Assembly: GCA_030615855.1 (NCBI GenBank)
Contig: JAUWYL010000006.1
Coordinates: 1 to 54,532 of the forward strand
Origin: a bacterium
GTDB taxonomy: Bacteria > UBP18 > UBA7526
Reading direction: 5' to 3'
DNA: 54,532 nucleotides
Of the stretch, positions 1-54,532 are shown in pieces. The translations under genes and the position numbers were made by a program. The number at the start of each line of letters is the position of its first letter. Positions within the stretch are counted from its first letter, which is position 1. The notes under the pieces were generated by a model. That model did no database searches. It was not told where the DNA came from and saw nothing but the letters and a program-made list of their open reading frames with translations.

Positions 1-188
1 GTTGTAGGGAATGCAAGAAGACCTTGGCCAACATCTTAATAGATGCCCTCTCTGACCTCCATAAGAAGAGGAAAGAACTTTTAGAAAACCCGGAAAGAAT
101 CGATAAGATTCTGGAAAAGGGAAGAAAAAAAGCAAGTAAAGTCGCCAAGCAAACCTTGGAAGAAGTAAAGAGGGTAATGGGTATCTAA
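1..188 (+). CDS. trpS: Tryptophanyl-tRNA synthetase, C-terminal fragment (partial at window edge)
   Basis: Frame from position 3 reads CRECKKTLANILIDALSDLHKKRKELLENPERIDKILEKGRKKASKVAKQTLEEVKRVMGI*, typical of the TrpS C-terminus; trpS-scpA-scpB is a common gene order. Confidence 0.8.
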   Translation, partial: CRECKKTLANILIDALSDLHKKRKELLENPERIDKILEKGRKKASKVAKQTLEEVKRVMGI

Positions 189-199
189 CAACTGTTAGT

Positions 200-273
200 A
201 GTCCAAGGTCCTAAGTCCTAGGTCCCAAGTTGTCAAATAATTGACCTTGGACGTTGGACATCGGACTTCGGAC
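200..273. repeat. Inverted array of 7-nt repeats (GTCCNAG-like, then TTGGACN-like)
   Basis: gtccaaggtcctaagtcctaggtcccaag followed by gaccttggacgttggacatcggacttcggac. Confidence 0.75.
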
Positions 274-303
274 AATTCCAATCTACCTTTAAGGAGTAAT
301 AAG

Positions 304-1005
304 TTGGCATATCATGTTAAGTTAGAGGCCTATGAAGGGCCCCTGGATTTACTCCTCTATCTGATTAAAAAGGAAGAGGTAGACATCTGGGATATACCTA
401 TCGCCCAGATTGCGGGAGAATATTTAGGATACATCAACATGATGAAGCTACTGGACTTAGATGTAATAGGTGAATTCTTGGTCATGGCCTCAACATTAAT
501 GAAGATAAAGTCGCGGATGCTCCTTCCCCAAGAAGAAGAGGCAATAGAGGAGGAGATTGAGGATCCTCGCTCAGAATTAATAGAGCAGCTCTTAGAATAT
601 GAGATGTATAAGGAAAGGGCAAAGACCTTGGCAGAAAAGGAAGAGGCACAATCCAAGCTCTTCGCCCGTCCGGAAGCTGAAATTCCTTCTTCTCAACCGA
701 CCTTCGAGGCCAGCCTCTTCGATCTTCTGACCGCCTTCCGCAATGTGTTAAAAGAGAAGGCTCCCGAGATCGTAAGAGAGATCGAGCCTTTTAAAATCAC
801 CTTAGAAGAAAAGGTGGAAGAGATTCTTAAAAGATTAGAGAGCAAAGAGAAGATTAGTTTCTCTTTACTCTTTAAAGAGTGTCTATCGAAGGGGGAGCTC
901 ATCGTTACCTTCTTAGCCCTCCTGGAACTCATAAAGCAAAAGAGGGTGAGGATTCGCCAACCAAAACTCTTCGGCGAAATTGCCGTATATCGTGCTCCGG
1001 CTTAG
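304..1005 (+). CDS. scpA: Segregation and condensation protein A
   Basis: YEGPLDLLLYLI, EFLVMASTLMKIKSRMLLP and IVTFLALLEL motifs; probable TTG start at 304 after AAGGAG. Confidence 0.93.
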   Translation: MAYHVKLEAYEGPLDLLLYLIKKEEVDIWDIPIAQIAGEYLGYINMMKLLDLDVIGEFLVMASTLMKIKSRMLLPQEEEAIEEEIEDPRSELIEQLLEYEMYKERAKTLAEKEEAQSKLFARPEAEIPSSQPTFEASLFDLLTAFRNVLKEKAPEIVREIEPFKITLEEKVEEILKRLESKEKISFSLLFKECLSKGELIVTFLALLELIKQKRVRIRQPKLFGEIAVYRAPA

Positions 1006-1009
1006 GAAT

Positions 1010-1582
1010 ATGGAGAGAGAGAAGATTAAATTAATCGTTGAAGCCCTGCTCTTTACCTCTCACGAGCCACTCAGCGAAAAGAGACTGGCCGAAGTTCTGG
1101 AGGGAATAGATAAAAAATCTTTGAGAAATACCTTAGAAGAACTGAGAAGGGAGTATCAAGAGAAGGAAAATTTAGAGATAAGAGAGGTAGCTGGAGGATA
1201 TCAGATCTTCACCCGTCAAGATTATGCTCCTTGGATAGAGAAATTACATAGGACGCGACCCACCAGGCTCTCCCGGGCAGCTTTAGAGACCTTGGCTATG
1301 GTGGCCTATAATCAGCCCGTCATTAGGGTAGAGATTGAGTCCGTTCGGGGAGTAGATACCAGCGGGGTGCTTCATACCCTACTCGAGAAGAACCTGATCA
1401 AGATACTAGGGAGAAAGAAGGTTATTGGCCGGCCGCTCTTATATGGCGTCACAGATGATTTCTTAAAGTACTTTGGTCTGAAAGATATTAATGAATTGCC
1501 CAGCCTCAAAGAAATAAGAGAATTAGTTCCGGAAAAGGAGGAGACTGATGAAGAAGTTAAAGAATCTGAGGAAGAGAATTGA
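1010..1582 (+). CDS. scpB: Segregation and condensation protein B
   Basis: IVEALLF, LSRAALETLAMVAYNQPVIRVEIESVRGV and GRPLLYGVT motifs; ATG at 1010. Confidence 0.95.
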   Translation: MEREKIKLIVEALLFTSHEPLSEKRLAEVLEGIDKKSLRNTLEELRREYQEKENLEIREVAGGYQIFTRQDYAPWIEKLHRTRPTRLSRAALETLAMVAYNQPVIRVEIESVRGVDTSGVLHTLLEKNLIKILGRKKVIGRPLLYGVTDDFLKYFGLKDINELPSLKEIRELVPEKEETDEEVKESEEEN

Positions 1583-2612
1583 TGAAATCGATGGTCAGAT
1601 ATTAGAACTTCTCAATAAAAGGGCAAGAACCACCTTGGGGATTGCCAAGGTGAAGAAGGGGGAGGGAATGGAATACTATCTCCCCCATCGGGAAGAAGAA
1701 ATCTATAAGAGATTGAAGAAAAAAAATAAAGGGCCCTTTCCCAATAAGGCTCTGGGGGAAGTATATCGGGAGATTATATCAGGTAGCCTCTCTTTAGAGA
1801 AACCTTTGAGAATCGCCTATCTTGGACCGGAGGCCACCTTCACTCATTTAGCGAGTATGCAAAAGTTCGGTTCCTCTCCTACCTACCTTCCGGCAAAATC
1901 CATCGCAGATGTCTTCAGTGAGGTAGAAAGGGGAAGGGCGGACTACGGAGTGGTTCCCATTGAAAACTCAACAGAGGGGGTAATCAACTATACCCTGGAT
2001 ATGTTCATCGATTCTGACTTAAAGATCGTCTCTGAAATCCTCTTAGAGATTTCACATAACCTTCTTTCAAGAAGCAGGTTGAAAGATATCAAGAAGATCT
2101 ATTCTCATCCCCAAGCCATCGCCCAATCGAGGAACTGGGTGGAAAGCAACCTGCCCAATACCAAGATAATTGAGGTCTCCTCTACCGCCCGGGCGGCGGC
2201 TCGAGCGGCTAAGGAAAAAAATTCTGGTGCCATTGCTTCGGAGTTAGCGGCCAAACTATATAATCTAAAGATTGTCGCCTCCCGCATTGAGGATACTAAG
2301 GAGAATGTTACCCGCTTCTTAGTCATCGGCAAAACCATTAGCAGGAGAACGGGAAGGGATAAGACCTCAATCATGTTCTCCATTAAGGATAGGCCGGGAG
2401 CCTTACATGATATGCTTCGCCCCTTTGCCAAAGAGAAGATTAACTTAACCAAGATAGAATCCCGGCCCTCGAAGAAGAAGGCCTGGGACTATTATTTCTT
2501 TGTCGATTTCCAGGGACACGTTGGGGATAAGAAGGTGAAGAAGGCCTTGAAGGAATTGGAGAGGGGGTGTCTCTTCCTAAAGATTCTGGGCGCTTATCCC
2601 ATAGCCAGGTAA
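1548..2612 (+). CDS. pheA: Chorismate mutase/prephenate dehydratase (P-protein)
   Basis: N-terminal LRKRIDEID chorismate mutase domain; GVVPIENSTEG, NVTRF, ACT domain NLTKIESRP. Confidence 0.95.
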   Translation: MKKLKNLRKRIDEIDGQILELLNKRARTTLGIAKVKKGEGMEYYLPHREEEIYKRLKKKNKGPFPNKALGEVYREIISGSLSLEKPLRIAYLGPEATFTHLASMQKFGSSPTYLPAKSIADVFSEVERGRADYGVVPIENSTEGVINYTLDMFIDSDLKIVSEILLEISHNLLSRSRLKDIKKIYSHPQAIAQSRNWVESNLPNTKIIEVSSTARAAARAAKEKNSGAIASELAAKLYNLKIVASRIEDTKENVTRFLVIGKTISRRTGRDKTSIMFSIKDRPGALHDMLRPFAKEKINLTKIESRPSKKKAWDYYFFVDFQGHVGDKKVKKALKELERGCLFLKILGAYPIAR

Positions 2613-2626
2613 AAGCAGAAGGGAAT

Positions 2627-2700
2627 AAGTTAACAAGGGAACAAGTTAACAAGGAAACAAAAAACTTATCAACTTGTCAACTAGTCAACTTGTTAACTGA
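2627..2700. repeat. Inverted array of 8-nt repeats (AAGTTAAC / AACTTGTC)
   Basis: aagttaacaagggaacaagttaacaagg followed by aacttatcaacttgtcaactagtcaacttgttaact; related to 49050-49126 in reverse complement. Confidence 0.75.
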
Positions 2701-2726
2701 CTTCAAGTTTTAAGGAGTAAATTAGG

Positions 2727-3827
2727 ATGAAGAGATTGACACGTAAGTCTATCTTAAAGATAAGGATCTATAAGCCAGGGAAACCGATTGAAGAAGTGAA
2801 AAGAGAACTGGGCCTAAGGGAGATTATCAAACTGGCCTCAAATGAGAATACTCTGGGCCCCTCTTCCCGAACACTAAAGGCCTTAAGAGATTACTTGCCC
2901 AAGATATATCTCTATCCTGAAGACTCCTGTTTCTACCTGAAAAGAGAATTGGCCAAGAGATTGAAAGTAAGAATGGAGAATTTCATCATGGGCAATGGCT
3001 CGGACGAGATCATGGAACTAATTTCCAAGACCTTCTTAAACCCTGGGGAGGAGGTAATCTACGGTCACCCCTCCTTCCTAATCTATGAGATCGTAACCAG
3101 AATCATGGGTGGGAGGCCAGTTCCTGTTCCCCTTAAGGATTATGCCTATGATCTAAAGGGAATACTAAAGGCCATTACTAAAAAGACCAAGATAATCTTC
3201 ATCTGCAATCCAAACAATCCTACGGGAACCATGGTCGGCGAAAAAGAGCTTAAGGCATTCCTGAAGAGGGTGCCTGGGAGAATCATTGTGGTTCTCGATG
3301 AGGCCTACAAAGACTACGTAGAGAGGAGGGATTTTCCGGATGGCATTAGATTATTGAAGAAGAATAGAAATATTATTATCCTGCGCACCTTTGCTAAGAT
3401 CTATGGTCTGGCGGGCCTGAGGATTGGCTATGGCATTGCCCGAAAAGAGGTAATCGACCTCCTTTCTAAAGTACGCCTCCCCTTCAATGTCAATTCCCTT
3501 GCCCAGGCAGCTGCCTTAGCAAGTCTTAGGGATAAAGAACAGGTGAAAAGGACAAGGAGGATGAACGCCTTAGGAAAGAGGTTTCTCTATGCTGCTTTCC
3601 AGGATCTGGGTCTGGAGTACGTCCCTACTCAGGCCAACTTCATTCTCATAAATCTAAGAAGAAATGGTAAAAGAATCTGTCGGGCATTATTAAAGAAAGG
3701 GATTATTGTGCGGGAGATGAGTGCCTGGGGACTGAATAATTACATAAGGGTGACCATTGGAAGAGAAGAAGAGAATAAAAGATTTATTCAGATCTTAAAG
3801 AAAGCGTTAAAAGGAGGTAGGAAATGA
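2727..3827 (+). CDS. hisC: Histidinol-phosphate / aromatic aminotransferase
   Basis: [25 protein letters not shown] and [19 protein letters not shown] motifs. Confidence 0.93.
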
Positions 3828-4840
3828 TTCTTACTCTTAAACCGGGAACAAAGAAGAAGGAGATAGATAAGGTAGTTTTCAAAATAAAGCAATCGGGATT
3901 CTCTGCTCATATTTCTAAGGGAAGGGAAAGAACAATCATCGGGGTTGTCGGTGCCAATGCTATCCGTGCCCGGGAGATATTTGAGGCCCTCCCTGCAGTG
4001 GAATTTATCACTCCCATCTCCAAGCCCTACAAGCTCGTCTCCCGAGAGTTTAAGAGGGAGAATACCATTATCCCCATAAAGGATGGGGTGAAGATCGGGG
4101 GAAAGAGAGTAGTAATTATGGCCGGACCCTGTGCTGTTGAGGAGAAGAAACTTTTAATCTCCATCGCCAAGAAAGTTAAGGAAGCGGGAGCAACAGTATT
4201 AAGAGGAGGGGCCTTTAAGCCCCGGACCTCTCCCTACTCCTTTCAAGGATTGGGGAAGAAAGGATTAGAATACTTGAAAGCGGCGAGAGAGGAGACGGGC
4301 CTGGCCATCCTCACTGAGGTCATGGATACCAAGGATGTAGAACTGGTAGCAAAATGTGCGGACATCATCCAGATCGGAGCGAGGAGTATGCAGAACTTCA
4401 ACCTCTTAAAGGAAGTGGGGAAGTGCCAGAAGCCCGTTCTCTTGAAGAGGGGAATGGCGGCCACTTTAACCGAGCTCTTCATGAGCGCCGAGTACATCCT
4501 ATCCAGTGGGAATAAGGAAGTAATTTTATGTGAGCGGGGAATAAGGACCTTCGAGGATGCTACTAGGTATACAGTAGATATTAGTGCCATTGGTTTAGTA
4601 AAGGAGCTAAGCCATTTGCCCATCATTGTTGATCCCAGTCATGCTACTGGAAAGAGGGAATTGATCGCTCCAGTTTCAAGGGCAGCAGTGGCGGCCGGGG
4701 CAGATGGCTTACTCATTGAGGTCCATACCCATCCCGAGGAGGCCCTCTCTGATGGTGCCCAGAGCCTATTGCCCAAGGACTTTAAAAGGCTAATGAAGGA
4801 ACTGGGAAGAATAGCAGAGGCCGTAGGAAGGAGCATCTGA
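3824..4840 (+). CDS. aroF: 3-deoxy-7-phosphoheptulonate (DAHP) synthase, type I-beta
   Basis: [36 protein letters not shown] and DPSHATG motifs. Confidence 0.95.
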
Positions 4841-4869
4841 ATTAACTTGACCCTTACATCCTTAGTCCT

Positions 4870-4985
4870 TCGTTATACGTTAAAGGGTTGCGCCTCTCGT
4901 TTCGGTTGTTGTTGAACGTTGTTCTTAAAAAACACGCAACCGATGAACGTAAGACGATACGAGCTTCGTAACCGATAAACGATTG
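4870..4985. repeat. Dispersed intergenic element sharing both ends with 31864-32025
   Basis: Left motif tcgttatacgtt(a/g)aagggtt(g/a)cg and right motif gat(a/g)cg(a/g)gcttcgtaaccg occur at both loci. Confidence 0.7.
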
Positions 4986-5006
4986 ACAAATTTCTGAGGA
5001 AAGAAT

Positions 5007-5849
5007 ATGAATAAGCTGAATAGAGTAACTATTATTGGGGTGGGTCTTATTGGTGGCTCTTTAGGGTTGGCACTCAAAGAGAAGAGAATTGCCAAGAGAA
5101 TAATTGGCGTGGGGAGGAGAGAGGAATCCTTAAAGATTGCCCTGGAGAGAGGAGAAGTAGATGAGACAACCACAGACCTCATATCTGGCGTGAAGGATGT
5201 TAACCTAGTGGTGATTGCCACTCCTCTTGAGCTTACCGTAGAAACCTTTGAGAAGATCATTCCCCATCTGAAAAAAGGGTGTGTGGTAACTGATGTGGGG
5301 AGTGTGAAAGGACCCATCCTTGAGAGAATAGATAACCCTCTCTTCATCGGTGGCCATCCCTTAGCAGGGAGTGAGAGGAGGGGACCCCAGGCAGCGAGAG
5401 TCGATCTCTTCAGGGAGGCTACGGTCGTCTTAACTCCAGTCGAGAAAACGGACGAGAAGGCGCTGGCCCTGGTGAAGGGTATGTGGCAGGACTTGGGCAC
5501 AAAGGTCTTATTTCTTTCACCTGAAGTACATGATGAACTGGTAGCCTTTACCAGCCACCTTCCCCATATCTTGGCCACCTCTCTTACCAACCTAATCCGG
5601 GAAATAGCAGAGAAGGAGGAGAGGATCCTCTCTTTAATGGGAGAGGGTTTCCGGGATACCACAAGAATCGCTGCCAGTCCCCCCAGTATGTGGAAGGAGA
5701 TCTGTCTCGCCAATAAAGAAAGGGTTCTCTCAGCGATCAAGAGATTTAAAGTGGTCCTCTCTGAGATGGAAGAGGCCCTCTCCAAGGGGGAGGGGGATGA
5801 GCTCTTGCACAGGTTTGAGAAGGCAAAAGAGACAAGGGATAAACTGTGA
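5007..5849 (+). CDS. tyrA: Prephenate/arogenate dehydrogenase
   Basis: IIGVGLIGGS Rossmann motif, TDVGSVK, GGHPLAGSE, SHLPH, FRDTTRIA. Confidence 0.93.
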   Translation: MNKLNRVTIIGVGLIGGSLGLALKEKRIAKRIIGVGRREESLKIALERGEVDETTTDLISGVKDVNLVVIATPLELTVETFEKIIPHLKKGCVVTDVGSVKGPILERIDNPLFIGGHPLAGSERRGPQAARVDLFREATVVLTPVEKTDEKALALVKGMWQDLGTKVLFLSPEVHDELVAFTSHLPHILATSLTNLIREIAEKEERILSLMGEGFRDTTRIAASPPSMWKEICLANKERVLSAIKRFKVVLSEMEEALSKGEGDELLHRFEKAKETRDKL

Positions 5850-7126
5850 GTGAGATCAGGGTCAAGCCGGTTAGATGTCTAAAGGGTGAGATCTCCCTTC
5901 CTGGCGATAAGTCTATCTCCCACCGGGCCATCATGCTCGCTTCCCTGGCAAGGGGGAAAACCTCAGTCTCCGGGATCTCAAAAGGAGAGGATATTCTAAA
6001 GACTGTTCATGCCTTTCAATCTATGGGGATTGAGATTCAAGGACTGGGAAGCGATTCTCTCACCATTCAGGGAAAGGGGTTAAGAGGGTTATCCCCACCA
6101 AGGGATATCATAGACTGCGGAAACTCGGGTACCACTATGCGCCTCCTCTCTGGCATCCTGGCTGCCCAAAATTTCTCTTCCACCATCACAGGAGATGAGT
6201 CTTTAAGAAAGAGGCCCATGGATCGGATAGTGGAGCCCTTAGAGAGAATGGGAGCCAGGATAGACGGAAAATTTGCTCCTCTTAAAATAGAAGGAAAAAG
6301 GTTAAAGGCCGTCTCCTATCGAATCCCTATCCCCAGTGCCCAGGTGAAGTCCTGTATCCTTTTGGCTGGTCTTTATGCTCAAGGGAAGACAGAGGTCATA
6401 GAGCCCGCAAGATCGAGGGATCATACAGAAAGGATACTCAAGTATCTGGAAGCAGATATAGAAGTCAGGGATTTGACAGTGAGTATAACTGGAGAAAAGG
6501 AATTAATTGCCAAACCGATTAATATTCCTGGCGATATTTCAAGCGCCTCCTTCTTTATAGTAGGCGCTATTTTTCTACCCGGTTCTCATATTAGGCTCTC
6601 TGGGGTAGGCTTCAATCCCACCCGCATGGGAATAATAGATATATTAAAGGAGATGGGAGCAGAGATAGAGATAGAGAATTTAAGGAAGGCGAATAATGAG
6701 CCCCGAGGAGACGTGGTAGCCCGGGGAAGTCGATTAAAGGGAATAACCATCGGTGGAGAGATGATCCCCAGGGTCATCGACGAGCTTCCCCTTCTGGCCC
6801 TTGCTGCTACAAAGGCAGAAGGAGAGACGATAATAAAGGATGCCCAGGAGTTGAGGGTAAAGGAGACGGACAGGATCCGGGCCTTAAGCATTAACCTTTC
6901 TAAGATGGGAGTGGAGGTAGAGGAGAGAAAAGATGGCCTCATCATTCAGGGATCTTGCCAGCTGAAGGGAGCAAAGGTAGATAGCTTCGGGGATCATCGG
7001 ATGGCCATGGCTTTGGTCATGGCTGGATTGATTGCTAAGGGAGAGACGATCATCTCTGACACAGAATGTATTAAGACCTCCTTTCCAGAGTTTGAGGCGA
7101 TCTTAGAAAGATTAAAAGTGGTATGA
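5846..7126 (+). CDS. aroA: 3-phosphoshikimate 1-carboxyvinyltransferase (EPSP synthase)
   Basis: PGDKSISHRA, DCGNSGTTMRL, SAQVKS, RDHTE, LRVKETDRI, DHRMAM. Confidence 0.97.
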   Translation: MSEIRVKPVRCLKGEISLPGDKSISHRAIMLASLARGKTSVSGISKGEDILKTVHAFQSMGIEIQGLGSDSLTIQGKGLRGLSPPRDIIDCGNSGTTMRLLSGILAAQNFSSTITGDESLRKRPMDRIVEPLERMGARIDGKFAPLKIEGKRLKAVSYRIPIPSAQVKSCILLAGLYAQGKTEVIEPARSRDHTERILKYLEADIEVRDLTVSITGEKELIAKPINIPGDISSASFFIVGAIFLPGSHIRLSGVGFNPTRMGIIDILKEMGAEIEIENLRKANNEPRGDVVARGSRLKGITIGGEMIPRVIDELPLLALAATKAEGETIIKDAQELRVKETDRIRALSINLSKMGVEVEERKDGLIIQGSCQLKGAKVDSFGDHRMAMALVMAGLIAKGETIISDTECIKTSFPEFEAILERLKVV

Positions 7127-8403
7127 GAAGATTAACCGTCACCATCGATGGTCCAGCAGGTGCCGGAAAGAGCACCTTAGCGAAATTGATAGCCAGGAGG
7201 CTGGGTTACTCCTATCTGGAGAGTGGCCTCCTTTATCGCGCCCTCACCTATGAGGCGCTAAAGAGAAAAATCGACCTTGAAGATGAGAAGACCTTGATAA
7301 GATTGGCCTCTGAGATAAAGATAGAGATTAAAGAAGTAGGGGGGAAATGGCGTATCTTTCTAAATGGTGACGATATCTCAGAGAAAATAAAGACTCCCGA
7401 GGTGGATGAGAAGGTGGCCAGAATAGGGAAAATAACGGGGGTGAGGAAGGAGTTTCTATTATTTCAGAGGAAGATGGCAAGAAGGGGAGGGATTGTTGTA
7501 GAGGGAAGGGATATCGGAACTGTGGTCCTTCCCCGAGCAGATAAGAAGTTCTACATAGATGCCTCCTTAGAAGAGCGGGCAAATAGGAAGTGCAAGGAAC
7601 TGAAAGAAAAGGGCTATGAGGTTCCCCTCTCTAAAGTCTTAAGAGAGACGAGAGAGAGGGACCTGGCGGATATGACAAGAAAGGCCGGCCCCTTGAAAAA
7701 GGCAGCCGATGCCATTAGGATCGATACCACAGATCTCACCGTTGAAGAAGAAGTAGCGGCGGTTTTAAGAGTAATAAGAAAGAGAAGGAAGAAGTGGATT
7801 CTCTATACCATTCTCCACTTCATAGGAAGGTTACTCTTCAAACTCCTCTTCAGAATAGAGGTCAGAGGAAGAGAGAATATACCAAGAAAGGGACCACTCA
7901 TTATCGCCTCCAATCACTTAAGCTTCTTAGATCCTCCACTGGTGGGCGTTTCCTCTCCCAGAAGGCTCCATTATATGGCGGTAGTAGAGACCTTCAAATT
8001 TTTCTTCATCGGTAATCTAACAAGAAGGCTGGGTGCCTTTCCGGTAAAGAGAAGGGGAGCGGACATAGAGGCCACAAAAAAGGCCCTAAGGATCTTAAGG
8101 AACAGAGAAGCCATGCTCATCTTCATTGAGGGGACGAGGAGTCCAAGCGGTGAATTGCTCGAACCAAAACCAGGGGCAGGAATGCTCGCCTATAGATCAG
8201 AAGCAACGATAATCCCCGCCCTCATCGTTGGTTCCCATCGCGCCCTTCCCTTCAAGGGCAGGTTCATTCGACCAAGGAAGATAAAGGTTTCTTTTGGCCG
8301 GCCTTTGACCATTGAGAGATTCTCTCACCTCAGGCCCAAGGAGGTCTATCGGGCAATAAGTAGTGAGATCATGAATAGAATAAGGGAAATGCAAAGGGAA
8401 TGA
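7123..8403 (+). CDS. cmk: Fused cytidylate kinase / 1-acyl-sn-glycerol-3-phosphate acyltransferase
   Basis: N-half IDGPAGAGKST and EGRDIGTVV (Cmk); C-half ASNHLSFLDP and FIEGTRS (PlsC-type acyltransferase); one continuous frame. Confidence 0.9.
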   Translation: MRRLTVTIDGPAGAGKSTLAKLIARRLGYSYLESGLLYRALTYEALKRKIDLEDEKTLIRLASEIKIEIKEVGGKWRIFLNGDDISEKIKTPEVDEKVARIGKITGVRKEFLLFQRKMARRGGIVVEGRDIGTVVLPRADKKFYIDASLEERANRKCKELKEKGYEVPLSKVLRETRERDLADMTRKAGPLKKAADAIRIDTTDLTVEEEVAAVLRVIRKRRKKWILYTILHFIGRLLFKLLFRIEVRGRENIPRKGPLIIASNHLSFLDPPLVGVSSPRRLHYMAVVETFKFFFIGNLTRRLGAFPVKRRGADIEATKKALRILRNREAMLIFIEGTRSPSGELLEPKPGAGMLAYRSEATIIPALIVGSHRALPFKGRFIRPRKIKVSFGRPLTIERFSHLRPKEVYRAISSEIMNRIREMQRE

Positions 8404-9227
8404 GAGTGATCGTTGCCAGGGGATCAGGTTTCTGTTTTGGAGTGAAGAGAGCCCTGGAGATAGTAGAGAAGGCACTTGGGGAAGAGAAGGGCCCCTTCTA
8501 TACCCTGGGCCCTTTGATCCACAATCCCCAGGTAGTAGATAGACTATCCCGAAAGGGGCTTAAGGTAATAGATAATTTAAAGGGAATTAAAGAAGGAACT
8601 CTTATCATTCGTTCTCATGGGCTACCCACTGCCACTATTGAACTGGCTAAGAAGAAGGGATTGAAGATTATCGATACTACCTGCCCTTATGTAAAGCGTG
8701 CTCAGGAAAAGGCAAAGGAGTTAGAATCAAAGGGTTATCAACTAGTAATTGTAGGCGACAGGGGCCATCCAGAGGTAAAAAGCATGGCCTCGGAAAAGAG
8801 CATCGTTCTCCAGAGGCCTTTCCAGGTAGAGAAGATGGAGTCTTACTCCAGAATTGGGGTAGTAGCCCAGACCACCCAATCCTTGGAGAATTTCAAAGGG
8901 ATTGTCAAAAAATTGAGAAGTAGAACAAAGGAACTCAAGGGCTATGCCACCATCTGTAATGCAGTATCCAGACAACAGCGCTCCACCAGAAAGTTAGCCC
9001 GAGAGGCGGATCTTATGCTCGTTGTCGGGGGGAGGGATAGTGCTAATACCAAAAGACTCTTCCAAATCAGCGAAAGATTGACCAATGCCCATCATATCGA
9101 GAAAGCATCCGAAATAGATTTCAGATGGCTAGGAAATAAAAAAATAGTCGGGATTAGTGCTGGGGCCTCAACCCCAAAATGGCTAATAGATGAGGTGGCG
9201 AGAAAGGTCAAGGGTTATGGCAACTAA
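8400..9227 (+). CDS. ispH: 4-hydroxy-3-methylbut-2-enyl diphosphate reductase
   Basis: GFCFGVKRA, LIHNPQVV, IRSHG, TTCPYV, HPEV, AQTT, TICNA, SAGASTP. Confidence 0.95.
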   Translation: MRVIVARGSGFCFGVKRALEIVEKALGEEKGPFYTLGPLIHNPQVVDRLSRKGLKVIDNLKGIKEGTLIIRSHGLPTATIELAKKKGLKIIDTTCPYVKRAQEKAKELESKGYQLVIVGDRGHPEVKSMASEKSIVLQRPFQVEKMESYSRIGVVAQTTQSLENFKGIVKKLRSRTKELKGYATICNAVSRQQRSTRKLAREADLMLVVGGRDSANTKRLFQISERLTNAHHIEKASEIDFRWLGNKKIVGISAGASTPKWLIDEVARKVKGYGN

Positions 9228-10848
9228 GAAAGAACTAAAGCAATTATACGAGGAATCCTTTGCCCGGGAATCTATTCGCCAGGATCAGATAGTGGAGGGC
9301 AGAGTCATTCAGATAATGGATGATGGAGTCTTAGTCGATATCGGGTATAAGGTGGAAGGGATCATCCCCAGAAGGGAATTTAAGGAACCGCCCAAGGTTG
9401 GCAAGAAGTTTTCGGTCTACGTTATGAGGAAAGAAGGAGAGGGAGGGCTTCTTCTCCTCTCTAAGAAGAGAGCAGAAGAGACCATTATCTGGGAGACTTT
9501 AAGTCAGTCTTTCGAGAAAAAGAAGAGACTGGAAGGAGTAGTGAGGTGCAGGATTAAGGGAGGACTCATGGTCGATGTTGGCTGGGAGGGCTTCCTTCCT
9601 GGTTCCCACCTGGATCTCTTTCCCAGGTATAATCTGGAAGAGTTTATTGGAAAGAAGATTAAGGTAAGGATTATTAAACTGGATAGGAAGAGAAAGAACT
9701 TGGTTCTCTCGCGTAGGGTGATCTTAGAAGAAGAGAAAGCGAAAGCAAAGGAGAGGATTTTTTCCCAGATCCAGGTAGGGGATATTTTGAAGGGAAGGAT
9801 AAAGAGCCTGACCAGCTTCGGAGCCTTCATTGATCTGGGAGGATTCGATGGCCTCATTCATATCAAAGACCTCTCCTATGCCCACCTGAGACATCCTTCA
9901 GAGCTCCTCTCCATCGGGGAAGAGGTGGAGGCCTTAGTCCTCTCTCTGGACAAAGAGAGAGATAAGATCTCTTTAGGGTTGAAGCAACTCAAGCCAGACC
10001 CCTGGGAAGAGGCAGAGAAAAAATATCCTCCGGGCTCTATAGTAGAGGGGAAGGTCACCACCTTAACAGACTATGGGGCCTTCGTAGAATTGGAAGAAGG
10101 CCTGGAGGGGCTTTTGCATGTTTCGCGTCTTTCATCCTCTAACTATTTGGAACATCCTTCCCAAGCCTTAAAGGTGGGAGAAAAGGTTGGGGTAAAGATC
10201 TTGAACGTCGATTCTCAAAACCAGCGGATGACCCTGGACCGCAAGAGCCTCTTATGGGAAGAGATGAAGAAGAAGTATCCCATAGGTTCCAGGGTAAAGG
10301 GGAGAATAACCGGAATTACCAGATTCGGAGCCTTCTTGAAATTGGAGGAAGGCCTGGAAGGCCTCATCCATATCTCTGATCTATCCTGGGAGGGAAGAAT
10401 CCCCCATCCTTCAAGAATAGTAAAGGAGGGAGAGGAACATGAAGTTGTAGTATTGGATGTCAACCCCGAGGAAGAGAAGATTTCACTCGGCTTGAAGCAG
10501 CTTACTCCGGACCCCTATGAGAAATTCAAAGAGGGGATGCACTTCAAGGTCAAGGTGATAAATATTGTCCCCTTCGGAGTCTTCGTGGAACTGGAGGAGG
10601 GAGTGGAAGGATTGATCCACATTTCCCAATTAGCAAAGAGGAGGGTGGAATCTTGTGAGGATGTCATCTCCCTGGGAGAAGAAGTGATGGCCAAAATAAT
10701 AAAGGTAGACAGAAAAAAGAGGAAGATCGCCCTGAGCATCAAGGAATATCTCCTAGATAAAGAGGCAAAAGAGATGAGAGAATATATGGGAAGCGAGAAG
10801 GAAGCAAAGACCAGTTTAAGAGATTTAATGAAGAAAGAAAGGAGGTAG
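9217..10848 (+). CDS. rpsA: 30S ribosomal protein S1
   Basis: Repeated S1 domains (FGAFIDLGGFDGLIHI, YGAFVELEEGLEGLLHVS); probable ATG at 9217. Confidence 0.93.
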   Translation: MATKKELKQLYEESFARESIRQDQIVEGRVIQIMDDGVLVDIGYKVEGIIPRREFKEPPKVGKKFSVYVMRKEGEGGLLLLSKKRAEETIIWETLSQSFEKKKRLEGVVRCRIKGGLMVDVGWEGFLPGSHLDLFPRYNLEEFIGKKIKVRIIKLDRKRKNLVLSRRVILEEEKAKAKERIFSQIQVGDILKGRIKSLTSFGAFIDLGGFDGLIHIKDLSYAHLRHPSELLSIGEEVEALVLSLDKERDKISLGLKQLKPDPWEEAEKKYPPGSIVEGKVTTLTDYGAFVELEEGLEGLLHVSRLSSSNYLEHPSQALKVGEKVGVKILNVDSQNQRMTLDRKSLLWEEMKKKYPIGSRVKGRITGITRFGAFLKLEEGLEGLIHISDLSWEGRIPHPSRIVKEGEEHEVVVLDVNPEEEKISLGLKQLTPDPYEKFKEGMHFKVKVINIVPFGVFVELEEGVEGLIHISQLAKRRVESCEDVISLGEEVMAKIIKVDRKKRKIALSIKEYLLDKEAKEMREYMGSEKEAKTSLRDLMKKERR

Positions 10849-10851
10849 AAA

Positions 10852-11493
10852 ATGCTTAGAAAAAGAAGGGAGGAGGAGGTCGTATCCTTGATGGACCAGC
10901 ATCTGGAGAAGGTGGGGGAGTGTCTGGAGAGTATGGAAAAGACTATTGAAGATTATCTGGGAGGGAATATCGATTCAGCCAAGGCAAATGCTTTAAAGAC
11001 CCATAACTTAGAGGGGGCGGCAGACGGCCTAAGGCGCAGGATAATAGCGGAATTCTATAAGGGCGCTTTCCTTCCCGCCCTGCGAGAAGGCCTGATTGAC
11101 CTGACCTTAGCCGTAGATGAAATCGCCGATCGGGCAGAATCGACTTGTGACTTTATTATGCTTACCCGACCAGAGATTCCAGAGGAGTTTAAAGAGGATT
11201 TTAGAAAGATTACTTTTGATTCCATGGCCGCCTTTCCCCCTTTGAGGGAGGGGAAGATGAATCTCTTCAAAGACTTTTCCCTTTCCCGAGAGAAGACCAT
11301 CGAGGTTCACGGGCTAGAAGGTAAGGTAGATGCTGAGGAATGGAAGATGAATCGCCGCGTATTCACCTCTGAGCTACTCCTATCTCAGAAAATGCTCTTG
11401 AGGGAAGTCATCTGGCACATAGCAAGCATCTCTGATGTGATAGAGGATGCTGCCGATGTCTTAGAGGTTCTAATCATCAAGAAACAGGTTTAA
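10852..11493 (+). CDS. DUF47 / PhoU-like phosphate transport regulator
   Basis: HNLEGAADGLRRRI, GAFLP, DEIADRAE and ISDVIEDAAD motifs; directly upstream of a PiT transporter. Confidence 0.85.
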   Translation: MLRKRREEEVVSLMDQHLEKVGECLESMEKTIEDYLGGNIDSAKANALKTHNLEGAADGLRRRIIAEFYKGAFLPALREGLIDLTLAVDEIADRAESTCDFIMLTRPEIPEEFKEDFRKITFDSMAAFPPLREGKMNLFKDFSLSREKTIEVHGLEGKVDAEEWKMNRRVFTSELLLSQKMLLREVIWHIASISDVIEDAADVLEVLIIKKQV

Positions 11494-11519
11494 AAATTTA
11501 GAAAAAAGGGACGGAACAA

Positions 11520-12476
11520 ATGTTTAAATTTCTTATTCCTCTTCCCGGCCTCTATATGGGCTGGGGCTTGGGCTCCAACGATGCTGCCAATGTCTTCGGC
11601 CCTCAGGTCAATTCCGAGATTATAAAATATCGCAGGGCAGTTATTCTAACTGCGATCTTCGTTATTATTGGTGCTCTCTTGGAGGGAAGGAAATGTTTTG
11701 AAACTGTAGGAGGAATTACTAACTTAGTCGTCTGGACCGCAGTAGTCTCTGCTCTGGCTGCGGCACTGACCGTAAACCTGATGAGTTACCTCAAGATTCC
11801 TGTTTCCACCTCACAAGCAATTGTCGGAGCCATTATCGGGGTAGGCTTGCTAAGACATACCAGGATAGAATATACCCTGTTAAGAAAGGTCTTCCTCTGC
11901 TGGATATTAACCCCTCTGGGAGCGGTAGTCATCGCTTATCTTCTCTATAAATTCTTAGCCTTCGCCTGGCAAAGGAGGGTTAAGAACTTAATAGTCTTCA
12001 ATAGAATAGTGGGAATCTCCTCCATTATCATCGGTTGCTATGCTGCCTATACTTTGGGAGCGAATAATGTTGCCAATACCACCGGAATCTTTGTAGGGGT
12101 AGTGCCCGGCTTCTCTCCTCTTATGGCTACTCTTTTAGGAGGAGGAAGCATCGCCCTGGGTGCTCTAACCTACTCCCGAAATGTAATGTATACTGTAGGG
12201 AAGAAGATAACCCCTCTGGATCCTTTCTCGGCTCTGATAGTGGTCTTAGCCCAGGCCGTTACCCTCCATATATATGCCCAGCTTCATGTTCCCGTTTCCA
12301 GTTCTCAGGCAGTGGTAGGTGCCGTAGTAGGCGTAGGATTGGTAAAGGGGATGAGGATGGTCAATAAAAAAACACTGGGCAATATCTTTACTGGCTGGAT
12401 TTTTACTCTTATCGGGTCCGGGGCAGTAGCCTATTCTTTGGGGTGGATAGTAAGACTCTTCATAATTCATGGTTAG
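11520..12476 (+). CDS. Inorganic phosphate transporter, PiT family
   Basis: GSNDAANVFG and GANNVAN signature repeats; PVSTSQAIVG. Confidence 0.9.
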   Translation: MFKFLIPLPGLYMGWGLGSNDAANVFGPQVNSEIIKYRRAVILTAIFVIIGALLEGRKCFETVGGITNLVVWTAVVSALAAALTVNLMSYLKIPVSTSQAIVGAIIGVGLLRHTRIEYTLLRKVFLCWILTPLGAVVIAYLLYKFLAFAWQRRVKNLIVFNRIVGISSIIIGCYAAYTLGANNVANTTGIFVGVVPGFSPLMATLLGGGSIALGALTYSRNVMYTVGKKITPLDPFSALIVVLAQAVTLHIYAQLHVPVSSSQAVVGAVVGVGLVKGMRMVNKKTLGNIFTGWIFTLIGSGAVAYSLGWIVRLFIIHG

Positions 12477-12500
12477 ACGAGGTAAGCGGAGCGCGTCGTC
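12457..12500 (+). repeat. Left copy of a ~45-bp inverted repeat flanking the NTPase gene
   Basis: tcttcataattcatggttagacgaggtaagcggagcgcgtcgtc resembles the reverse complement of 13045-13089. Confidence 0.7.
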
Positions 12501-12512
12501 CTAAAATAGAAG

Positions 12513-13046
12513 ATGAAGAATATTTTACTGACCGGTAGACCAGGGATAGGAAAGACATCCATCATTAAAGAGGTAATTGATATTTTAAAGATAAACGCTG
12601 GAGGATTTTATACCAGAGAGATCAGAGAGGAAGGAATAAGAAAAGGATTTGAAATCATTACCTTAAATGGGAAGAGAGGAATTTTGGCTCATGTAGATTG
12701 CAGAAGTCCTTACCGCGTGAGCAAATATGGAGTGAATATAAAAGACCTGGAAGAGGTTGCTGCCCCTGCTATAGAAGAGGCATTAAGAAATAAAGAATGT
12801 ATCATTATTGATGAGATAGGAAGGATGGAGCTCCATTCCCCGAAGTTCTGCTCCTTAGTAAAGAAGGCCTTGGATAGTGAAAAGAGAGTCCTGGGAACCA
12901 TACAGGCCAGGCATAACGAATTCTTGGACTCCATAAGAGAAAGAGAAGATACCAAGATAATGGAAGTAACTTTTGAAAACAGAAAAAAAATTATAAAAGA
13001 AATTGGCGATGCGCTAAAGCTTGCCTCGTCTAATCATAGATTATGA
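12513..13046 (+). CDS. P-loop NTPase (NTPase_1/THEP1 family)
   Basis: LTGRPGIGKT, GGFYTREIRE..RKGF and IIDEIGRMEL motifs. Confidence 0.9.
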   Translation: MKNILLTGRPGIGKTSIIKEVIDILKINAGGFYTREIREEGIRKGFEIITLNGKRGILAHVDCRSPYRVSKYGVNIKDLEEVAAPAIEEALRNKECIIIDEIGRMELHSPKFCSLVKKALDSEKRVLGTIQARHNEFLDSIREREDTKIMEVTFENRKKIIKEIGDALKLASSNHRL

Positions 13047-13084
13047 CGATGCGCTAAAGCTTGCCTCGTCTAATCATAGATTAT
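13005..13084 (+). repeat. 40-bp tandem duplication of a hairpin element
   Basis: g(g/a)cgatgcgctaaagcttgcctcgtctaatcatagattat occurs twice, with one mismatch. Confidence 0.9.
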
Positions 13085-13098
13085 AAGGAGATTTTAAG

Positions 13099-13566
13099 AT
13101 GGAGAGAACCTTAGTCCTGATTAAGCCGGATGGGGTACAGAGGAAGTTGGTGGGAGAGATCATTAAGAAATTTGAGAATAAGGGCTTGAAGATTATTGGA
13201 TTAAAAATGATTAACATCTCAAGACCTTTAACCAAAAAACTCTACCAGATGCATAGAGATAAAGCATTCTTCAGATATCTCATTAAATTCACTACTGCTG
13301 GGCCGAATGTTGCTTTGGTCTTAGAAGGTGGGGAGGCGGTAAGTATGGTACGCAAGATAATCGGAGAAACCACTCCTGAAGAGTCAAGACCAGGAAGTAT
13401 TCGAGGGGACTATGCTATTCATGAGAGGTTCAATCTGGTCCACAGTGCGGACTCTAAAGAGAATGCAGAGAGGGAAATCCGTTTACTTTTCAAACCACAA
13501 GAACTCTGTAAATACTCCCAGATTCTTCATCCCTGGCTCTATGGAGGGAAGGGGATAGACAGGTAA
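13099..13566 (+). CDS. ndk: Nucleoside diphosphate kinase
   Basis: MERTLVLIKPDGVQR, PGSIRGDY, NLVHSADS (catalytic His). Confidence 0.93.
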   Translation: MERTLVLIKPDGVQRKLVGEIIKKFENKGLKIIGLKMINISRPLTKKLYQMHRDKAFFRYLIKFTTAGPNVALVLEGGEAVSMVRKIIGETTPEESRPGSIRGDYAIHERFNLVHSADSKENAEREIRLLFKPQELCKYSQILHPWLYGGKGIDR

Positions 13567-13567
13567 A

Positions 13568-13654
13568 TGAAACGGAGAAACGGGGAATCGGAGATAGTGG
13601 GAAAGTGAGAAAGTGAGAAAGTCAATAGTCATTGTTCAATGCTCAATGTTCAAT
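13568..13654. repeat. Mixed 7-8-nt tandem repeats
   Basis: gaaacgga/gaaacggg/gaatcgga; gaaagtga repeats; tgttcaa/tgctcaa/tgttcaa. Confidence 0.65.
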
Positions 13655-13678
13655 ATAAAATGAAAGTAGAGGGATAAG

Positions 13679-14269
13679 TTGGGATTGGAAGAGGATTTTA
13701 TAAAGATTGGGAGAGAGCTCTTTATTCGGGGGCTCATCGCCTCTCACAGTGGGAACCTGAGCGTGAAGAGGGGAGATGAAATCCTCATTACTCGCCGGGG
13801 CTCCATGCTGGGAAATTTAACAAAAGAGGATATCGTCTCTGTCCCGCTAATCGCTGATAAGGTAGAAGCGGCCTCGCGAGAATTAGTAGTCCATCGAGCA
13901 ATCTATCAGTCAACCTCCGCCTTAGCCTGCGTCCATGCCCATCCTCCCTATGCTATTGCTTTATCTCTCATAGAGAATGAGATCATCCCTATTGATGAAG
14001 AAGGCGCCTTTTATCTGCCCCGAGTTCCCATCTTAGCCATTGAGGATACTATCGGTTCAGAGGTTGTTGCTTCTCAATTAGCAAAGCTTTTCAATGGAAA
14101 TAAGATCGCCATGATCAAAGGTCATGGAAGCTTTGCTATTGGAGAGACCTTAGAAGAAGCCTACCTCAAGACTTCCTCCTTGGAACATTCCTCTCAGATA
14201 ATCCACTTGGTGAAGACCATGAGCCCTAACCTCTATCACCAAAGAATCCTCAGGATGAAAAATAAATAG
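13679..14269 (+). CDS. Class II aldolase/adducin family protein (fuculose-phosphate aldolase-like)
   Basis: SHSGNLSV, ASRELVVHRAIY, VHAHPPYA and KGHGSFAIG zinc-binding motifs. Confidence 0.88.
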   Translation: MGLEEDFIKIGRELFIRGLIASHSGNLSVKRGDEILITRRGSMLGNLTKEDIVSVPLIADKVEAASRELVVHRAIYQSTSALACVHAHPPYAIALSLIENEIIPIDEEGAFYLPRVPILAIEDTIGSEVVASQLAKLFNGNKIAMIKGHGSFAIGETLEEAYLKTSSLEHSSQIIHLVKTMSPNLYHQRILRMKNK

Positions 14270-15244
14270 ATGATTCTGCTCTGGCTTAAGTTTATTATTA
14301 CTGCTTTAATTATTATCTTCTCTGGGATAAGGCTCTGTCATTATGGAGACCAAATTGCCCAGAAGACAGGTTTGACCAGGGCCTGGATCGGGATAATATT
14401 AATCGCTGCTATAACCTCCCTTCCTGAAGTGGTAACCAGTATGGGCGCCGCTTTAATGGTAAAAGCTCCGGACCTTGCCCTAGGAGATCTTCTGGGAAGC
14501 AATGCCTTTAACCTTATGGCTCTGGGGTTATTACTTGTCATCTATCGTCAGAGACGTCCCACATCCAAAATAGTTGGTGGGGCAATATGCAGCCTCTTTG
14601 GTATTATCTTGGTTGGCATAGTGGGAGGAGGCATTCTGTCTCATTCTCCCTTTTCTTTAGGATGGTTTGGCCTGGATAGTCTTTTAATCCTTATCATCTA
14701 TCTTCTGGGTATGGGGTTTGTTTATAGATATGAACATAAGAATGAAGGGTCAAGGGTCAAGGGTCAAGGGTTAAGAGAAAAACTACCAATTACCAAATTC
14801 GTAGTGGCTGCTCTATTCATTGTGGGGGCGGGCATCTGGCTGGCTAATCTGGGAGAGGAAATCGCTATAAAGACTCACTGGGGAAGGACATTTGTGGGCA
14901 GCCTCTTCTTGGCAGTAACCACTTCTCTTCCTGAAGTAGTAGTGGCGGGAACGGCTCTCAAGATAGGTGCTTTAGATATGGCCGTTGGGGCTCTACTGGG
15001 GAGCAACATGTTTAACTTAGCCATCATCCCCTTAACCGATATTTTCTACCGCCCCGGACCGATACTGGGGCAGGTATCCTCTACTAATCTTCTCACTGCT
15101 GGAATAGTAATTATCCTAACTATTATTACTCTGGGAGGTCTCCTCTATCGTTCGAAAAAGAGGGTTCCCCGCTTCAGCCCCGATAGTCTATTCATCATCA
15201 CTGTCTACCTGATCGGGATGTATTATCTATTCAAAATGAGATAG
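14270..15244 (+). CDS. Sodium:calcium exchanger family protein (YrbG-like)
   Basis: Two alpha repeats: AITSLPE..GDLLGSNAFN and VTTSLPE..GALLGSNMFN. Confidence 0.9.
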   Translation: MILLWLKFIITALIIIFSGIRLCHYGDQIAQKTGLTRAWIGIILIAAITSLPEVVTSMGAALMVKAPDLALGDLLGSNAFNLMALGLLLVIYRQRRPTSKIVGGAICSLFGIILVGIVGGGILSHSPFSLGWFGLDSLLILIIYLLGMGFVYRYEHKNEGSRVKGQGLREKLPITKFVVAALFIVGAGIWLANLGEEIAIKTHWGRTFVGSLFLAVTTSLPEVVVAGTALKIGALDMAVGALLGSNMFNLAIIPLTDIFYRPGPILGQVSSTNLLTAGIVIILTIITLGGLLYRSKKRVPRFSPDSLFIITVYLIGMYYLFKMR

Positions 15245-15253
15245 GAGGAAAAC

Positions 15254-16126
15254 ATGAAGAAAGGAAAGAAAAAAAGGAAGGTAGCGCTCATCGTGGGAAT
15301 AGTTGCGGGAGGAATTATTCTTCTCATTCTGCTTGTGGAGATAGTCGTCCTCTCAGTATTCCTGGCACGGAGGGCAGAGCTTGGGGTAGGGAATGTAGCC
15401 ATCATTGATATCAAAGGGCCCATCTATACTTCAAGAGAGATCATTGAAAAGATTCATAAATATAAAAAGAATCGCATGGTCAAGGCTTTAGTCATCAGGC
15501 TCGAGACCCCGGGCGGGGGAGTGGCTGCCTGCCAAGAGATCTACGAAGAGTTGAACAAGGTCAGGGAGAAGAAGAAAGTAGTAGTGGCCTCAATGGGTGG
15601 GGTAGCGGCCTCTGGGGGATACTATATCGCCTGTGCCGCAGATAAGATCATTGCCAATCCAGGAACAGTAACTGGTTCCATCGGAGTGGCCATGCACATC
15701 TCAAATCTGGAGGAACTATTTAAGAAAGTGGGACTAAAGTTTGAGGTGATAAAGAGCGGTGCCCATAAGGACATTGGCTCTCCCTCTCGAGCCATGACCC
15801 CAACAGAGAGGGCCCTCCTTCAAAGGGTAATAAACGATGTCTATAATCAGTTCATCGAGGTCATTGTAAAGGAGAGGAATTTGGATAAACGAAAGGTGCG
15901 CTCCTTAGCAGATGGGAGGATATTCACGGGAAAGCAAGCCAAGAAATTGGGCCTGGTAGATGAGTTGGGGAACCTGGATGATGCTATAAAGATAGCCGGA
16001 GAACTGGCGAAGATAAAGGGTGAACCGAAGGTCATCCGGGAGAAGGAGAGAAGGAAATTCACCATCTTCGATCTCATCCGCCCCCGAGATAGGGGCAATT
16101 TCTCTTTGGAATACATCTTTGAATAA
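15254..16126 (+). CDS. sppA: Signal peptide peptidase SppA (36K type)
   Basis: N-terminal TM segment; TPGG, VASMGGVAASGGYYIA, TGSIGV, ADGRIFTG. Confidence 0.92.
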   Translation: MKKGKKKRKVALIVGIVAGGIILLILLVEIVVLSVFLARRAELGVGNVAIIDIKGPIYTSREIIEKIHKYKKNRMVKALVIRLETPGGGVAACQEIYEELNKVREKKKVVVASMGGVAASGGYYIACAADKIIANPGTVTGSIGVAMHISNLEELFKKVGLKFEVIKSGAHKDIGSPSRAMTPTERALLQRVINDVYNQFIEVIVKERNLDKRKVRSLADGRIFTGKQAKKLGLVDELGNLDDAIKIAGELAKIKGEPKVIREKERRKFTIFDLIRPRDRGNFSLEYIFE

Positions 16127-16177
16127 GAGTATAAAAGTATAAGAGTAAGAAAGTAGGAGAGTAAGAGAGTAGGAAAG
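16124..16177 (+). repeat. 8-nt tandem repeats (TAAGAGTA / AGTAGGAG-like)
   Basis: taagagtataaaagtataagagtaagaaagtaggagagtaagagagtaggaaag. Confidence 0.65.
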
Positions 16178-16180
16178 AAG

Positions 16181-16888
16181 ATGAAAGCCTTTATACTGGC
16201 CGCGGGACTGGGAACCAGACTGCGGCCTTTAACATTTAAGAAACCGAAACCATTAATTGAAATCGATGGCCGACCGATCATAGACTATGTCTTAGAATGG
16301 TTGGCTAATCAAGGAATAGAAGAGGTCATTATCAATCTTCATTATATGCCGAATATGATTAAGAGATATCTTAGTAGGAGAGGGGAGTCTGGTCTAAAGA
16401 TTACCTACTCCTATGAGAAGAATATTCTGGGCACCGCTGGGGCCTTAAAGAAGAAAGAGAAAGAATTAAAGGAAACCTTCTTAGTTGCTTGTTGTGATTC
16501 CTTAACCAATATAGATATTAAAAAAGCCCTTGCTTTCCATAAAAATAAGAAGGCCCTGGCTACCATGATCTTAAAGAAGATCAAAAGTCCCCAAAGATAT
16601 GGGGTCATTGGGTTAGATGACCAGGGAAGGGTCTGCCAATTTTTAAACAAATATAAAAGCGAAGAACCAGCGACTAAAGCGGCCCATACTGGGATCGTTA
16701 TTTTAAAGCCGGAGGTCTTGAAGTATATCCCGTCTAATAAATTCTACGGTCTGGAAAGGGTATACCTCCAGATGCTTGAGAAGGGAGATCCCCTCTTCGG
16801 ATACCTGGCAGGGGAGTTCTGGCAGGAGGTGGGAAGCCTGAAAAGCCTCGAAGAAGCCTCAAAAATCGCCTCCAAGGGCCTTTTTTAG
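16181..16888 (+). CDS. Sugar-phosphate nucleotidyltransferase (mannose-1-P guanylyltransferase/MurU-like)
   Basis: MKAFILAAGLGTRLRPLT..KPKPL and LGTAGAL motifs. Confidence 0.85.
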   Translation: MKAFILAAGLGTRLRPLTFKKPKPLIEIDGRPIIDYVLEWLANQGIEEVIINLHYMPNMIKRYLSRRGESGLKITYSYEKNILGTAGALKKKEKELKETFLVACCDSLTNIDIKKALAFHKNKKALATMILKKIKSPQRYGVIGLDDQGRVCQFLNKYKSEEPATKAAHTGIVILKPEVLKYIPSNKFYGLERVYLQMLEKGDPLFGYLAGEFWQEVGSLKSLEEASKIASKGLF

Positions 16889-16958
16889 GAGTAGTAATGG
16901 TTTGATATGGGCTAAATGGCTGTTTTAGCCTAGTTAATCACTAAATAAGCATTTTAAG

Positions 16959-16998
16959 ATGCCGAATATCTATATGAAAGGATAGGTCGGCATTTTTT
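16959..16998 (+). terminator. Putative intrinsic terminator of the + strand operon
   Basis: atgccga...tcggcat stem followed by a T-run. Confidence 0.65.
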
Positions 16999-17232
16999 AT
17001 TGCCCTCAAAAATGATTTAAATAGCCCAATCGCTACCTTCTCTACGATATTTTGCTGTAAAAATGGGTATTACAACCGGGAAATGATAAAATTCTAAAAT
17101 GCGGAGAGATCAAGTAGTTATGTTATTTAACTTGAGAAATTACTTTAAGGAAAATGGCCTCAGAGAAAGGAAATCATAAACCCTTGTATTATGCTTATTT
17201 CTGCTCATTTTATGCTTATGGAGATACTATGA

Positions 17233-17260
17233 AGTTGACATAAGATATGTTATCGGACCT
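17233..17260 (-). other. dif: dif-like site (XerC/XerD chromosome dimer resolution)
   Basis: Minus strand reads AGGTCCGATAA CATATC TTATGTCAACT: 11-6-11 layout; right arm matches XerD arms (E. coli TTATGTTAAAT, B. subtilis TTATGTAAACT); lies at the gene-strand switch. Confidence 0.8.
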
Positions 17261-17663
17261 TAGATATTTCAGCCAAAATAGCCCCTTTTCGAGAATAATC
17301 CCCTATCGGTACTAAAGATCTTAAGGAATAAGAACCCGCTAACCCCTCACAATGATTGGGCTTAGTAGAAATGTAATCATTTATCTCGCACTCATAACTC
17401 ATAACCCGTCATTCGTAACCCACATCAAAGACTCCCCTATCAAAATCCAATTTTCTCTTACCGCCCCTGCTCGTTATCAAATACCCCTAAATGGGGGCCT
17501 AACTAAGGCATTAATGTCGTCGTAGAACGCACGAGAATCGCCTGTAAGAGCTTTTTCCCGATATGCCTATGGTTTGGTATAGCCAAATTTGGGGATTCTG
17601 GGCTTTCATAGATTAAAATTAGTAAAAAGTGGGGTTCTGGGGCCTGGCAATCCCCTTCCAAAC

Positions 17664-17693
17664 AAAAAAGCAGGGTCTAAAACTCCCCTGCTT
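17664..17693 (-). terminator. Intrinsic terminator after the HTH gene
   Basis: aagcaggg...ccctgctt hairpin with an A-run on its left (U-run on the minus strand). Confidence 0.65.
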
Positions 17694-17719
17694 ATTTATA
17701 ATCTATAAAGGACTATTGA

Positions 17720-17924
17720 TTAAGTAATTTTCTGTGCCGCCTTTTTCTCATCAAGATATTTTCTTATCTCTTTTAATTGTTCTTTACTTGGTTGAGCTTT
17801 ACCACTTAGCCAACGCTCAACCGTTTTGCGGCCTACATTCAATCGCTTTGCCAAATCGCTGATCTTGTAATCAACATATAAATAGATCTTATGAAGTTCC
17901 CTGAACTCCTCAATTTCCTTCCAT
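17720..17924 (-). pseudogene. Small XRE/Cro-type HTH gene with a 1-nt frameshift directly after the ATG
   Basis: ATG at 17924-17922, one extra G, then KEIEEFRELHKIYLYVDYKISDLAKRLNVGRKTVERWLSGKAQPSKEQLKEIRKYLDEKKAAQKIT*; AGGAAGG RBS upstream. Confidence 0.7.
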
Positions 17925-17946
17925 AAATCTTAACCTTCCTGATTAT

Positions 17947-17975
17947 ATTCTACCATATTTTTTCAATGAAGACAA
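17947..17975 (-). promoter_or_regulatory. Sigma70-like promoter of the HTH gene
   Basis: Minus strand TTGTCT-17 bp-TAGAAT, with TG upstream of the -10. Confidence 0.55.
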
Positions 17976-18152
17976 ATCTCTCTTCCTTTTTTAATTCCAT
18001 TGGCGATTATGTCACTATCACTCAAATAATATTTGCATATTCGCGCGAATATGTACAATACTCATTGTAGTCTTAATTTTAGTTGTTTCCAAATTCTTAA
18101 GAATTTAAAAATAAAGAAGAATAAGCAAAATTAAGACTAAACCTTCCTCCAT

Positions 18153-18665
18153 TTAAATATTCTTCTTATTTTGAACAAAGTGAAAAACAAGGTTTCTGAG
18201 CGAAGCGAAGGGCTTTCTTATTTTTGTTGGCGGTTTAATTATAAATACCACTAGGGTGAAGATAGCAATAAATATCGTGGGTATTAATATTACTAATAGA
18301 TTGACATCCAGATAGACTAACTTCTCGATATAATGAACTATGCACGAACCAGAATAGGTTAAGGTAGGATCATATTTTGCTCTTAAGGAATTTTCCCATA
18401 TGGTCAGCGGGCAGTACTTACCCATAATGGCTAAAAAGCTGACATAGACTATGCCAAAAAGATGAAGTGTCCTAAAGAGCCACTTATCAAAAAATCCCTT
18501 CCACCTGTCCGCCGAAGTCCGACCTGTCCGCTGAAGCTTCAGCGTAAGCGGGAGGACGTAGGTGGAAAAGAAACCGCATAAGGTAAGTATAAATCCCAGG
18601 AGCATAAACAATATCCAGATAAAATGCATAACTACAATTATATCGGCAAAGATTTTATATATCAT
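18153..18665 (-). CDS. DUF2784 family membrane protein with an in-frame palindromic insertion
   Basis: ADIIVVMHFIWILF, LHL, YCPLTIWEN.LR and HYIEKLVY motifs; extra 21 aa STYVLPLTLKLQRTGRTSADR. Confidence 0.8.
   Translation of the reverse strand: MIYKIFADIIVVMHFIWILFMLLGFILTLCGFFSTYVLPLTLKLQRTGRTSADRWKGFFDKWLFRTLHLFGIVYVSFLAIMGKYCPLTIWENSLRAKYDPTLTYSGSCIVHYIEKLVYLDVNLLVILIPTIFIAIFTLVVFIIKPPTKIRKPFASLRNLVFHFVQNKKNI
18499..18567. repeat. Nested palindromic element inside the DUF2784 gene
   Basis: ttccacctgtccgccgaagtcc [gacctgtccgctgaagcttcagcgtaagcggga] ggacgtaggtggaa. Confidence 0.75.
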
Positions 18666-18739
18666 AATTTAATAAAAAATCTATGTGCTCTACGCGACAT
18701 GTTTCTGCTGAATTTGGAAGTAAAAAAAGGGAGGAAAAA

Positions 18740-19138
18740 TTATTTGATTTCTCTATGGCAGAGGATTAAGGAAATAAACATAGCCAGGCCAAAGGGCAGG
18801 GTGTAGATAAAAGAGTGTATCCAGTCCTGAGGGGTGAAGATAGGAATTAAGATGGCCATGATTAACATATAGAAGGTGGGAATAAAGGCCAGTCCCCAGA
18901 CCCTCCCCTCTCCCCTCTTGAGTCCCTTAGAGATACATATTGCTAAGACACCATTTGCTCCAAAACCCAAGAGGAAGAGGTACTCTATCAAGAATATTCT
19001 ATTCCGCATGTAGGGCTCGATATTCTCTGTTACCTTGAGGAGTCTGGGGATGAAGTCCTGGATCTGTCCCGCTACTCCAATAAGCATCATTATTCCGCTA
19101 ACAAAGAAGATCCCGCCGGCTATTTTCTTTCTGTTCAT
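18740..19138 (-). CDS. Hypothetical membrane protein (about 4 TM segments)
   Basis: 132-aa ORF with four hydrophobic segments; no family recognised. Confidence 0.6.
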   Translation of the reverse strand: MNRKKIAGGIFFVSGIMMLIGVAGQIQDFIPRLLKVTENIEPYMRNRIFLIEYLFLLGFGANGVLAICISKGLKRGEGRVWGLAFIPTFYMLIMAILIPIFTPQDWIHSFIYTLPFGLAMFISLILCHREIK

Positions 19139-19175
19139 CTTACATTCTCTTCTTGCTTAAGCTTTGGTCATTTTT

Positions 19176-19211
19176 AAAAAAGAAAGCCGCTTCTAAATTT
19201 TTAGAAGCGGC
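19176..19211 (-). terminator. Intrinsic terminator after the PHP gene
   Basis: gccgcttctaa-attt-ttagaagcggc perfect 11-bp stem with an A-rich left flank. Confidence 0.75.
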
Positions 19212-19223
19212 CAAAAATAGTTT

Positions 19224-19868
19224 TCAGCATCTGTCTGCTATCTCTTGGGCATTCTCAAAGAGGGTTTTTATCTCCTTTTCAGAGAGCCCGGCGACCCTGG
19301 CTACCTTTAGCGCCTCTTTCTTGGTTATTAGGTCAGTGTAATGATGGGCATCGGTACAGAGGACCAGTTTGGCTCCGGTCTCTCTGGCCATCTTCGCCAC
19401 GTGGCCATTGGCTAATGAATGACCCTTTCTCGTGGAGATCTCCAGGCATATCCCCTTCTTCGCTGCTAAGAGGGCATCCTCTTTTGTAATGTGGCCTGGA
19501 TGGGTGAGGATATCGATATCACTCTCCAAGGCAGTACGGTTCGTTCCCGGCTCCACAGGCTCAACAATGGTCTCTCCGTGAACCAGGACTAACTTCGCTC
19601 CCAATCTCCTGGCTTCTTTTACTAAAGAAGGAATGAGTTTTGGAGGAACATGGCTTATCTCAATTCCCGAAATGGCCTTTATCTTTTTCACTTTGTTGAG
19701 ATCGTTACAGACTTTTACCACCCGGGGAATGATGAAATCCATGTTGGATGAATCGGCATGATCTGTGATGGCGATGGCCTTATATCCCTTTATCTCTGCC
19801 CGATGGATGAGTTCTGAGGGAATTAATGCTCCATCACTAAATAGGGTGTGGGTATGAAGATCGATCAT
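19224..19868 (-). CDS. PHP-domain phosphoesterase (histidinol-phosphatase-like)
   Basis: MIDLHTHTLFSDG, AITDH, VHGETIVEPV, LTHPG, TDAH. Confidence 0.85.
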   Translation of the reverse strand: MIDLHTHTLFSDGALIPSELIHRAEIKGYKAIAITDHADSSNMDFIIPRVVKVCNDLNKVKKIKAISGIEISHVPPKLIPSLVKEARRLGAKLVLVHGETIVEPVEPGTNRTALESDIDILTHPGHITKEDALLAAKKGICLEISTRKGHSLANGHVAKMARETGAKLVLCTDAHHYTDLITKKEALKVARVAGLSEKEIKTLFENAQEIADRC

Positions 19869-19900
19869 AACTCCTCATGGCGCCCCCGGCAGGATTTTCA

Positions 19901-20016
19901 CCCCGCACCATAACTCATTCCGCCTCCCCGGAGCGATTCGAACGCTCGACCTTCCCCTTAGGAGGGGGACGCTCTGTCCAGCTGAGCTACGGGGAGATAT
20001 TGATAATGGTGCGGGG
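19901..20016. mobile_element. Miniature element with 11-bp terminal inverted repeats carrying a tRNA
   Basis: CCCCGCACCAT (19901-19911) and ATGGTGCGGGG (20006-20016) enclose the inner tRNA; mobility is inferred. Confidence 0.6.
19923..19996 (-). tRNA. tRNA-Arg(CCT), intact, CCA not encoded, nested inside the disrupted tRNA-Arg
   Basis: CTCCCCG TA GCTC AGCTGGACA GAGC G TCCCC CTCCTAA GGGGA AGGTC GAGCG TTCGAAT CGCTC CGGGGAG G; all four stems pair. Confidence 0.92.
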
Positions 20017-20056
20017 CCTGCCCCATACCAATCCCTTTGGGATGTTACGGGGCAGG
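20017..20056. repeat. 40-bp hairpin element CCTGCCCC...GGGGCAGG
   Basis: cctgccccataccaatccctttgggatgttacggggcagg. Confidence 0.75.
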
Positions 20057-20186
20057 CCTGCGACTTAGGAGGATCCTGCTCTATCCAACTGAGCTACGGG
20101 GGCGTCGCTCACTTCCGTTCGCTCCTCAGTGGGAGAACTTAAGAAAGAGATACGAATAAGAAAAAATTAATATGAGGATTTGCCCA

Positions 20187-20702
20187 CTAATATTGAATTA
20201 AGGAGAAAATTTTATAGGGTTTCAGTTTCTCTCGACCTTTTAGGAAGGTGAGTTCGATTAAGAAGGTGGCCTCTACAATCTCCCCTTTCAATTTCTTGAC
20301 AAGATCAATGGCTGCTTTGACCGTTCCTCCAGTGGCTAAGAGGTCATCGGCAATGAGCACCTGATCCCCAGGTTTTATAGCATCAATGTGGATCTCTAAG
20401 GCATCCTTTCCGTATTCTAATTCATACTCTGTCCGGTGTGTCTTATAAGGGAGCTTTCCTGCCTTTCTAATGGGAATAACCCCTGCTTTTAGTTTGTAGG
20501 CCAGGGCAGCGCCCATAATGAATCCTCTGGCCTCTACCCCCACAACGACATCTATCTTCTTGTTCTTGTAGCGGGCAGCCATTAAGTCAATGACCCTTCT
20601 AAAGGACGGCCCGTCCTTTAGTAAAGTAGTGATATCCTTAAAGACCACTCCCTTCTTGGGAAAGTCTTTAATATCTCTTATCAATCTCTTTGCTATCTTC
20701 AT
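20187..20702 (-). CDS. apt: Adenine phosphoribosyltransferase
   Basis: [43 protein letters not shown]. Confidence 0.96.
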
Positions 20703-20732
20703 CTATTCCTCCCAGGCGCAGATTTTAGTTAC

Positions 20733-20841
20733 GAAGGGTTAAGGAGGGTAAGGGGGTAAACCCTCTTTACCCTTTCAACCCTCTTCGCCCCTTTACTATA
20801 AATCAGTGTTCATCCGTGTTGTTATCCGTGTCTATCCGTGT
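20733..20841. repeat. Inverted 9-nt repeat array plus ATCCGTG repeats
   Basis: aagggttaaggagggtaagggggtaaa / ccctctttaccctttcaaccctctt; then atccgtg three times. Confidence 0.6.
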
Positions 20842-20843
20842 TC

Positions 20844-20917
20844 TGGAGCGGGTGAAGGGAATCGAACCCTCGTATTCAGCTTGGGAAGCTGATATTCTAC
20901 CATTGAATCACACCCGC
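20844..20917 (-). tRNA. tRNA-Gly(CCC)
   Basis: GCGGGTG TG ATTC AATGGTA GAAT A TCAGC TTCCCAA GCTGA ATAC GAGGG TTCGATT CCCTT CACCCGC T CCA. Confidence 0.95.
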
Positions 20918-20984
20918 ATTACAAAGGTGCGGGGTGCCATTCCTGCCTGTCGACAGGCAGGGAATCACGTCCGCCCAATAAAAT

Positions 20985-21013
20985 ATTATACTTCAATAGG
21001 CAAAAAAAGTCAA
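20985..21013 (-). promoter_or_regulatory. Sigma70 promoter upstream of tRNA-Gly
   Basis: Minus strand TTGACT-17 bp-TATAAT. Confidence 0.75.
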
Positions 21014-21065
21014 CCCCGCTCCTTTTATTTTTAAAGCATCACTTTGTAGTAGAAAGGTGCGGGGT
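21014..21065. repeat. Cargo-less copy of the ACCCCGC(A/T)CC...GGTGCGGGGT element
   Basis: accccgctccttt...aaaggtgcggggt; same ends as 19901-20016. Confidence 0.65.
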
Positions 21066-22471
21066 CAATTAGTTAATAACTCCTGAACGAATTTAAAGGC
21101 CTCTTTTTTCGTCTTAATTTTTTCCTCGGCCTGGACCTCGCTGAGTGCTTCCAGGATCTTTCCTATCTTCGGTCCCGGCGAGAGTTTAAACCTTTTCATA
21201 ATCTCATTCCCATTGACTAACCTCTTAGGCTTGACAATGAACTTTTTCTCATAGTAATCCCCGAGCATCTCTTCTACTACTTCCCTATGTCTCTTAATCA
21301 TCCGAGGAGTAGCCAGAGGGCCACAAGCAGCCAATCTATCCCCATAGGATAGGATCAGGGTCTCAATCCCCTCTTCCTTACAGTCCCGGAAGAATCTGAA
21401 GATGGCCCGATTGGTCACCTTGGGAACTTCGCTCAAATTGCCTGGTCGCATATGATGAAGGATCTCTCTCTTTACAGTTTTAATCGCTTTCCGGGAGAGC
21501 CTCAGCCTTTTCCCAATCTCCTCTGCCATCTCCACTCCCTTCTCTTCATGGCCGATGAACCTCATTCTTCCTTCCGGAGTAATGCTCTGTGTCTGGGGTT
21601 TTCCTAAATCGTGAAGAAGAGTAGCTAACTTCAAAAGGGTAATCCTGGGTTGCTTATCCGCCACCTCCTCTCTCAAGTGCTTCCCGATCTTCTTATAAAA
21701 TTTTGGAAAGAGTCTTTTTAAACCCTCCAGTATCTTTTCAGTGTGCTCTAAGGTCTCGAGGGAATGTTTCCAGACATCGAGATGATGGAAGCCCTCCTGG
21801 TCTGTTTTTCTTAATGCTTCTATCTCTGGAATGATCTGGGTAAGGAGCTTTAATTCATCCAATTCTCTTATGAACCTGTGGCTTTCCTTCAGGGCCAAGA
21901 TCCCGAAGAGCTCTTCTTTTATTCTCTCCCCTGAGACCTTCTTAAGTAGCGCGGCTTTCTGTAAGATCAATTTTCTTGTTTTTCTCTCGATCTTAAAATT
22001 CAAGAGGGCTCGGAAGCGAATGCTGCGCAGAAGACGCAAAGGGTCATCAGCAAATGCTTCTTCGCTGACCATTCTAATTGTTCTCTTTCGAATGTCCTCT
22101 CTTCCTTTACAGGGATCAATGACCTTTGAGAGAATGGGTTCTCCGAGGTCTAAGGCTAGGGCATTGATGGTAAAGTCTCTTTTCTTTAGATCCTCCCCTA
22201 TTGATCTACCACGCATTCTGGTAAAGTCGTAGGTCAGACCATTCTTCTTGTCAATGACCCTGTTCGTCTGGTATCTATCGTTTAAGAGAAAGAAGGCGCC
22301 CTTTATCTTCTCAGCAAATTCCTTTACAAAATCTGTAAGTCTGCCAGCAAGGACGAAGTCTAGATCCTTATTCTCCCTTTTTAAGATTAAATCTCTTAAG
22401 TATCCACCGACGAGATAGATCTTTTCTTTTCTCTTCTTAGCTAAAGAATTTAGTAATTTAAAGGTCTTCAT
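21065..22471 (-). CDS. CCA tRNA nucleotidyltransferase / poly(A) polymerase family protein with HD domain
   Basis: YLVGGYLRD, DLDF, DLKKRDFTINALA, DDPLRLLR, SGERI, HHLDVWKHS, LLHDLGKP. Confidence 0.88.
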   Translation of the reverse strand: MKTFKLLNSLAKKRKEKIYLVGGYLRDLILKRENKDLDFVLAGRLTDFVKEFAEKIKGAFFLLNDRYQTNRVIDKKNGLTYDFTRMRGRSIGEDLKKRDFTINALALDLGEPILSKVIDPCKGREDIRKRTIRMVSEEAFADDPLRLLRSIRFRALLNFKIERKTRKLILQKAALLKKVSGERIKEELFGILALKESHRFIRELDELKLLTQIIPEIEALRKTDQEGFHHLDVWKHSLETLEHTEKILEGLKRLFPKFYKKIGKHLREEVADKQPRITLLKLATLLHDLGKPQTQSITPEGRMRFIGHEEKGVEMAEEIGKRLRLSRKAIKTVKREILHHMRPGNLSEVPKVTNRAIFRFFRDCKEEGIETLILSYGDRLAACGPLATPRMIKRHREVVEEMLGDYYEKKFIVKPKRLVNGNEIMKRFKLSPGPKIGKILEALSEVQAEEKIKTKKEAFKFVQELLTN

Positions 22472-23739
22472 CTAAAGTATTCCTTCACCTTCTTTATAGC
22501 GCAGTATTTACCACACATGGTGCAGGTTTCTTCCTTTAGCGAAGGATGATATCTCTTAGATTTTTTGGTATCCAGGGCAAGATTGATCATCTTCTTCCAC
22601 TTTAGGTCTCCCCTTGCTCTTGATAGCTCATCATCCCAACCCCTTGCTCCCTTTATTCCCTTAGCGATATCTGCGCTGTGGGCAGCGATCTTGGTAACAA
22701 TTACCCCCTCCCAGACGTCTCGGACAGTGGGTAGTCTCAGATGCTCGGCAGGAGTAACATAGCATAGGAAGTCCGCTCCTCTCCAGGCAGCTAGGGCTCC
22801 ACCAATAGCCCCTGAGATATGATCATAGCCACTGGCAACATCCGTGGTCAGAGGACCTAAAACATAGTAAGGAGCTCCATGACAGAGTCTCTTTTCTAAG
22901 TCGACATTGGCCTCTATCTGATCTAAGGGCATATGGCCTGGTCCCTCAATCATGACCTGCACCCCGACTTTCCTCGCCCTCTCTGCCAACTTCCCTAAAG
23001 TTGCCAGTTCCTCTATCTGGGCTTCATCAGAGGCATCGGCCAGGGAGCCGGGTCGCAGGCCATCGCCCAGACTCAAGGTGATATCACACTTTTTAGCAAT
23101 CTTGAGGACTTCATCATACTCCTCATAGAGAGGATTCTCTCTTTCATTAAAGATTATCCATTCTGCTAAGAAGGCCCCTCCCCTACTGACGATGCCCGTC
23201 ATCCTCTTCTTCTTTCTTAGAATCTCTAAAGTCTTCTGGGTTACTCCGGCGTGAAGGGTCATGAAGTCCACACCATCTTTAGCCTGTTCTTCGATCACCT
23301 CCAAGATATCCTCCTTCGTCATCTGGCCAATGAACCTCTTTCTCTTCACGCTATCAATAGCTGCTTGATAGATGGGCACGGTGCCCAAGGGTAGATCGGT
23401 GGCACTCAGTATCCTTCTCCTTATTTTTCTCAGATCTCCTCCAATGCTTAAGTCCATGACAGTATCTGCGCCGGCCTCCTGAGCAGCTTTAAGTTTGGAC
23501 AATTCATCTCTAATATTCACTACTTGAGGAGAGGTTCCGATATTGGCGTTTACCTTCGTTCTCAATCCCTTGCCGATCCCACACCATTTAATCTTTTTTC
23601 GTCCGATATTTGCCGGGATGACTATCTCTCCCTTTGCTATTCCCTTCCTTACCGCCTCTGGTTTCAGGCCCTCTTGTTTGGCAACATAGCGTATCTCTTT
23701 CGTTATTCTGCCTTTCCTGGCTTTGGTCAATTGAGTCAT
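22468..23739 (-). CDS. thiC: Phosphomethylpyrimidine synthase
   Basis: TKVNANIGTS, GTVPIYQ, VSRGG, LGDGLRPG, EGPGH, YVTPAEHL, CTMCGKYCA. Confidence 0.97.
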   Translation of the reverse strand: MTQLTKARKGRITKEIRYVAKQEGLKPEAVRKGIAKGEIVIPANIGRKKIKWCGIGKGLRTKVNANIGTSPQVVNIRDELSKLKAAQEAGADTVMDLSIGGDLRKIRRRILSATDLPLGTVPIYQAAIDSVKRKRFIGQMTKEDILEVIEEQAKDGVDFMTLHAGVTQKTLEILRKKKRMTGIVSRGGAFLAEWIIFNERENPLYEEYDEVLKIAKKCDITLSLGDGLRPGSLADASDEAQIEELATLGKLAERARKVGVQVMIEGPGHMPLDQIEANVDLEKRLCHGAPYYVLGPLTTDVASGYDHISGAIGGALAAWRGADFLCYVTPAEHLRLPTVRDVWEGVIVTKIAAHSADIAKGIKGARGWDDELSRARGDLKWKKMINLALDTKKSKRYHPSLKEETCTMCGKYCAIKKVKEYFR

Positions 23740-23751
23740 TTTCTCCTCCGA

Positions 23752-23885
23752 AACGCTGATTTCCGCTGATATAGTGCGCAGATTACCGCTGATTCAAACG
23801 CTGATTTCTTTATTCTGCTTACTGTGTGGGTATATTTGACGCAGATTACCGCAGATACTTGATAGCTCGATAGCTTGATAGCTTG
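23752..23885. repeat. CGCTGAT/CGCAGAT repeat cluster containing a 49-bp dispersed repeat (23798-23846, matching 30406-30454)
   Basis: acgctgatttctttattctgcttactgtgtgggtatatttgacgcagat; also ttgatagc 8-nt repeats. Confidence 0.7.
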
Positions 23886-23891
23886 GTTGCG

Positions 23892-24524
23892 TTACAACTC
23901 TTGCTTTGCCTTTCTGATTTTCCTCAATAATTCTTGGGTGGCTTTTCGAACATTCCTTGCTTCCCCTATTGCCGAGACAACTGCTGCCCCATCTGCCTCG
24001 GCCCTTATTACACTGGCTACATTATTCCTATTTATTCCCCCGATAGCGATCAAGGGAGTTCTAATCTTCTTCTTAATCCGGGTAATCGCTTTTAAGCCCC
24101 GTGGCGGAGGTAGGTCTTTCTTCGTTTTAGTGGGAAAGATGGGTCCTAGACTGAGATAGTCTGCTCCTTCCCTTTGGGCCTTTAACGCTTGGGAGAGGTT
24201 GCGGACCGTGGCCCCGATAATCTTATTTCCTCCCAATAGCTTCCGTGCTATCTTTACAGGGAGATCCTCACTTCCTAAATGTACTCCATCAGCATCTACG
24301 GCTAAAGCGATGTCTACCCGATCGTCAACCAAAAATAATACTCTCCTCTTCTTGGCTACTTTTTTGATTGAAGAAGCAAGATTACATAAATCCCTGCTCT
24401 CCATATCCTTCTCCCTCAATTGGATAGCGGTTGCTCCGCCCTCGATTGCCTTCCGTGCTACCCAAATAGGTGAGCTACCCTTCATCATCCTCCTATCGAT
24501 AATAACATAAAGGCTTAAATCCAT
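23892..24524 (-). CDS. thiE: Thiamine-phosphate synthase
   Basis: LYVIID, IQLREK, VDDRVDIALAVDADGVHLG, GPIFPTKTK, AIGGI; start at ATG 24524 or GTG 24557. Confidence 0.92.
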   Translation of the reverse strand: MDLSLYVIIDRRMMKGSSPIWVARKAIEGGATAIQLREKDMESRDLCNLASSIKKVAKKRRVLFLVDDRVDIALAVDADGVHLGSEDLPVKIARKLLGGNKIIGATVRNLSQALKAQREGADYLSLGPIFPTKTKKDLPPPRGLKAITRIKKKIRTPLIAIGGINRNNVASVIRAEADGAAVVSAIGEARNVRKATQELLRKIRKAKQEL

Positions 24525-24526
24525 AC

Positions 24527-24580
24527 TGCTCACTTTCTCACTTTCCCACTTTCTCACCTGCTCACTTTCCCACTTTCCAG
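24527..24580. repeat. 8-nt tandem repeats (CTCACTTT) across the ThiD2/thiE junction
   Basis: ctcactttctcactttcccactttctcacctgctcactttcccacttt. Confidence 0.75.
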
Positions 24581-24988
24581 TTTTTCCAACAATTCCCTTT
24601 CCAGATCGTAGGTCTGGAAACGCAATCTTTTAAACTTTGCCCCTGTGGAAGGATTGATCTTTTTAGTAAACTCCTCCAAGACCCTAAAGGATTCCTCTGT
24701 CCGCTTCATGTTAGAAGTAACGATGTCCTGATAGCTTTTTCTTCTTCCTTCACTCCTGGGATAGGTTCTGGCACCCACGTCCTTTCTGACATCACGAATG
24801 GCAAATAATTTCTTAGTGTCGATCTTGAGGCTTTGGATAATCTTTGTTACCTGGTGGCGAACGCCTTTGAGTTTCTTAGTCAGTTTCTCATCACAGAGGA
24901 TGAACCGAGCCACTTCCTCACAGACCCTCAATCCCTCCCTTGCCCGATTGATATTGGCATCGAATATCCTATAAATCTCCTCTTTCAT
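24554..24988 (-). CDS. ThiD2-family protein (homologous to the N-terminal domain of cyanobacterial ThiE)
   Basis: RIFDANINRAREGLRVCEEVARF, NMKRTEESFRVLEEF and LRFQTYDLE motifs. Confidence 0.85.
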   Translation of the reverse strand: MKEEIYRIFDANINRAREGLRVCEEVARFILCDEKLTKKLKGVRHQVTKIIQSLKIDTKKLFAIRDVRKDVGARTYPRSEGRRKSYQDIVTSNMKRTEESFRVLEEFTKKINPSTGAKFKRLRFQTYDLERELLEKLESGKVSR

Positions 24989-25229
24989 TTTCTCCTCTTT
25001 TAAACGCTAAGTTATTATGACAGTGCGTTTCACTTGCCCTGTTTAATCAAGTCGCACTGGCATAACAAAGTTCTCTGCGAAGCAGAGGCGTCTTTATCAT
25101 ACCATAATAGAGCATTTCGTTCAAACTTTTGTTTTTAGATTTTGCTACACTTTGTGTCCGATCGGACAACGTTTGTAGCAATTATTATTCTTATAGATAA
25201 CGGTGCGCTTCACTCCCCGCCGTTTTTGC

Positions 25230-25258
25230 TTGCCAAATGAAAGGAAAAGGGTTAGAAT
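25230..25258 (+). promoter_or_regulatory. Sigma70-like promoter of the MFS gene
   Basis: TTGCCA-17 bp-TAGAAT, ending 19 bp before ATG 25278. Confidence 0.55.
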
Positions 25259-25277
25259 AGACAAGGGGGCAGATAGT

Positions 25278-26567
25278 ATGAACGATAAACTAAAGGAATG
25301 GAAGAAGGAAATCACCAAGAATCATAGGTGGAATACCGTAGTTACCATTCTGGATGGGGCATTCTTCTTCTTCGGTTTGGGGTTTGTCTTTGAGATTACC
25401 ATCCTTCCCTTATTCATCAGCAAATTAACCCCCTATAAGTCTGTGGTGGGCCTGGCTTCTGCCTTATGGATGCTGGGCTTCTTTGGTCCCCAGATCATCT
25501 CTGCTCGCCTGGTAGAACCCCTGGCGCGCAAGAAGAGGCTGGTCTTTCTGGTGGGGATGGGGCAGCGCCTCCCCTGGTTATTCTTAGCCCTGGCTACCTA
25601 TTTTTTCATAAGGGAAGGTTCTCTGGCAGGTCTCCTTCTCTTCTTCGTTCTCTATGGATGCTATGCCCTTGCGGGAGGATTTAACTTCGTCCCCTGGCTC
25701 GATCTAATCGGGAAGATTCTTCTGCCCAAAAAGAGAGGCCGGGTTCTGGGATTCAATCGCTTTGCGGGAGGTATCCTGGGGATAGTGGGGGCCTTGATAG
25801 CAGGTCGTATCTTGAGCCATTTCCCATTCCCCAATAACTTCTCCTTCTGTTTCCTCTTGGCCTTCTTGATGACCTCAATCTCCCTGACCGCCTTCTCTTT
25901 CTATAAAGAACCTGCTTATCCGGTAGTCAAAAAGAGAATAGCCTGGAAAGTTTATTTCAAAGGGCTAGGAAGGATTTTAAGAGAGAATAAGAATTACTCC
26001 TACTGCCTCCTGGCCAATATCATCCTCTGCTTTGTGGCCATGGCTACCCCCTTCTATGCCCTCTACGGAATTGAGAAACTAAAGGCCCCGGAAGGATGGA
26101 TAGGGATATTTACTGCCTTAGTCTTGGGGGCGCAGACGATAACTTACGTTCTCTGGGGATATTTAGGGGACAGGCGGGGGTATAAAGGAGTGATGGTCTT
26201 GTCTGCTTTATTTGCGGGTGGGGCCGCGGTCCTGGCCCTTCTTGCGGGAAGTATTGGGCTCTATTTGCTTGTCTTCATTCTCTTGGGTTTCTATATGAGT
26301 GCCGTCATGCTGGGATATATGAATATCGTCTTAGAGTTTTCCCCACCCGAAGAGCGCCCCACCTACATCGGATTGGGCCACACCATACTCGCCCTTCCCT
26401 TAACCGTTGCCCCCCTCCTGGGTGGCCTTTTGATAGATAGGATAGGCTATCGCTTCGTCTTTGGTCTAACCGCTCTTGTGGCCTTTGTAAGCCTATCCAT
26501 CCTAGTCCTAATGGTGAAGGAGCCCCGCCGCCACTACTCCTTCTGGAGCACGGATGGGCACGGATAA
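25278..26567 (+). CDS. Major facilitator superfamily transporter
   Basis: About 12 TM segments, WGYLGDRRGYK MFS motif, PEERPTYIG; probable ATG at 25278. Confidence 0.88.
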   Translation: MNDKLKEWKKEITKNHRWNTVVTILDGAFFFFGLGFVFEITILPLFISKLTPYKSVVGLASALWMLGFFGPQIISARLVEPLARKKRLVFLVGMGQRLPWLFLALATYFFIREGSLAGLLLFFVLYGCYALAGGFNFVPWLDLIGKILLPKKRGRVLGFNRFAGGILGIVGALIAGRILSHFPFPNNFSFCFLLAFLMTSISLTAFSFYKEPAYPVVKKRIAWKVYFKGLGRILRENKNYSYCLLANIILCFVAMATPFYALYGIEKLKAPEGWIGIFTALVLGAQTITYVLWGYLGDRRGYKGVMVLSALFAGGAAVLALLAGSIGLYLLVFILLGFYMSAVMLGYMNIVLEFSPPEERPTYIGLGHTILALPLTVAPLLGGLLIDRIGYRFVFGLTALVAFVSLSILVLMVKEPRRHYSFWSTDGHG

Positions 26568-26629
26568 CATACGGATGGGCACGGATTTATCCGTGATAAT
26601 CCGTCTTTTCAATCCGTGATAATCCGTGT
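26549..26629. repeat. Inverted array of CACGGAT / ATCCGTG repeats between convergent genes
   Basis: cacggatgggcacggataacatacggatgggcacggat then atccgtgataatccgt...atccgtgataatccgtg. Confidence 0.8.
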
Positions 26630-26630
26630 A

Positions 26631-27188
26631 TTAGGCCCTTTCTAAATATTCTCCAGTCCTGGTGTCTACCTTAACCACATCCCCAGTGTTTACAAATAGC
26701 GGAACCTGAATTATAGCACCGGTCTTCAGGGTGGCCGGTTTTGTGCCCGAGGTTGCTCGATCTCCCCTTAACCCTGGTTCGGTATGGATAACCTTCAAAG
26801 AGACAGTAATGGGCAGTTCCATCCCCAGGATTTTTCCTTTATAAGTTAAAAGCTCAACTTTAGTGTTCTCTTTTAAGAAGCGAATCCCCTCCCCTATCTG
26901 GGAGGTACCCAGGGTCACTTGTTCGTATGTCTCATCATCCATGAAGACCAGGCTCCCACCTTCTCTATAGAGATACTCCATCTTCTTCTTTATTAGATGT
27001 GCCTCTTCAAACTTGGTACCCGCTCTAAAGGTTCGATCTATAATGCTTCCCGTGGTGAGGTTCTTGAGTTTGGTGCGCATTACTGCTCCACCCTTGCCCG
27101 GCTTGTGATGCTGGAACCAGAGGATGAGATGAATCTGGCCATCCACAATGATGGCCATTCCATTTCTAAAATCCTTTGTGGAGATCAT
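26631..27188 (-). CDS. efp: Elongation factor P
   Basis: QHHKPGKGGAVMRTKLKNL, TEPGLRGD, VPLFV, DTRTGEYLER. Confidence 0.97.
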   Translation of the reverse strand: MISTKDFRNGMAIIVDGQIHLILWFQHHKPGKGGAVMRTKLKNLTTGSIIDRTFRAGTKFEEAHLIKKKMEYLYREGGSLVFMDDETYEQVTLGTSQIGEGIRFLKENTKVELLTYKGKILGMELPITVSLKVIHTEPGLRGDRATSGTKPATLKTGAIIQVPLFVNTGDVVKVDTRTGEYLERA

Positions 27189-27198
27189 CCTACCCCCC

Positions 27199-28266
27199 TT
27201 ACAATTCGGGAAGTTCTTCTGGAGCTCTCTTGCTCAATACCTGGCATCCTTTCTCAGTAACCAGAACCATATCCTCAATTCTCATACCACCCCATCCTGG
27301 GATATAGATCCCAGGCTCCACAGTTAGAACCATCCCTGGTTCAAGGGGGGTATGATCCTCTACTTTCAGATAGGGTCCCTCATGCACTTCCCTTCCTACC
27401 CCATGGCCGAGTCCATGGCCAAAAAACTTTCCATAGCCTTCCTTAGCAATTATGTTTCGAGCGATTCTATCTATCCAGGAACATTCTATTCCTGGTCTAA
27501 TCTTCTCTATGGCCTCACTCTGGGCATGATAAAGAAAGGAATAGATCCTTCTCTGTCTTTTAGTCGCTCCCCCTAAGACAAAGGTACGTGTGAGATCAGA
27601 GGAATACCCCCGATAAATTGCTCCACAGTCTATCTTGATCAGATCTCCCTTTCTTAATTTTGTTATGGAAGGTTTACTGTGGGGATAAGAAGTCCTCTTG
27701 CCAAAGGCGACTATGGGAGGAAAAGCGCTTCCCTCAGCTTCTCTCTTTTTTATCTCATATTCCAGGAGGGTAGATAGTTCCTTTTCTGGTATATGAATCC
27801 TTATTTTCCTTAGCGTATTAGCTAAAGCATTTTCGGTAATTCTAATTGCTTTCTTGATCGATTTAATCTCTCCTTGATCTTTAATACGACGAAGATTTTC
27901 TACCAATCCCTTGGTGGAAATTAATCTAAGCCCCTTTAGATTTTTAGAAAAAAGACGATAGCGAGAATAGGATAAATGTTCCGCCTCAAATCCTAATTTC
28001 TTAATCTTTAGCTTATTTAGGACCGGGGCTAAGGCCTTGAGGAGTGGGCCTTTTCTCTTTTTTATCTGGAACTTAATTACCTTTCTCCTTGCCTCTTCCA
28101 GATAGCGAAAGTCAGTGAAAAGTATCGCTTTCTTCAGAGTGATTAAAGCGGCATCTTCAGAACCAGCGAAGCCGCTTAGATAACCGATGTTTATGGGATT
28201 GGTTAATAGGAGAACGGGGATCTTCTTTTCGACCATCCTCTCTCTCAATCTTTTTAATCTTTGCAT
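27199..28266 (-). CDS. Xaa-Pro aminopeptidase/dipeptidase (M24B)
   Basis: TDFRY, YSSDLTRT, HGLGHGVGREVHEGP, TVEPGIY, GMRIED; adjacent to efp. Confidence 0.92.
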   Translation of the reverse strand: MQRLKRLRERMVEKKIPVLLLTNPINIGYLSGFAGSEDAALITLKKAILFTDFRYLEEARRKVIKFQIKKRKGPLLKALAPVLNKLKIKKLGFEAEHLSYSRYRLFSKNLKGLRLISTKGLVENLRRIKDQGEIKSIKKAIRITENALANTLRKIRIHIPEKELSTLLEYEIKKREAEGSAFPPIVAFGKRTSYPHSKPSITKLRKGDLIKIDCGAIYRGYSSDLTRTFVLGGATKRQRRIYSFLYHAQSEAIEKIRPGIECSWIDRIARNIIAKEGYGKFFGHGLGHGVGREVHEGPYLKVEDHTPLEPGMVLTVEPGIYIPGWGGMRIEDMVLVTEKGCQVLSKRAPEELPEL

Positions 28267-29423
28267 CTAAGTCCTTTACTCCTTATTAGTCCCTGATAGA
28301 GGTTATCGATCTTCTCGACCATCAAATCGATATCGAATTCAGGGAAGACTCTCTCCCTCCCCTTCTTTCCCATCTCCTTTGCCATTTCGGGATTATCCAA
28401 TAGAGTGATTATCTTCTCTGTCATGCCCCTGATGTCACCTACCGAGACTAAGAATCCATTCACTCCTTCTTCTATGGCCTCCGGGGCGCCATCCACTTTA
28501 GTAGCAACAATGGGCAATTCACTTGCCATGGCTTCGGGAAAGACCCGGGGAAGACCCTCCCAACGAGAGGTTAAAACTAAAATATTCATAACTTTTAGAA
28601 TCTGGGAGATATCTCTTCGCCAGCCAGTGAGGATTACTTTCTTCTCTAAATTGAGGGCCTTTATTAACCTCTCAATCTCTGATCTTAACTCCCCATCCCC
28701 AATTAGAAGGAATTGAGTTTCGGGTCTCTTCTCTATTACCTGGTTGGCCACTTTAACAAAGTCCAGAGGGGCCTTCTGGGGCTTGAAGGGGGCGATCATG
28801 GCCACTACTTTAGTATCCGGATCAAGGCTCAATTCCTTCCTCTTTTCCGCAATATTCACTTCCACATTCTGGAACCGGGAGGGTTTTATTCCACTTCGGA
28901 TAAGAGTATACTTCTCTTTCCTTCCAATTCTATCCTGTATACCCGTCTTTATATTTGCTTGGGAGACGGCGATTAATCTATCTGTAATTTTACTTGTCAT
29001 CTTCTCTAAGAAAATGAAGGGCCTTCTCTTTAAGAAGTTCTGTTTGGGATAGAATCCCCAGCCATGGATGGTATGAATAATGATGGGCACCTTAGCCAAT
29101 CTGGCTGCCGACCTCCCCAGGATCCCGGCCTTTGAGGAATGGGTATGGATGATATCAATCTTTTCTCTTTTACAAAAGTGAAATAGTTTAATCAAAGCAA
29201 TTAAATCCTTCAAGGGATTGATGGGACGTATGAGTTCTGGAATAAAGAATGCTTTTGCATCCTTTAATTCTCTCGCCCTCTCTATTAGTATTCCCTCATC
29301 ATTGGCGGCTAAGAAAAGGTTATATCTCTCCCGATCAAGGTTTCTTAAAGTGTAGAGAGTATTCTCCTGTGCCCCACCCAGTTCCAACTTAGTAATGGCA
29401 TGCAGAACGTTCAACCTTCTCAT
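28254..29423 (-). CDS. Glycosyltransferase family 4
   Basis: ITKLELGGAQ, HTHSSKAG and SRWEGLPRVFPEAMA motifs; ATG at 29423. Confidence 0.9.
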   Translation of the reverse strand: MRRLNVLHAITKLELGGAQENTLYTLRNLDRERYNLFLAANDEGILIERARELKDAKAFFIPELIRPINPLKDLIALIKLFHFCKREKIDIIHTHSSKAGILGRSAARLAKVPIIIHTIHGWGFYPKQNFLKRRPFIFLEKMTSKITDRLIAVSQANIKTGIQDRIGRKEKYTLIRSGIKPSRFQNVEVNIAEKRKELSLDPDTKVVAMIAPFKPQKAPLDFVKVANQVIEKRPETQFLLIGDGELRSEIERLIKALNLEKKVILTGWRRDISQILKVMNILVLTSRWEGLPRVFPEAMASELPIVATKVDGAPEAIEEGVNGFLVSVGDIRGMTEKIITLLDNPEMAKEMGKKGRERVFPEFDIDLMVEKIDNLYQGLIRSKGLRCKD

Positions 29424-29445
29424 GGTATTCTCTGCGTTTTTACTT

Positions 29446-30390
29446 TTATTTTTGCGCTTTTGCGGTTGCAAGCCACGCTACCTCTTTCTCCAGACCTTCT
29501 CTTAACTTCACCTTGGGTTGATAATTTAACAGTTTCTTCGCCTTAGAAATATTGGCGGAGGTATGAAGAACATCCCCTTTTTGTTTTTCAATATATCTTA
29601 TCTTTATTTTCTTATTAGTAATTTCTTCTAATATCTTCAAGGTTTCATTTACTGTAACCTGTGCTCCTCCGCCGATATTTATTATCTCCCCAGTCACTTC
29701 ACTCCAGGCTGCTTTTATGGTTGCTTCTACAGCATCAGAGATATAGGTAAAGTCCCGGGTCTGATTCCCATCTCCGTAGATTGTGATTTCTTTATCGTTC
29801 AACAAAGCCTTGATGAATCTGTGGAAGGCCATGTCAGGCCTCTGCCTCGGGCCATATACTGTGAAGTAGCGCAAAGTAATCACCGGCATTTTATAGGCCT
29901 TATAGTAAAGATAACCAAGACCTTCAGAGGCTAATTTAGTAATCCCGTAAGGGGATATGGGTCTTAAGACATTATCCTCCCTCATAGGCAGGGGGCTCTC
30001 TCCATAAACGGAGGAAGAGGAGGCTAAGATGAACTTCTTCAGGGGAAATTCCTTTACTTCTTCCAATAGTCTTTGAGTTACGGCAATATTATCTCTAATG
30101 TAGATTCCGAAATTCTTTCCCCAGCTTTTCCTCACTCCGGGCTGGGCCGCTAGATGGAAGAGGTAATCGATCCCTTCCAAAGTTTTTTTCAGGTCTAACT
30201 CTAAAAGATTTCCTTCCTGGAAGGAAAAGTTCTTATTCTCTTTAAGGTTTTTTAGATTATTCTCTTTAATCTTGCGGGAATAATAATCAGTAAAGGAATC
30301 GATGGCCCTCACTTCCCATCCCAATTTTAACAATCCTTCTGCTAAATGGGAACCGATGAATCCTGCCACTCCAGTAACTAAGGCTCTCAT
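29446..30390 (-). CDS. NAD-dependent nucleotide-sugar epimerase (UDP-glucuronate 4-epimerase-like)
   Basis: VTGVAGFIGSH, HLAAQPGVR, SSSSVYG, YGITK, LRYFTVYGPRQRPDMAF. Confidence 0.92.
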   Translation of the reverse strand: MRALVTGVAGFIGSHLAEGLLKLGWEVRAIDSFTDYYSRKIKENNLKNLKENKNFSFQEGNLLELDLKKTLEGIDYLFHLAAQPGVRKSWGKNFGIYIRDNIAVTQRLLEEVKEFPLKKFILASSSSVYGESPLPMREDNVLRPISPYGITKLASEGLGYLYYKAYKMPVITLRYFTVYGPRQRPDMAFHRFIKALLNDKEITIYGDGNQTRDFTYISDAVEATIKAAWSEVTGEIINIGGGAQVTVNETLKILEEITNKKIKIRYIEKQKGDVLHTSANISKAKKLLNYQPKVKLREGLEKEVAWLATAKAQK

Positions 30391-30405
30391 AGTTTAACCT
30401 CCCAG

Positions 30406-30454
30406 ACGCTGATTTCTTTTTACTGCCTACTGCGTGGGTGTATTTAACGCAGAT
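30406..30454. repeat. Second copy of the 49-bp dispersed repeat
   Basis: acgctgatttctttttactgcctactgcgtgggtgtatttaacgcagat. Confidence 0.75.
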
Positions 30455-30519
30455 ACTCAACGCACTTTGTTTGCCTCGAGATGTTAGCCGCAGATTATAA
30501 ATGTTTGATATCAGATTTT

Positions 30520-30557
30520 ACTGACCACTGATTACCGATCACTGATTACTGACCATT
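30520..30557. repeat. 7-nt tandem repeats (ACTGATT/ACCGATC) overlapping a stop codon
   Basis: actgaccactgattaccgatcactgattactgacc. Confidence 0.65.
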
Positions 30558-31853
30558 GAGCTGTTGGGCTATTTCCCTCCCCTGATTGATGACGTCCTCC
30601 ATGGAGAGGTACTCCCAGGAACCGAACCTCCCTGTAGAATAGATATTATTCTTTCTTAAAAATCTTTGGCTGGTGGCTACGCTTTCTTTATAATTATGGT
30701 CGTAGAGAGGATAGGCATATCTGATGTCTAAGACAAGTTTTGCCAGAATCTTATCTCGGGAAGTGATAATGCCTGCTTTTATTAAATCCTTTACTATTTT
30801 CTTTGTTATTCTTTTTTTATCAAGTGGTCTATCTTTAGAATAGGAGACCTCAGTATAGATAGAACTCGTCCCTCTGGGGGCAAGATAAGAAGAAAAGTTG
30901 GAGGTAAAGCCCGCTCGATAGAAAGAAAACTCTTTTTCTGGAAAGTAAACCCAGTGCTTATCTGATATATTCTCCCGTTTAATTCCTAAGTTTAGATTGA
31001 AGACTGAAACGTATCTTAGGCGCTTAGAGGCCTTGCTAACTTTCTCTGGAATTCGCTCGATAATCTTTATTAATTTTGGTAGAGGTATAGTAGATACCAA
31101 TCTCTGATATCTTATCTCTCTGCCGTTGCTAAATTTAATCTTTTTATCTTTAAGCGAGATTTTAGTTGCCTTCAAATTTAGATTTATTCTCTTAACAGCG
31201 GAGAGAAAGGATTGGGGTAGTTCCTCTATTCCCCCCTTTAAAGGATAATAGAATCGGATATTATAACCGAAGTCCTTTTCCTGTCTTCCCCTTGCTCCAG
31301 CTAGTACCTCTTTTAAGGTAGGGATGGGAATGAACCCCCTGGTCCATTCTGTGGACATCTCCTCTAAGGGAACAGTCCATAATTTCTCGTTGTAGGGAAT
31401 CATAAAGTGCTTGGCATATCCCTTTCCAAAGTTTCTATAAATCCACTCTTTGAAGTCAACTGGTTTACGGTGTACGGCATACCGTTTACGGTTAGTTCTA
31501 ATCTCCCTGAGACCATCGATGCATTCCTTTACAACTTTAGAGGGCAATCCATAAATATTGGCCTGAAAGGGATACTTGGTATAGATTCCTTTAGAATAGA
31601 TCCAGGCTTTTCGCTTCTGAAGAAAGAGATTCTTTTCTAAAAGTTCTCTAATTAATTTTTTGTTCTTGTCTCTTTTGATGTGAAGCAGATGTCCAGTATG
31701 ATCAAAAGTAAAGCCATTTACCTTCTCGCTTCTGCATAAGCCCCCTACCCGAGACCCCTTCTCAAAGATAGAATAGTCTTTCTTCAAATAATAGGCGCAG
31801 GTTAAACCTGAAAGCCCGGCACCTAAGATAATTATTTTGCTGGATTTTTGCAT
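30546..31853 (-). CDS. FAD-dependent oxidoreductase (protoporphyrinogen oxidase / UDP-galactopyranose mutase-like)
   Basis: ILGAGLSGL, VGGLCRS, FDHTGH, PYNEKLW, FYYPLKGG, GRFGSWEY. Confidence 0.8.
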   Translation of the reverse strand: MQKSSKIIILGAGLSGLTCAYYLKKDYSIFEKGSRVGGLCRSEKVNGFTFDHTGHLLHIKRDKNKKLIRELLEKNLFLQKRKAWIYSKGIYTKYPFQANIYGLPSKVVKECIDGLREIRTNRKRYAVHRKPVDFKEWIYRNFGKGYAKHFMIPYNEKLWTVPLEEMSTEWTRGFIPIPTLKEVLAGARGRQEKDFGYNIRFYYPLKGGIEELPQSFLSAVKRINLNLKATKISLKDKKIKFSNGREIRYQRLVSTIPLPKLIKIIERIPEKVSKASKRLRYVSVFNLNLGIKRENISDKHWVYFPEKEFSFYRAGFTSNFSSYLAPRGTSSIYTEVSYSKDRPLDKKRITKKIVKDLIKAGIITSRDKILAKLVLDIRYAYPLYDHNYKESVATSQRFLRKNNIYSTGRFGSWEYLSMEDVINQGREIAQQLNGQ

Positions 31854-31863
31854 TTTTAGTTTC

Positions 31864-32025
31864 TCGTTATACGTTGAAGGGTTACGTTGAAAATTTAAAT
31901 ATTAAAAATTAAATATTAAAATTCAAAATTTTACATTTTGCATTGTCATTTTAATTTTTACATTTTGATTTTTGATATTATGCTATATCATTTGATGCGG
32001 GCTTCGTAACCGCAACCGTTTGACG
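31864..32025. repeat. Element with the ends of 4870-4985 enclosing an AT-rich inverted 7-nt repeat array
   Basis: Shared end motifs; interior aaatttaaatattaaaaatt...tttacattttgatt. Confidence 0.65.
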
Positions 32026-32050
32026 ATAGCCATCAAGTTTACAGAAGAGA

Positions 32051-33076
32051 TTAGCCATGAATTTCCTCGCGCATTTCAATCTGGGCCAATCTGTGGCCGA
32101 CTAAAAAAGAAACTAAAATGACTAAGCAATAGATAAAAATAGCCCATTTAATTTTTACCAGTGTAACGACTACTCCGACAATGGCCAATAGAATACTAAT
32201 AAGGTAGACAATTAAGACTGTCTTTTTTCTGCTCAGGCCAAGGGCCACCAAGCGGAGAGCGAAGTGGTCATTGCTTGCCCGCAGGATAGAGCGCCCCTTC
32301 TTTGTTCGTAAGGCAGTGACCAGGAAGGTATCGTAGATGGGAATCCCTAAGATAAGGATAGGAGCAAAGAGAGCGATTCTATTTACTGCGGTATAGCTGG
32401 TTCCGATGGCCAGGGCAGCCATGGTAAAGCCCAAGAAGAGGCTTCCCGCATCCCCCATATAGATCTTTGCCGGAAAGAAGTTATATCTCAAGAATCCCAA
32501 GCAGGCACCGGCTAAGGCAGCACAGGCTAAGATAACAAAGGCCTGATTACCAGGTAGAGCAATGGCAACCAATGCTAAAGAGGCGATAAAGACCACTCCG
32601 CTCGATAGACCATCCATAATATCGATGATGTTAAAGGCATTGATGATCCCCACTACCCACAAAATAGTCAAAGGAATACTGGGCCAAAAAGGTAGAAATT
32701 TTAATCTCACGCCAAAGATAATTAGAATAATAGCAGCAATTGTTTCTACAAAGAGTTTCGTCTTTGCGGATAGGCCTTGCAGATCATCGGCTAAGCCCAA
32801 GGCAACAATTAGTATGCTGCCCAGGAGGATGCCCGTTAACCCCTTTTTCCCCTCCTCAGGGATGTTGAGAAGAAAGAATCCGACTATTACTGGGATTAAA
32901 AAGGCAAGGAAAATGGCTACTCCTCCCAGATAGGGAACCGGCTCCTTATGAACCTTTACCGGTGCTCGAGGATGGTCCAGAATATCAAACCTAAAGGCCA
33001 TTCTCCTTGCCAGAGGAGTTAATAAAAAAACCAGAATTAGAGAGGAAAAAAAGGCGATAAAATAATACTGCCACAT
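32051..33076 (-). CDS. Undecaprenyl-phosphate HexNAc-1-phosphate transferase (WecA/TagO, MraY family)
   Basis: PYLGGVAI, GLADD, INAFNIIDIMDGL, FLRYNFFPAKIYMGDAGS. Confidence 0.92.
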   Translation of the reverse strand: MWQYYFIAFFSSLILVFLLTPLARRMAFRFDILDHPRAPVKVHKEPVPYLGGVAIFLAFLIPVIVGFFLLNIPEEGKKGLTGILLGSILIVALGLADDLQGLSAKTKLFVETIAAIILIIFGVRLKFLPFWPSIPLTILWVVGIINAFNIIDIMDGLSSGVVFIASLALVAIALPGNQAFVILACAALAGACLGFLRYNFFPAKIYMGDAGSLFLGFTMAALAIGTSYTAVNRIALFAPILILGIPIYDTFLVTALRTKKGRSILRASNDHFALRLVALGLSRKKTVLIVYLISILLAIVGVVVTLVKIKWAIFIYCLVILVSFLVGHRLAQIEMREEIHG

Positions 33077-33078
33077 AA

Positions 33079-34179
33079 CTAACTACCTATCTTTTCTTGA
33101 ATAAGTTCATCATAGAGTTTCTCTGTTTCTTCTATCATTCTATCTACAGTAAAATATTTTTCTACCCTCTCTTTACCCCTTTTAGCCATCTCCTGGGCTT
33201 CTTTCTTATTCTTTAGCATCCAGAGAATGGCTTGGGCTAAGGCCCCAGGATCTCTGGGGGGGACTAAAAGTCCATGAACTCTATCCTGAATAATCTCTCT
33301 TACCCCACCCACATCAGTAGCTACCACTGGCTTACCCATAGCCAGAGCCTCAAGGAGGGAACTGGGAAGCCCTTCCCATAATGAAGGAAGAACGAATACA
33401 TCCAGCAAGGATAATAACTGGGGAATATCTTGACGAAAGCCGGTGAAGATTACCCTTTCCTTCAGTCCCAAAGAAACCGTTTCTTCTTCTAATTTCTTTT
33501 TTATTGGACCATCACCCATAATAAGAAGCGTTGCTTCTGGAATAGTATCCTTCACTTGCTTAAGCGTCTTCAGAAGGTAGGTCAATCCCTTTGCCGGATG
33601 AAGGCGGGCAATAGTCCCTATGACCATGCTTTGAGGCTTAATGCCCAAGGCCTCTTTTTTTACTTTGATATTTACTCTAAATTTATTCAGGTCAATCCCG
33701 CTATAGATGACCGTTATTTTCTCTTCAGAAATTCCCTCCCGATGGATAAGCCTCTTTCTAACTACTTCTGAATTGGCGATAATCTTATTAGCAAACCTCG
33801 CTGTCCAGCGATCGGCTACTGAATGGTGCCATCTTCTCCAATCGTCCGTGCTGCGCTGGCTGGAGATGATGACCGGCACCCCGGCTATATGTCCTATTAT
33901 TCTCCCCATTATATTAGCACGATAGAGGTAGGTATGCAATAACTGAATCTTCTCCTTCCTCAAAAAAAGAAATAATTTCCGAGGACAAGAGAGATGATAT
34001 AGGGAAATACCTTCCTTCTCTATTGCCTCAGCCAAAGGCCCTCTTTCTTTCAAATAGCCTACCTGGATTTCATACTTTCTCTTGTTCAGTCTTTGGACTA
34101 AAGATAAAAGATAATGCTCTGTCCCCCCGATGTTAAGACTGGTGATTAACTGTAAAATTTTAACTTTGTCTTGTAGCAT
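33079..34179 (-). CDS. Glycosyltransferase family 4
   Basis: LNIGGTE, ARLHPAKG, PSLWEGLPSSLLEALA. Confidence 0.9.
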   Translation of the reverse strand: MLQDKVKILQLITSLNIGGTEHYLLSLVQRLNKRKYEIQVGYLKERGPLAEAIEKEGISLYHLSCPRKLFLFLRKEKIQLLHTYLYRANIMGRIIGHIAGVPVIISSQRSTDDWRRWHHSVADRWTARFANKIIANSEVVRKRLIHREGISEEKITVIYSGIDLNKFRVNIKVKKEALGIKPQSMVIGTIARLHPAKGLTYLLKTLKQVKDTIPEATLLIMGDGPIKKKLEEETVSLGLKERVIFTGFRQDIPQLLSLLDVFVLPSLWEGLPSSLLEALAMGKPVVATDVGGVREIIQDRVHGLLVPPRDPGALAQAILWMLKNKKEAQEMAKRGKERVEKYFTVDRMIEETEKLYDELIQEKIGS

Positions 34180-34990
34180 AGAGAATAAAACTTTCCTTCT
34201 TTCCCAATAACTTAAATAATTTGAGGAAAGAAACCATAGCTAAATTCTTCAAAAATCCCTTTGCATAGCGAGAAGTTATTACTTCGTCTGCACCTTTAAT
34301 CTTTAAAACTCGAAAACCTGCCTTTTCTACCATTTTGGTTAATATCCGAGGAGTAAAATAGTAAATTTGAGCAGGAAGATGCAGAATGCCCCTGGCCATG
34401 GTAAAATGTGAAACAAACCTTGCCAAAAGGAAGACGGCCCAATAGCGATGGGGCACTTTTAAAACAACTATACCTTTCTTTTTTAAGATACGGAAGGTTT
34501 CTTCTAGATATCCCATAGGATCAGGCAGGCTGCAAAGAATATCCCACATCGTCACTAAATCAAAATGGGCGGGGGGGAGGTGAGCCTCTTTCAAACCTCC
34601 CTGAAAGACCTTCAATCTATATTCATTCTGAGCAAACTGGACAGCAAAAGGAGAAGGTTCCACCCCTTCTGACTGCCAACCAAATTCTTGGGCTACCTTC
34701 AAGAAGAAGCCTACTCCACAGCCGATGTCGAGTAAACTCTCGCCCTTCTTAAATTCTTCTATCTCCTCTAACCTTCTTTGGAAATAAACTATTCTTTCTT
34801 CTCTATTTTTAAGGTAATAATTGGTGAAATATTCCCTTGAATAAAGCTGGACTAACTCCTTTGCTTCTGGACGAGGATTGAGATAGATAAGACCACAGTT
34901 CTGACAGCGCACTATCCTATAAGGTGGCTCCTGCCAGATCACCTTTGTTCTATCTTGATTGCAGAGATTGCATCCTATGTATTCTAACAT
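34160..34990 (-). CDS. SAM-dependent methyltransferase with an N-terminal CxxC zinc-ribbon
   Basis: CNLC...CQNCGLIY; LLDIGCGVGFF. Confidence 0.85.
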   Translation of the reverse strand: MLEYIGCNLCNQDRTKVIWQEPPYRIVRCQNCGLIYLNPRPEAKELVQLYSREYFTNYYLKNREERIVYFQRRLEEIEEFKKGESLLDIGCGVGFFLKVAQEFGWQSEGVEPSPFAVQFAQNEYRLKVFQGGLKEAHLPPAHFDLVTMWDILCSLPDPMGYLEETFRILKKKGIVVLKVPHRYWAVFLLARFVSHFTMARGILHLPAQIYYFTPRILTKMVEKAGFRVLKIKGADEVITSRYAKGFLKNLAMVSFLKLFKLLGKKESFILYATRQS

Positions 34991-35702
34991 TTCTCATTCT
35001 CCTTAAACCATCAAACCAAGGAGAGACTTTAAACTTAAAGCGAAGCATATTATCCTTGCGATAGATACCCACCCTTTTCAAAGAGAACTTTCCCTCCTTC
35101 AACCTTCCATAAGGAGTAACTACTGCTCCTTCATAACCGCATTCTTTGAGTATCTTCTGAATCCGGCCATTGAAGTCCCCATAGGGATAGCAGAAAAAAA
35201 TAATCTTCGTCCCTATTTCTTCTTCGATCTGTTTCTTCGATCCCTGGATTTCTTTTCTCGCTTCTTGGTAGGAAAGCCTGGTCAAATGAGGATGGCTGAT
35301 AGTATGGGACCCGAACTCTATCCCATTATTGCTCATCTCTCTTATTGCTCGCCAGCTTAGAAAATAGTAATCCTCTTCCCTTCCTCCATATCTCTCAATA
35401 TACCTCTCTGGTTTGAAAAGCCTATCAGTGCCGATATAGCCGGTGATTAAAAAGATGGTTGCCGAGAAGCCATAGCGCTTCAGGATGAAATAAGCATTGG
35501 TGTAGTTATCCTGATAGCCATCATCAAAGGTAATGACAAAGGACTTTGAAGATAAATCCTTCTTTTCAATTGCCTGAGCCAAAGAGATAGTCCGATACCC
35601 CTTTTTATAAAAGTATTTCATCTGTCTGTCGAAATTTTCTACACTTACTGCCAGCCCACCCTGCCTTCTATTACTTACACTATGATAAGTAAGGATTAAC
35701 AT
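34950..35702 (-). CDS. Polysaccharide deacetylase (NodB/IcaB-like)
   Basis: ILTYHSV, ITFDDGYQDNY, FGSHTISHP, FCYPYG. Confidence 0.9.
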   Translation of the reverse strand: MLILTYHSVSNRRQGGLAVSVENFDRQMKYFYKKGYRTISLAQAIEKKDLSSKSFVITFDDGYQDNYTNAYFILKRYGFSATIFLITGYIGTDRLFKPERYIERYGGREEDYYFLSWRAIREMSNNGIEFGSHTISHPHLTRLSYQEARKEIQGSKKQIEEEIGTKIIFFCYPYGDFNGRIQKILKECGYEGAVVTPYGRLKEGKFSLKRVGIYRKDNMLRFKFKVSPWFDGLRRMRNVRIHRMQSLQSR

Positions 35703-36841
35703 GGTCTAAACTTCTTTTCTATCAGGTGGTCGTATATCTTTTCTGTCTCTTGAACCATCCTCTCCCGGCCAAAGTTCTCTTTCACCCGCCTCCTCCCTTT
35801 CTTTCCCATTTCAATAGCCCGACTTCTATCTTTGAGTAAACTTATGATGGCTTCTGATAGAGCAATAGGATCTTTGGGGGGAATTAAAATCCCAGTTTGG
35901 CCATCTGTTATTGTCTCTGGATTTCCGCCCACATTGGTAGCCACCACTGGTTTACCCATAGCCATGGCCTCCAAGAGAACATTGGAAAAGCCTTCGCGTA
36001 GCGAAGGAAGGGCGAAGAGATCAAAAGTGGCCATTACTCGAGGTATATCCCTGCGGAAGCCAGTGAAGATAACACTTGAAGAAACGCCCAGGCCTGAAAT
36101 TAATCTTTTTAATTTTCTTTTATAGATACGCTCTGGTTTAAGATTAGCATTCCCCACAATAAGGAACTTTACTTGTGGAAAAACATCCAGAATTTGAGGA
36201 ATAGACCGTATTAAAAAATGAAGTCCTTTGTAATGGCAGATGCGGGCCACCGTACCTACTACAGAAACTTGGGAATCAAGGCCTAGATTCCTTCGCTCTT
36301 GTAAAACATTAATTTTTTGGTGAAATCTATCTAAATCCAGTCCATTGTAAATGACAGCTATCTTATAAGATTTTATCCCTGCCATTTGTATTAAGAAATC
36401 CTTGACCGCGAAAGAGTTGACTAACATTTTATCAGTAAATCGCATAAGGACTTTGTCTACATACAGCCGAAATTTCCCTTTCCAATCTTCTATATTGCGC
36501 TCTGAGGAGATAATGATAGGAACCCGGGCAAGAATAGCAGCTAAACGTCCAAAAGTATTACTGGTAAACATATAAGTATGAATAAGATCTATTTTCTCTC
36601 GTTTGATAACTCTGATTAGCTTAGGAATAACGGAAAGATCATGTCTAAACTTTTTTCCTAAAATAACTACCTTGATACCCAGCCTCTGCGCTTCAGCCAA
36701 TAAGGGTCCCCCTTTTGTAAGGCAGCAGAGAGTAAGATTATATTTTGTCTTATCAAGGTACCGCGCCAATAGAAGTAACTGCCTCGGGGTGCCGCCAATA
36801 GCCAAAGTAGCTATAACTTCCAATACATTAATTTTCTTCAT
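35696..36841 (-). CDS. Glycosyltransferase family 4
   Basis: LAIGGT, PSLREGFSNVLLEAMA; ATG at 36841. Confidence 0.9.
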   Translation of the reverse strand: MKKINVLEVIATLAIGGTPRQLLLLARYLDKTKYNLTLCCLTKGGPLLAEAQRLGIKVVILGKKFRHDLSVIPKLIRVIKREKIDLIHTYMFTSNTFGRLAAILARVPIIISSERNIEDWKGKFRLYVDKVLMRFTDKMLVNSFAVKDFLIQMAGIKSYKIAVIYNGLDLDRFHQKINVLQERRNLGLDSQVSVVGTVARICHYKGLHFLIRSIPQILDVFPQVKFLIVGNANLKPERIYKRKLKRLISGLGVSSSVIFTGFRRDIPRVMATFDLFALPSLREGFSNVLLEAMAMGKPVVATNVGGNPETITDGQTGILIPPKDPIALSEAIISLLKDRSRAIEMGKKGRRRVKENFGRERMVQETEKIYDHLIEKKFRPC

Positions 36842-38138
36842 CTTCTTTACTAACTTGTAATATTTTAGCTTTAGGAAGGAGAAAGGAGACTGCAATTAGA
36901 TAAGAAAAAATTGTGGCCAATATCGCTCCGGTAATGCCTATTAAAGGAATTAGTGCTCTATTCATAATAATATTAAAGGAGGCGGCAATAACGAGTGCCA
37001 TCATACCGATTTTTGCTCCGGTTTTCCCTGCCGAAACTATTAACCAAGCATAAACACCATATAAAGAAACGGTTATGGCCCCCAGGCCAAACAAAATTAG
37101 CAAGGCTAGATTAATGGGGTAGTTTTTTCCATATAATTTTAATGCTATAAACTCACCACCCACTAAGATGGGTAATCCAAAAATGACCAAATAGGGAATA
37201 AATCTATTGATTCTTTTAAAGATATTCCATTTTGCCTTAGACTTTGAAGCAGTAGGAAAGAAAACTGTGGTAAACATAACCATAAAGGATGAAACAATTC
37301 CCAGAGATGAAGCATGATAGGCGCGATAAATCCCTAAATCTCCGGTTGCCAGGTATTTATTGATCATTACCTTATCTACATTAGTCAAAAAAATAAAAGA
37401 GACCGCAGCCAACAGAGAATAAAATCCATACCGGATTAATTTCCCTGCCCAGTATCTACTAAACTGAAAGGAAAAGTATTTATAAATACTGGCCATCCCT
37501 ATTATTATTACCAAAACATAGGCGATACAGATCGCGAAAACTGCCGCAATAAAAGTCCGGGAATCTTTCATAAAAATAAAAAGGGTAAAAACTCCTAATA
37601 ATCCTACCCCGAATATAATCTCCAGCATGCTTCTCTTTTTCATTTCATGAAGACCCTGAAGAGTACGAGTTATTATACTACTGAGGGCATAAATTATAGT
37701 AAAAAGTAAAATCAGGTAAAAAATACTATCGGAGATAGAAAAAAGTCTTAAGAGTCGAGGTTTGAAAATAAGGTAGAAGAAAATGGAAACCAGTGAAAAT
37801 AAGAAGACCATCAAATAAGCAGTAGATATAATGGCGGAGCGCCTTTTAAAATCCTCTCCTTCTGCATTATATTTTACCATGGCTGTAGATATTCCCATAA
37901 ACATAGGAATCGTTAAAAATGAGGCTACAGAAATAACAAGAGTAAACTTACCATATTCCTCCGGGCCTAGAACGCGGCCCGCCAGAATATTGAAAATTAC
38001 AGTCAGAACTTTGGCAATACCAAACCCCAAAGCAACATATCCCAGATTCTTAAAAAATATCTCAATATTCGCAGTCATTTCTTCAGCAAATATCTTTTTA
38101 TACACCAAGTTAAAGAAATTTAGAAATAGTTTCTTCAT
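36828..38138 (-). CDS. Oligosaccharide flippase (Wzx-like)
   Basis: GRVLGPEEYGKF, NVDKVMI, LIPLIGITGAILAT; many TM segments. Confidence 0.85.
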   Translation of the reverse strand: MKKLFLNFFNLVYKKIFAEEMTANIEIFFKNLGYVALGFGIAKVLTVIFNILAGRVLGPEEYGKFTLVISVASFLTIPMFMGISTAMVKYNAEGEDFKRRSAIISTAYLMVFLFSLVSIFFYLIFKPRLLRLFSISDSIFYLILLFTIIYALSSIITRTLQGLHEMKKRSMLEIIFGVGLLGVFTLFIFMKDSRTFIAAVFAICIAYVLVIIIGMASIYKYFSFQFSRYWAGKLIRYGFYSLLAAVSFIFLTNVDKVMINKYLATGDLGIYRAYHASSLGIVSSFMVMFTTVFFPTASKSKAKWNIFKRINRFIPYLVIFGLPILVGGEFIALKLYGKNYPINLALLILFGLGAITVSLYGVYAWLIVSAGKTGAKIGMMALVIAASFNIIMNRALIPLIGITGAILATIFSYLIAVSFLLPKAKILQVSKEDEEN

Positions 38139-39037
38139 TCAATTACGCTCTCTTTGACTGCTTCAGGCTCAAGGGATTTTATCGGTTGTTTTAGGATAAT
38201 CAATTCTATCTCTTTTCTCAAGATTTCAAAAGAGAAATACTTTATGATAAATTCTAAGAATTTCCTCAAGACTAAAGTTCGACATAGATTTACGACTAAT
38301 CTCTTGGTACGATTTTTAATTCTATCGGGATCCTCTAATTTCCGGTACCTTTCTAATTTTCTATAATCAATTATAGTTACCTTATTCTTCTTTAAACTTT
38401 CAACCACAGTTTTGCGAGTAATATAATTTAAGGTATCTAGAAAAACTATGTTTTTCCCAAGAATACGAAGATAGAACTTTGCTATCCTCTTAGGAAATCT
38501 TGGTAGCCAGGGTAACATATAGTGCCCCTCATAAAAGGAATTATAATCAGGGGCAGCCAAGAAAAAAATTCCTCCCGGCTTTAAAACTCTAATACACTCC
38601 CTTAATGCTAAATCTAAATCCTGGACGTGTTCCATTGTTTGATTAGATATTACACCGTCAAAGTAATTTGATGGAAAAGGTAGTTTTTCGGAGGGGCTGG
38701 TATAAAATTTGTCCTTAAGGTTTAAAAGTCTGGCCATCCTTCGCGCAATCTCGATCAGCTTTCTGTTAATATCTACACCATAACAATCCAATCCTTGTCG
38801 TTGACATAAGAGAGTCAACCCCCCAGAGCCACAGGCAATATCCAGTATTTTAGTATTTCTATTGATTTTAATGAAGTATCCAAAAATTGATTTTAATTTA
38901 AGGTAGGTTTCAGAATATAGGTTGATATCTGTTTTATCTTTGATGAATTTTTTTAGTCTTCTTTCAGGAATTACCCCACTATATATTTGAGTGTAGCATT
39001 CTTCTATCAGCCGGGCAAGTTTATCTTTGTTCTCCAT
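38135..39037 (-). CDS. SAM-dependent methyltransferase
   Basis: ILDIACGSG, LPFPSNYFD, MEHV, RVLKPGG, YEGHY. Confidence 0.85.
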   Translation of the reverse strand: MENKDKLARLIEECYTQIYSGVIPERRLKKFIKDKTDINLYSETYLKLKSIFGYFIKINRNTKILDIACGSGGLTLLCQRQGLDCYGVDINRKLIEIARRMARLLNLKDKFYTSPSEKLPFPSNYFDGVISNQTMEHVQDLDLALRECIRVLKPGGIFFLAAPDYNSFYEGHYMLPWLPRFPKRIAKFYLRILGKNIVFLDTLNYITRKTVVESLKKNKVTIIDYRKLERYRKLEDPDRIKNRTKRLVVNLCRTLVLRKFLEFIIKYFSFEILRKEIELIILKQPIKSLEPEAVKESVIE

Positions 39038-40220
39038 CCATTAACCCTTTAAGAAATTTTACCTGTTGGTCCCCAATGTTTTTGAAGGAAAATTGATTCA
39101 TGTTCTTCATACAATTTTTTGAAAGTCTTTCCCTAAAATCATCATCACTTGCCATCTTCAGAATAGCCCGGAAAATGTCTTCAATATTCAGAGGATTAAC
39201 CAAAAGCCCCTTAACTCCATTAGGAACCAGCTCGGGCACTGGTCCATAGTTGGAGCCAATAACCGGCAAACCAGCGGATAAAGCCTCGATAACTACTCTT
39301 CCCTGACCTTCATAAAGTGTGGGAAAGAGAAAGAAATCGCTGGAATGATAAGCACAGCGGAGATCTTCTAAATAAAGTCTGCCTAAAAATCTCACTTTTT
39401 TTGATATCCTTAGTTCTTGCGCCAGTCTTAAGAGTTCTTTTTTCTGAGGCCCAGCACCAGCAATCAAAAGAAATATTTGCGAATAGTCTTTTAGAGCCTT
39501 AGCAAAAGCACGTAACACACGTTCTAAATTCTTCTGTTTTCTCAGTCTTCCAGCAAAGAGAATTATTTTATTCTCTTTTATAATTTGGGATAAAGTGTAT
39601 TTAAACTGAAACTTGGCTATTTTCTCTTTACTAATCGATATAAAACTTTCGATATTAACTTTGTTGGAAATATAGACAATTTTTTTCGGATTAACTCCAT
39701 GAGCCATAGTGTAATTTACCAAAAATTTACTTACACAACGAATTTCAGTAGCTTTCTTCAAAACAAACCGTTCTACTATTTCATTGAGGCAAGGGATACG
39801 TAAATAGAAGGGGGTAATTCTAAAGCACTGATGGTAATCATTGTTAAGAGTGATAAAAGACGGAATCCCTGCCTTTCTTGCTGCCAGAACTATGGGAAGG
39901 CCTTCATTAAGAGGGTCACCGTGAAAATAACCTATTAACGAAAGGTTATATTTCTTAATATTACGTGTTAAAAAATTAGCCACCAGATGACTATAATATA
40001 AGGGAGTGAAGAGATAGCGATAAATTCGCGGTATTGGCCGGAGGGAAGATATCACCAATGTCCTGGTAGGAATATTAGAGTAATCATAGGTATCGTTAAT
40101 ACTCATTACATAAACTTTTTCGAATTTCAGATTAGGATTTAACATCTCTTCTACTATCTTCCAACCTCGATGGGGGACATACTCATGGAGCCTGGTAATA
40201 AGTAAACCATATCTGTGCAT
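39021..40220 (-). CDS. Glycosyltransferase family 4
   Basis: FAGRLRKQKN, PTLYEGQGRVVIEALSAG; probable ATG at 40220. Confidence 0.85.
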   Translation of the reverse strand: MHRYGLLITRLHEYVPHRGWKIVEEMLNPNLKFEKVYVMSINDTYDYSNIPTRTLVISSLRPIPRIYRYLFTPLYYSHLVANFLTRNIKKYNLSLIGYFHGDPLNEGLPIVLAARKAGIPSFITLNNDYHQCFRITPFYLRIPCLNEIVERFVLKKATEIRCVSKFLVNYTMAHGVNPKKIVYISNKVNIESFISISKEKIAKFQFKYTLSQIIKENKIILFAGRLRKQKNLERVLRAFAKALKDYSQIFLLIAGAGPQKKELLRLAQELRISKKVRFLGRLYLEDLRCAYHSSDFFLFPTLYEGQGRVVIEALSAGLPVIGSNYGPVPELVPNGVKGLLVNPLNIEDIFRAILKMASDDDFRERLSKNCMKNMNQFSFKNIGDQQVKFLKGLMDGEQR

Positions 40221-40222
40221 TA

Positions 40223-41338
40223 TTAGCCTTTTAGTAAGAGACTGTAGATTTTTTTTAACCTTTGTGCGCTTTCTATCCAACTATATCTTTCTTTCACTAT
40301 TTCTCTGTTCCTCCTTCCCATTTCTTGAGCTAACTTATCATTATTGATTAATTTTAGTATTGCCGTTTTAAGCTCATCTATATTATTACTCTCTATTAAA
40401 AGACCGTTCTTCCCTTCCTGAATCTGTTGAGGAATTCCCCCAACTCTGGTAGCGACAATTGGCAATTTACAGGCCATGGCCTCTAAGACGGCGTTGGGAA
40501 AATTATCATAGGAAGAAGGTATAACAAAGATATCTGCTGCGGAATAGTATTTAGGTAACGCGTCATTAGGAATTTTACCAGTGAAGATAATATATTTCTC
40601 CAATTCGTATTTTTTAACTATTCCCTTTATTGTGTTTTTTAGAGGACCTTCCCCTACCAGCATTAGTCTAATATCTTTTCTTTCTTTTATTACTTCCCGA
40701 AAGGTAGCAACCATAAAAGATAAATTTTTCAGGGGTACAAAACGTCCTACAAATAATAATAGTTTATTGTTACCTATGGAAAATTTATCTCTGATATTGC
40801 TTAAGGTGGGTTTAAAGAAATTAAAATCCACACCAGGCGGGATATCGACTACATCTTTCCGAAAATGTTCTCGAATATATCTGACCGCATCTCCACTTGC
40901 TATGAGAGCATCTGCTTGAGATAATAAGTTTTTGGAACGTTTGCCGGGTGGGCCAGGAAATCTGATTACTACCGGTATTTTCTTTTTTACTCTTTTTAAT
41001 TTTACTAACAGCACTCGGCCGCAAACCTGCAGAATATCATAGTTGTCCTCTTTTCCCAGTATGCGCAGACAATTCCGAGCAAAGAGCCAATGATCAAGAT
41101 ATCTCAGATATTTACCACCCCAGGGAATCCTCTGGGAAAAATCGCGCAAAAAGGGTGAAGCAACATAAGTAGTTTTAAACTGGGTGAGAGGATGTTTTGC
41201 CCGTCGAAAAAGAGGTTTTCCAATGAGGAAGCTTATCTCTACTCCCAATTTTTCCAAATTCTGGGCCATATTGAGGTCGAATATCTCTCCCCCTCCCCGA
41301 TACATCCCCATTCCCCGGTTAACGAATTTTACTCTCAT
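40223..41338 (-). CDS. Glycosyltransferase family 4
   Basis: GGGE, FVGRFVPLKN, PSSYDNFPNAVLEAMA. Confidence 0.88.
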   Translation of the reverse strand: MRVKFVNRGMGMYRGGGEIFDLNMAQNLEKLGVEISFLIGKPLFRRAKHPLTQFKTTYVASPFLRDFSQRIPWGGKYLRYLDHWLFARNCLRILGKEDNYDILQVCGRVLLVKLKRVKKKIPVVIRFPGPPGKRSKNLLSQADALIASGDAVRYIREHFRKDVVDIPPGVDFNFFKPTLSNIRDKFSIGNNKLLLFVGRFVPLKNLSFMVATFREVIKERKDIRLMLVGEGPLKNTIKGIVKKYELEKYIIFTGKIPNDALPKYYSAADIFVIPSSYDNFPNAVLEAMACKLPIVATRVGGIPQQIQEGKNGLLIESNNIDELKTAILKLINNDKLAQEMGRRNREIVKERYSWIESAQRLKKIYSLLLKG

Positions 41339-42132
41339 GCCGTATCTTCAAATATTTTATTTATCTTTGTATATTCAATATTTGGGAAACGATTAATGTG
41401 TTTCCAGAATTTAGAGAACATCTTCTCCATTTCGGAATGAGAAAATTCCCAGTAATGGGTGACCAAACAAAAGATGCCTCGATAGCGGTAAATAAGATTA
41501 AAAGCAGTAATCAATTTTTTTAGATCTGTTCTGGAAGTTAAGGTATAATGAATCATTTCTAAATGATCCGAAAATTTCAAAATATAGGGATAGGGTGCTC
41601 TCCTTCTTGTTTTGAGTTGATATATCTTGCGCTTTATTAAAGCGGATGAAATAGGGTCTTTATAAACCCAGAAGGGAAAGGAACCGATAAGGTTTAATCC
41701 ATTATCTATTACTGCTTCCATTCCTTTTCGTGAAAGAGCGTTATGTGGGGGAACAAAGGTTTTAATCTCAGTTTCGAATAATTCTTTCAAATATCTTTTG
41801 CCTTCCTTAACTTTTTGAAATAAGTTAGCACCGGCTACAAATTCATAACTTCCCTTGTAATTCTTATGACTATAGCCATGGAGCATGATAGAGACCTTCC
41901 CCTCCTTTATTTTCTTTCTTAAAAATTCTACTAATTCCTTATTTTTATCTATGGGAAATGTTCTGTCACCTTGCCAATATTCTTCAGGAAGCGCCCCACT
42001 CTTAGTACAGGCTTGAAAAGGAACCACAGAGAGGGAGATGGGTATTTTATCCCAAATTTTACTATAGATTTTCTCTAATTGTTGCGGTTTAGTAAAATAA
42101 CATATATCATCATCGCGAATAGCAAACTTCAT
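41335..42132 (-). CDS. DUF2334 / polysaccharide deacetylase-like protein
   Basis: FAIRDDD, MLHGYSH, FVPPHN, THYWE motifs. Confidence 0.75.
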   Translation of the reverse strand: MKFAIRDDDICYFTKPQQLEKIYSKIWDKIPISLSVVPFQACTKSGALPEEYWQGDRTFPIDKNKELVEFLRKKIKEGKVSIMLHGYSHKNYKGSYEFVAGANLFQKVKEGKRYLKELFETEIKTFVPPHNALSRKGMEAVIDNGLNLIGSFPFWVYKDPISSALIKRKIYQLKTRRRAPYPYILKFSDHLEMIHYTLTSRTDLKKLITAFNLIYRYRGIFCLVTHYWEFSHSEMEKMFSKFWKHINRFPNIEYTKINKIFEDTA

Positions 42133-42644
42133 TAGTACCCTGTCATTTTGGTGAAGAGGAGGAATTTTCCTAAGAGGTTGTTGGCGCGCTTATAAAGTTT
42201 CTTCATCTCTTTCAGCCTCTGGTTGTAGAATTTGATCTTTCTTTTTTCTTCACTGTTATTTGAATTTCCTTTAGCATGCTGGATTAGTTCCTCACTCTTC
42301 TGGATTATATCTCTTATCTCGTCCATTCTCCATCTTGCAGAAAGAGTAATTCTATTTCTTACTATCTTTGTCAGATTGGATTCTGCCTCATAGAAGTTCC
42401 TTCGCGACCCTTTCATCCAGACCCTTTTCACCGCTCCCTTCTCCTCTAATTCCCGGATGTTAATGCTGGCACTTCCCTTACTGATGACCAACCTTTTGAC
42501 CATATCATCAAGCGAAAGTGGTTTTTCAGAAAGGTAAAGTAAAGCGTATAATTGTCCCATTACCTTGCTGAACCCTAAGGTAGAACTTAGATGACCTATT
42601 CCCTCAATAAAGTTATGGTATGCTTTATCAAGATTCTTATTCAT
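42132..42644 (-). CDS. GbsR/MarR-family transcriptional regulator
   Basis: GQLYALLYLSEKPLSLDDM, ISKGSASINIREL, GSRRNFY; ATG at 42644. Confidence 0.85.
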   Translation of the reverse strand: MNKNLDKAYHNFIEGIGHLSSTLGFSKVMGQLYALLYLSEKPLSLDDMVKRLVISKGSASINIRELEEKGAVKRVWMKGSRRNFYEAESNLTKIVRNRITLSARWRMDEIRDIIQKSEELIQHAKGNSNNSEEKRKIKFYNQRLKEMKKLYKRANNLLGKFLLFTKMTGY

Positions 42645-42762
42645 CCCGCCCCTCCTTGCAACCGCAAAAACACAAAATTTAACTGAAAAACACAAAAAAG
42701 ATATTGCAACTACAAAAATCAGAATTTAGTATATTTAGAATATTGTAAACACTCTGAATAAA

Positions 42763-42791
42763 ATAATATCACCTTTTTATTTATTTGTCAA
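42763..42791 (-). promoter_or_regulatory. Sigma70 promoter for the regulator and glycan cluster
   Basis: Minus strand TTGACA-17 bp-TATTAT. Confidence 0.6.
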
Positions 42792-44708
42792 GTTTTTTCT
42801 TGGCGGGGCGATCAATCGATTTTCGTACTTGGTGCGCGTTAATTTAGTCAGGCCTTTTTTTCTTGCATCTTCTGCCTTTTTATACTCTTCTTCTGCTATC
42901 TCAGTTCTGCCTAAGTCTTCATAGATACGACCCAGACTATAATGAGTCTGGGCATAGTTTGGTTCTAATTCTATGGCCTTTTTATAGTTCTCAATCGCTT
43001 CCTCATACCTTCCCTCATTGGCATAGATGGAGCCCAATTCATAATAGTAAAAACAGTGATCAGGATTCAGTTCTAAAGCTCTTTCCATCTCTCGAATAGC
43101 GAAGTCTAACCTCGATCTCCCAGTGAAGTTCTGATGATAGAATTTTGCCAAACGTCTATGATAATATCCGTTTCTTGGTTCAAGTCTCATTGCCCTCTTG
43201 AATCTTTCATAGGCATCGATGCGATAATAAGAATCCCCTGTTTCCCTGTATCGCTTTACATAGAGGTTGGCCAGTTCGAAATGATACTCTCCACATAGGG
43301 GGTCTTGGGCGATGGCTTTCCTATATTCTCCCCTCTCAGCATAGATGTCCGCCAAATAGGGGGCAATGATGGCATATTCCAGAATTAAAATAATTAAGAC
43401 TAAATAAAGATAATACCTCTTACTCTGTAAAAATACAATTTTGGACTTTGGACTTTGCCTGCCCCGTGGGAGCATAGCGACTTTACGGGGGGCTTTTGAC
43501 TTTGGACTTTTGACCTTGGACTCTGGACTACCTAAGCCCATCACTATGCCAGCATTTATAGCAAGAAAAATGGTAACCGCTGGGGCGTGGAGAGGAAAGT
43601 CTACCAGGCTATGGTTCAAGACCCCCACTATTCCTACTACCAGACCGATAATTAAGCCGTACTCTTCTTTACCCTGAAGGCTCTTTAATAGTTCTTTTGC
43701 TTTTCTGAAGAAAGTGAATAGGAGCCAGATGAATATCCCCAGAGCGAATATTCCCATTTCAGAGGCGATCTGTAAGTATTCATTGTGGGCGAAGGAGGCC
43801 TTCTTCCCGAAGCGGGCAAAGACTCCTTTTACTGGAAAGCTATATCCTGGAAAGGCATCGGAAAAGGTCCCCAAGCCAGTGCCCAGGAAGGGATGATCCT
43901 TAATTATAGAAAGTGCGCTCTTCCAGATGGAGATCCTGGTGTAGGCATAAGGGTCCTTTCCTCCTACAGTTATTAGACGCATCAATGGTGAGTTAACTGG
44001 AGTGGGGAAAAGGCTAAAGAGGAGAATAACTAAGGCTAAAGTTATCAGGGCATAACGTTTGCTTTTTAAGTATCCCAAGAATGTGACAATTAGGGCTAAA
44101 CTTAAGAATGCCCCTCGGGACCTGGTAGTGATGATGGCTAAGAGAAAGAGGATGATCGCTATGCCAAGAAATATTCTCTTAGTCTTTTTTCTTTCTCTGT
44201 TGAACAGTAGCATTCCTAAAACCAATGAGAAAGGAATGAGCAAAAAGCTGGCAAAAATGTTTAGATTGGGAAAAGTGGAGAAGGGTGGGCCGAAGTTGTG
44301 GGTAAAGAATTCTACAAGACCATAGAGGGTGACGAAGACGCTTACTCCCAAGATGCTCTGGATCAATTTTTTAATTTCTACTTCACTTTTAATGTTATTG
44401 ACCACCAGAAAGTATATCAGGGAATAGGAGATGAGGCGATAGAGAGCGCTTATACTGTGATGAATATTGATCGATCTTATTAGGGAGAGAGAGGCGAAGA
44501 GAATAAAAAAAAGGATGGGGAGATCCAGTGGGGTTTTGGTAAAACTGAATTCCCTATCCTCTTTTATCCTGATCAGCCAGATGGCTAAAGTAATTAAGAG
44601 TATTAAGTAAACGGAAGTTATAGCCCAGATGGGGAGGGCGGCTCTGAAGAGGGGGCTGAAGAGAATAATGGCCACCAAGCCCAAAGTAATGAGCCGCTCA
44701 AAAATCAT
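42777..44708 (-). CDS. O-antigen ligase-like protein with C-terminal TPR repeats and an in-frame repeat insertion
   Basis: [42 protein letters not shown] region; insert [29 protein letters not shown]. Confidence 0.85.
43439..43529. repeat. TTGGACT heptamer array with an embedded CCTGCCCCG...CGGGG element, inside the CDS
   Basis: ttggactttggactttg-cctgccccgtgggagcatagcgactttacgggg-...ttgactttggacttttgaccttggactctggact. Confidence 0.8.
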
Positions 44709-45136
44709 TTCTTCTTAAGGTAAGAAATTGCTGCCTTTAATCCTAAGAGATAGCTATCCACTCCGAAGCCAGAGATCTGACCTACTGCTACAGGAGCAAT
44801 CAGAGATTTATGGCGGAACTCTTCCCGGGCGTAGATATTGGAGAGGTGAACCTCTACCGTCGGTATCTTTCTAGCGACAATGGCATCTCTTATGGCCACA
44901 CTGGTATGGGTATAGGCAGCAGGATTGATGACTAAGACATCTTCTCTGGAATTACTTATCTCCTCCACAATCTCTCCCTCATGGTTGGATTGAATGGTCC
45001 TGACCTCTACCCCTTTCTCTTTTGTCAAGTTTTGAATCCTTTTATCGATCTCAGCCAAGGTAGTCTTACCGTAGACCTCCGGCTCCCTGGTGCCCAAGAG
45101 GTCCAGGTTTGGCCCATGAATTACTAATATCTTCAT
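44705..45136 (-). CDS. aroQ: Type II 3-dehydroquinate dehydratase
   Basis: [47 protein letters not shown]. Confidence 0.97.
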
Positions 45137-45162
45137 CTTCTACCCCCACGGATTTAAGACAG

Positions 45163-45227
45163 GTAATCGGTGATCAGTGATCGGTGATCGGTGATCGGTA
45201 ACTGTTCACGGTTCACCGTTCACTGTT
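45163..45227. repeat. 7-nt repeat arrays (GGTGATC, then CNGTTCA)
   Basis: gtaatcggtgatcagtgatcggtgatcggtgatcggtaactgttcacggttcaccgttcactgtt. Confidence 0.75.
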
Positions 45228-46313
45228 CTAAGTTATTTCTTTTAAGACTTCTTTTATTGCTTCTGGCGGAACATCATCCCTTATCTCTACTTTGCCTATC
45301 TCGGTCGCTAAGATAAACCTTATCCTCCCCTCTTTTACCTTCTTATCTCTACTTAAAGCCTTTATAATCTTTAGGGGATCAACATCCTTTACTTTCGTGG
45401 GAAGCCCTGCTCTTTCCAAGAGTTCTATCTGGCGCCTTTCCCCTTCTTTATTCAGAATTCCCATCCGATGGGCAATCTTGGCTGCGGCCACCATCCCAAT
45501 AGAGACCGCCTCCCCATGGCGATAGATTTTATATTTTGTTAATACCTCTAAGGCATGACCAATGGTATGGCCATAATTTATCATAGACCTTATCCCCTTC
45601 TCCTCCCTCTCGTCAAGGGAGACTAACTCCGCCTTAATCCTAGAGCAGGTGGTAACTACTCTCGTCAAGACATTCAGATCGAATGCCTTTATTCTATCTA
45701 TCTTCTCTTCCAGATAACCAAAGAATTCCCTATCCTTAATTATCCCATACTTAATGACCTCTGCTAAAGCAGCGATAAGTTCTCTATGGGCCAAGGTCTT
45801 TAATACCGCAAGATCGGTATAGACCAGTTTCGGCTGATAGAAGGAGCCGATGAGGTTCTTCCCCAGAGGATGATTCACTGCCACCTTCCCTCCGATAGAG
45901 GCGTCCACTTGGGCAAGTAGGGAGGTGGGAACCTGGATGAAGGGGATCCCTCTCATATAGGTAGAGGCAACGAAGCCTGCTAAGTCTCCGATTACTCCTC
46001 CCCCTAAGGCGAGGATGAAGGAATACCTATCCCTCTTATGCTCTAAGAGTTCATCGTATAATTTAGAGGCCCATTCTAAAGACTTATACTCCTCACCATC
46101 AGGAACCCGAGCAATGGCCACTTCGAAGCCTTCCTTCGCTAAACTATCTTTTACCGTATCCTGATAGAGATCTCCCACAAGAGGATTGGTAATGATAGTT
46201 GCCTTCTTTCCCATGTCATATTTTGATAAGATTTTTCCAATGTCCTTCAGATTCCTGCTATCAACCAAGATCTTATAACTTCTCTCACCAAGATCTACTC
46301 TTATCTCCTCCAT
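45228..46313 (-). CDS. aroB: 3-dehydroquinate synthase
   Basis: DGEEYKS, GGGVIGDLAGF, PTSLLAQVDASIGGK, NYGHTIGHA, HGEAV. Confidence 0.96.
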   Translation of the reverse strand: MEEIRVDLGERSYKILVDSRNLKDIGKILSKYDMGKKATIITNPLVGDLYQDTVKDSLAKEGFEVAIARVPDGEEYKSLEWASKLYDELLEHKRDRYSFILALGGGVIGDLAGFVASTYMRGIPFIQVPTSLLAQVDASIGGKVAVNHPLGKNLIGSFYQPKLVYTDLAVLKTLAHRELIAALAEVIKYGIIKDREFFGYLEEKIDRIKAFDLNVLTRVVTTCSRIKAELVSLDEREEKGIRSMINYGHTIGHALEVLTKYKIYRHGEAVSIGMVAAAKIAHRMGILNKEGERRQIELLERAGLPTKVKDVDPLKIIKALSRDKKVKEGRIRFILATEIGKVEIRDDVPPEAIKEVLKEIT

Positions 46314-46351
46314 TTTCTCCTCACTCTGTTTGGACACAGATTATCATGTTT

Positions 46352-46504
46352 CAGTTAATAACAGTTAATAGCGGTTAATATTAGTTAATATCAGTTGCAG
46401 TTTTTCATGCAACCGATTTTAACCGCCCCTCGTTTTCACTCGGGACTAGGCGATCCTGAATGAAATGAAGGACCGTTGATAACAGTTGTTAACCGATATT
46501 AACC
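46352..46504. repeat. CAGTTAAT repeat array with an embedded ~57-bp dispersed element (46423-46480, matching 50117-50173)
   Basis: ccgcccctcgttttcactcgggactaggcgatcctgaatgaaatgaaggaccgttgat. Confidence 0.75.
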
Positions 46505-46514
46505 TCTTTCTGCA

Positions 46515-47048
46515 TTATCTGTTTACATCTGCTATAATCTGTCTGAGTCTTAGGTACTTTAAGATTTTTTCTACCACTTCCTTCACAGTTAAATGTGAAG
46601 TATCGATGATATAGTCGGCACTCTTCTCATAGAATGGTTTTCTATAATCTAATAGTTTTTTGATTCTCTTTTCTCTATTTACATTCTCTAAGAGAGGACG
46701 ATAGGTTTCCTTCTCTGTCCTTTCCCTGATTACCTCTGGAGAAGCCCAGAGGCAGATAATGACTCCATTTCTTTTTAAATTAGAAATATTTTCTCGATCC
46801 AGGACTACTCCCCCACCTGTGGAGATGACCTGATCCTTCCCCTGGGCAACCTTCTTTACCACCTCTTTCTCAAGTTTCCTAAAATACTTCTCTCCGAACT
46901 TCTTGAAGATCTGGGTAATGGTAATTCCTTCTTCCTTCTCGATAATATCATCAGTATTTGCAAACTCAAGATTTAGTTCTTGAGCCAGCCTTTTCCCAAT
47001 AGCGTTCTTTCCTGCTCCCATAAAACCAGTCAGAACAACATTCTTCAT
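46515..47048 (-). CDS. aroK: Shikimate kinase
   Basis: [28 protein letters not shown]. Confidence 0.93.
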
Positions 47049-48199
47049 CTTTGTTTAAGGTACTTTAGGTAACCTGCGTAGTTTCTTTTCATCTCAGAAA
47101 GGCTATCTCCCCCAAACTTCTCCAGCATGGTATTAGCTAACTCAAAAGATGCCACTGACTCTCCAATAACTGCTGCTGCTGGAACTACACAGACATCCGA
47201 TCTTTCAACAGTTGCCTTAACTTTTCTCTTGGTAATTAGATCTACTGAGGAGAGAGGTTTCTGGAGGGTGGAGAGGGGCTTCATGGCTACTTTTATTCTT
47301 AAGGGTTCTCCATTGGTCACCCCTCCTTCTAATCCTCCAGCATTATTCGTCCTGCGATAGAAGCCTTTTCTCTTCTCATAGAATATCTCATCCTGGACCT
47401 CTGAGCCGAGAAGTTCACTCGCCCTAAATCCTAGTCCGATCTCGACTCCTTTAGCTGCCGGGATACTCATTAAGGCCTGAGCCAATCTACCATCCAACCT
47501 CCGATCAGGATGGACATAACTTCCCAAGCCTATAGGCAGACCAGTGGCAATGATTTCAAAGACCCCTCCTAAGGTATCCCCCTTTCTCCTTGCTCTATCG
47601 ATCTCTTCTGCCATGAGTCTATCTGCTTCTCTATCTGGGCAAGAGACTTTAGAATCATCTGCCTTTCTTTTAATCTCGCCAATCTTTAGACCTTCCACTT
47701 TCGCCTTTACGCGACCGATCTGGATAACCTGACTAATGATTGAGATTCCAAATTCAGAGAGAAGGATCTTGGTTATAGCACCTATCGCTACCCTATCTGC
47801 TGTCTCCCGGGCAGAAGCCCTCTCCAGAACATTCCTTATATCATACTGATCATACTTCAGGACTCCTACCAGGTCTGCATGGCCCGGTCGTGGCCTGGTC
47901 ACCTTTCCTTCTTTGCTTGGTCTGACGGGATCCATAACCGATTCCCAGTTTTTCCAGTCTCGATTAGGGATGGAAAGAGCAATGGGGCTTCCCAGGGTTT
48001 CTCCTCCCCTCATTCCGGATAGTATTTGAACCCTATCCTTTTCGATCTCCATCCTCTTCCCTCTTCCATAGCCTGCCTGTCTTCTCTTAAGTTCTTTATC
48101 GATTTTAGTTGGATTTACTCTTAAGCCAGAAAGCATACCTTCTAGAATAGCAACTAAAGTCTTCCCATGCGATTCACCAGCGGTCAAATATCTCAGCAT
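47045..48199 (-). CDS. aroC: Chorismate synthase
   Basis: [47 protein letters not shown]. Confidence 0.97.
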
Positions 48200-48212
48200 C
48201 TCTTTCCTCCTA

Positions 48213-49031
48213 TTAGAATACTTTCAGGTACCAATCCAGTATTATTCGCCCCTTAAGAATGGTCACCAGGGTAGCCAGGGCGAGATAGGGCCCAAAGGGA
48301 ATGAATTCCTTCCTCTTCTTCCAGGCGGCCTTGAAGCTCTTAGTGGTAAATAATTTCAAAAGCATGAGAATAATGCCTACCACAGCGCCCACAAAGAAGG
48401 CCAACAATAGTGTCAACAAGGTAGGTTGCCAGCCCAAGAAGGCACCAATCATGGCCCCCAACTTTATATCTCCTCCTCCCATCCCTCCTTTGCTCAAGAT
48501 AGCGATGGCCCACAGGATTCCCCCTCCTGCCAATATTCCTAAGAGAGCGTCGATAAGGGAATTAAGTTTCGGGATATGAGAGAAGAGCAAAGGAGCCTGG
48601 TGCTGGACTATGAGGCTTGCTAAGAGGCCAACTACTATGCCGGGATAGGTGATCCTGTCCGGGATTAACTTATGCTCAAAGTCTATGAAAGTAATGGCAA
48701 CCAATGCCGAAGCCAAGAGGAGATAGATGAATAAATTTCCTGGATGAGAATAATAGTTGAAGTAGAAAAGGGCGAAGATAGCCCCGGTTAAAAGTTCAAC
48801 TATGAAGTAGCGTGGCGATATCCTTTTCCCGCAGTCTCTGCATCTTCCTTTGAGGAGAAGATAACTTGTCAGGGGGATATTGTCATATCCCCTAATAGGG
48901 GCCTGGCAGTGAGGGCAAAAGGAGCGAGGGATGACGATCGATTTATTCCGAGGAAGGCGCCAGATGCAGACGTTCAAGAAGCTCCCCACACAACTGCCAA
49001 AGATAAAGGCGACAATTGTTCTGACTATCAA
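48213..49031 (-). CDS. pilD: Prepilin peptidase (A24)
   Basis: [40 protein letters not shown]. Confidence 0.93.
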
Positions 49032-49049
49032 TTATGCCTCCTCGCTTAA

Positions 49050-49126
49050 GCTGATAAGTTGATTAGTTGATTAGTTGACAAGTTAGTAAGTTGATAAGTT
49101 TCTTGTTAACTTGTGTTCTTGTTAGT
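49050..49126. repeat. Inverted 8-nt repeat array (same family as 2627-2700)
   Basis: gctgataagttgattagttgattagttgacaagtt...cttgttaacttgtgttcttgttagtt. Confidence 0.75.
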
Positions 49127-49975
49127 TTTGAGTTCTTCCTCTAAGGCCCTTGCCATGACTTCAATCGGCGCTTCCCTGCTCGTCCAGATGGTGAAGGCCA
49201 GAGCCCCCTGATAGAGAAGCATCCCCATCCCGTTTAAGGTCTTTGCCCCTATCTCCTCTGCCTCGCTTAAGAGTCTGGTCTTTGGGGGATTATAGATTAG
49301 ATCATAAACCAAAAGATTTGGATGGAGAAGTTTGGGATCGATGGGTGGGGGATCATCTGGCTTTATTCCAACTGGAGTGGCATTGATCAGGATATCTGCC
49401 TCTCTAATCTCTTTTTCCAGCCCCTCTTCCCTGAGCGCTGTAACCTCCACATTAGAGATATTCTCTTCGATGTGAGAGGCGAGATCCTGAGCCTTATCAA
49501 AGACGATATCGGAAAGAGCGATCTTCTTCACTCCTTCCTTGGCAAGCTGGATGCTCACCGCTCGACCAGCACCTCCAGCACCGATGATCACTACCCTCTT
49601 GCCTTTGGGATCGGTCCCTGTCCCCTTTTTCAAGGAAATAACGAATCCCTCCCCATCTGTATTATATCCTATTAGTCTATTATCTCTAACCAAGATGGTG
49701 TTTACCGCCCCGGTGAGTTCCGCCTCCTCAGTTACCTCATCCAGATATTCGAGAACCTTCTCCTTGTAAGGCAGGGTGACATTCACCCCCACTATGCCGA
49801 GGGCGGGTAGAGCCTTCAGGGCCCCTTTTAGATTATTCTCTTCAACAGGGAAGGGAAGATAGATATAATTAAAATCCAGGTATTCGAAAGCCTTATTATG
49901 CATTGCGGGAGAAAGGGTATGTCCTATGGGATAACCAATGAGGCCCACTATCTTTGTCTCTCCATCGATCTTCAC
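49106..49975 (-). CDS. aroE: Shikimate dehydrogenase
   Basis: HTLSPAMHN, NVTLPYK, GAVNT, NTDGEG, GAGGAG, INATPVG, DLIYNP; GTG at 49975 after AGGAGG. Confidence 0.95.
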   Translation of the reverse strand: MKIDGETKIVGLIGYPIGHTLSPAMHNKAFEYLDFNYIYLPFPVEENNLKGALKALPALGIVGVNVTLPYKEKVLEYLDEVTEEAELTGAVNTILVRDNRLIGYNTDGEGFVISLKKGTGTDPKGKRVVIIGAGGAGRAVSIQLAKEGVKKIALSDIVFDKAQDLASHIEENISNVEVTALREEGLEKEIREADILINATPVGIKPDDPPPIDPKLLHPNLLVYDLIYNPPKTRLLSEAEEIGAKTLNGMGMLLYQGALAFTIWTSREAPIEVMARALEEELKTNKNTS

Positions 49976-50116
49976 CCCGCACCTCCTATCATATTTTATC
50001 ACACTTATTTTTTGAAAATTTAAAAACAGAAGAAGTAAGAGCTAAATTGGTTTTACTAGGTGTAACACAGTATCTTATTGAATCATAAGGGAGGTGTGGG
50101 GTTCATTCTCTACCTC

Positions 50117-50173
50117 CCGCCCCTCTTTTCACTCGGGACTGGGCGATCCTGAATGAAATGAAGGGCCGCTGAT
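50117..50173. repeat. ~57-bp dispersed element overlapping the pmbA 3' end
   Basis: ccgcccctcttttcactcgggactgggcgatcctgaatgaaatgaagggccgctgat. Confidence 0.8.
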
Positions 50174-51466
50174 CATCATCCCAGAGATATAGATGGAGGG
50201 TGAACCAATATTGCCCACGAAGCGCAGGTCACTGCCCACCTCTTCTATTGATTTTAGAAGTTCCATAAGGTTGCCGCTCATGGTCACCCCGCAGACAGGG
50301 TAAGAAACCTTTCCTTTTTCAATCCACTGGCCATTTACTCCAATGGAGAAGTCACCAGAGATGGGATCTGCGGTATGCATCCCCAAGGTCTCAGTAACAT
50401 AGAGGCCTCTCCCCATCCCTTTGATTAACTCTTCTTTAGACCTCCTGCCAGCTGAGATGAATAGGTTAGTAGCTCCAATCCCGGGCAAGGACTTGAAGGA
50501 GCCCCTCATCCCGTTTCCCGTAGAACTCTTTTTCTCCTTTGCTGCGGTATAGGTATTATAGAGATAGTCTCTTAATATTCCCTTCTCAATGAGGGTCTTC
50601 CTTGATGTTGGCACCCCCTCATCGTCACAGGGAGCGCTTCCCAAGCCTTCTTTGAAGATGCCGTCATCGATGATATTCAATTCCCGTGTGCCTACTCTCT
50701 TATCCAATTTAGCTCTGAATAGGGATCTCTTTCTCTGGATCGCCTCGGCGCTTAAGGCGTTAGCGATTAATCCTACAAAACTACTTCCCACTAAAGGATC
50801 TAGAAATATCGGTATCTTCTGAGTCTTTATCTTCTTAGCCCCAAGAAGGGAGAGGGCCTTCTGAGCCGCTCTCCTTCCTATCTCCTCTACCTTTAACTTT
50901 TGATAGAATCTCTGGATATCGAACTCAGACCCGCTCTGGGATTCTCTCTTCTCTTGAGCAATGGCCATAAGTGATATGGAGCAAGAGGTTCCAGAATAAG
51001 AGACCTCAAGCCCTTCAGAGTTGAGGATGCTTATCCTATAGGTAGCATCATGATAGGCGGTCTTATAGACCTTTCTAATCCTTCTGTCATATTCTAAGGC
51101 AGCCCGGGAAGCCCTCTTTATCCTCTCAATCTTCTCCTTTAAAGATACTCTGTTTAAGTCCTCATCATAGATATTGACCTTGGGATAGGAGGAAGCTCTC
51201 TGGGGTAAAAGATTATATCTATCTCTGGTGGCATATCTTGCGTTCAGAGAGGCCTCTTCGATTACTCTATCTATTAGTCCAAGATCTGTGGTATAGCTAA
51301 AGCCCAGACCTCCTCTATCTATGACACGCAGACCGAGACCCTCTGTAGAAGCCTGCTCTATACTCTCTATTTTTTCATCACTCAATTCAACAGTAAGGGA
51401 GTGGGCCTGGATTAGATATATCTCTGCTGGCTTAGTAATCTTTTTTACTATCTTATAAATATTCAT
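50129..51466 (-). CDS. pmbA: TldD/PmbA family protein (PmbA-like)
   Basis: GLGLRV, DDEGVP, STGNG, ISGDFS, SGNL, GSPS. Confidence 0.85.
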   Translation of the reverse strand: MNIYKIVKKITKPAEIYLIQAHSLTVELSDEKIESIEQASTEGLGLRVIDRGGLGFSYTTDLGLIDRVIEEASLNARYATRDRYNLLPQRASSYPKVNIYDEDLNRVSLKEKIERIKRASRAALEYDRRIRKVYKTAYHDATYRISILNSEGLEVSYSGTSCSISLMAIAQEKRESQSGSEFDIQRFYQKLKVEEIGRRAAQKALSLLGAKKIKTQKIPIFLDPLVGSSFVGLIANALSAEAIQRKRSLFRAKLDKRVGTRELNIIDDGIFKEGLGSAPCDDEGVPTSRKTLIEKGILRDYLYNTYTAAKEKKSSTGNGMRGSFKSLPGIGATNLFISAGRRSKEELIKGMGRGLYVTETLGMHTADPISGDFSIGVNGQWIEKGKVSYPVCGVTMSGNLMELLKSIEEVGSDLRFVGNIGSPSIYISGMMISGPSFHSGSPSPE

Positions 51467-51469
51467 CTT

Positions 51470-51560
51470 ATTTTATGAGTGAAACGAGTAAAAGAGACAA
51501 CTTGCTTGGCTCATTTTATGAGCGAAGCGAATAAAACAAGGTTCTACGAAGTAGGTTCTT
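51470..51560. repeat. GAGCGAAGCGAA-type palindromic repeats
   Basis: ttttatgagtgaaacgagtaaaa and ttttatgagcgaagcgaataaaa; related sequence at 18183-18215. Confidence 0.6.
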
Positions 51561-51636
51561 ATAAAGAAAGGCTTTGGGGAGGTAAAAAGTCAAAAATAGA
51601 CCTCTTCCTCTTAAAAGAATAAAGGTTTGGCTTTTG

Positions 51637-51861
51637 TTATCTCGGACCCCTTGTGGCCCACCAGGCCCAGAGGAGGACGATAGCCCCAATGAGAAAGAAG
51701 CTTCCTGCTGCTAAACGATGGGTAAATGTCCACTGATCCTCAAATAAAACTCTCTTCATAGCATTGTTGATCTTGACCACTACGTCTGGAACAGTAAAGT
51801 AGAGAAGAGCCAGAATTAAGGTGAGGATCCCTACGATTAAGAAAAATATCATTCTCTTCAC
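51637..51861 (-). CDS. Small hypothetical membrane protein
   Basis: 74-aa ORF with two hydrophobic segments and an AAGGAG RBS. Confidence 0.6.
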   Translation of the reverse strand: MKRMIFFLIVGILTLILALLYFTVPDVVVKINNAMKRVLFEDQWTFTHRLAAGSFFLIGAIVLLWAWWATRGPR

Positions 51862-51897
51862 CTCCTTTAACTCTGTTCATAGTAGCATAAACAGGAT

Positions 51898-52353
51898 TTA
51901 ATTGTCAATGAGAAAGATCATGGCCACTTCATCACAATCGGGAAACTTTGGGCATCTAATGCATTCTCCCCATATCTTGTGGGGCAATTTTTCTTTCTTG
52001 ATTTTTTTAAAACCATTCCTCTTGAAGAATTTTTCTCGATTGGTGAGGGCGAAAACCCTCTTTATCCCCAAATCCTTTGCCTCTGAAAGAGCGCTTTGAA
52101 GGAGCCTGCTTCCTATCCCCCTCTTCCTTACTTTCCTATCGACTGCCAGGGATTTTATCTCTGCCAGATTCTCCCAGCTAATATGGAGGGCACAGCATCC
52201 CAAGAGCTTCCCCTTCTCCTTCCAGACGAAGAAATCCCTCATATTTTCATATAATTCGTTCAGGGAGCGGGGAAGGAGGGCACCTTCTCGAGCATAGTGA
52301 TTGATGAGCCTCTGTATCCCTTCAATGTCAGAAAACCTTGTTTTCCTAATCAT
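51898..52353 (-). CDS. GNAT N-acetyltransferase (short ArgA-like amino-acid acetyltransferase)
   Basis: LLPRSLNELYENMRDF, LAEIKSLAV, LPHKIWGECIRCPKFPDCDE. Confidence 0.88.
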   Translation of the reverse strand: MIRKTRFSDIEGIQRLINHYAREGALLPRSLNELYENMRDFFVWKEKGKLLGCCALHISWENLAEIKSLAVDRKVRKRGIGSRLLQSALSEAKDLGIKRVFALTNREKFFKRNGFKKIKKEKLPHKIWGECIRCPKFPDCDEVAMIFLIDN

Positions 52354-52886
52354 TTAACGAGCTCGCTTCCTTTCTCAAGGGCCTTTTCATTTATCTCTAA
52401 TAGGTTTTTCTTCTTCTCCCCTAAAATTTTGGGAAGAGATTTTATTATACTCTTCAGGGGGATTATTTTGCTCTTCTTTAAGTAAGCACCGAGGGCAATC
52501 ATATTGGCTACTTTGACGTTCCCTAATTTTATAGCCATCTCTGTAGCCGGGACCTCGGCTATCTCCAGATCCTTTCTCTCCACCCCCTTATCAACCAAGG
52601 AGGAATTGAGAATCAAGAGGCCTTTCTCCCTCATCCTTTCCTCAAACTTATCAAGAGAGGGTTGGTTGAGGACGAGGCAGGAGGAAGGATGGGCCACCAC
52701 TGGTGAGCCGATCTCCTCATCTGAGATAATCAGGCTACAGTTCGCCGTACCTCCCCTCATCTCTGCTCCATAGGAGGGGAAGAAAGTGACCTGGAGACCC
52801 TCTAACATGGCCCCCTGGGCAAGCAGGCTTCCAGTAAACATGATCCCCTGGCCTCCAAAGCCAGCGATGACTATCTCCTCTCTCAT
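52350..52886 (-). CDS. 2-oxoacid:ferredoxin oxidoreductase gamma subunit
   Basis: IAGFGGQG, PSYGAEMRGGTANC, ANMIALGA. Confidence 0.93.
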   Translation of the reverse strand: MREEIVIAGFGGQGIMFTGSLLAQGAMLEGLQVTFFPSYGAEMRGGTANCSLIISDEEIGSPVVAHPSSCLVLNQPSLDKFEERMREKGLLILNSSLVDKGVERKDLEIAEVPATEMAIKLGNVKVANMIALGAYLKKSKIIPLKSIIKSLPKILGEKKKNLLEINEKALEKGSELVK

Positions 52887-52973
52887 ATTATCTCCTATAA
52901 GGCGATATGAAGTAAAAAGTTAGAAATAAAAAGTAAAGGTGCTTTTCTTTCGTGAATTTTAATCTTGCATTTT

Positions 52974-53723
52974 TCATTTTACATTTTTACTTGTATCTTT
53001 GATGACCCCCAAGGGGAATTCAGGGAGCATCTTCTCCTCCACCCACCTGAGGGCCTCTTGGGAAGTTACTCCCCAGCCAGTAGGGCACATGGATAGTACC
53101 TCCACTAAAGAGAACCCCCTATTCTCGAGTTGAACCTGGAATGCTTTCTTGATGGCTTTCTTTGCCTTTAATATATTCTTTGGACCGTTGACCGCTACTC
53201 GCTCAACGTAGGCTGTTCCATCAAGCTGGGCCAGGGCCTCGGATATCTTTATGGGATAGCCAGCCGTTTTTGGCTCCCGACCAGAAGGGGTAGTTAAGGT
53301 CTTCTGGCCAGTCAATGTGGTAGGAGCCATCTGCCCTCCCGTCATGCCATAGACGGCATTATTGACAAAGATCACGGTTATATTCTCTCCCCGATTGGCA
53401 GCGTGAACCGTCTCTGCTGTTCCGATGGCTGCTAAGTCCCCATCTCCCTGATAGGTAAAGACTATCCTATCCGGTAGGACTCTCTTTATTCCCGTAGCTA
53501 CTGCCGGAGGTCGGCCATGGGCGGCCTCAGTGGTATCGAATTTCCAGTACTGGTAAGCCAAAACAGCACAGCCTACCGGTGCCACAGCAATTGTTTTCTC
53601 TCTTACCTCCAACTCATCGATTACCTCATAGATTAACCTATGAACGATGCCATGGCCACACCCTGGGCAGTAGATAGTCGGTACATCCTGCATGCTCTCT
53701 GGCCGACCAAATATTCGTTTCAC
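52974..53723 (-). CDS. 2-oxoacid:ferredoxin oxidoreductase beta (TPP-binding) subunit
   Basis: YCPGCGHG, AAHGR, YQGDGDL, NNAVYGMTGGQMAPTT. Confidence 0.93.
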   Translation of the reverse strand: MKRIFGRPESMQDVPTIYCPGCGHGIVHRLIYEVIDELEVREKTIAVAPVGCAVLAYQYWKFDTTEAAHGRPPAVATGIKRVLPDRIVFTYQGDGDLAAIGTAETVHAANRGENITVIFVNNAVYGMTGGQMAPTTLTGQKTLTTPSGREPKTAGYPIKISEALAQLDGTAYVERVAVNGPKNILKAKKAIKKAFQVQLENRGFSLVEVLSMCPTGWGVTSQEALRWVEEKMLPEFPLGVIKDTSKNVK

Positions 53724-53829
53724 CCCGCCCCTCCTTTAGTAGCCAAGCAAATGATGTCTATAAAGAAAAAAGAACTCATCATTTCAAGCCTTTCAATCCC
53801 AAGGTCATTAATTCCATGAGGGGCGGGGT

Positions 53830-54531
53830 TCATCTTAAGACTTTCTTTATCCTTTCGATAATTGCCTTCACTTCTGGCAGGCTACCTGCTGGCCGACCAT
53901 AGAAATGGACCGGACATCTTCCATTCACTGCCAATCTCACATCCTCTACCATCTGTCCCAGATTCATCTCCACAGTAAGATATCCTTTTATCCTCGAGGC
54001 ATTCTTTAAAATGATCTCTTTGGGGAAAGGAAAGAGAGTGATGGGTCTTATGAGCCCCACTTTTAATCCCTCTTTCCTTGCCCGATGCATGGCCTCCTTG
54101 CATATTCTGGCTGGCGTCCCGAAGGCCACCAGGATCACTTGAGCATCTTCTATTCCTATAGCCTCATATCTTATCTCTTTCTCCATCTCTTGATACTTCT
54201 TAAATAGTTTCTCATTATGCTTCTCTAGTACCCCTTCTCCTAAGCGAAGGGACTTTATACTCCTCGGCTCTCTTCCCTGGCATCCATCCAATATCCAATC
54301 TTTCTTTACTGGATCCTGGATCTTAGATCCTAGATCCTGGATTTCCATGGGTTCCATCATCTGGCCCAGAACGCCATCTCCTAAGATAATGACCGGGTTT
54401 CTATACCTATCCGCTAAATCAAAGGCCTCTTTCGCTAGATGAAACATCTCCTGAACAGAATGGGGAGCCAAAACAAGGGTGCGATAGTCCCCATGCCCTC
54501 CCCCTCTTGTTGCCTGGAAGTAGTCTCCCTG
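53830..54531 (-). CDS. 2-oxoacid:ferredoxin oxidoreductase alpha subunit (VorB-like), partial at window edge
   Basis: QGDYFQATRGGGHGDY, DGVLGQMME, RPITLFPFP, VEMNLGQM; frame open to the window end. Confidence 0.9.
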   Translation of the reverse strand, partial: QGDYFQATRGGGHGDYRTLVLAPHSVQEMFHLAKEAFDLADRYRNPVIILGDGVLGQMMEPMEIQDLGSKIQDPVKKDWILDGCQGREPRSIKSLRLGEGVLEKHNEKLFKKYQEMEKEIRYEAIGIEDAQVILVAFGTPARICKEAMHRARKEGLKVGLIRPITLFPFPKEIILKNASRIKGYLTVEMNLGQMVEDVRLAVNGRCPVHFYGRPAGSLPEVKAIIERIKKVLR

Positions 54532-54532
54532 G

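Follow-up and report, generated by a model that had tools for sequence, protein, structure and literature searches.

A resident tRNA-Arg(CCT) gene probably killed by a hairpin-ended mobile cassette that carries another tRNA-Arg(CCT)

We report a bacterial locus at which a resident tRNA-Arg(CCT) gene was, in all probability, killed by a mobile, hairpin-ended cassette of about 120 bp whose cargo is another tRNA-Arg(CCT), and which belongs to a family that appears to have overwritten tRNA genes repeatedly. The locus lies in a contig of 54,532 nucleotides (the window) from a genome of the phylum UBP18, hereafter G000. It was compared with G001 and G002 from the same genus and G003 from a sister genus, within a set of six genomes of the phylum.

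Results

A complete tRNA gene lies between the fragments of another

The locus is described in window coordinates and read on the minus strand. The 5' fragment of the outer tRNA-Arg(CCT) (20057..20103, minus strand), as read from the sequence, runs from 20103 to 20057 through the acceptor strand GCCCCCG, the D arm, GGATC, the loop CTCCTAA, GTC and the T-stem arm GCAGG, which corresponds to tRNA positions 1-39 followed by GTC and GCAGG. The 3' remnant (19878..19896, minus strand) is made up of AAT, CCTGC, CGGGGGC, G73 and CCA. The stems, anticodon and encoded CCA that an earlier, sequence-only reading had attributed to this gene could all be read at these positions. The two outer T-stem arms are complementary at 5/5 positions and stand 163 nt apart (20056-19894), in agreement with the split of about 160 bp claimed previously, and no protein gene lies between them.

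Proceeding inwards from the 5' fragment, we observed the junction tetranucleotide CCTG (20053..20056, minus strand; CAGG on the plus strand), a CRRG-type cassette end that is CCTG in G001 too and CCCG in G002; a secondary 36-nt hairpin at the cassette border (20017..20052, strand not assigned), found in G000 only; the 5' arm of the inverted repeat, CCCCGCACCAT (20006..20016, minus strand); the intact inner tRNA-Arg(CCT) (19923..19996, minus strand); the 3' arm, ATGGTGCGGGG (19901..19911, minus strand); and TGAA (19897..19900, minus strand; TTCA on the plus strand), the TTCA-type cassette end that replaces T-loop positions 54-57. The arms are perfect over 11 bp and enclose a unit of 116 bp from arm to arm. 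Perfect repeats of this length had been claimed, and only the coordinates implied for them proved to be one base off. On the plus strand, the cassette thus reads TTCA, CCCCGCACC, cargo, GGTGCGGGG, CRRG, with a length of 116-120 bp. The 36-nt hairpin (20052-20017), whose borders can be shifted by 4 nt owing to a repeated CCCC, is missing at the equivalent spot of G001 and G002; it has a 33-nt relative (91%) at G000:C27:26248-26280 and another in contig C29 of G002. The whole region folds at -116.1 kcal/mol (z -5.0), and 0/200 shuffles gave an equally good fold.

The upstream neighbour is a phosphoribosyltransferase (apt-like) gene (20187..20702, minus strand; Pfam PF00156, E 1.1e-16) that is common to G001-G003. 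The downstream neighbour encodes a PHP-domain protein (19224..19868, minus strand; PF02811, E 4.4e-12), its start codon lies 9 nt past the outer CCA, and it is also found in G002 and G003. The sole sigma-70-like promoter found within 19700-21200 (20985..21013, minus strand; TTGACT, 17 nt, TATAAT; 11/12 matches) is located upstream of tRNA-Gly(CCC) and may also serve the downstream genes of the minus strand by co-transcription.

The inner tRNA is predicted to be a working gene

ARAGORN called a tRNA-Arg(cct) at 19922-19996, and the Rfam model RF00005 gave it a score of 63.6 bits (threshold 29). Its acceptor stem is CTCCCCG/CGGGGAG and no CCA is encoded; the earlier description of an intact inner tRNA without CCA was therefore accurate. 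Furthermore, ARAGORN made 40 calls in G000, whose completeness is 93.6%, and the inner tRNA is the sole Arg(cct) among them, which answers the earlier question of whether the genome has another. Based on these predictions, the inner tRNA would be the working gene. Its T-stem, GAGCG/CGCTC, becomes GAGTG/CACTC in G001 and in a contig of run X2, a different sample (window positions 19934 and 19944), and this compensatory evidence, a single T-stem pair, suggests that the cargo tRNA is under selection. AGG codons had been described as common, and long open frames indeed use AGG for 35% of their Arg codons, at a frequency of 22 per 1000 codons. ARAGORN also found a tRNA-Arg(TCT) gene in G000; this tRNA might read AGG and therefore counts against a certain 'addiction' to the inner copy.

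The missing CCA had been taken as a mark of foreign origin. We found it to be a weak sign, as 6/38 G000 tRNAs have no encoded CCA and 4/11 cargo tRNAs seen in the phylum do encode it, although three of those six are cassette-borne. A candidate gene for a CCA-adding enzyme does lie nearby as claimed (21065-22471), with matches to CCA-adding/poly(A) polymerase head, HD and tRNA_NucTran2_2 domains. As for the inner tRNA itself, its 27-nt anticodon arm is widespread, being present at no fewer than 120 genome loci, mostly of Gammaproteobacteria, and in 18 viral contigs. Among the matches listed, the best full-length outside match, of gammaproteobacterial type, reached only 67/74 bases, and none of the outside matches listed had the CT acceptor start or the repeat arms; no donor or phage link was identified. 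By a count made by hand, the inner tRNA matches the resident type of G003 at about 76% of positions, a contrast in line with a cargo that travels with its cassette.

The outer gene was once intact and has decayed

An uninterrupted outer tRNA, which the sequence-only reading had proposed to look for in relatives, was found in G003, where an intact tRNA of the outer type, with CCA, stands between the apt-like and PHP genes. The outer 5' fragment of G000 is identical to it at 38/40 bases. Alignment by eye showed that 7 nt are gone between CTCCTAAG and TC, as had been estimated, and these fall in the outer anticodon stem and variable loop. The outer T-stem arms are complementary to each other and differ from those of G003 by compensatory changes, indicating that the outer copy was once a working gene. 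G001 and G002 carry the repeat-tRNA-repeat unit at 97-98% identity together with the outer 3' remnant, and have lost the whole outer 5' part. These comparisons support an intact outer-type tRNA as the probable ancestral state of the apt-PHP site and the cassette insertion as derived and common to the genus. In public runs, the X2 contig presents a G001-like allele, and in run X3, which like run X7 contains parts of the stretch only, a unitig corresponds exactly to 19901-20017 at a depth of 49.5, with flanks at about 7.5. The contrast between G003 and G001/G002, together with the repeat family described below, also supports the previous proposal that a non-autonomous element broke a tRNA while supplying its replacement.

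ARAGORN restored no tRNA from in-silico excision of 19897-20056 or of 204 other boundary pairs, and neither ARAGORN nor Rfam called a tRNA in the outer halves, consistent with the claim that the outer gene is non-functional. The failed restoration fits decay of the outer gene and would not be evidence against nesting.

The cassette arms belong to an abundant repeat family

Inverted-repeat arms of this kind were found in 6/6 genomes of the phylum, at about 55 pairs per genome. In the 1.375 Mb of G000, CCCCGCACC occurs 55 times, and convergent pairs of the 8-mer arm CCCGCACC within 400 nt number 24, with 154 looser arm matches. The 13-mer ACCCCGCACCTTT is present in 6-39 copies in each of the six phylum genomes and in 0-2 copies in 35 other bacteria; reversed controls gave 0-1 copies. 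Family copies form subfamilies, and some are nested in others. The extensions of the arms covary, with 4.50 of 6 positions paired vs 2.96 with permuted partners.

Exact 4-nt flanking direct repeats, as transposition would leave, were observed at 8/24 family pairs. TTCA precedes CCCCGCACC at 8/24 G000 family pairs and in every nested cassette examined, and CRRG/CYYG was found at the opposite end in the other nested cassettes examined. The cassette described here has no target-site duplication, its two flanks being TTCA and CAGG on the plus strand. Likewise, 4-nt direct repeats were seen in none of the nested tRNA cassettes examined, and a few target bases were lost. The lack of direct repeats, the TTCA/CRRG ends and the lost target bases suggest that the insertion chemistry of tRNA-bearing cassettes may differ. 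No one rule of insertion emerged from the junctions, where the CRRG end is variable and some target bases are missing.

Nested tRNA genes recur in the phylum and in metagenomes

The locus in the window is one of many nested cases. At least ten further tRNA genes of the phylum are split at a loop of their cloverleaf, where a repeat-flanked tRNA with the same anticodon is found: Lys, Ser, Met and Val in G004, Val in G005, Asn in G002, and Pro, His, Arg(tcg) and Leu(tag) in G000. The insertions lie in T, anticodon and D loops. The Val, Met and Lys sites filled in G004/G005 are empty in G000, and one G000 locus displays three generations of tRNA-Pro. The arms differ in sequence at several nested tRNAs of G000 (GTCCGATTGAGCC, TCCCGATTTTA and CCCCGCCCCATT), which indicates that one recognition sequence does not account for every case. 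The same nested architecture was seen with 22 or more anticodons, its units measuring 105-135 nt.

A search of metagenomes returned 92 cassettes with the same 13-nt ends, of which 62 contain a tRNA, representing 17 anticodons, and 30 do not. Together with the phylum genes listed above, they answer the earlier call to look for such cassettes at other sites or with other anticodons. Removal of the cassette restored a junction-spanning tRNA in 38/62 cases, always on the strand of the cargo, and the restored T-loop cases had the same anticodon in 13/17. In anticodon-loop cassettes the cut falls inside the anticodon and the restored outer anticodon is therefore meaningless (0/21 identical, first two letters agreeing in 11/21); these cassettes were scored by flank classification instead. 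In 31/46 non-identical cases, the flanks best matched the reference tRNA of the cargo's amino acid, whereas 1000 permutations of the labels averaged 8.8 such cases and never exceeded 16. None of the 30 cargo-less cassettes lay inside a restorable tRNA.

Furthermore, 17/21 cargos were nearer to the cargo of another cassette than to their own outer gene, suggesting that the cargo travels with the cassette. The remaining 4/21 were nearest to their own outer gene, several metagenome inner/outer pairs are mosaics with identical anticodon arms, and the cargo tRNA-Lys of G004 is identical to its outer halves over 53 + 17 nt. The Lys identity and the four own-outer cases leave room for local copying or gene conversion; however, tRNA-Lys(CTT) is 100% identical across two genera, which makes the G004 identity uninformative.

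A small GIY-YIG nuclease is the recurrent candidate driver

Our searches of the phylum genomes and of the metagenome-cassette neighbourhoods found no transposase or recombinase linked to the family. Y1/RAYT (PF01797) matched in 0/6 phylum genomes and in 6/14 controls, and G000 contains no full-length transposase-encoding relative with the same ends. The sole coding insert between G000 arms is a 101-aa GIY-YIG open frame (C35:39165-39536). A GIY-YIG gene also lies inside the nested tRNA-Asn insert of G002, and such genes are found near only 12/92 metagenome cassettes; this cassette and the window have none. The small GIY-YIG proteins belong to the UPF0213 family, and NCBIfam gave sub-threshold matches only, to a group I intron endonuclease family. 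We clustered 1345 open frames located at most 2.5 kb from the 92 metagenome cassettes. The resulting clusters were of housekeeping type (TsaD, SLOG, permease, ABC, MgtC) in addition to a GIY-YIG cluster, and no enzyme common to these neighbourhoods emerged. In one metagenome lineage, a Y1-like open frame lies 1.1 kb from the cassette. The driver may be a small GIY-YIG nuclease of the UPF0213 type that works in trans, the leading and sole recurrent candidate.

Discussion

We propose that a hairpin-ended cassette, with a complete second tRNA-Arg(CCT) as its only cargo, entered the T-loop of the resident tRNA-Arg(CCT) and replaced positions 54-57. The cargo is oriented as the old gene was, and is therefore probably transcribed from the upstream signals of that gene. 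In the precursor, the G+C-rich arms would pair and separate the inner cloverleaf from the dead outer halves, and the inner tRNA would be matured by RNase P and 3' trimming and receive its CCA from the CCA-adding enzyme. Such an insertion would be tolerated because the cargo supplies the function that it destroys. As the outer copy decays, by a 7-nt deletion here and by loss of the 5' part in G001/G002, the cassette could no longer be lost, and we infer that it is hard to lose. Every insertion would hit a tRNA gene of the same anticodon, and within it the T, anticodon or D loop of the cloverleaf. Selection is the simplest reason for the match of anticodons: where a small genome has each tRNA gene in one copy, an insertion would be viable solely if it brought a matching tRNA. 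In this manner, the family would have repeatedly replaced tRNA genes with a wide range of specificities, both in this phylum and in environmental bacteria outside it.

Other explanations were weighed against this one. The inner gene could have been copied from the outer one in place, for instance by hairpin-mediated template switching once a plain hairpin element had entered the T-loop, and then have diverged or been gene-converted without any movement between genomes. We consider such a local origin unlikely. The tRNA-Lys of G004, the mosaic pairs with identical anticodon arms and the 4/21 cargos nearest to their own outer gene are what it would produce, but the Lys identity is uninformative given the invariance of this tRNA across genera, and 17/21 cargos are nearer to the cargo of another cassette. 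At the locus itself, the acceptor, anticodon and T stems of the inner and outer genes all differ even though the outer copy still matches G003 at 38/40 bases, and 0/30 plain hairpins lie in an otherwise restorable tRNA. Slightly less likely still is the absence of any dedicated element, with leader-trailer stems belonging to normal tRNA processing and remnants left by sloppy replacement through transformation and illegitimate recombination. This would account for arms that differ between nested G000 tRNAs, for stem extensions that covary without sequence conservation, and for the failure to find a transposase. It would not explain why the same 13-nt ends bound 62 tRNA cargos and 30 non-tRNA inserts on diverse contigs, why about 55 cargo-less pairs per genome share these ends with 4-nt repeats at 8/24, or why 32/38 G000 tRNAs have no flanking inverted repeat of 8 nt or more.

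That the cassette is removed from RNA like an archaeal intron, the outer tRNA still being used, appears very improbable. The insertions do sit within loops, with a helix at their borders, and 38/62 outer genes look whole after in-silico removal. However, the host is a bacterium, whose 85-nt tRNA-Tyr (ARAGORN) we take to be of the long-variable-arm bacterial type, and the tRNA-splicing endonuclease PF01974 had no match in G000, the controls being matched in 4 archaea. Moreover, the outer copy lacks T-loop positions 54-57, outer copies decay (the 7-nt deletion here, 5' loss in G001 and G002), and no ribozyme matched at the locus, the window giving two tRNA matches only at gathering thresholds. 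We give still less weight to the remains of an integrase-type genomic island with tRNA duplications at attL and attR. Integration does classically target tRNA genes, with partial tRNA copies as the usual scar, but here 5' and 3' fragments flank a whole gene within 226 nt, they are complementary halves with no direct repeat of the tRNA end, no integrase was found, and units of 105-135 nt repeat the architecture with at least 22 anticodons. Least credible of all is a misassembly of two alleles, which a repeat-rich locus in a metagenome-type assembly of 45 contigs might invite. Cassette and remnant are present in three separate genomes, and the contig of run X2 holds a G001-like sister allele. 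An independent public-run contig, from a run that may be the source of this DNA, spans 19650-20350 with 0 differences.

The mobile cassette that we favour resembles several known systems. MITEs and short palindromic families (REP/REPIN, Correia-type) are short, lack a transposase and have terminal inverted repeats. The cassette family is similarly short and devoid of a transposase gene, has dozens of copies per genome and subfamilies, and many of its copies have 4-nt flanking direct repeats. Unlike a MITE, the cassette has as its passenger a tRNA, predicted to be working, that exactly complements the gene destroyed, and the tRNA cassettes have asymmetric TTCA/CRRG ends and no target duplication; unlike MITEs and REPINs, no parent insertion sequence and no RAYT were found for them. 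Integrative elements and phages that target tRNA genes rebuild the gene from a carried 3' (or 5') end. The cassettes share with them the choice of a tRNA gene, often in the T-arm, and the survival of its function. They differ in bringing a whole gene in about 120 bp, the resident being lost on both sides, in having neither integrase nor att duplication, and in entering anticodon and D loops as well.

Group I introns occur in bacterial tRNA genes, and homing-endonuclease elements offer a related comparison. Like them, the cassettes are selfish DNA in an essential RNA gene whose host survives, sometimes with a GIY-YIG gene attached; unlike them, the cassette carries a spare gene and is not spliced, and the interrupted gene is abandoned and decays. 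G000 also has a genuine group I intron, in tRNA-Asn (ribozyme model, 81.9 bits). T4 SegB is a free-standing GIY-YIG homing endonuclease in a phage tRNA cluster, where the region is replaced by gene conversion. Small GIY-YIG genes among tRNA genes and replacement of a tRNA region by the donor's version are common to both systems, but the cassettes leave nested remnants and hairpin arms, and the GIY-YIG proteins here are candidate nucleases. Finally, archaea have tRNA introns at non-canonical positions and split tRNAs joined via G+C-rich complementary leaders. The cassettes likewise lie in T and anticodon loops with a G+C-rich helix beside tRNA parts; in contrast, their host is a bacterium without splicing endonuclease, the insert is itself a tRNA gene and the outer halves are pseudogenes.

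Two ways are known by which selfish DNA inside essential genes avoids doing harm, namely self-splicing (introns, inteins) and rebuilding of the end of the gene (tRNA-targeting islands). The locus and its relatives appear to display a third way, in which a spare copy of the gene is brought along. Whether the cassettes further constitute an undescribed class of selfish elements, a 'tRNA gene overwriter' that recognises and enters the single-stranded loops of folded tRNA genes, serially and across distant bacteria, and persists by replacing the function it destroys, perhaps driven by a small structure-specific GIY-YIG (UPF0213) nuclease, is in our judgement an evenly balanced question. Titles and abstract openings in the literature yielded no description of nested or self-replacing tRNA genes. 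Under the overwriter reading, tRNA genes in these lineages would evolve by serial replacement and not by descent.

If our proposal is correct, it would explain odd tRNA fragments beside tRNA genes in uncultured bacteria and would imply that tRNA genes are exchanged horizontally one at a time, and that tRNA sequences are therefore poor markers of descent in these groups. It would also provide a natural, minimal 'addictive' element of about 120 bp and point to an unknown DNA-insertion activity directed at hairpin loops. Annotation pipelines would be affected as well, since they list the inner gene only and the history that surrounds it is missed.

A complete tRNA-Arg(CCT) gene lies within an older, split one

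The sequence-only reading described a tRNA-Arg(CCT) gene inside a split gene of the same kind, and our own reading confirmed this arrangement. On the minus strand, the outer gene (20103-19878) was read as its first 39 positions (GCCCCCG, D arm, GGATC, CTCCTAA, G) followed by TC and the T-stem arm GCAGG (20103-20057). Next come CCTG (20056-20053), a 36-nt hairpin (20052-20017), the inverted-repeat arm CCCCGCACCAT (20016-20006), a 9-nt leader, the complete inner tRNA-Arg(CCT) called by ARAGORN and Rfam (19996-19923), an 11-nt trailer, the arm ATGGTGCGGGG (19911-19901) and TGAA (19900-19897), after which the outer gene resumes with AAT, CCTGC, CGGGGGC, G and CCA (19896-19878). Both programs saw the inner gene as the sole tRNA at this locus (63.6 bits in Rfam). 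The inner and outer genes differ in all three variable stems, and the fold of the whole stretch is far stronger than that of shuffled versions (z -5.0).

The inner gene is also the only tRNA-Arg(CCT) in the genome (G000; 1.375 Mb, 93.6% complete) among 40 ARAGORN calls, one of which is a spurious "His" within a coding region. When introns were allowed, a further ARAGORN call, "tRNA-His(atg)" containing an intron of 1001 nt (G000:C29:3085-4174), was rejected as a false call inside an apparent long protein-coding frame. AGG, said to be common in the window, accounts for 35% of Arg codons in G000, and the expected CCA-type enzyme is indeed encoded about 1 kb away as a CCA-adding-type nucleotidyltransferase. 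The neighbours of the locus are a phosphoribosyltransferase gene and a PHP-domain gene, and the only promoter-like site nearby is upstream of tRNA-Gly. Six G000 tRNAs have no encoded CCA, three of them being cassette-type cargo genes.

Because its tRNA genes are clustered and its tRNA-Tyr is 85 nt long (ARAGORN), which we read as the long-variable-arm type of bacteria, we take the host to be a bacterium. No tRNA-Ser, tRNA-Ile(GAT) or tRNA-Ala(TGC) was found in the whole G000 assembly; as a Ser cluster is present in relatives, the missing genes are probably on contigs that were not assembled.

The insertion predates the divergence of three species

Comparison of the same locus in related genomes supported the proposal that a small element broke a tRNA gene while supplying its replacement. 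The sister genus (G003) carries an unbroken 77-nt tRNA-Arg(CCT) that includes CCA and is flanked by the same two neighbour genes. The outer 5' fragment of the window equals it at 38 of 40 bases, and the window outer gene is 7 nt short relative to it. Furthermore, the outer T-stem arms show compensatory differences from G003 yet still pair with each other, so the outer gene must once have worked and have been split in its T-loop later. The two congeneric genomes (G001 and G002) share the arm-tRNA-arm unit at 97-98% identity together with the outer 3' remnant. In both, the outer 5' part is gone and further small hairpins have been acquired beside the arm. The insertion is thus older than the divergence of the three species.

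Misassembly of the locus is very unlikely given that the cassette occurs in three genomes and in contigs from public sequencing runs. A contig from X1, possibly the source of the window DNA, crosses the locus unchanged, and a contig from a different sample (X2) has the G001/G002-type allele with the compensatory T-stem pair of G001. A unitig from X3 corresponds exactly to 19901-20017 and is covered about 6 times as deeply as its flanks.

The arms belong to a hairpin repeat family

The motif CCCCGCACC occurs 55 times in G000, against about 4 expected by a hand estimate from base composition. For the 8-mer arm, 24 convergent pairs spaced 21-372 nt were counted, and a looser pattern gives 154 matches, mostly tight pairs; some copies are nested within others. 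Both cassette ends in the window fit the family consensus (TTCA, CCCCGCACC, a T run and, further inward, ATTCA). A 13-mer of the arm is present 6-39 times per genome in the six species genomes that make up the phylum in the collection used, and 0-2 times per genome in 35 bacteria from outside it. Exact 4-nt direct repeats such as TTCA, TGAA, TCAA, TTGA and CTCA flank 8 of the 24 pairs, as transposition would leave.

In the window, a solo arm (20926-20934, minus strand) precedes tRNA-Gly(CCC) by 8 nt, and a complete 50-nt pair flanked by TTGA direct repeats (21014-21064, minus strand) is found just upstream. The right-hand TTGA of this pair is also the start of the -35 box in a TTGACT/TATAAT promoter. 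More pattern matches occur at 42644, 49975, 50115 and 53723-53819, among them a convergent pair spaced 96 nt. In G004, from the rest of the phylum, a 37-nt hairpin unit that shares the CCCGCA arms is repeated as a pure tandem array up to the contig end (G004:C110:3800-3908, L042), and single units like it adjoin the Arg cassette in G001.

Nested tRNA genes recur across the phylum

A pattern search of the five relatives for arm pairs at tRNA-size spacing revealed, besides Arg, arm-flanked tRNAs splitting genes of the same anticodon: in G004, tRNA-Lys(CTT) in the T-loop and tRNA-Ser(TGA) and tRNA(CAT) in the anticodon loop, and in G005, tRNA-Val(CAC) in the anticodon loop. The Val, CAT and Lys genes are unbroken in G000. 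The Val(CAC) gene of G004 holds a plain hairpin in its D loop and a cassette with other arms (CCCCGTTAG) in its anticodon loop. In G002, hairpins, a GIY-YIG gene and another tRNA-Asn(GTT) break up tRNA-Asn(GTT); its G000 counterpart, outside the window, instead has a group I intron of 236 nt in the anticodon loop (G000:C44:40490-40800, L308 240-477, minus strand; RF00028, 81.9 bits vs a threshold of 50).

All 38 G000 tRNAs were checked, and six have flanking repeats of at least 8 nt. In one cluster (G000:C35:109000-111400), each of Pro(tgg), His(gtg), Arg(tcg) and Leu(tag) is enclosed by inverted repeats and sits within older remnants of same-kind genes, and the arms differ in sequence from the family arm. 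Two older 5' fragments at the Pro(tgg) locus suggest three generations of tRNA-Pro at a single site. Dead tRNA copies in this cluster also have small plain hairpins in their T and D loops. Separately, several G000 tRNA genes (Gly-ccc, Ala-cgc, Ala-ggc, Met and Glu-ctc) are followed at their 3' end by a short motif of the type ACACGGATA / ACGCAGAT, repeated three or four times in tandem; it was seen at 20800-20843 in the window and downstream of at least five other G000 tRNA genes.

Many metagenome cassettes carry tRNAs matching their targets

Cassettes of this kind also occur elsewhere and with other anticodons. Metagenome contigs were scanned once for both 13-nt ends lying 80-110 nt apart, which yielded 92 loci, 62 of which have a tRNA between the arms (17 anticodons; 32 in one orientation, 30 in the other). 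In silico deletion of the cassette over a range of boundaries regained a junction-spanning tRNA in 38 of these 62, always on the cargo's strand, compared with 0 of the 30 tRNA-less cassettes. The outer anticodon equalled the cargo's in 13 of 17 restored T-loop cases, the top call differing in 4; the call was unusable in the 21 restored anticodon-loop cases because the cut falls in the anticodon. Using the 37 other G000 tRNAs as reference, the best match to the flanks shared the amino acid of the cargo in 31 of 46 cases (47 non-identical, one dropped for a short flank), whereas under label permutation the mean was 8.8 and the maximum 16. Since their tRNAs differ strongly and mostly lack an encoded CCA, many of these hosts must, judging by their tRNAs, be distant from the phylum of the window.

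The cargo seems to travel with its arms. After duplicates and short flanks were dropped, 27 of 32 T-loop cassettes remained, 21 with a same-anticodon partner. The cargo resembled another cassette's cargo more closely than its own outer gene in 17 of these and the reverse held in 4, a contrast inflated by decay of the outer copies. Median identity between cargo and outer gene was 0.68 over 50 nt, and cassettes with 92%-identical cargo occupy outer genes merely 72-78% alike. The inner Arg(CCT) has an anticodon arm type that is common among Gammaproteobacteria; sequence matches revealed no donor for this tRNA. Positions beside the conserved arms were paired at 4.50 of 6, vs 2.96 with permuted partners, with 30 distinct extensions among 44 cassettes. 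As these positions vary yet stay complementary, the stem itself is under selection, either in single-stranded DNA or in an RNA precursor.

Relation to known elements and a candidate enzyme

The cassette resembles MITE or REP-like repeats in form but lacks a target duplication and a parent transposase. It shares the choice of target with tRNA-targeting islands, without their integrase or att repeat, and the lifestyle of tRNA introns and homing elements, without a ribozyme or splicing enzyme. It thereby differs from MITEs, islands and tRNA introns in defining features. A full-text literature search of openly readable articles, at the level of listings and abstract openings, returned no description of nested tRNA genes or tRNA-replacing cassettes. 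The locus looks like one example of an apparently undescribed class of self-complementing mobile cassettes whose insertion overwrites tRNA genes.

Insertions fall within a tRNA gene bearing the same anticodon, in one of its cloverleaf loops, with the cargo co-oriented. A few target bases are lost: T-loop positions 54-57 are replaced, and anticodon-loop cuts follow position 34 or 35. The cassette ends are asymmetric (TTCA and CRRG), the outer copy decays, and insertion is repeated at the same locus. We propose that the cargo would be transcribed from the old gene's signals, the arms would pair in the precursor RNA and the inner tRNA would mature with CCA addition, the same-anticodon rule being due to selection.

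Searches for Y1/RAYT genes in the six phylum genomes and for a tRNA-splicing endonuclease gene in G000 found neither. Small UPF0213-type GIY-YIG genes number 1-7 per genome in the six phylum genomes, and a GIY-YIG gene is located inside the nested Asn insert. Their product is a lead as a candidate mover of the cassettes. A family arm pair at G000:C35:39165-39536 encloses a 101-aa GIY-YIG (UPF0213-like) open frame, which may represent an autonomous family member or simply another passenger. Related genes also lie near 12 of the 92 metagenome cassettes, one diverse cluster at a median of 143 nt.
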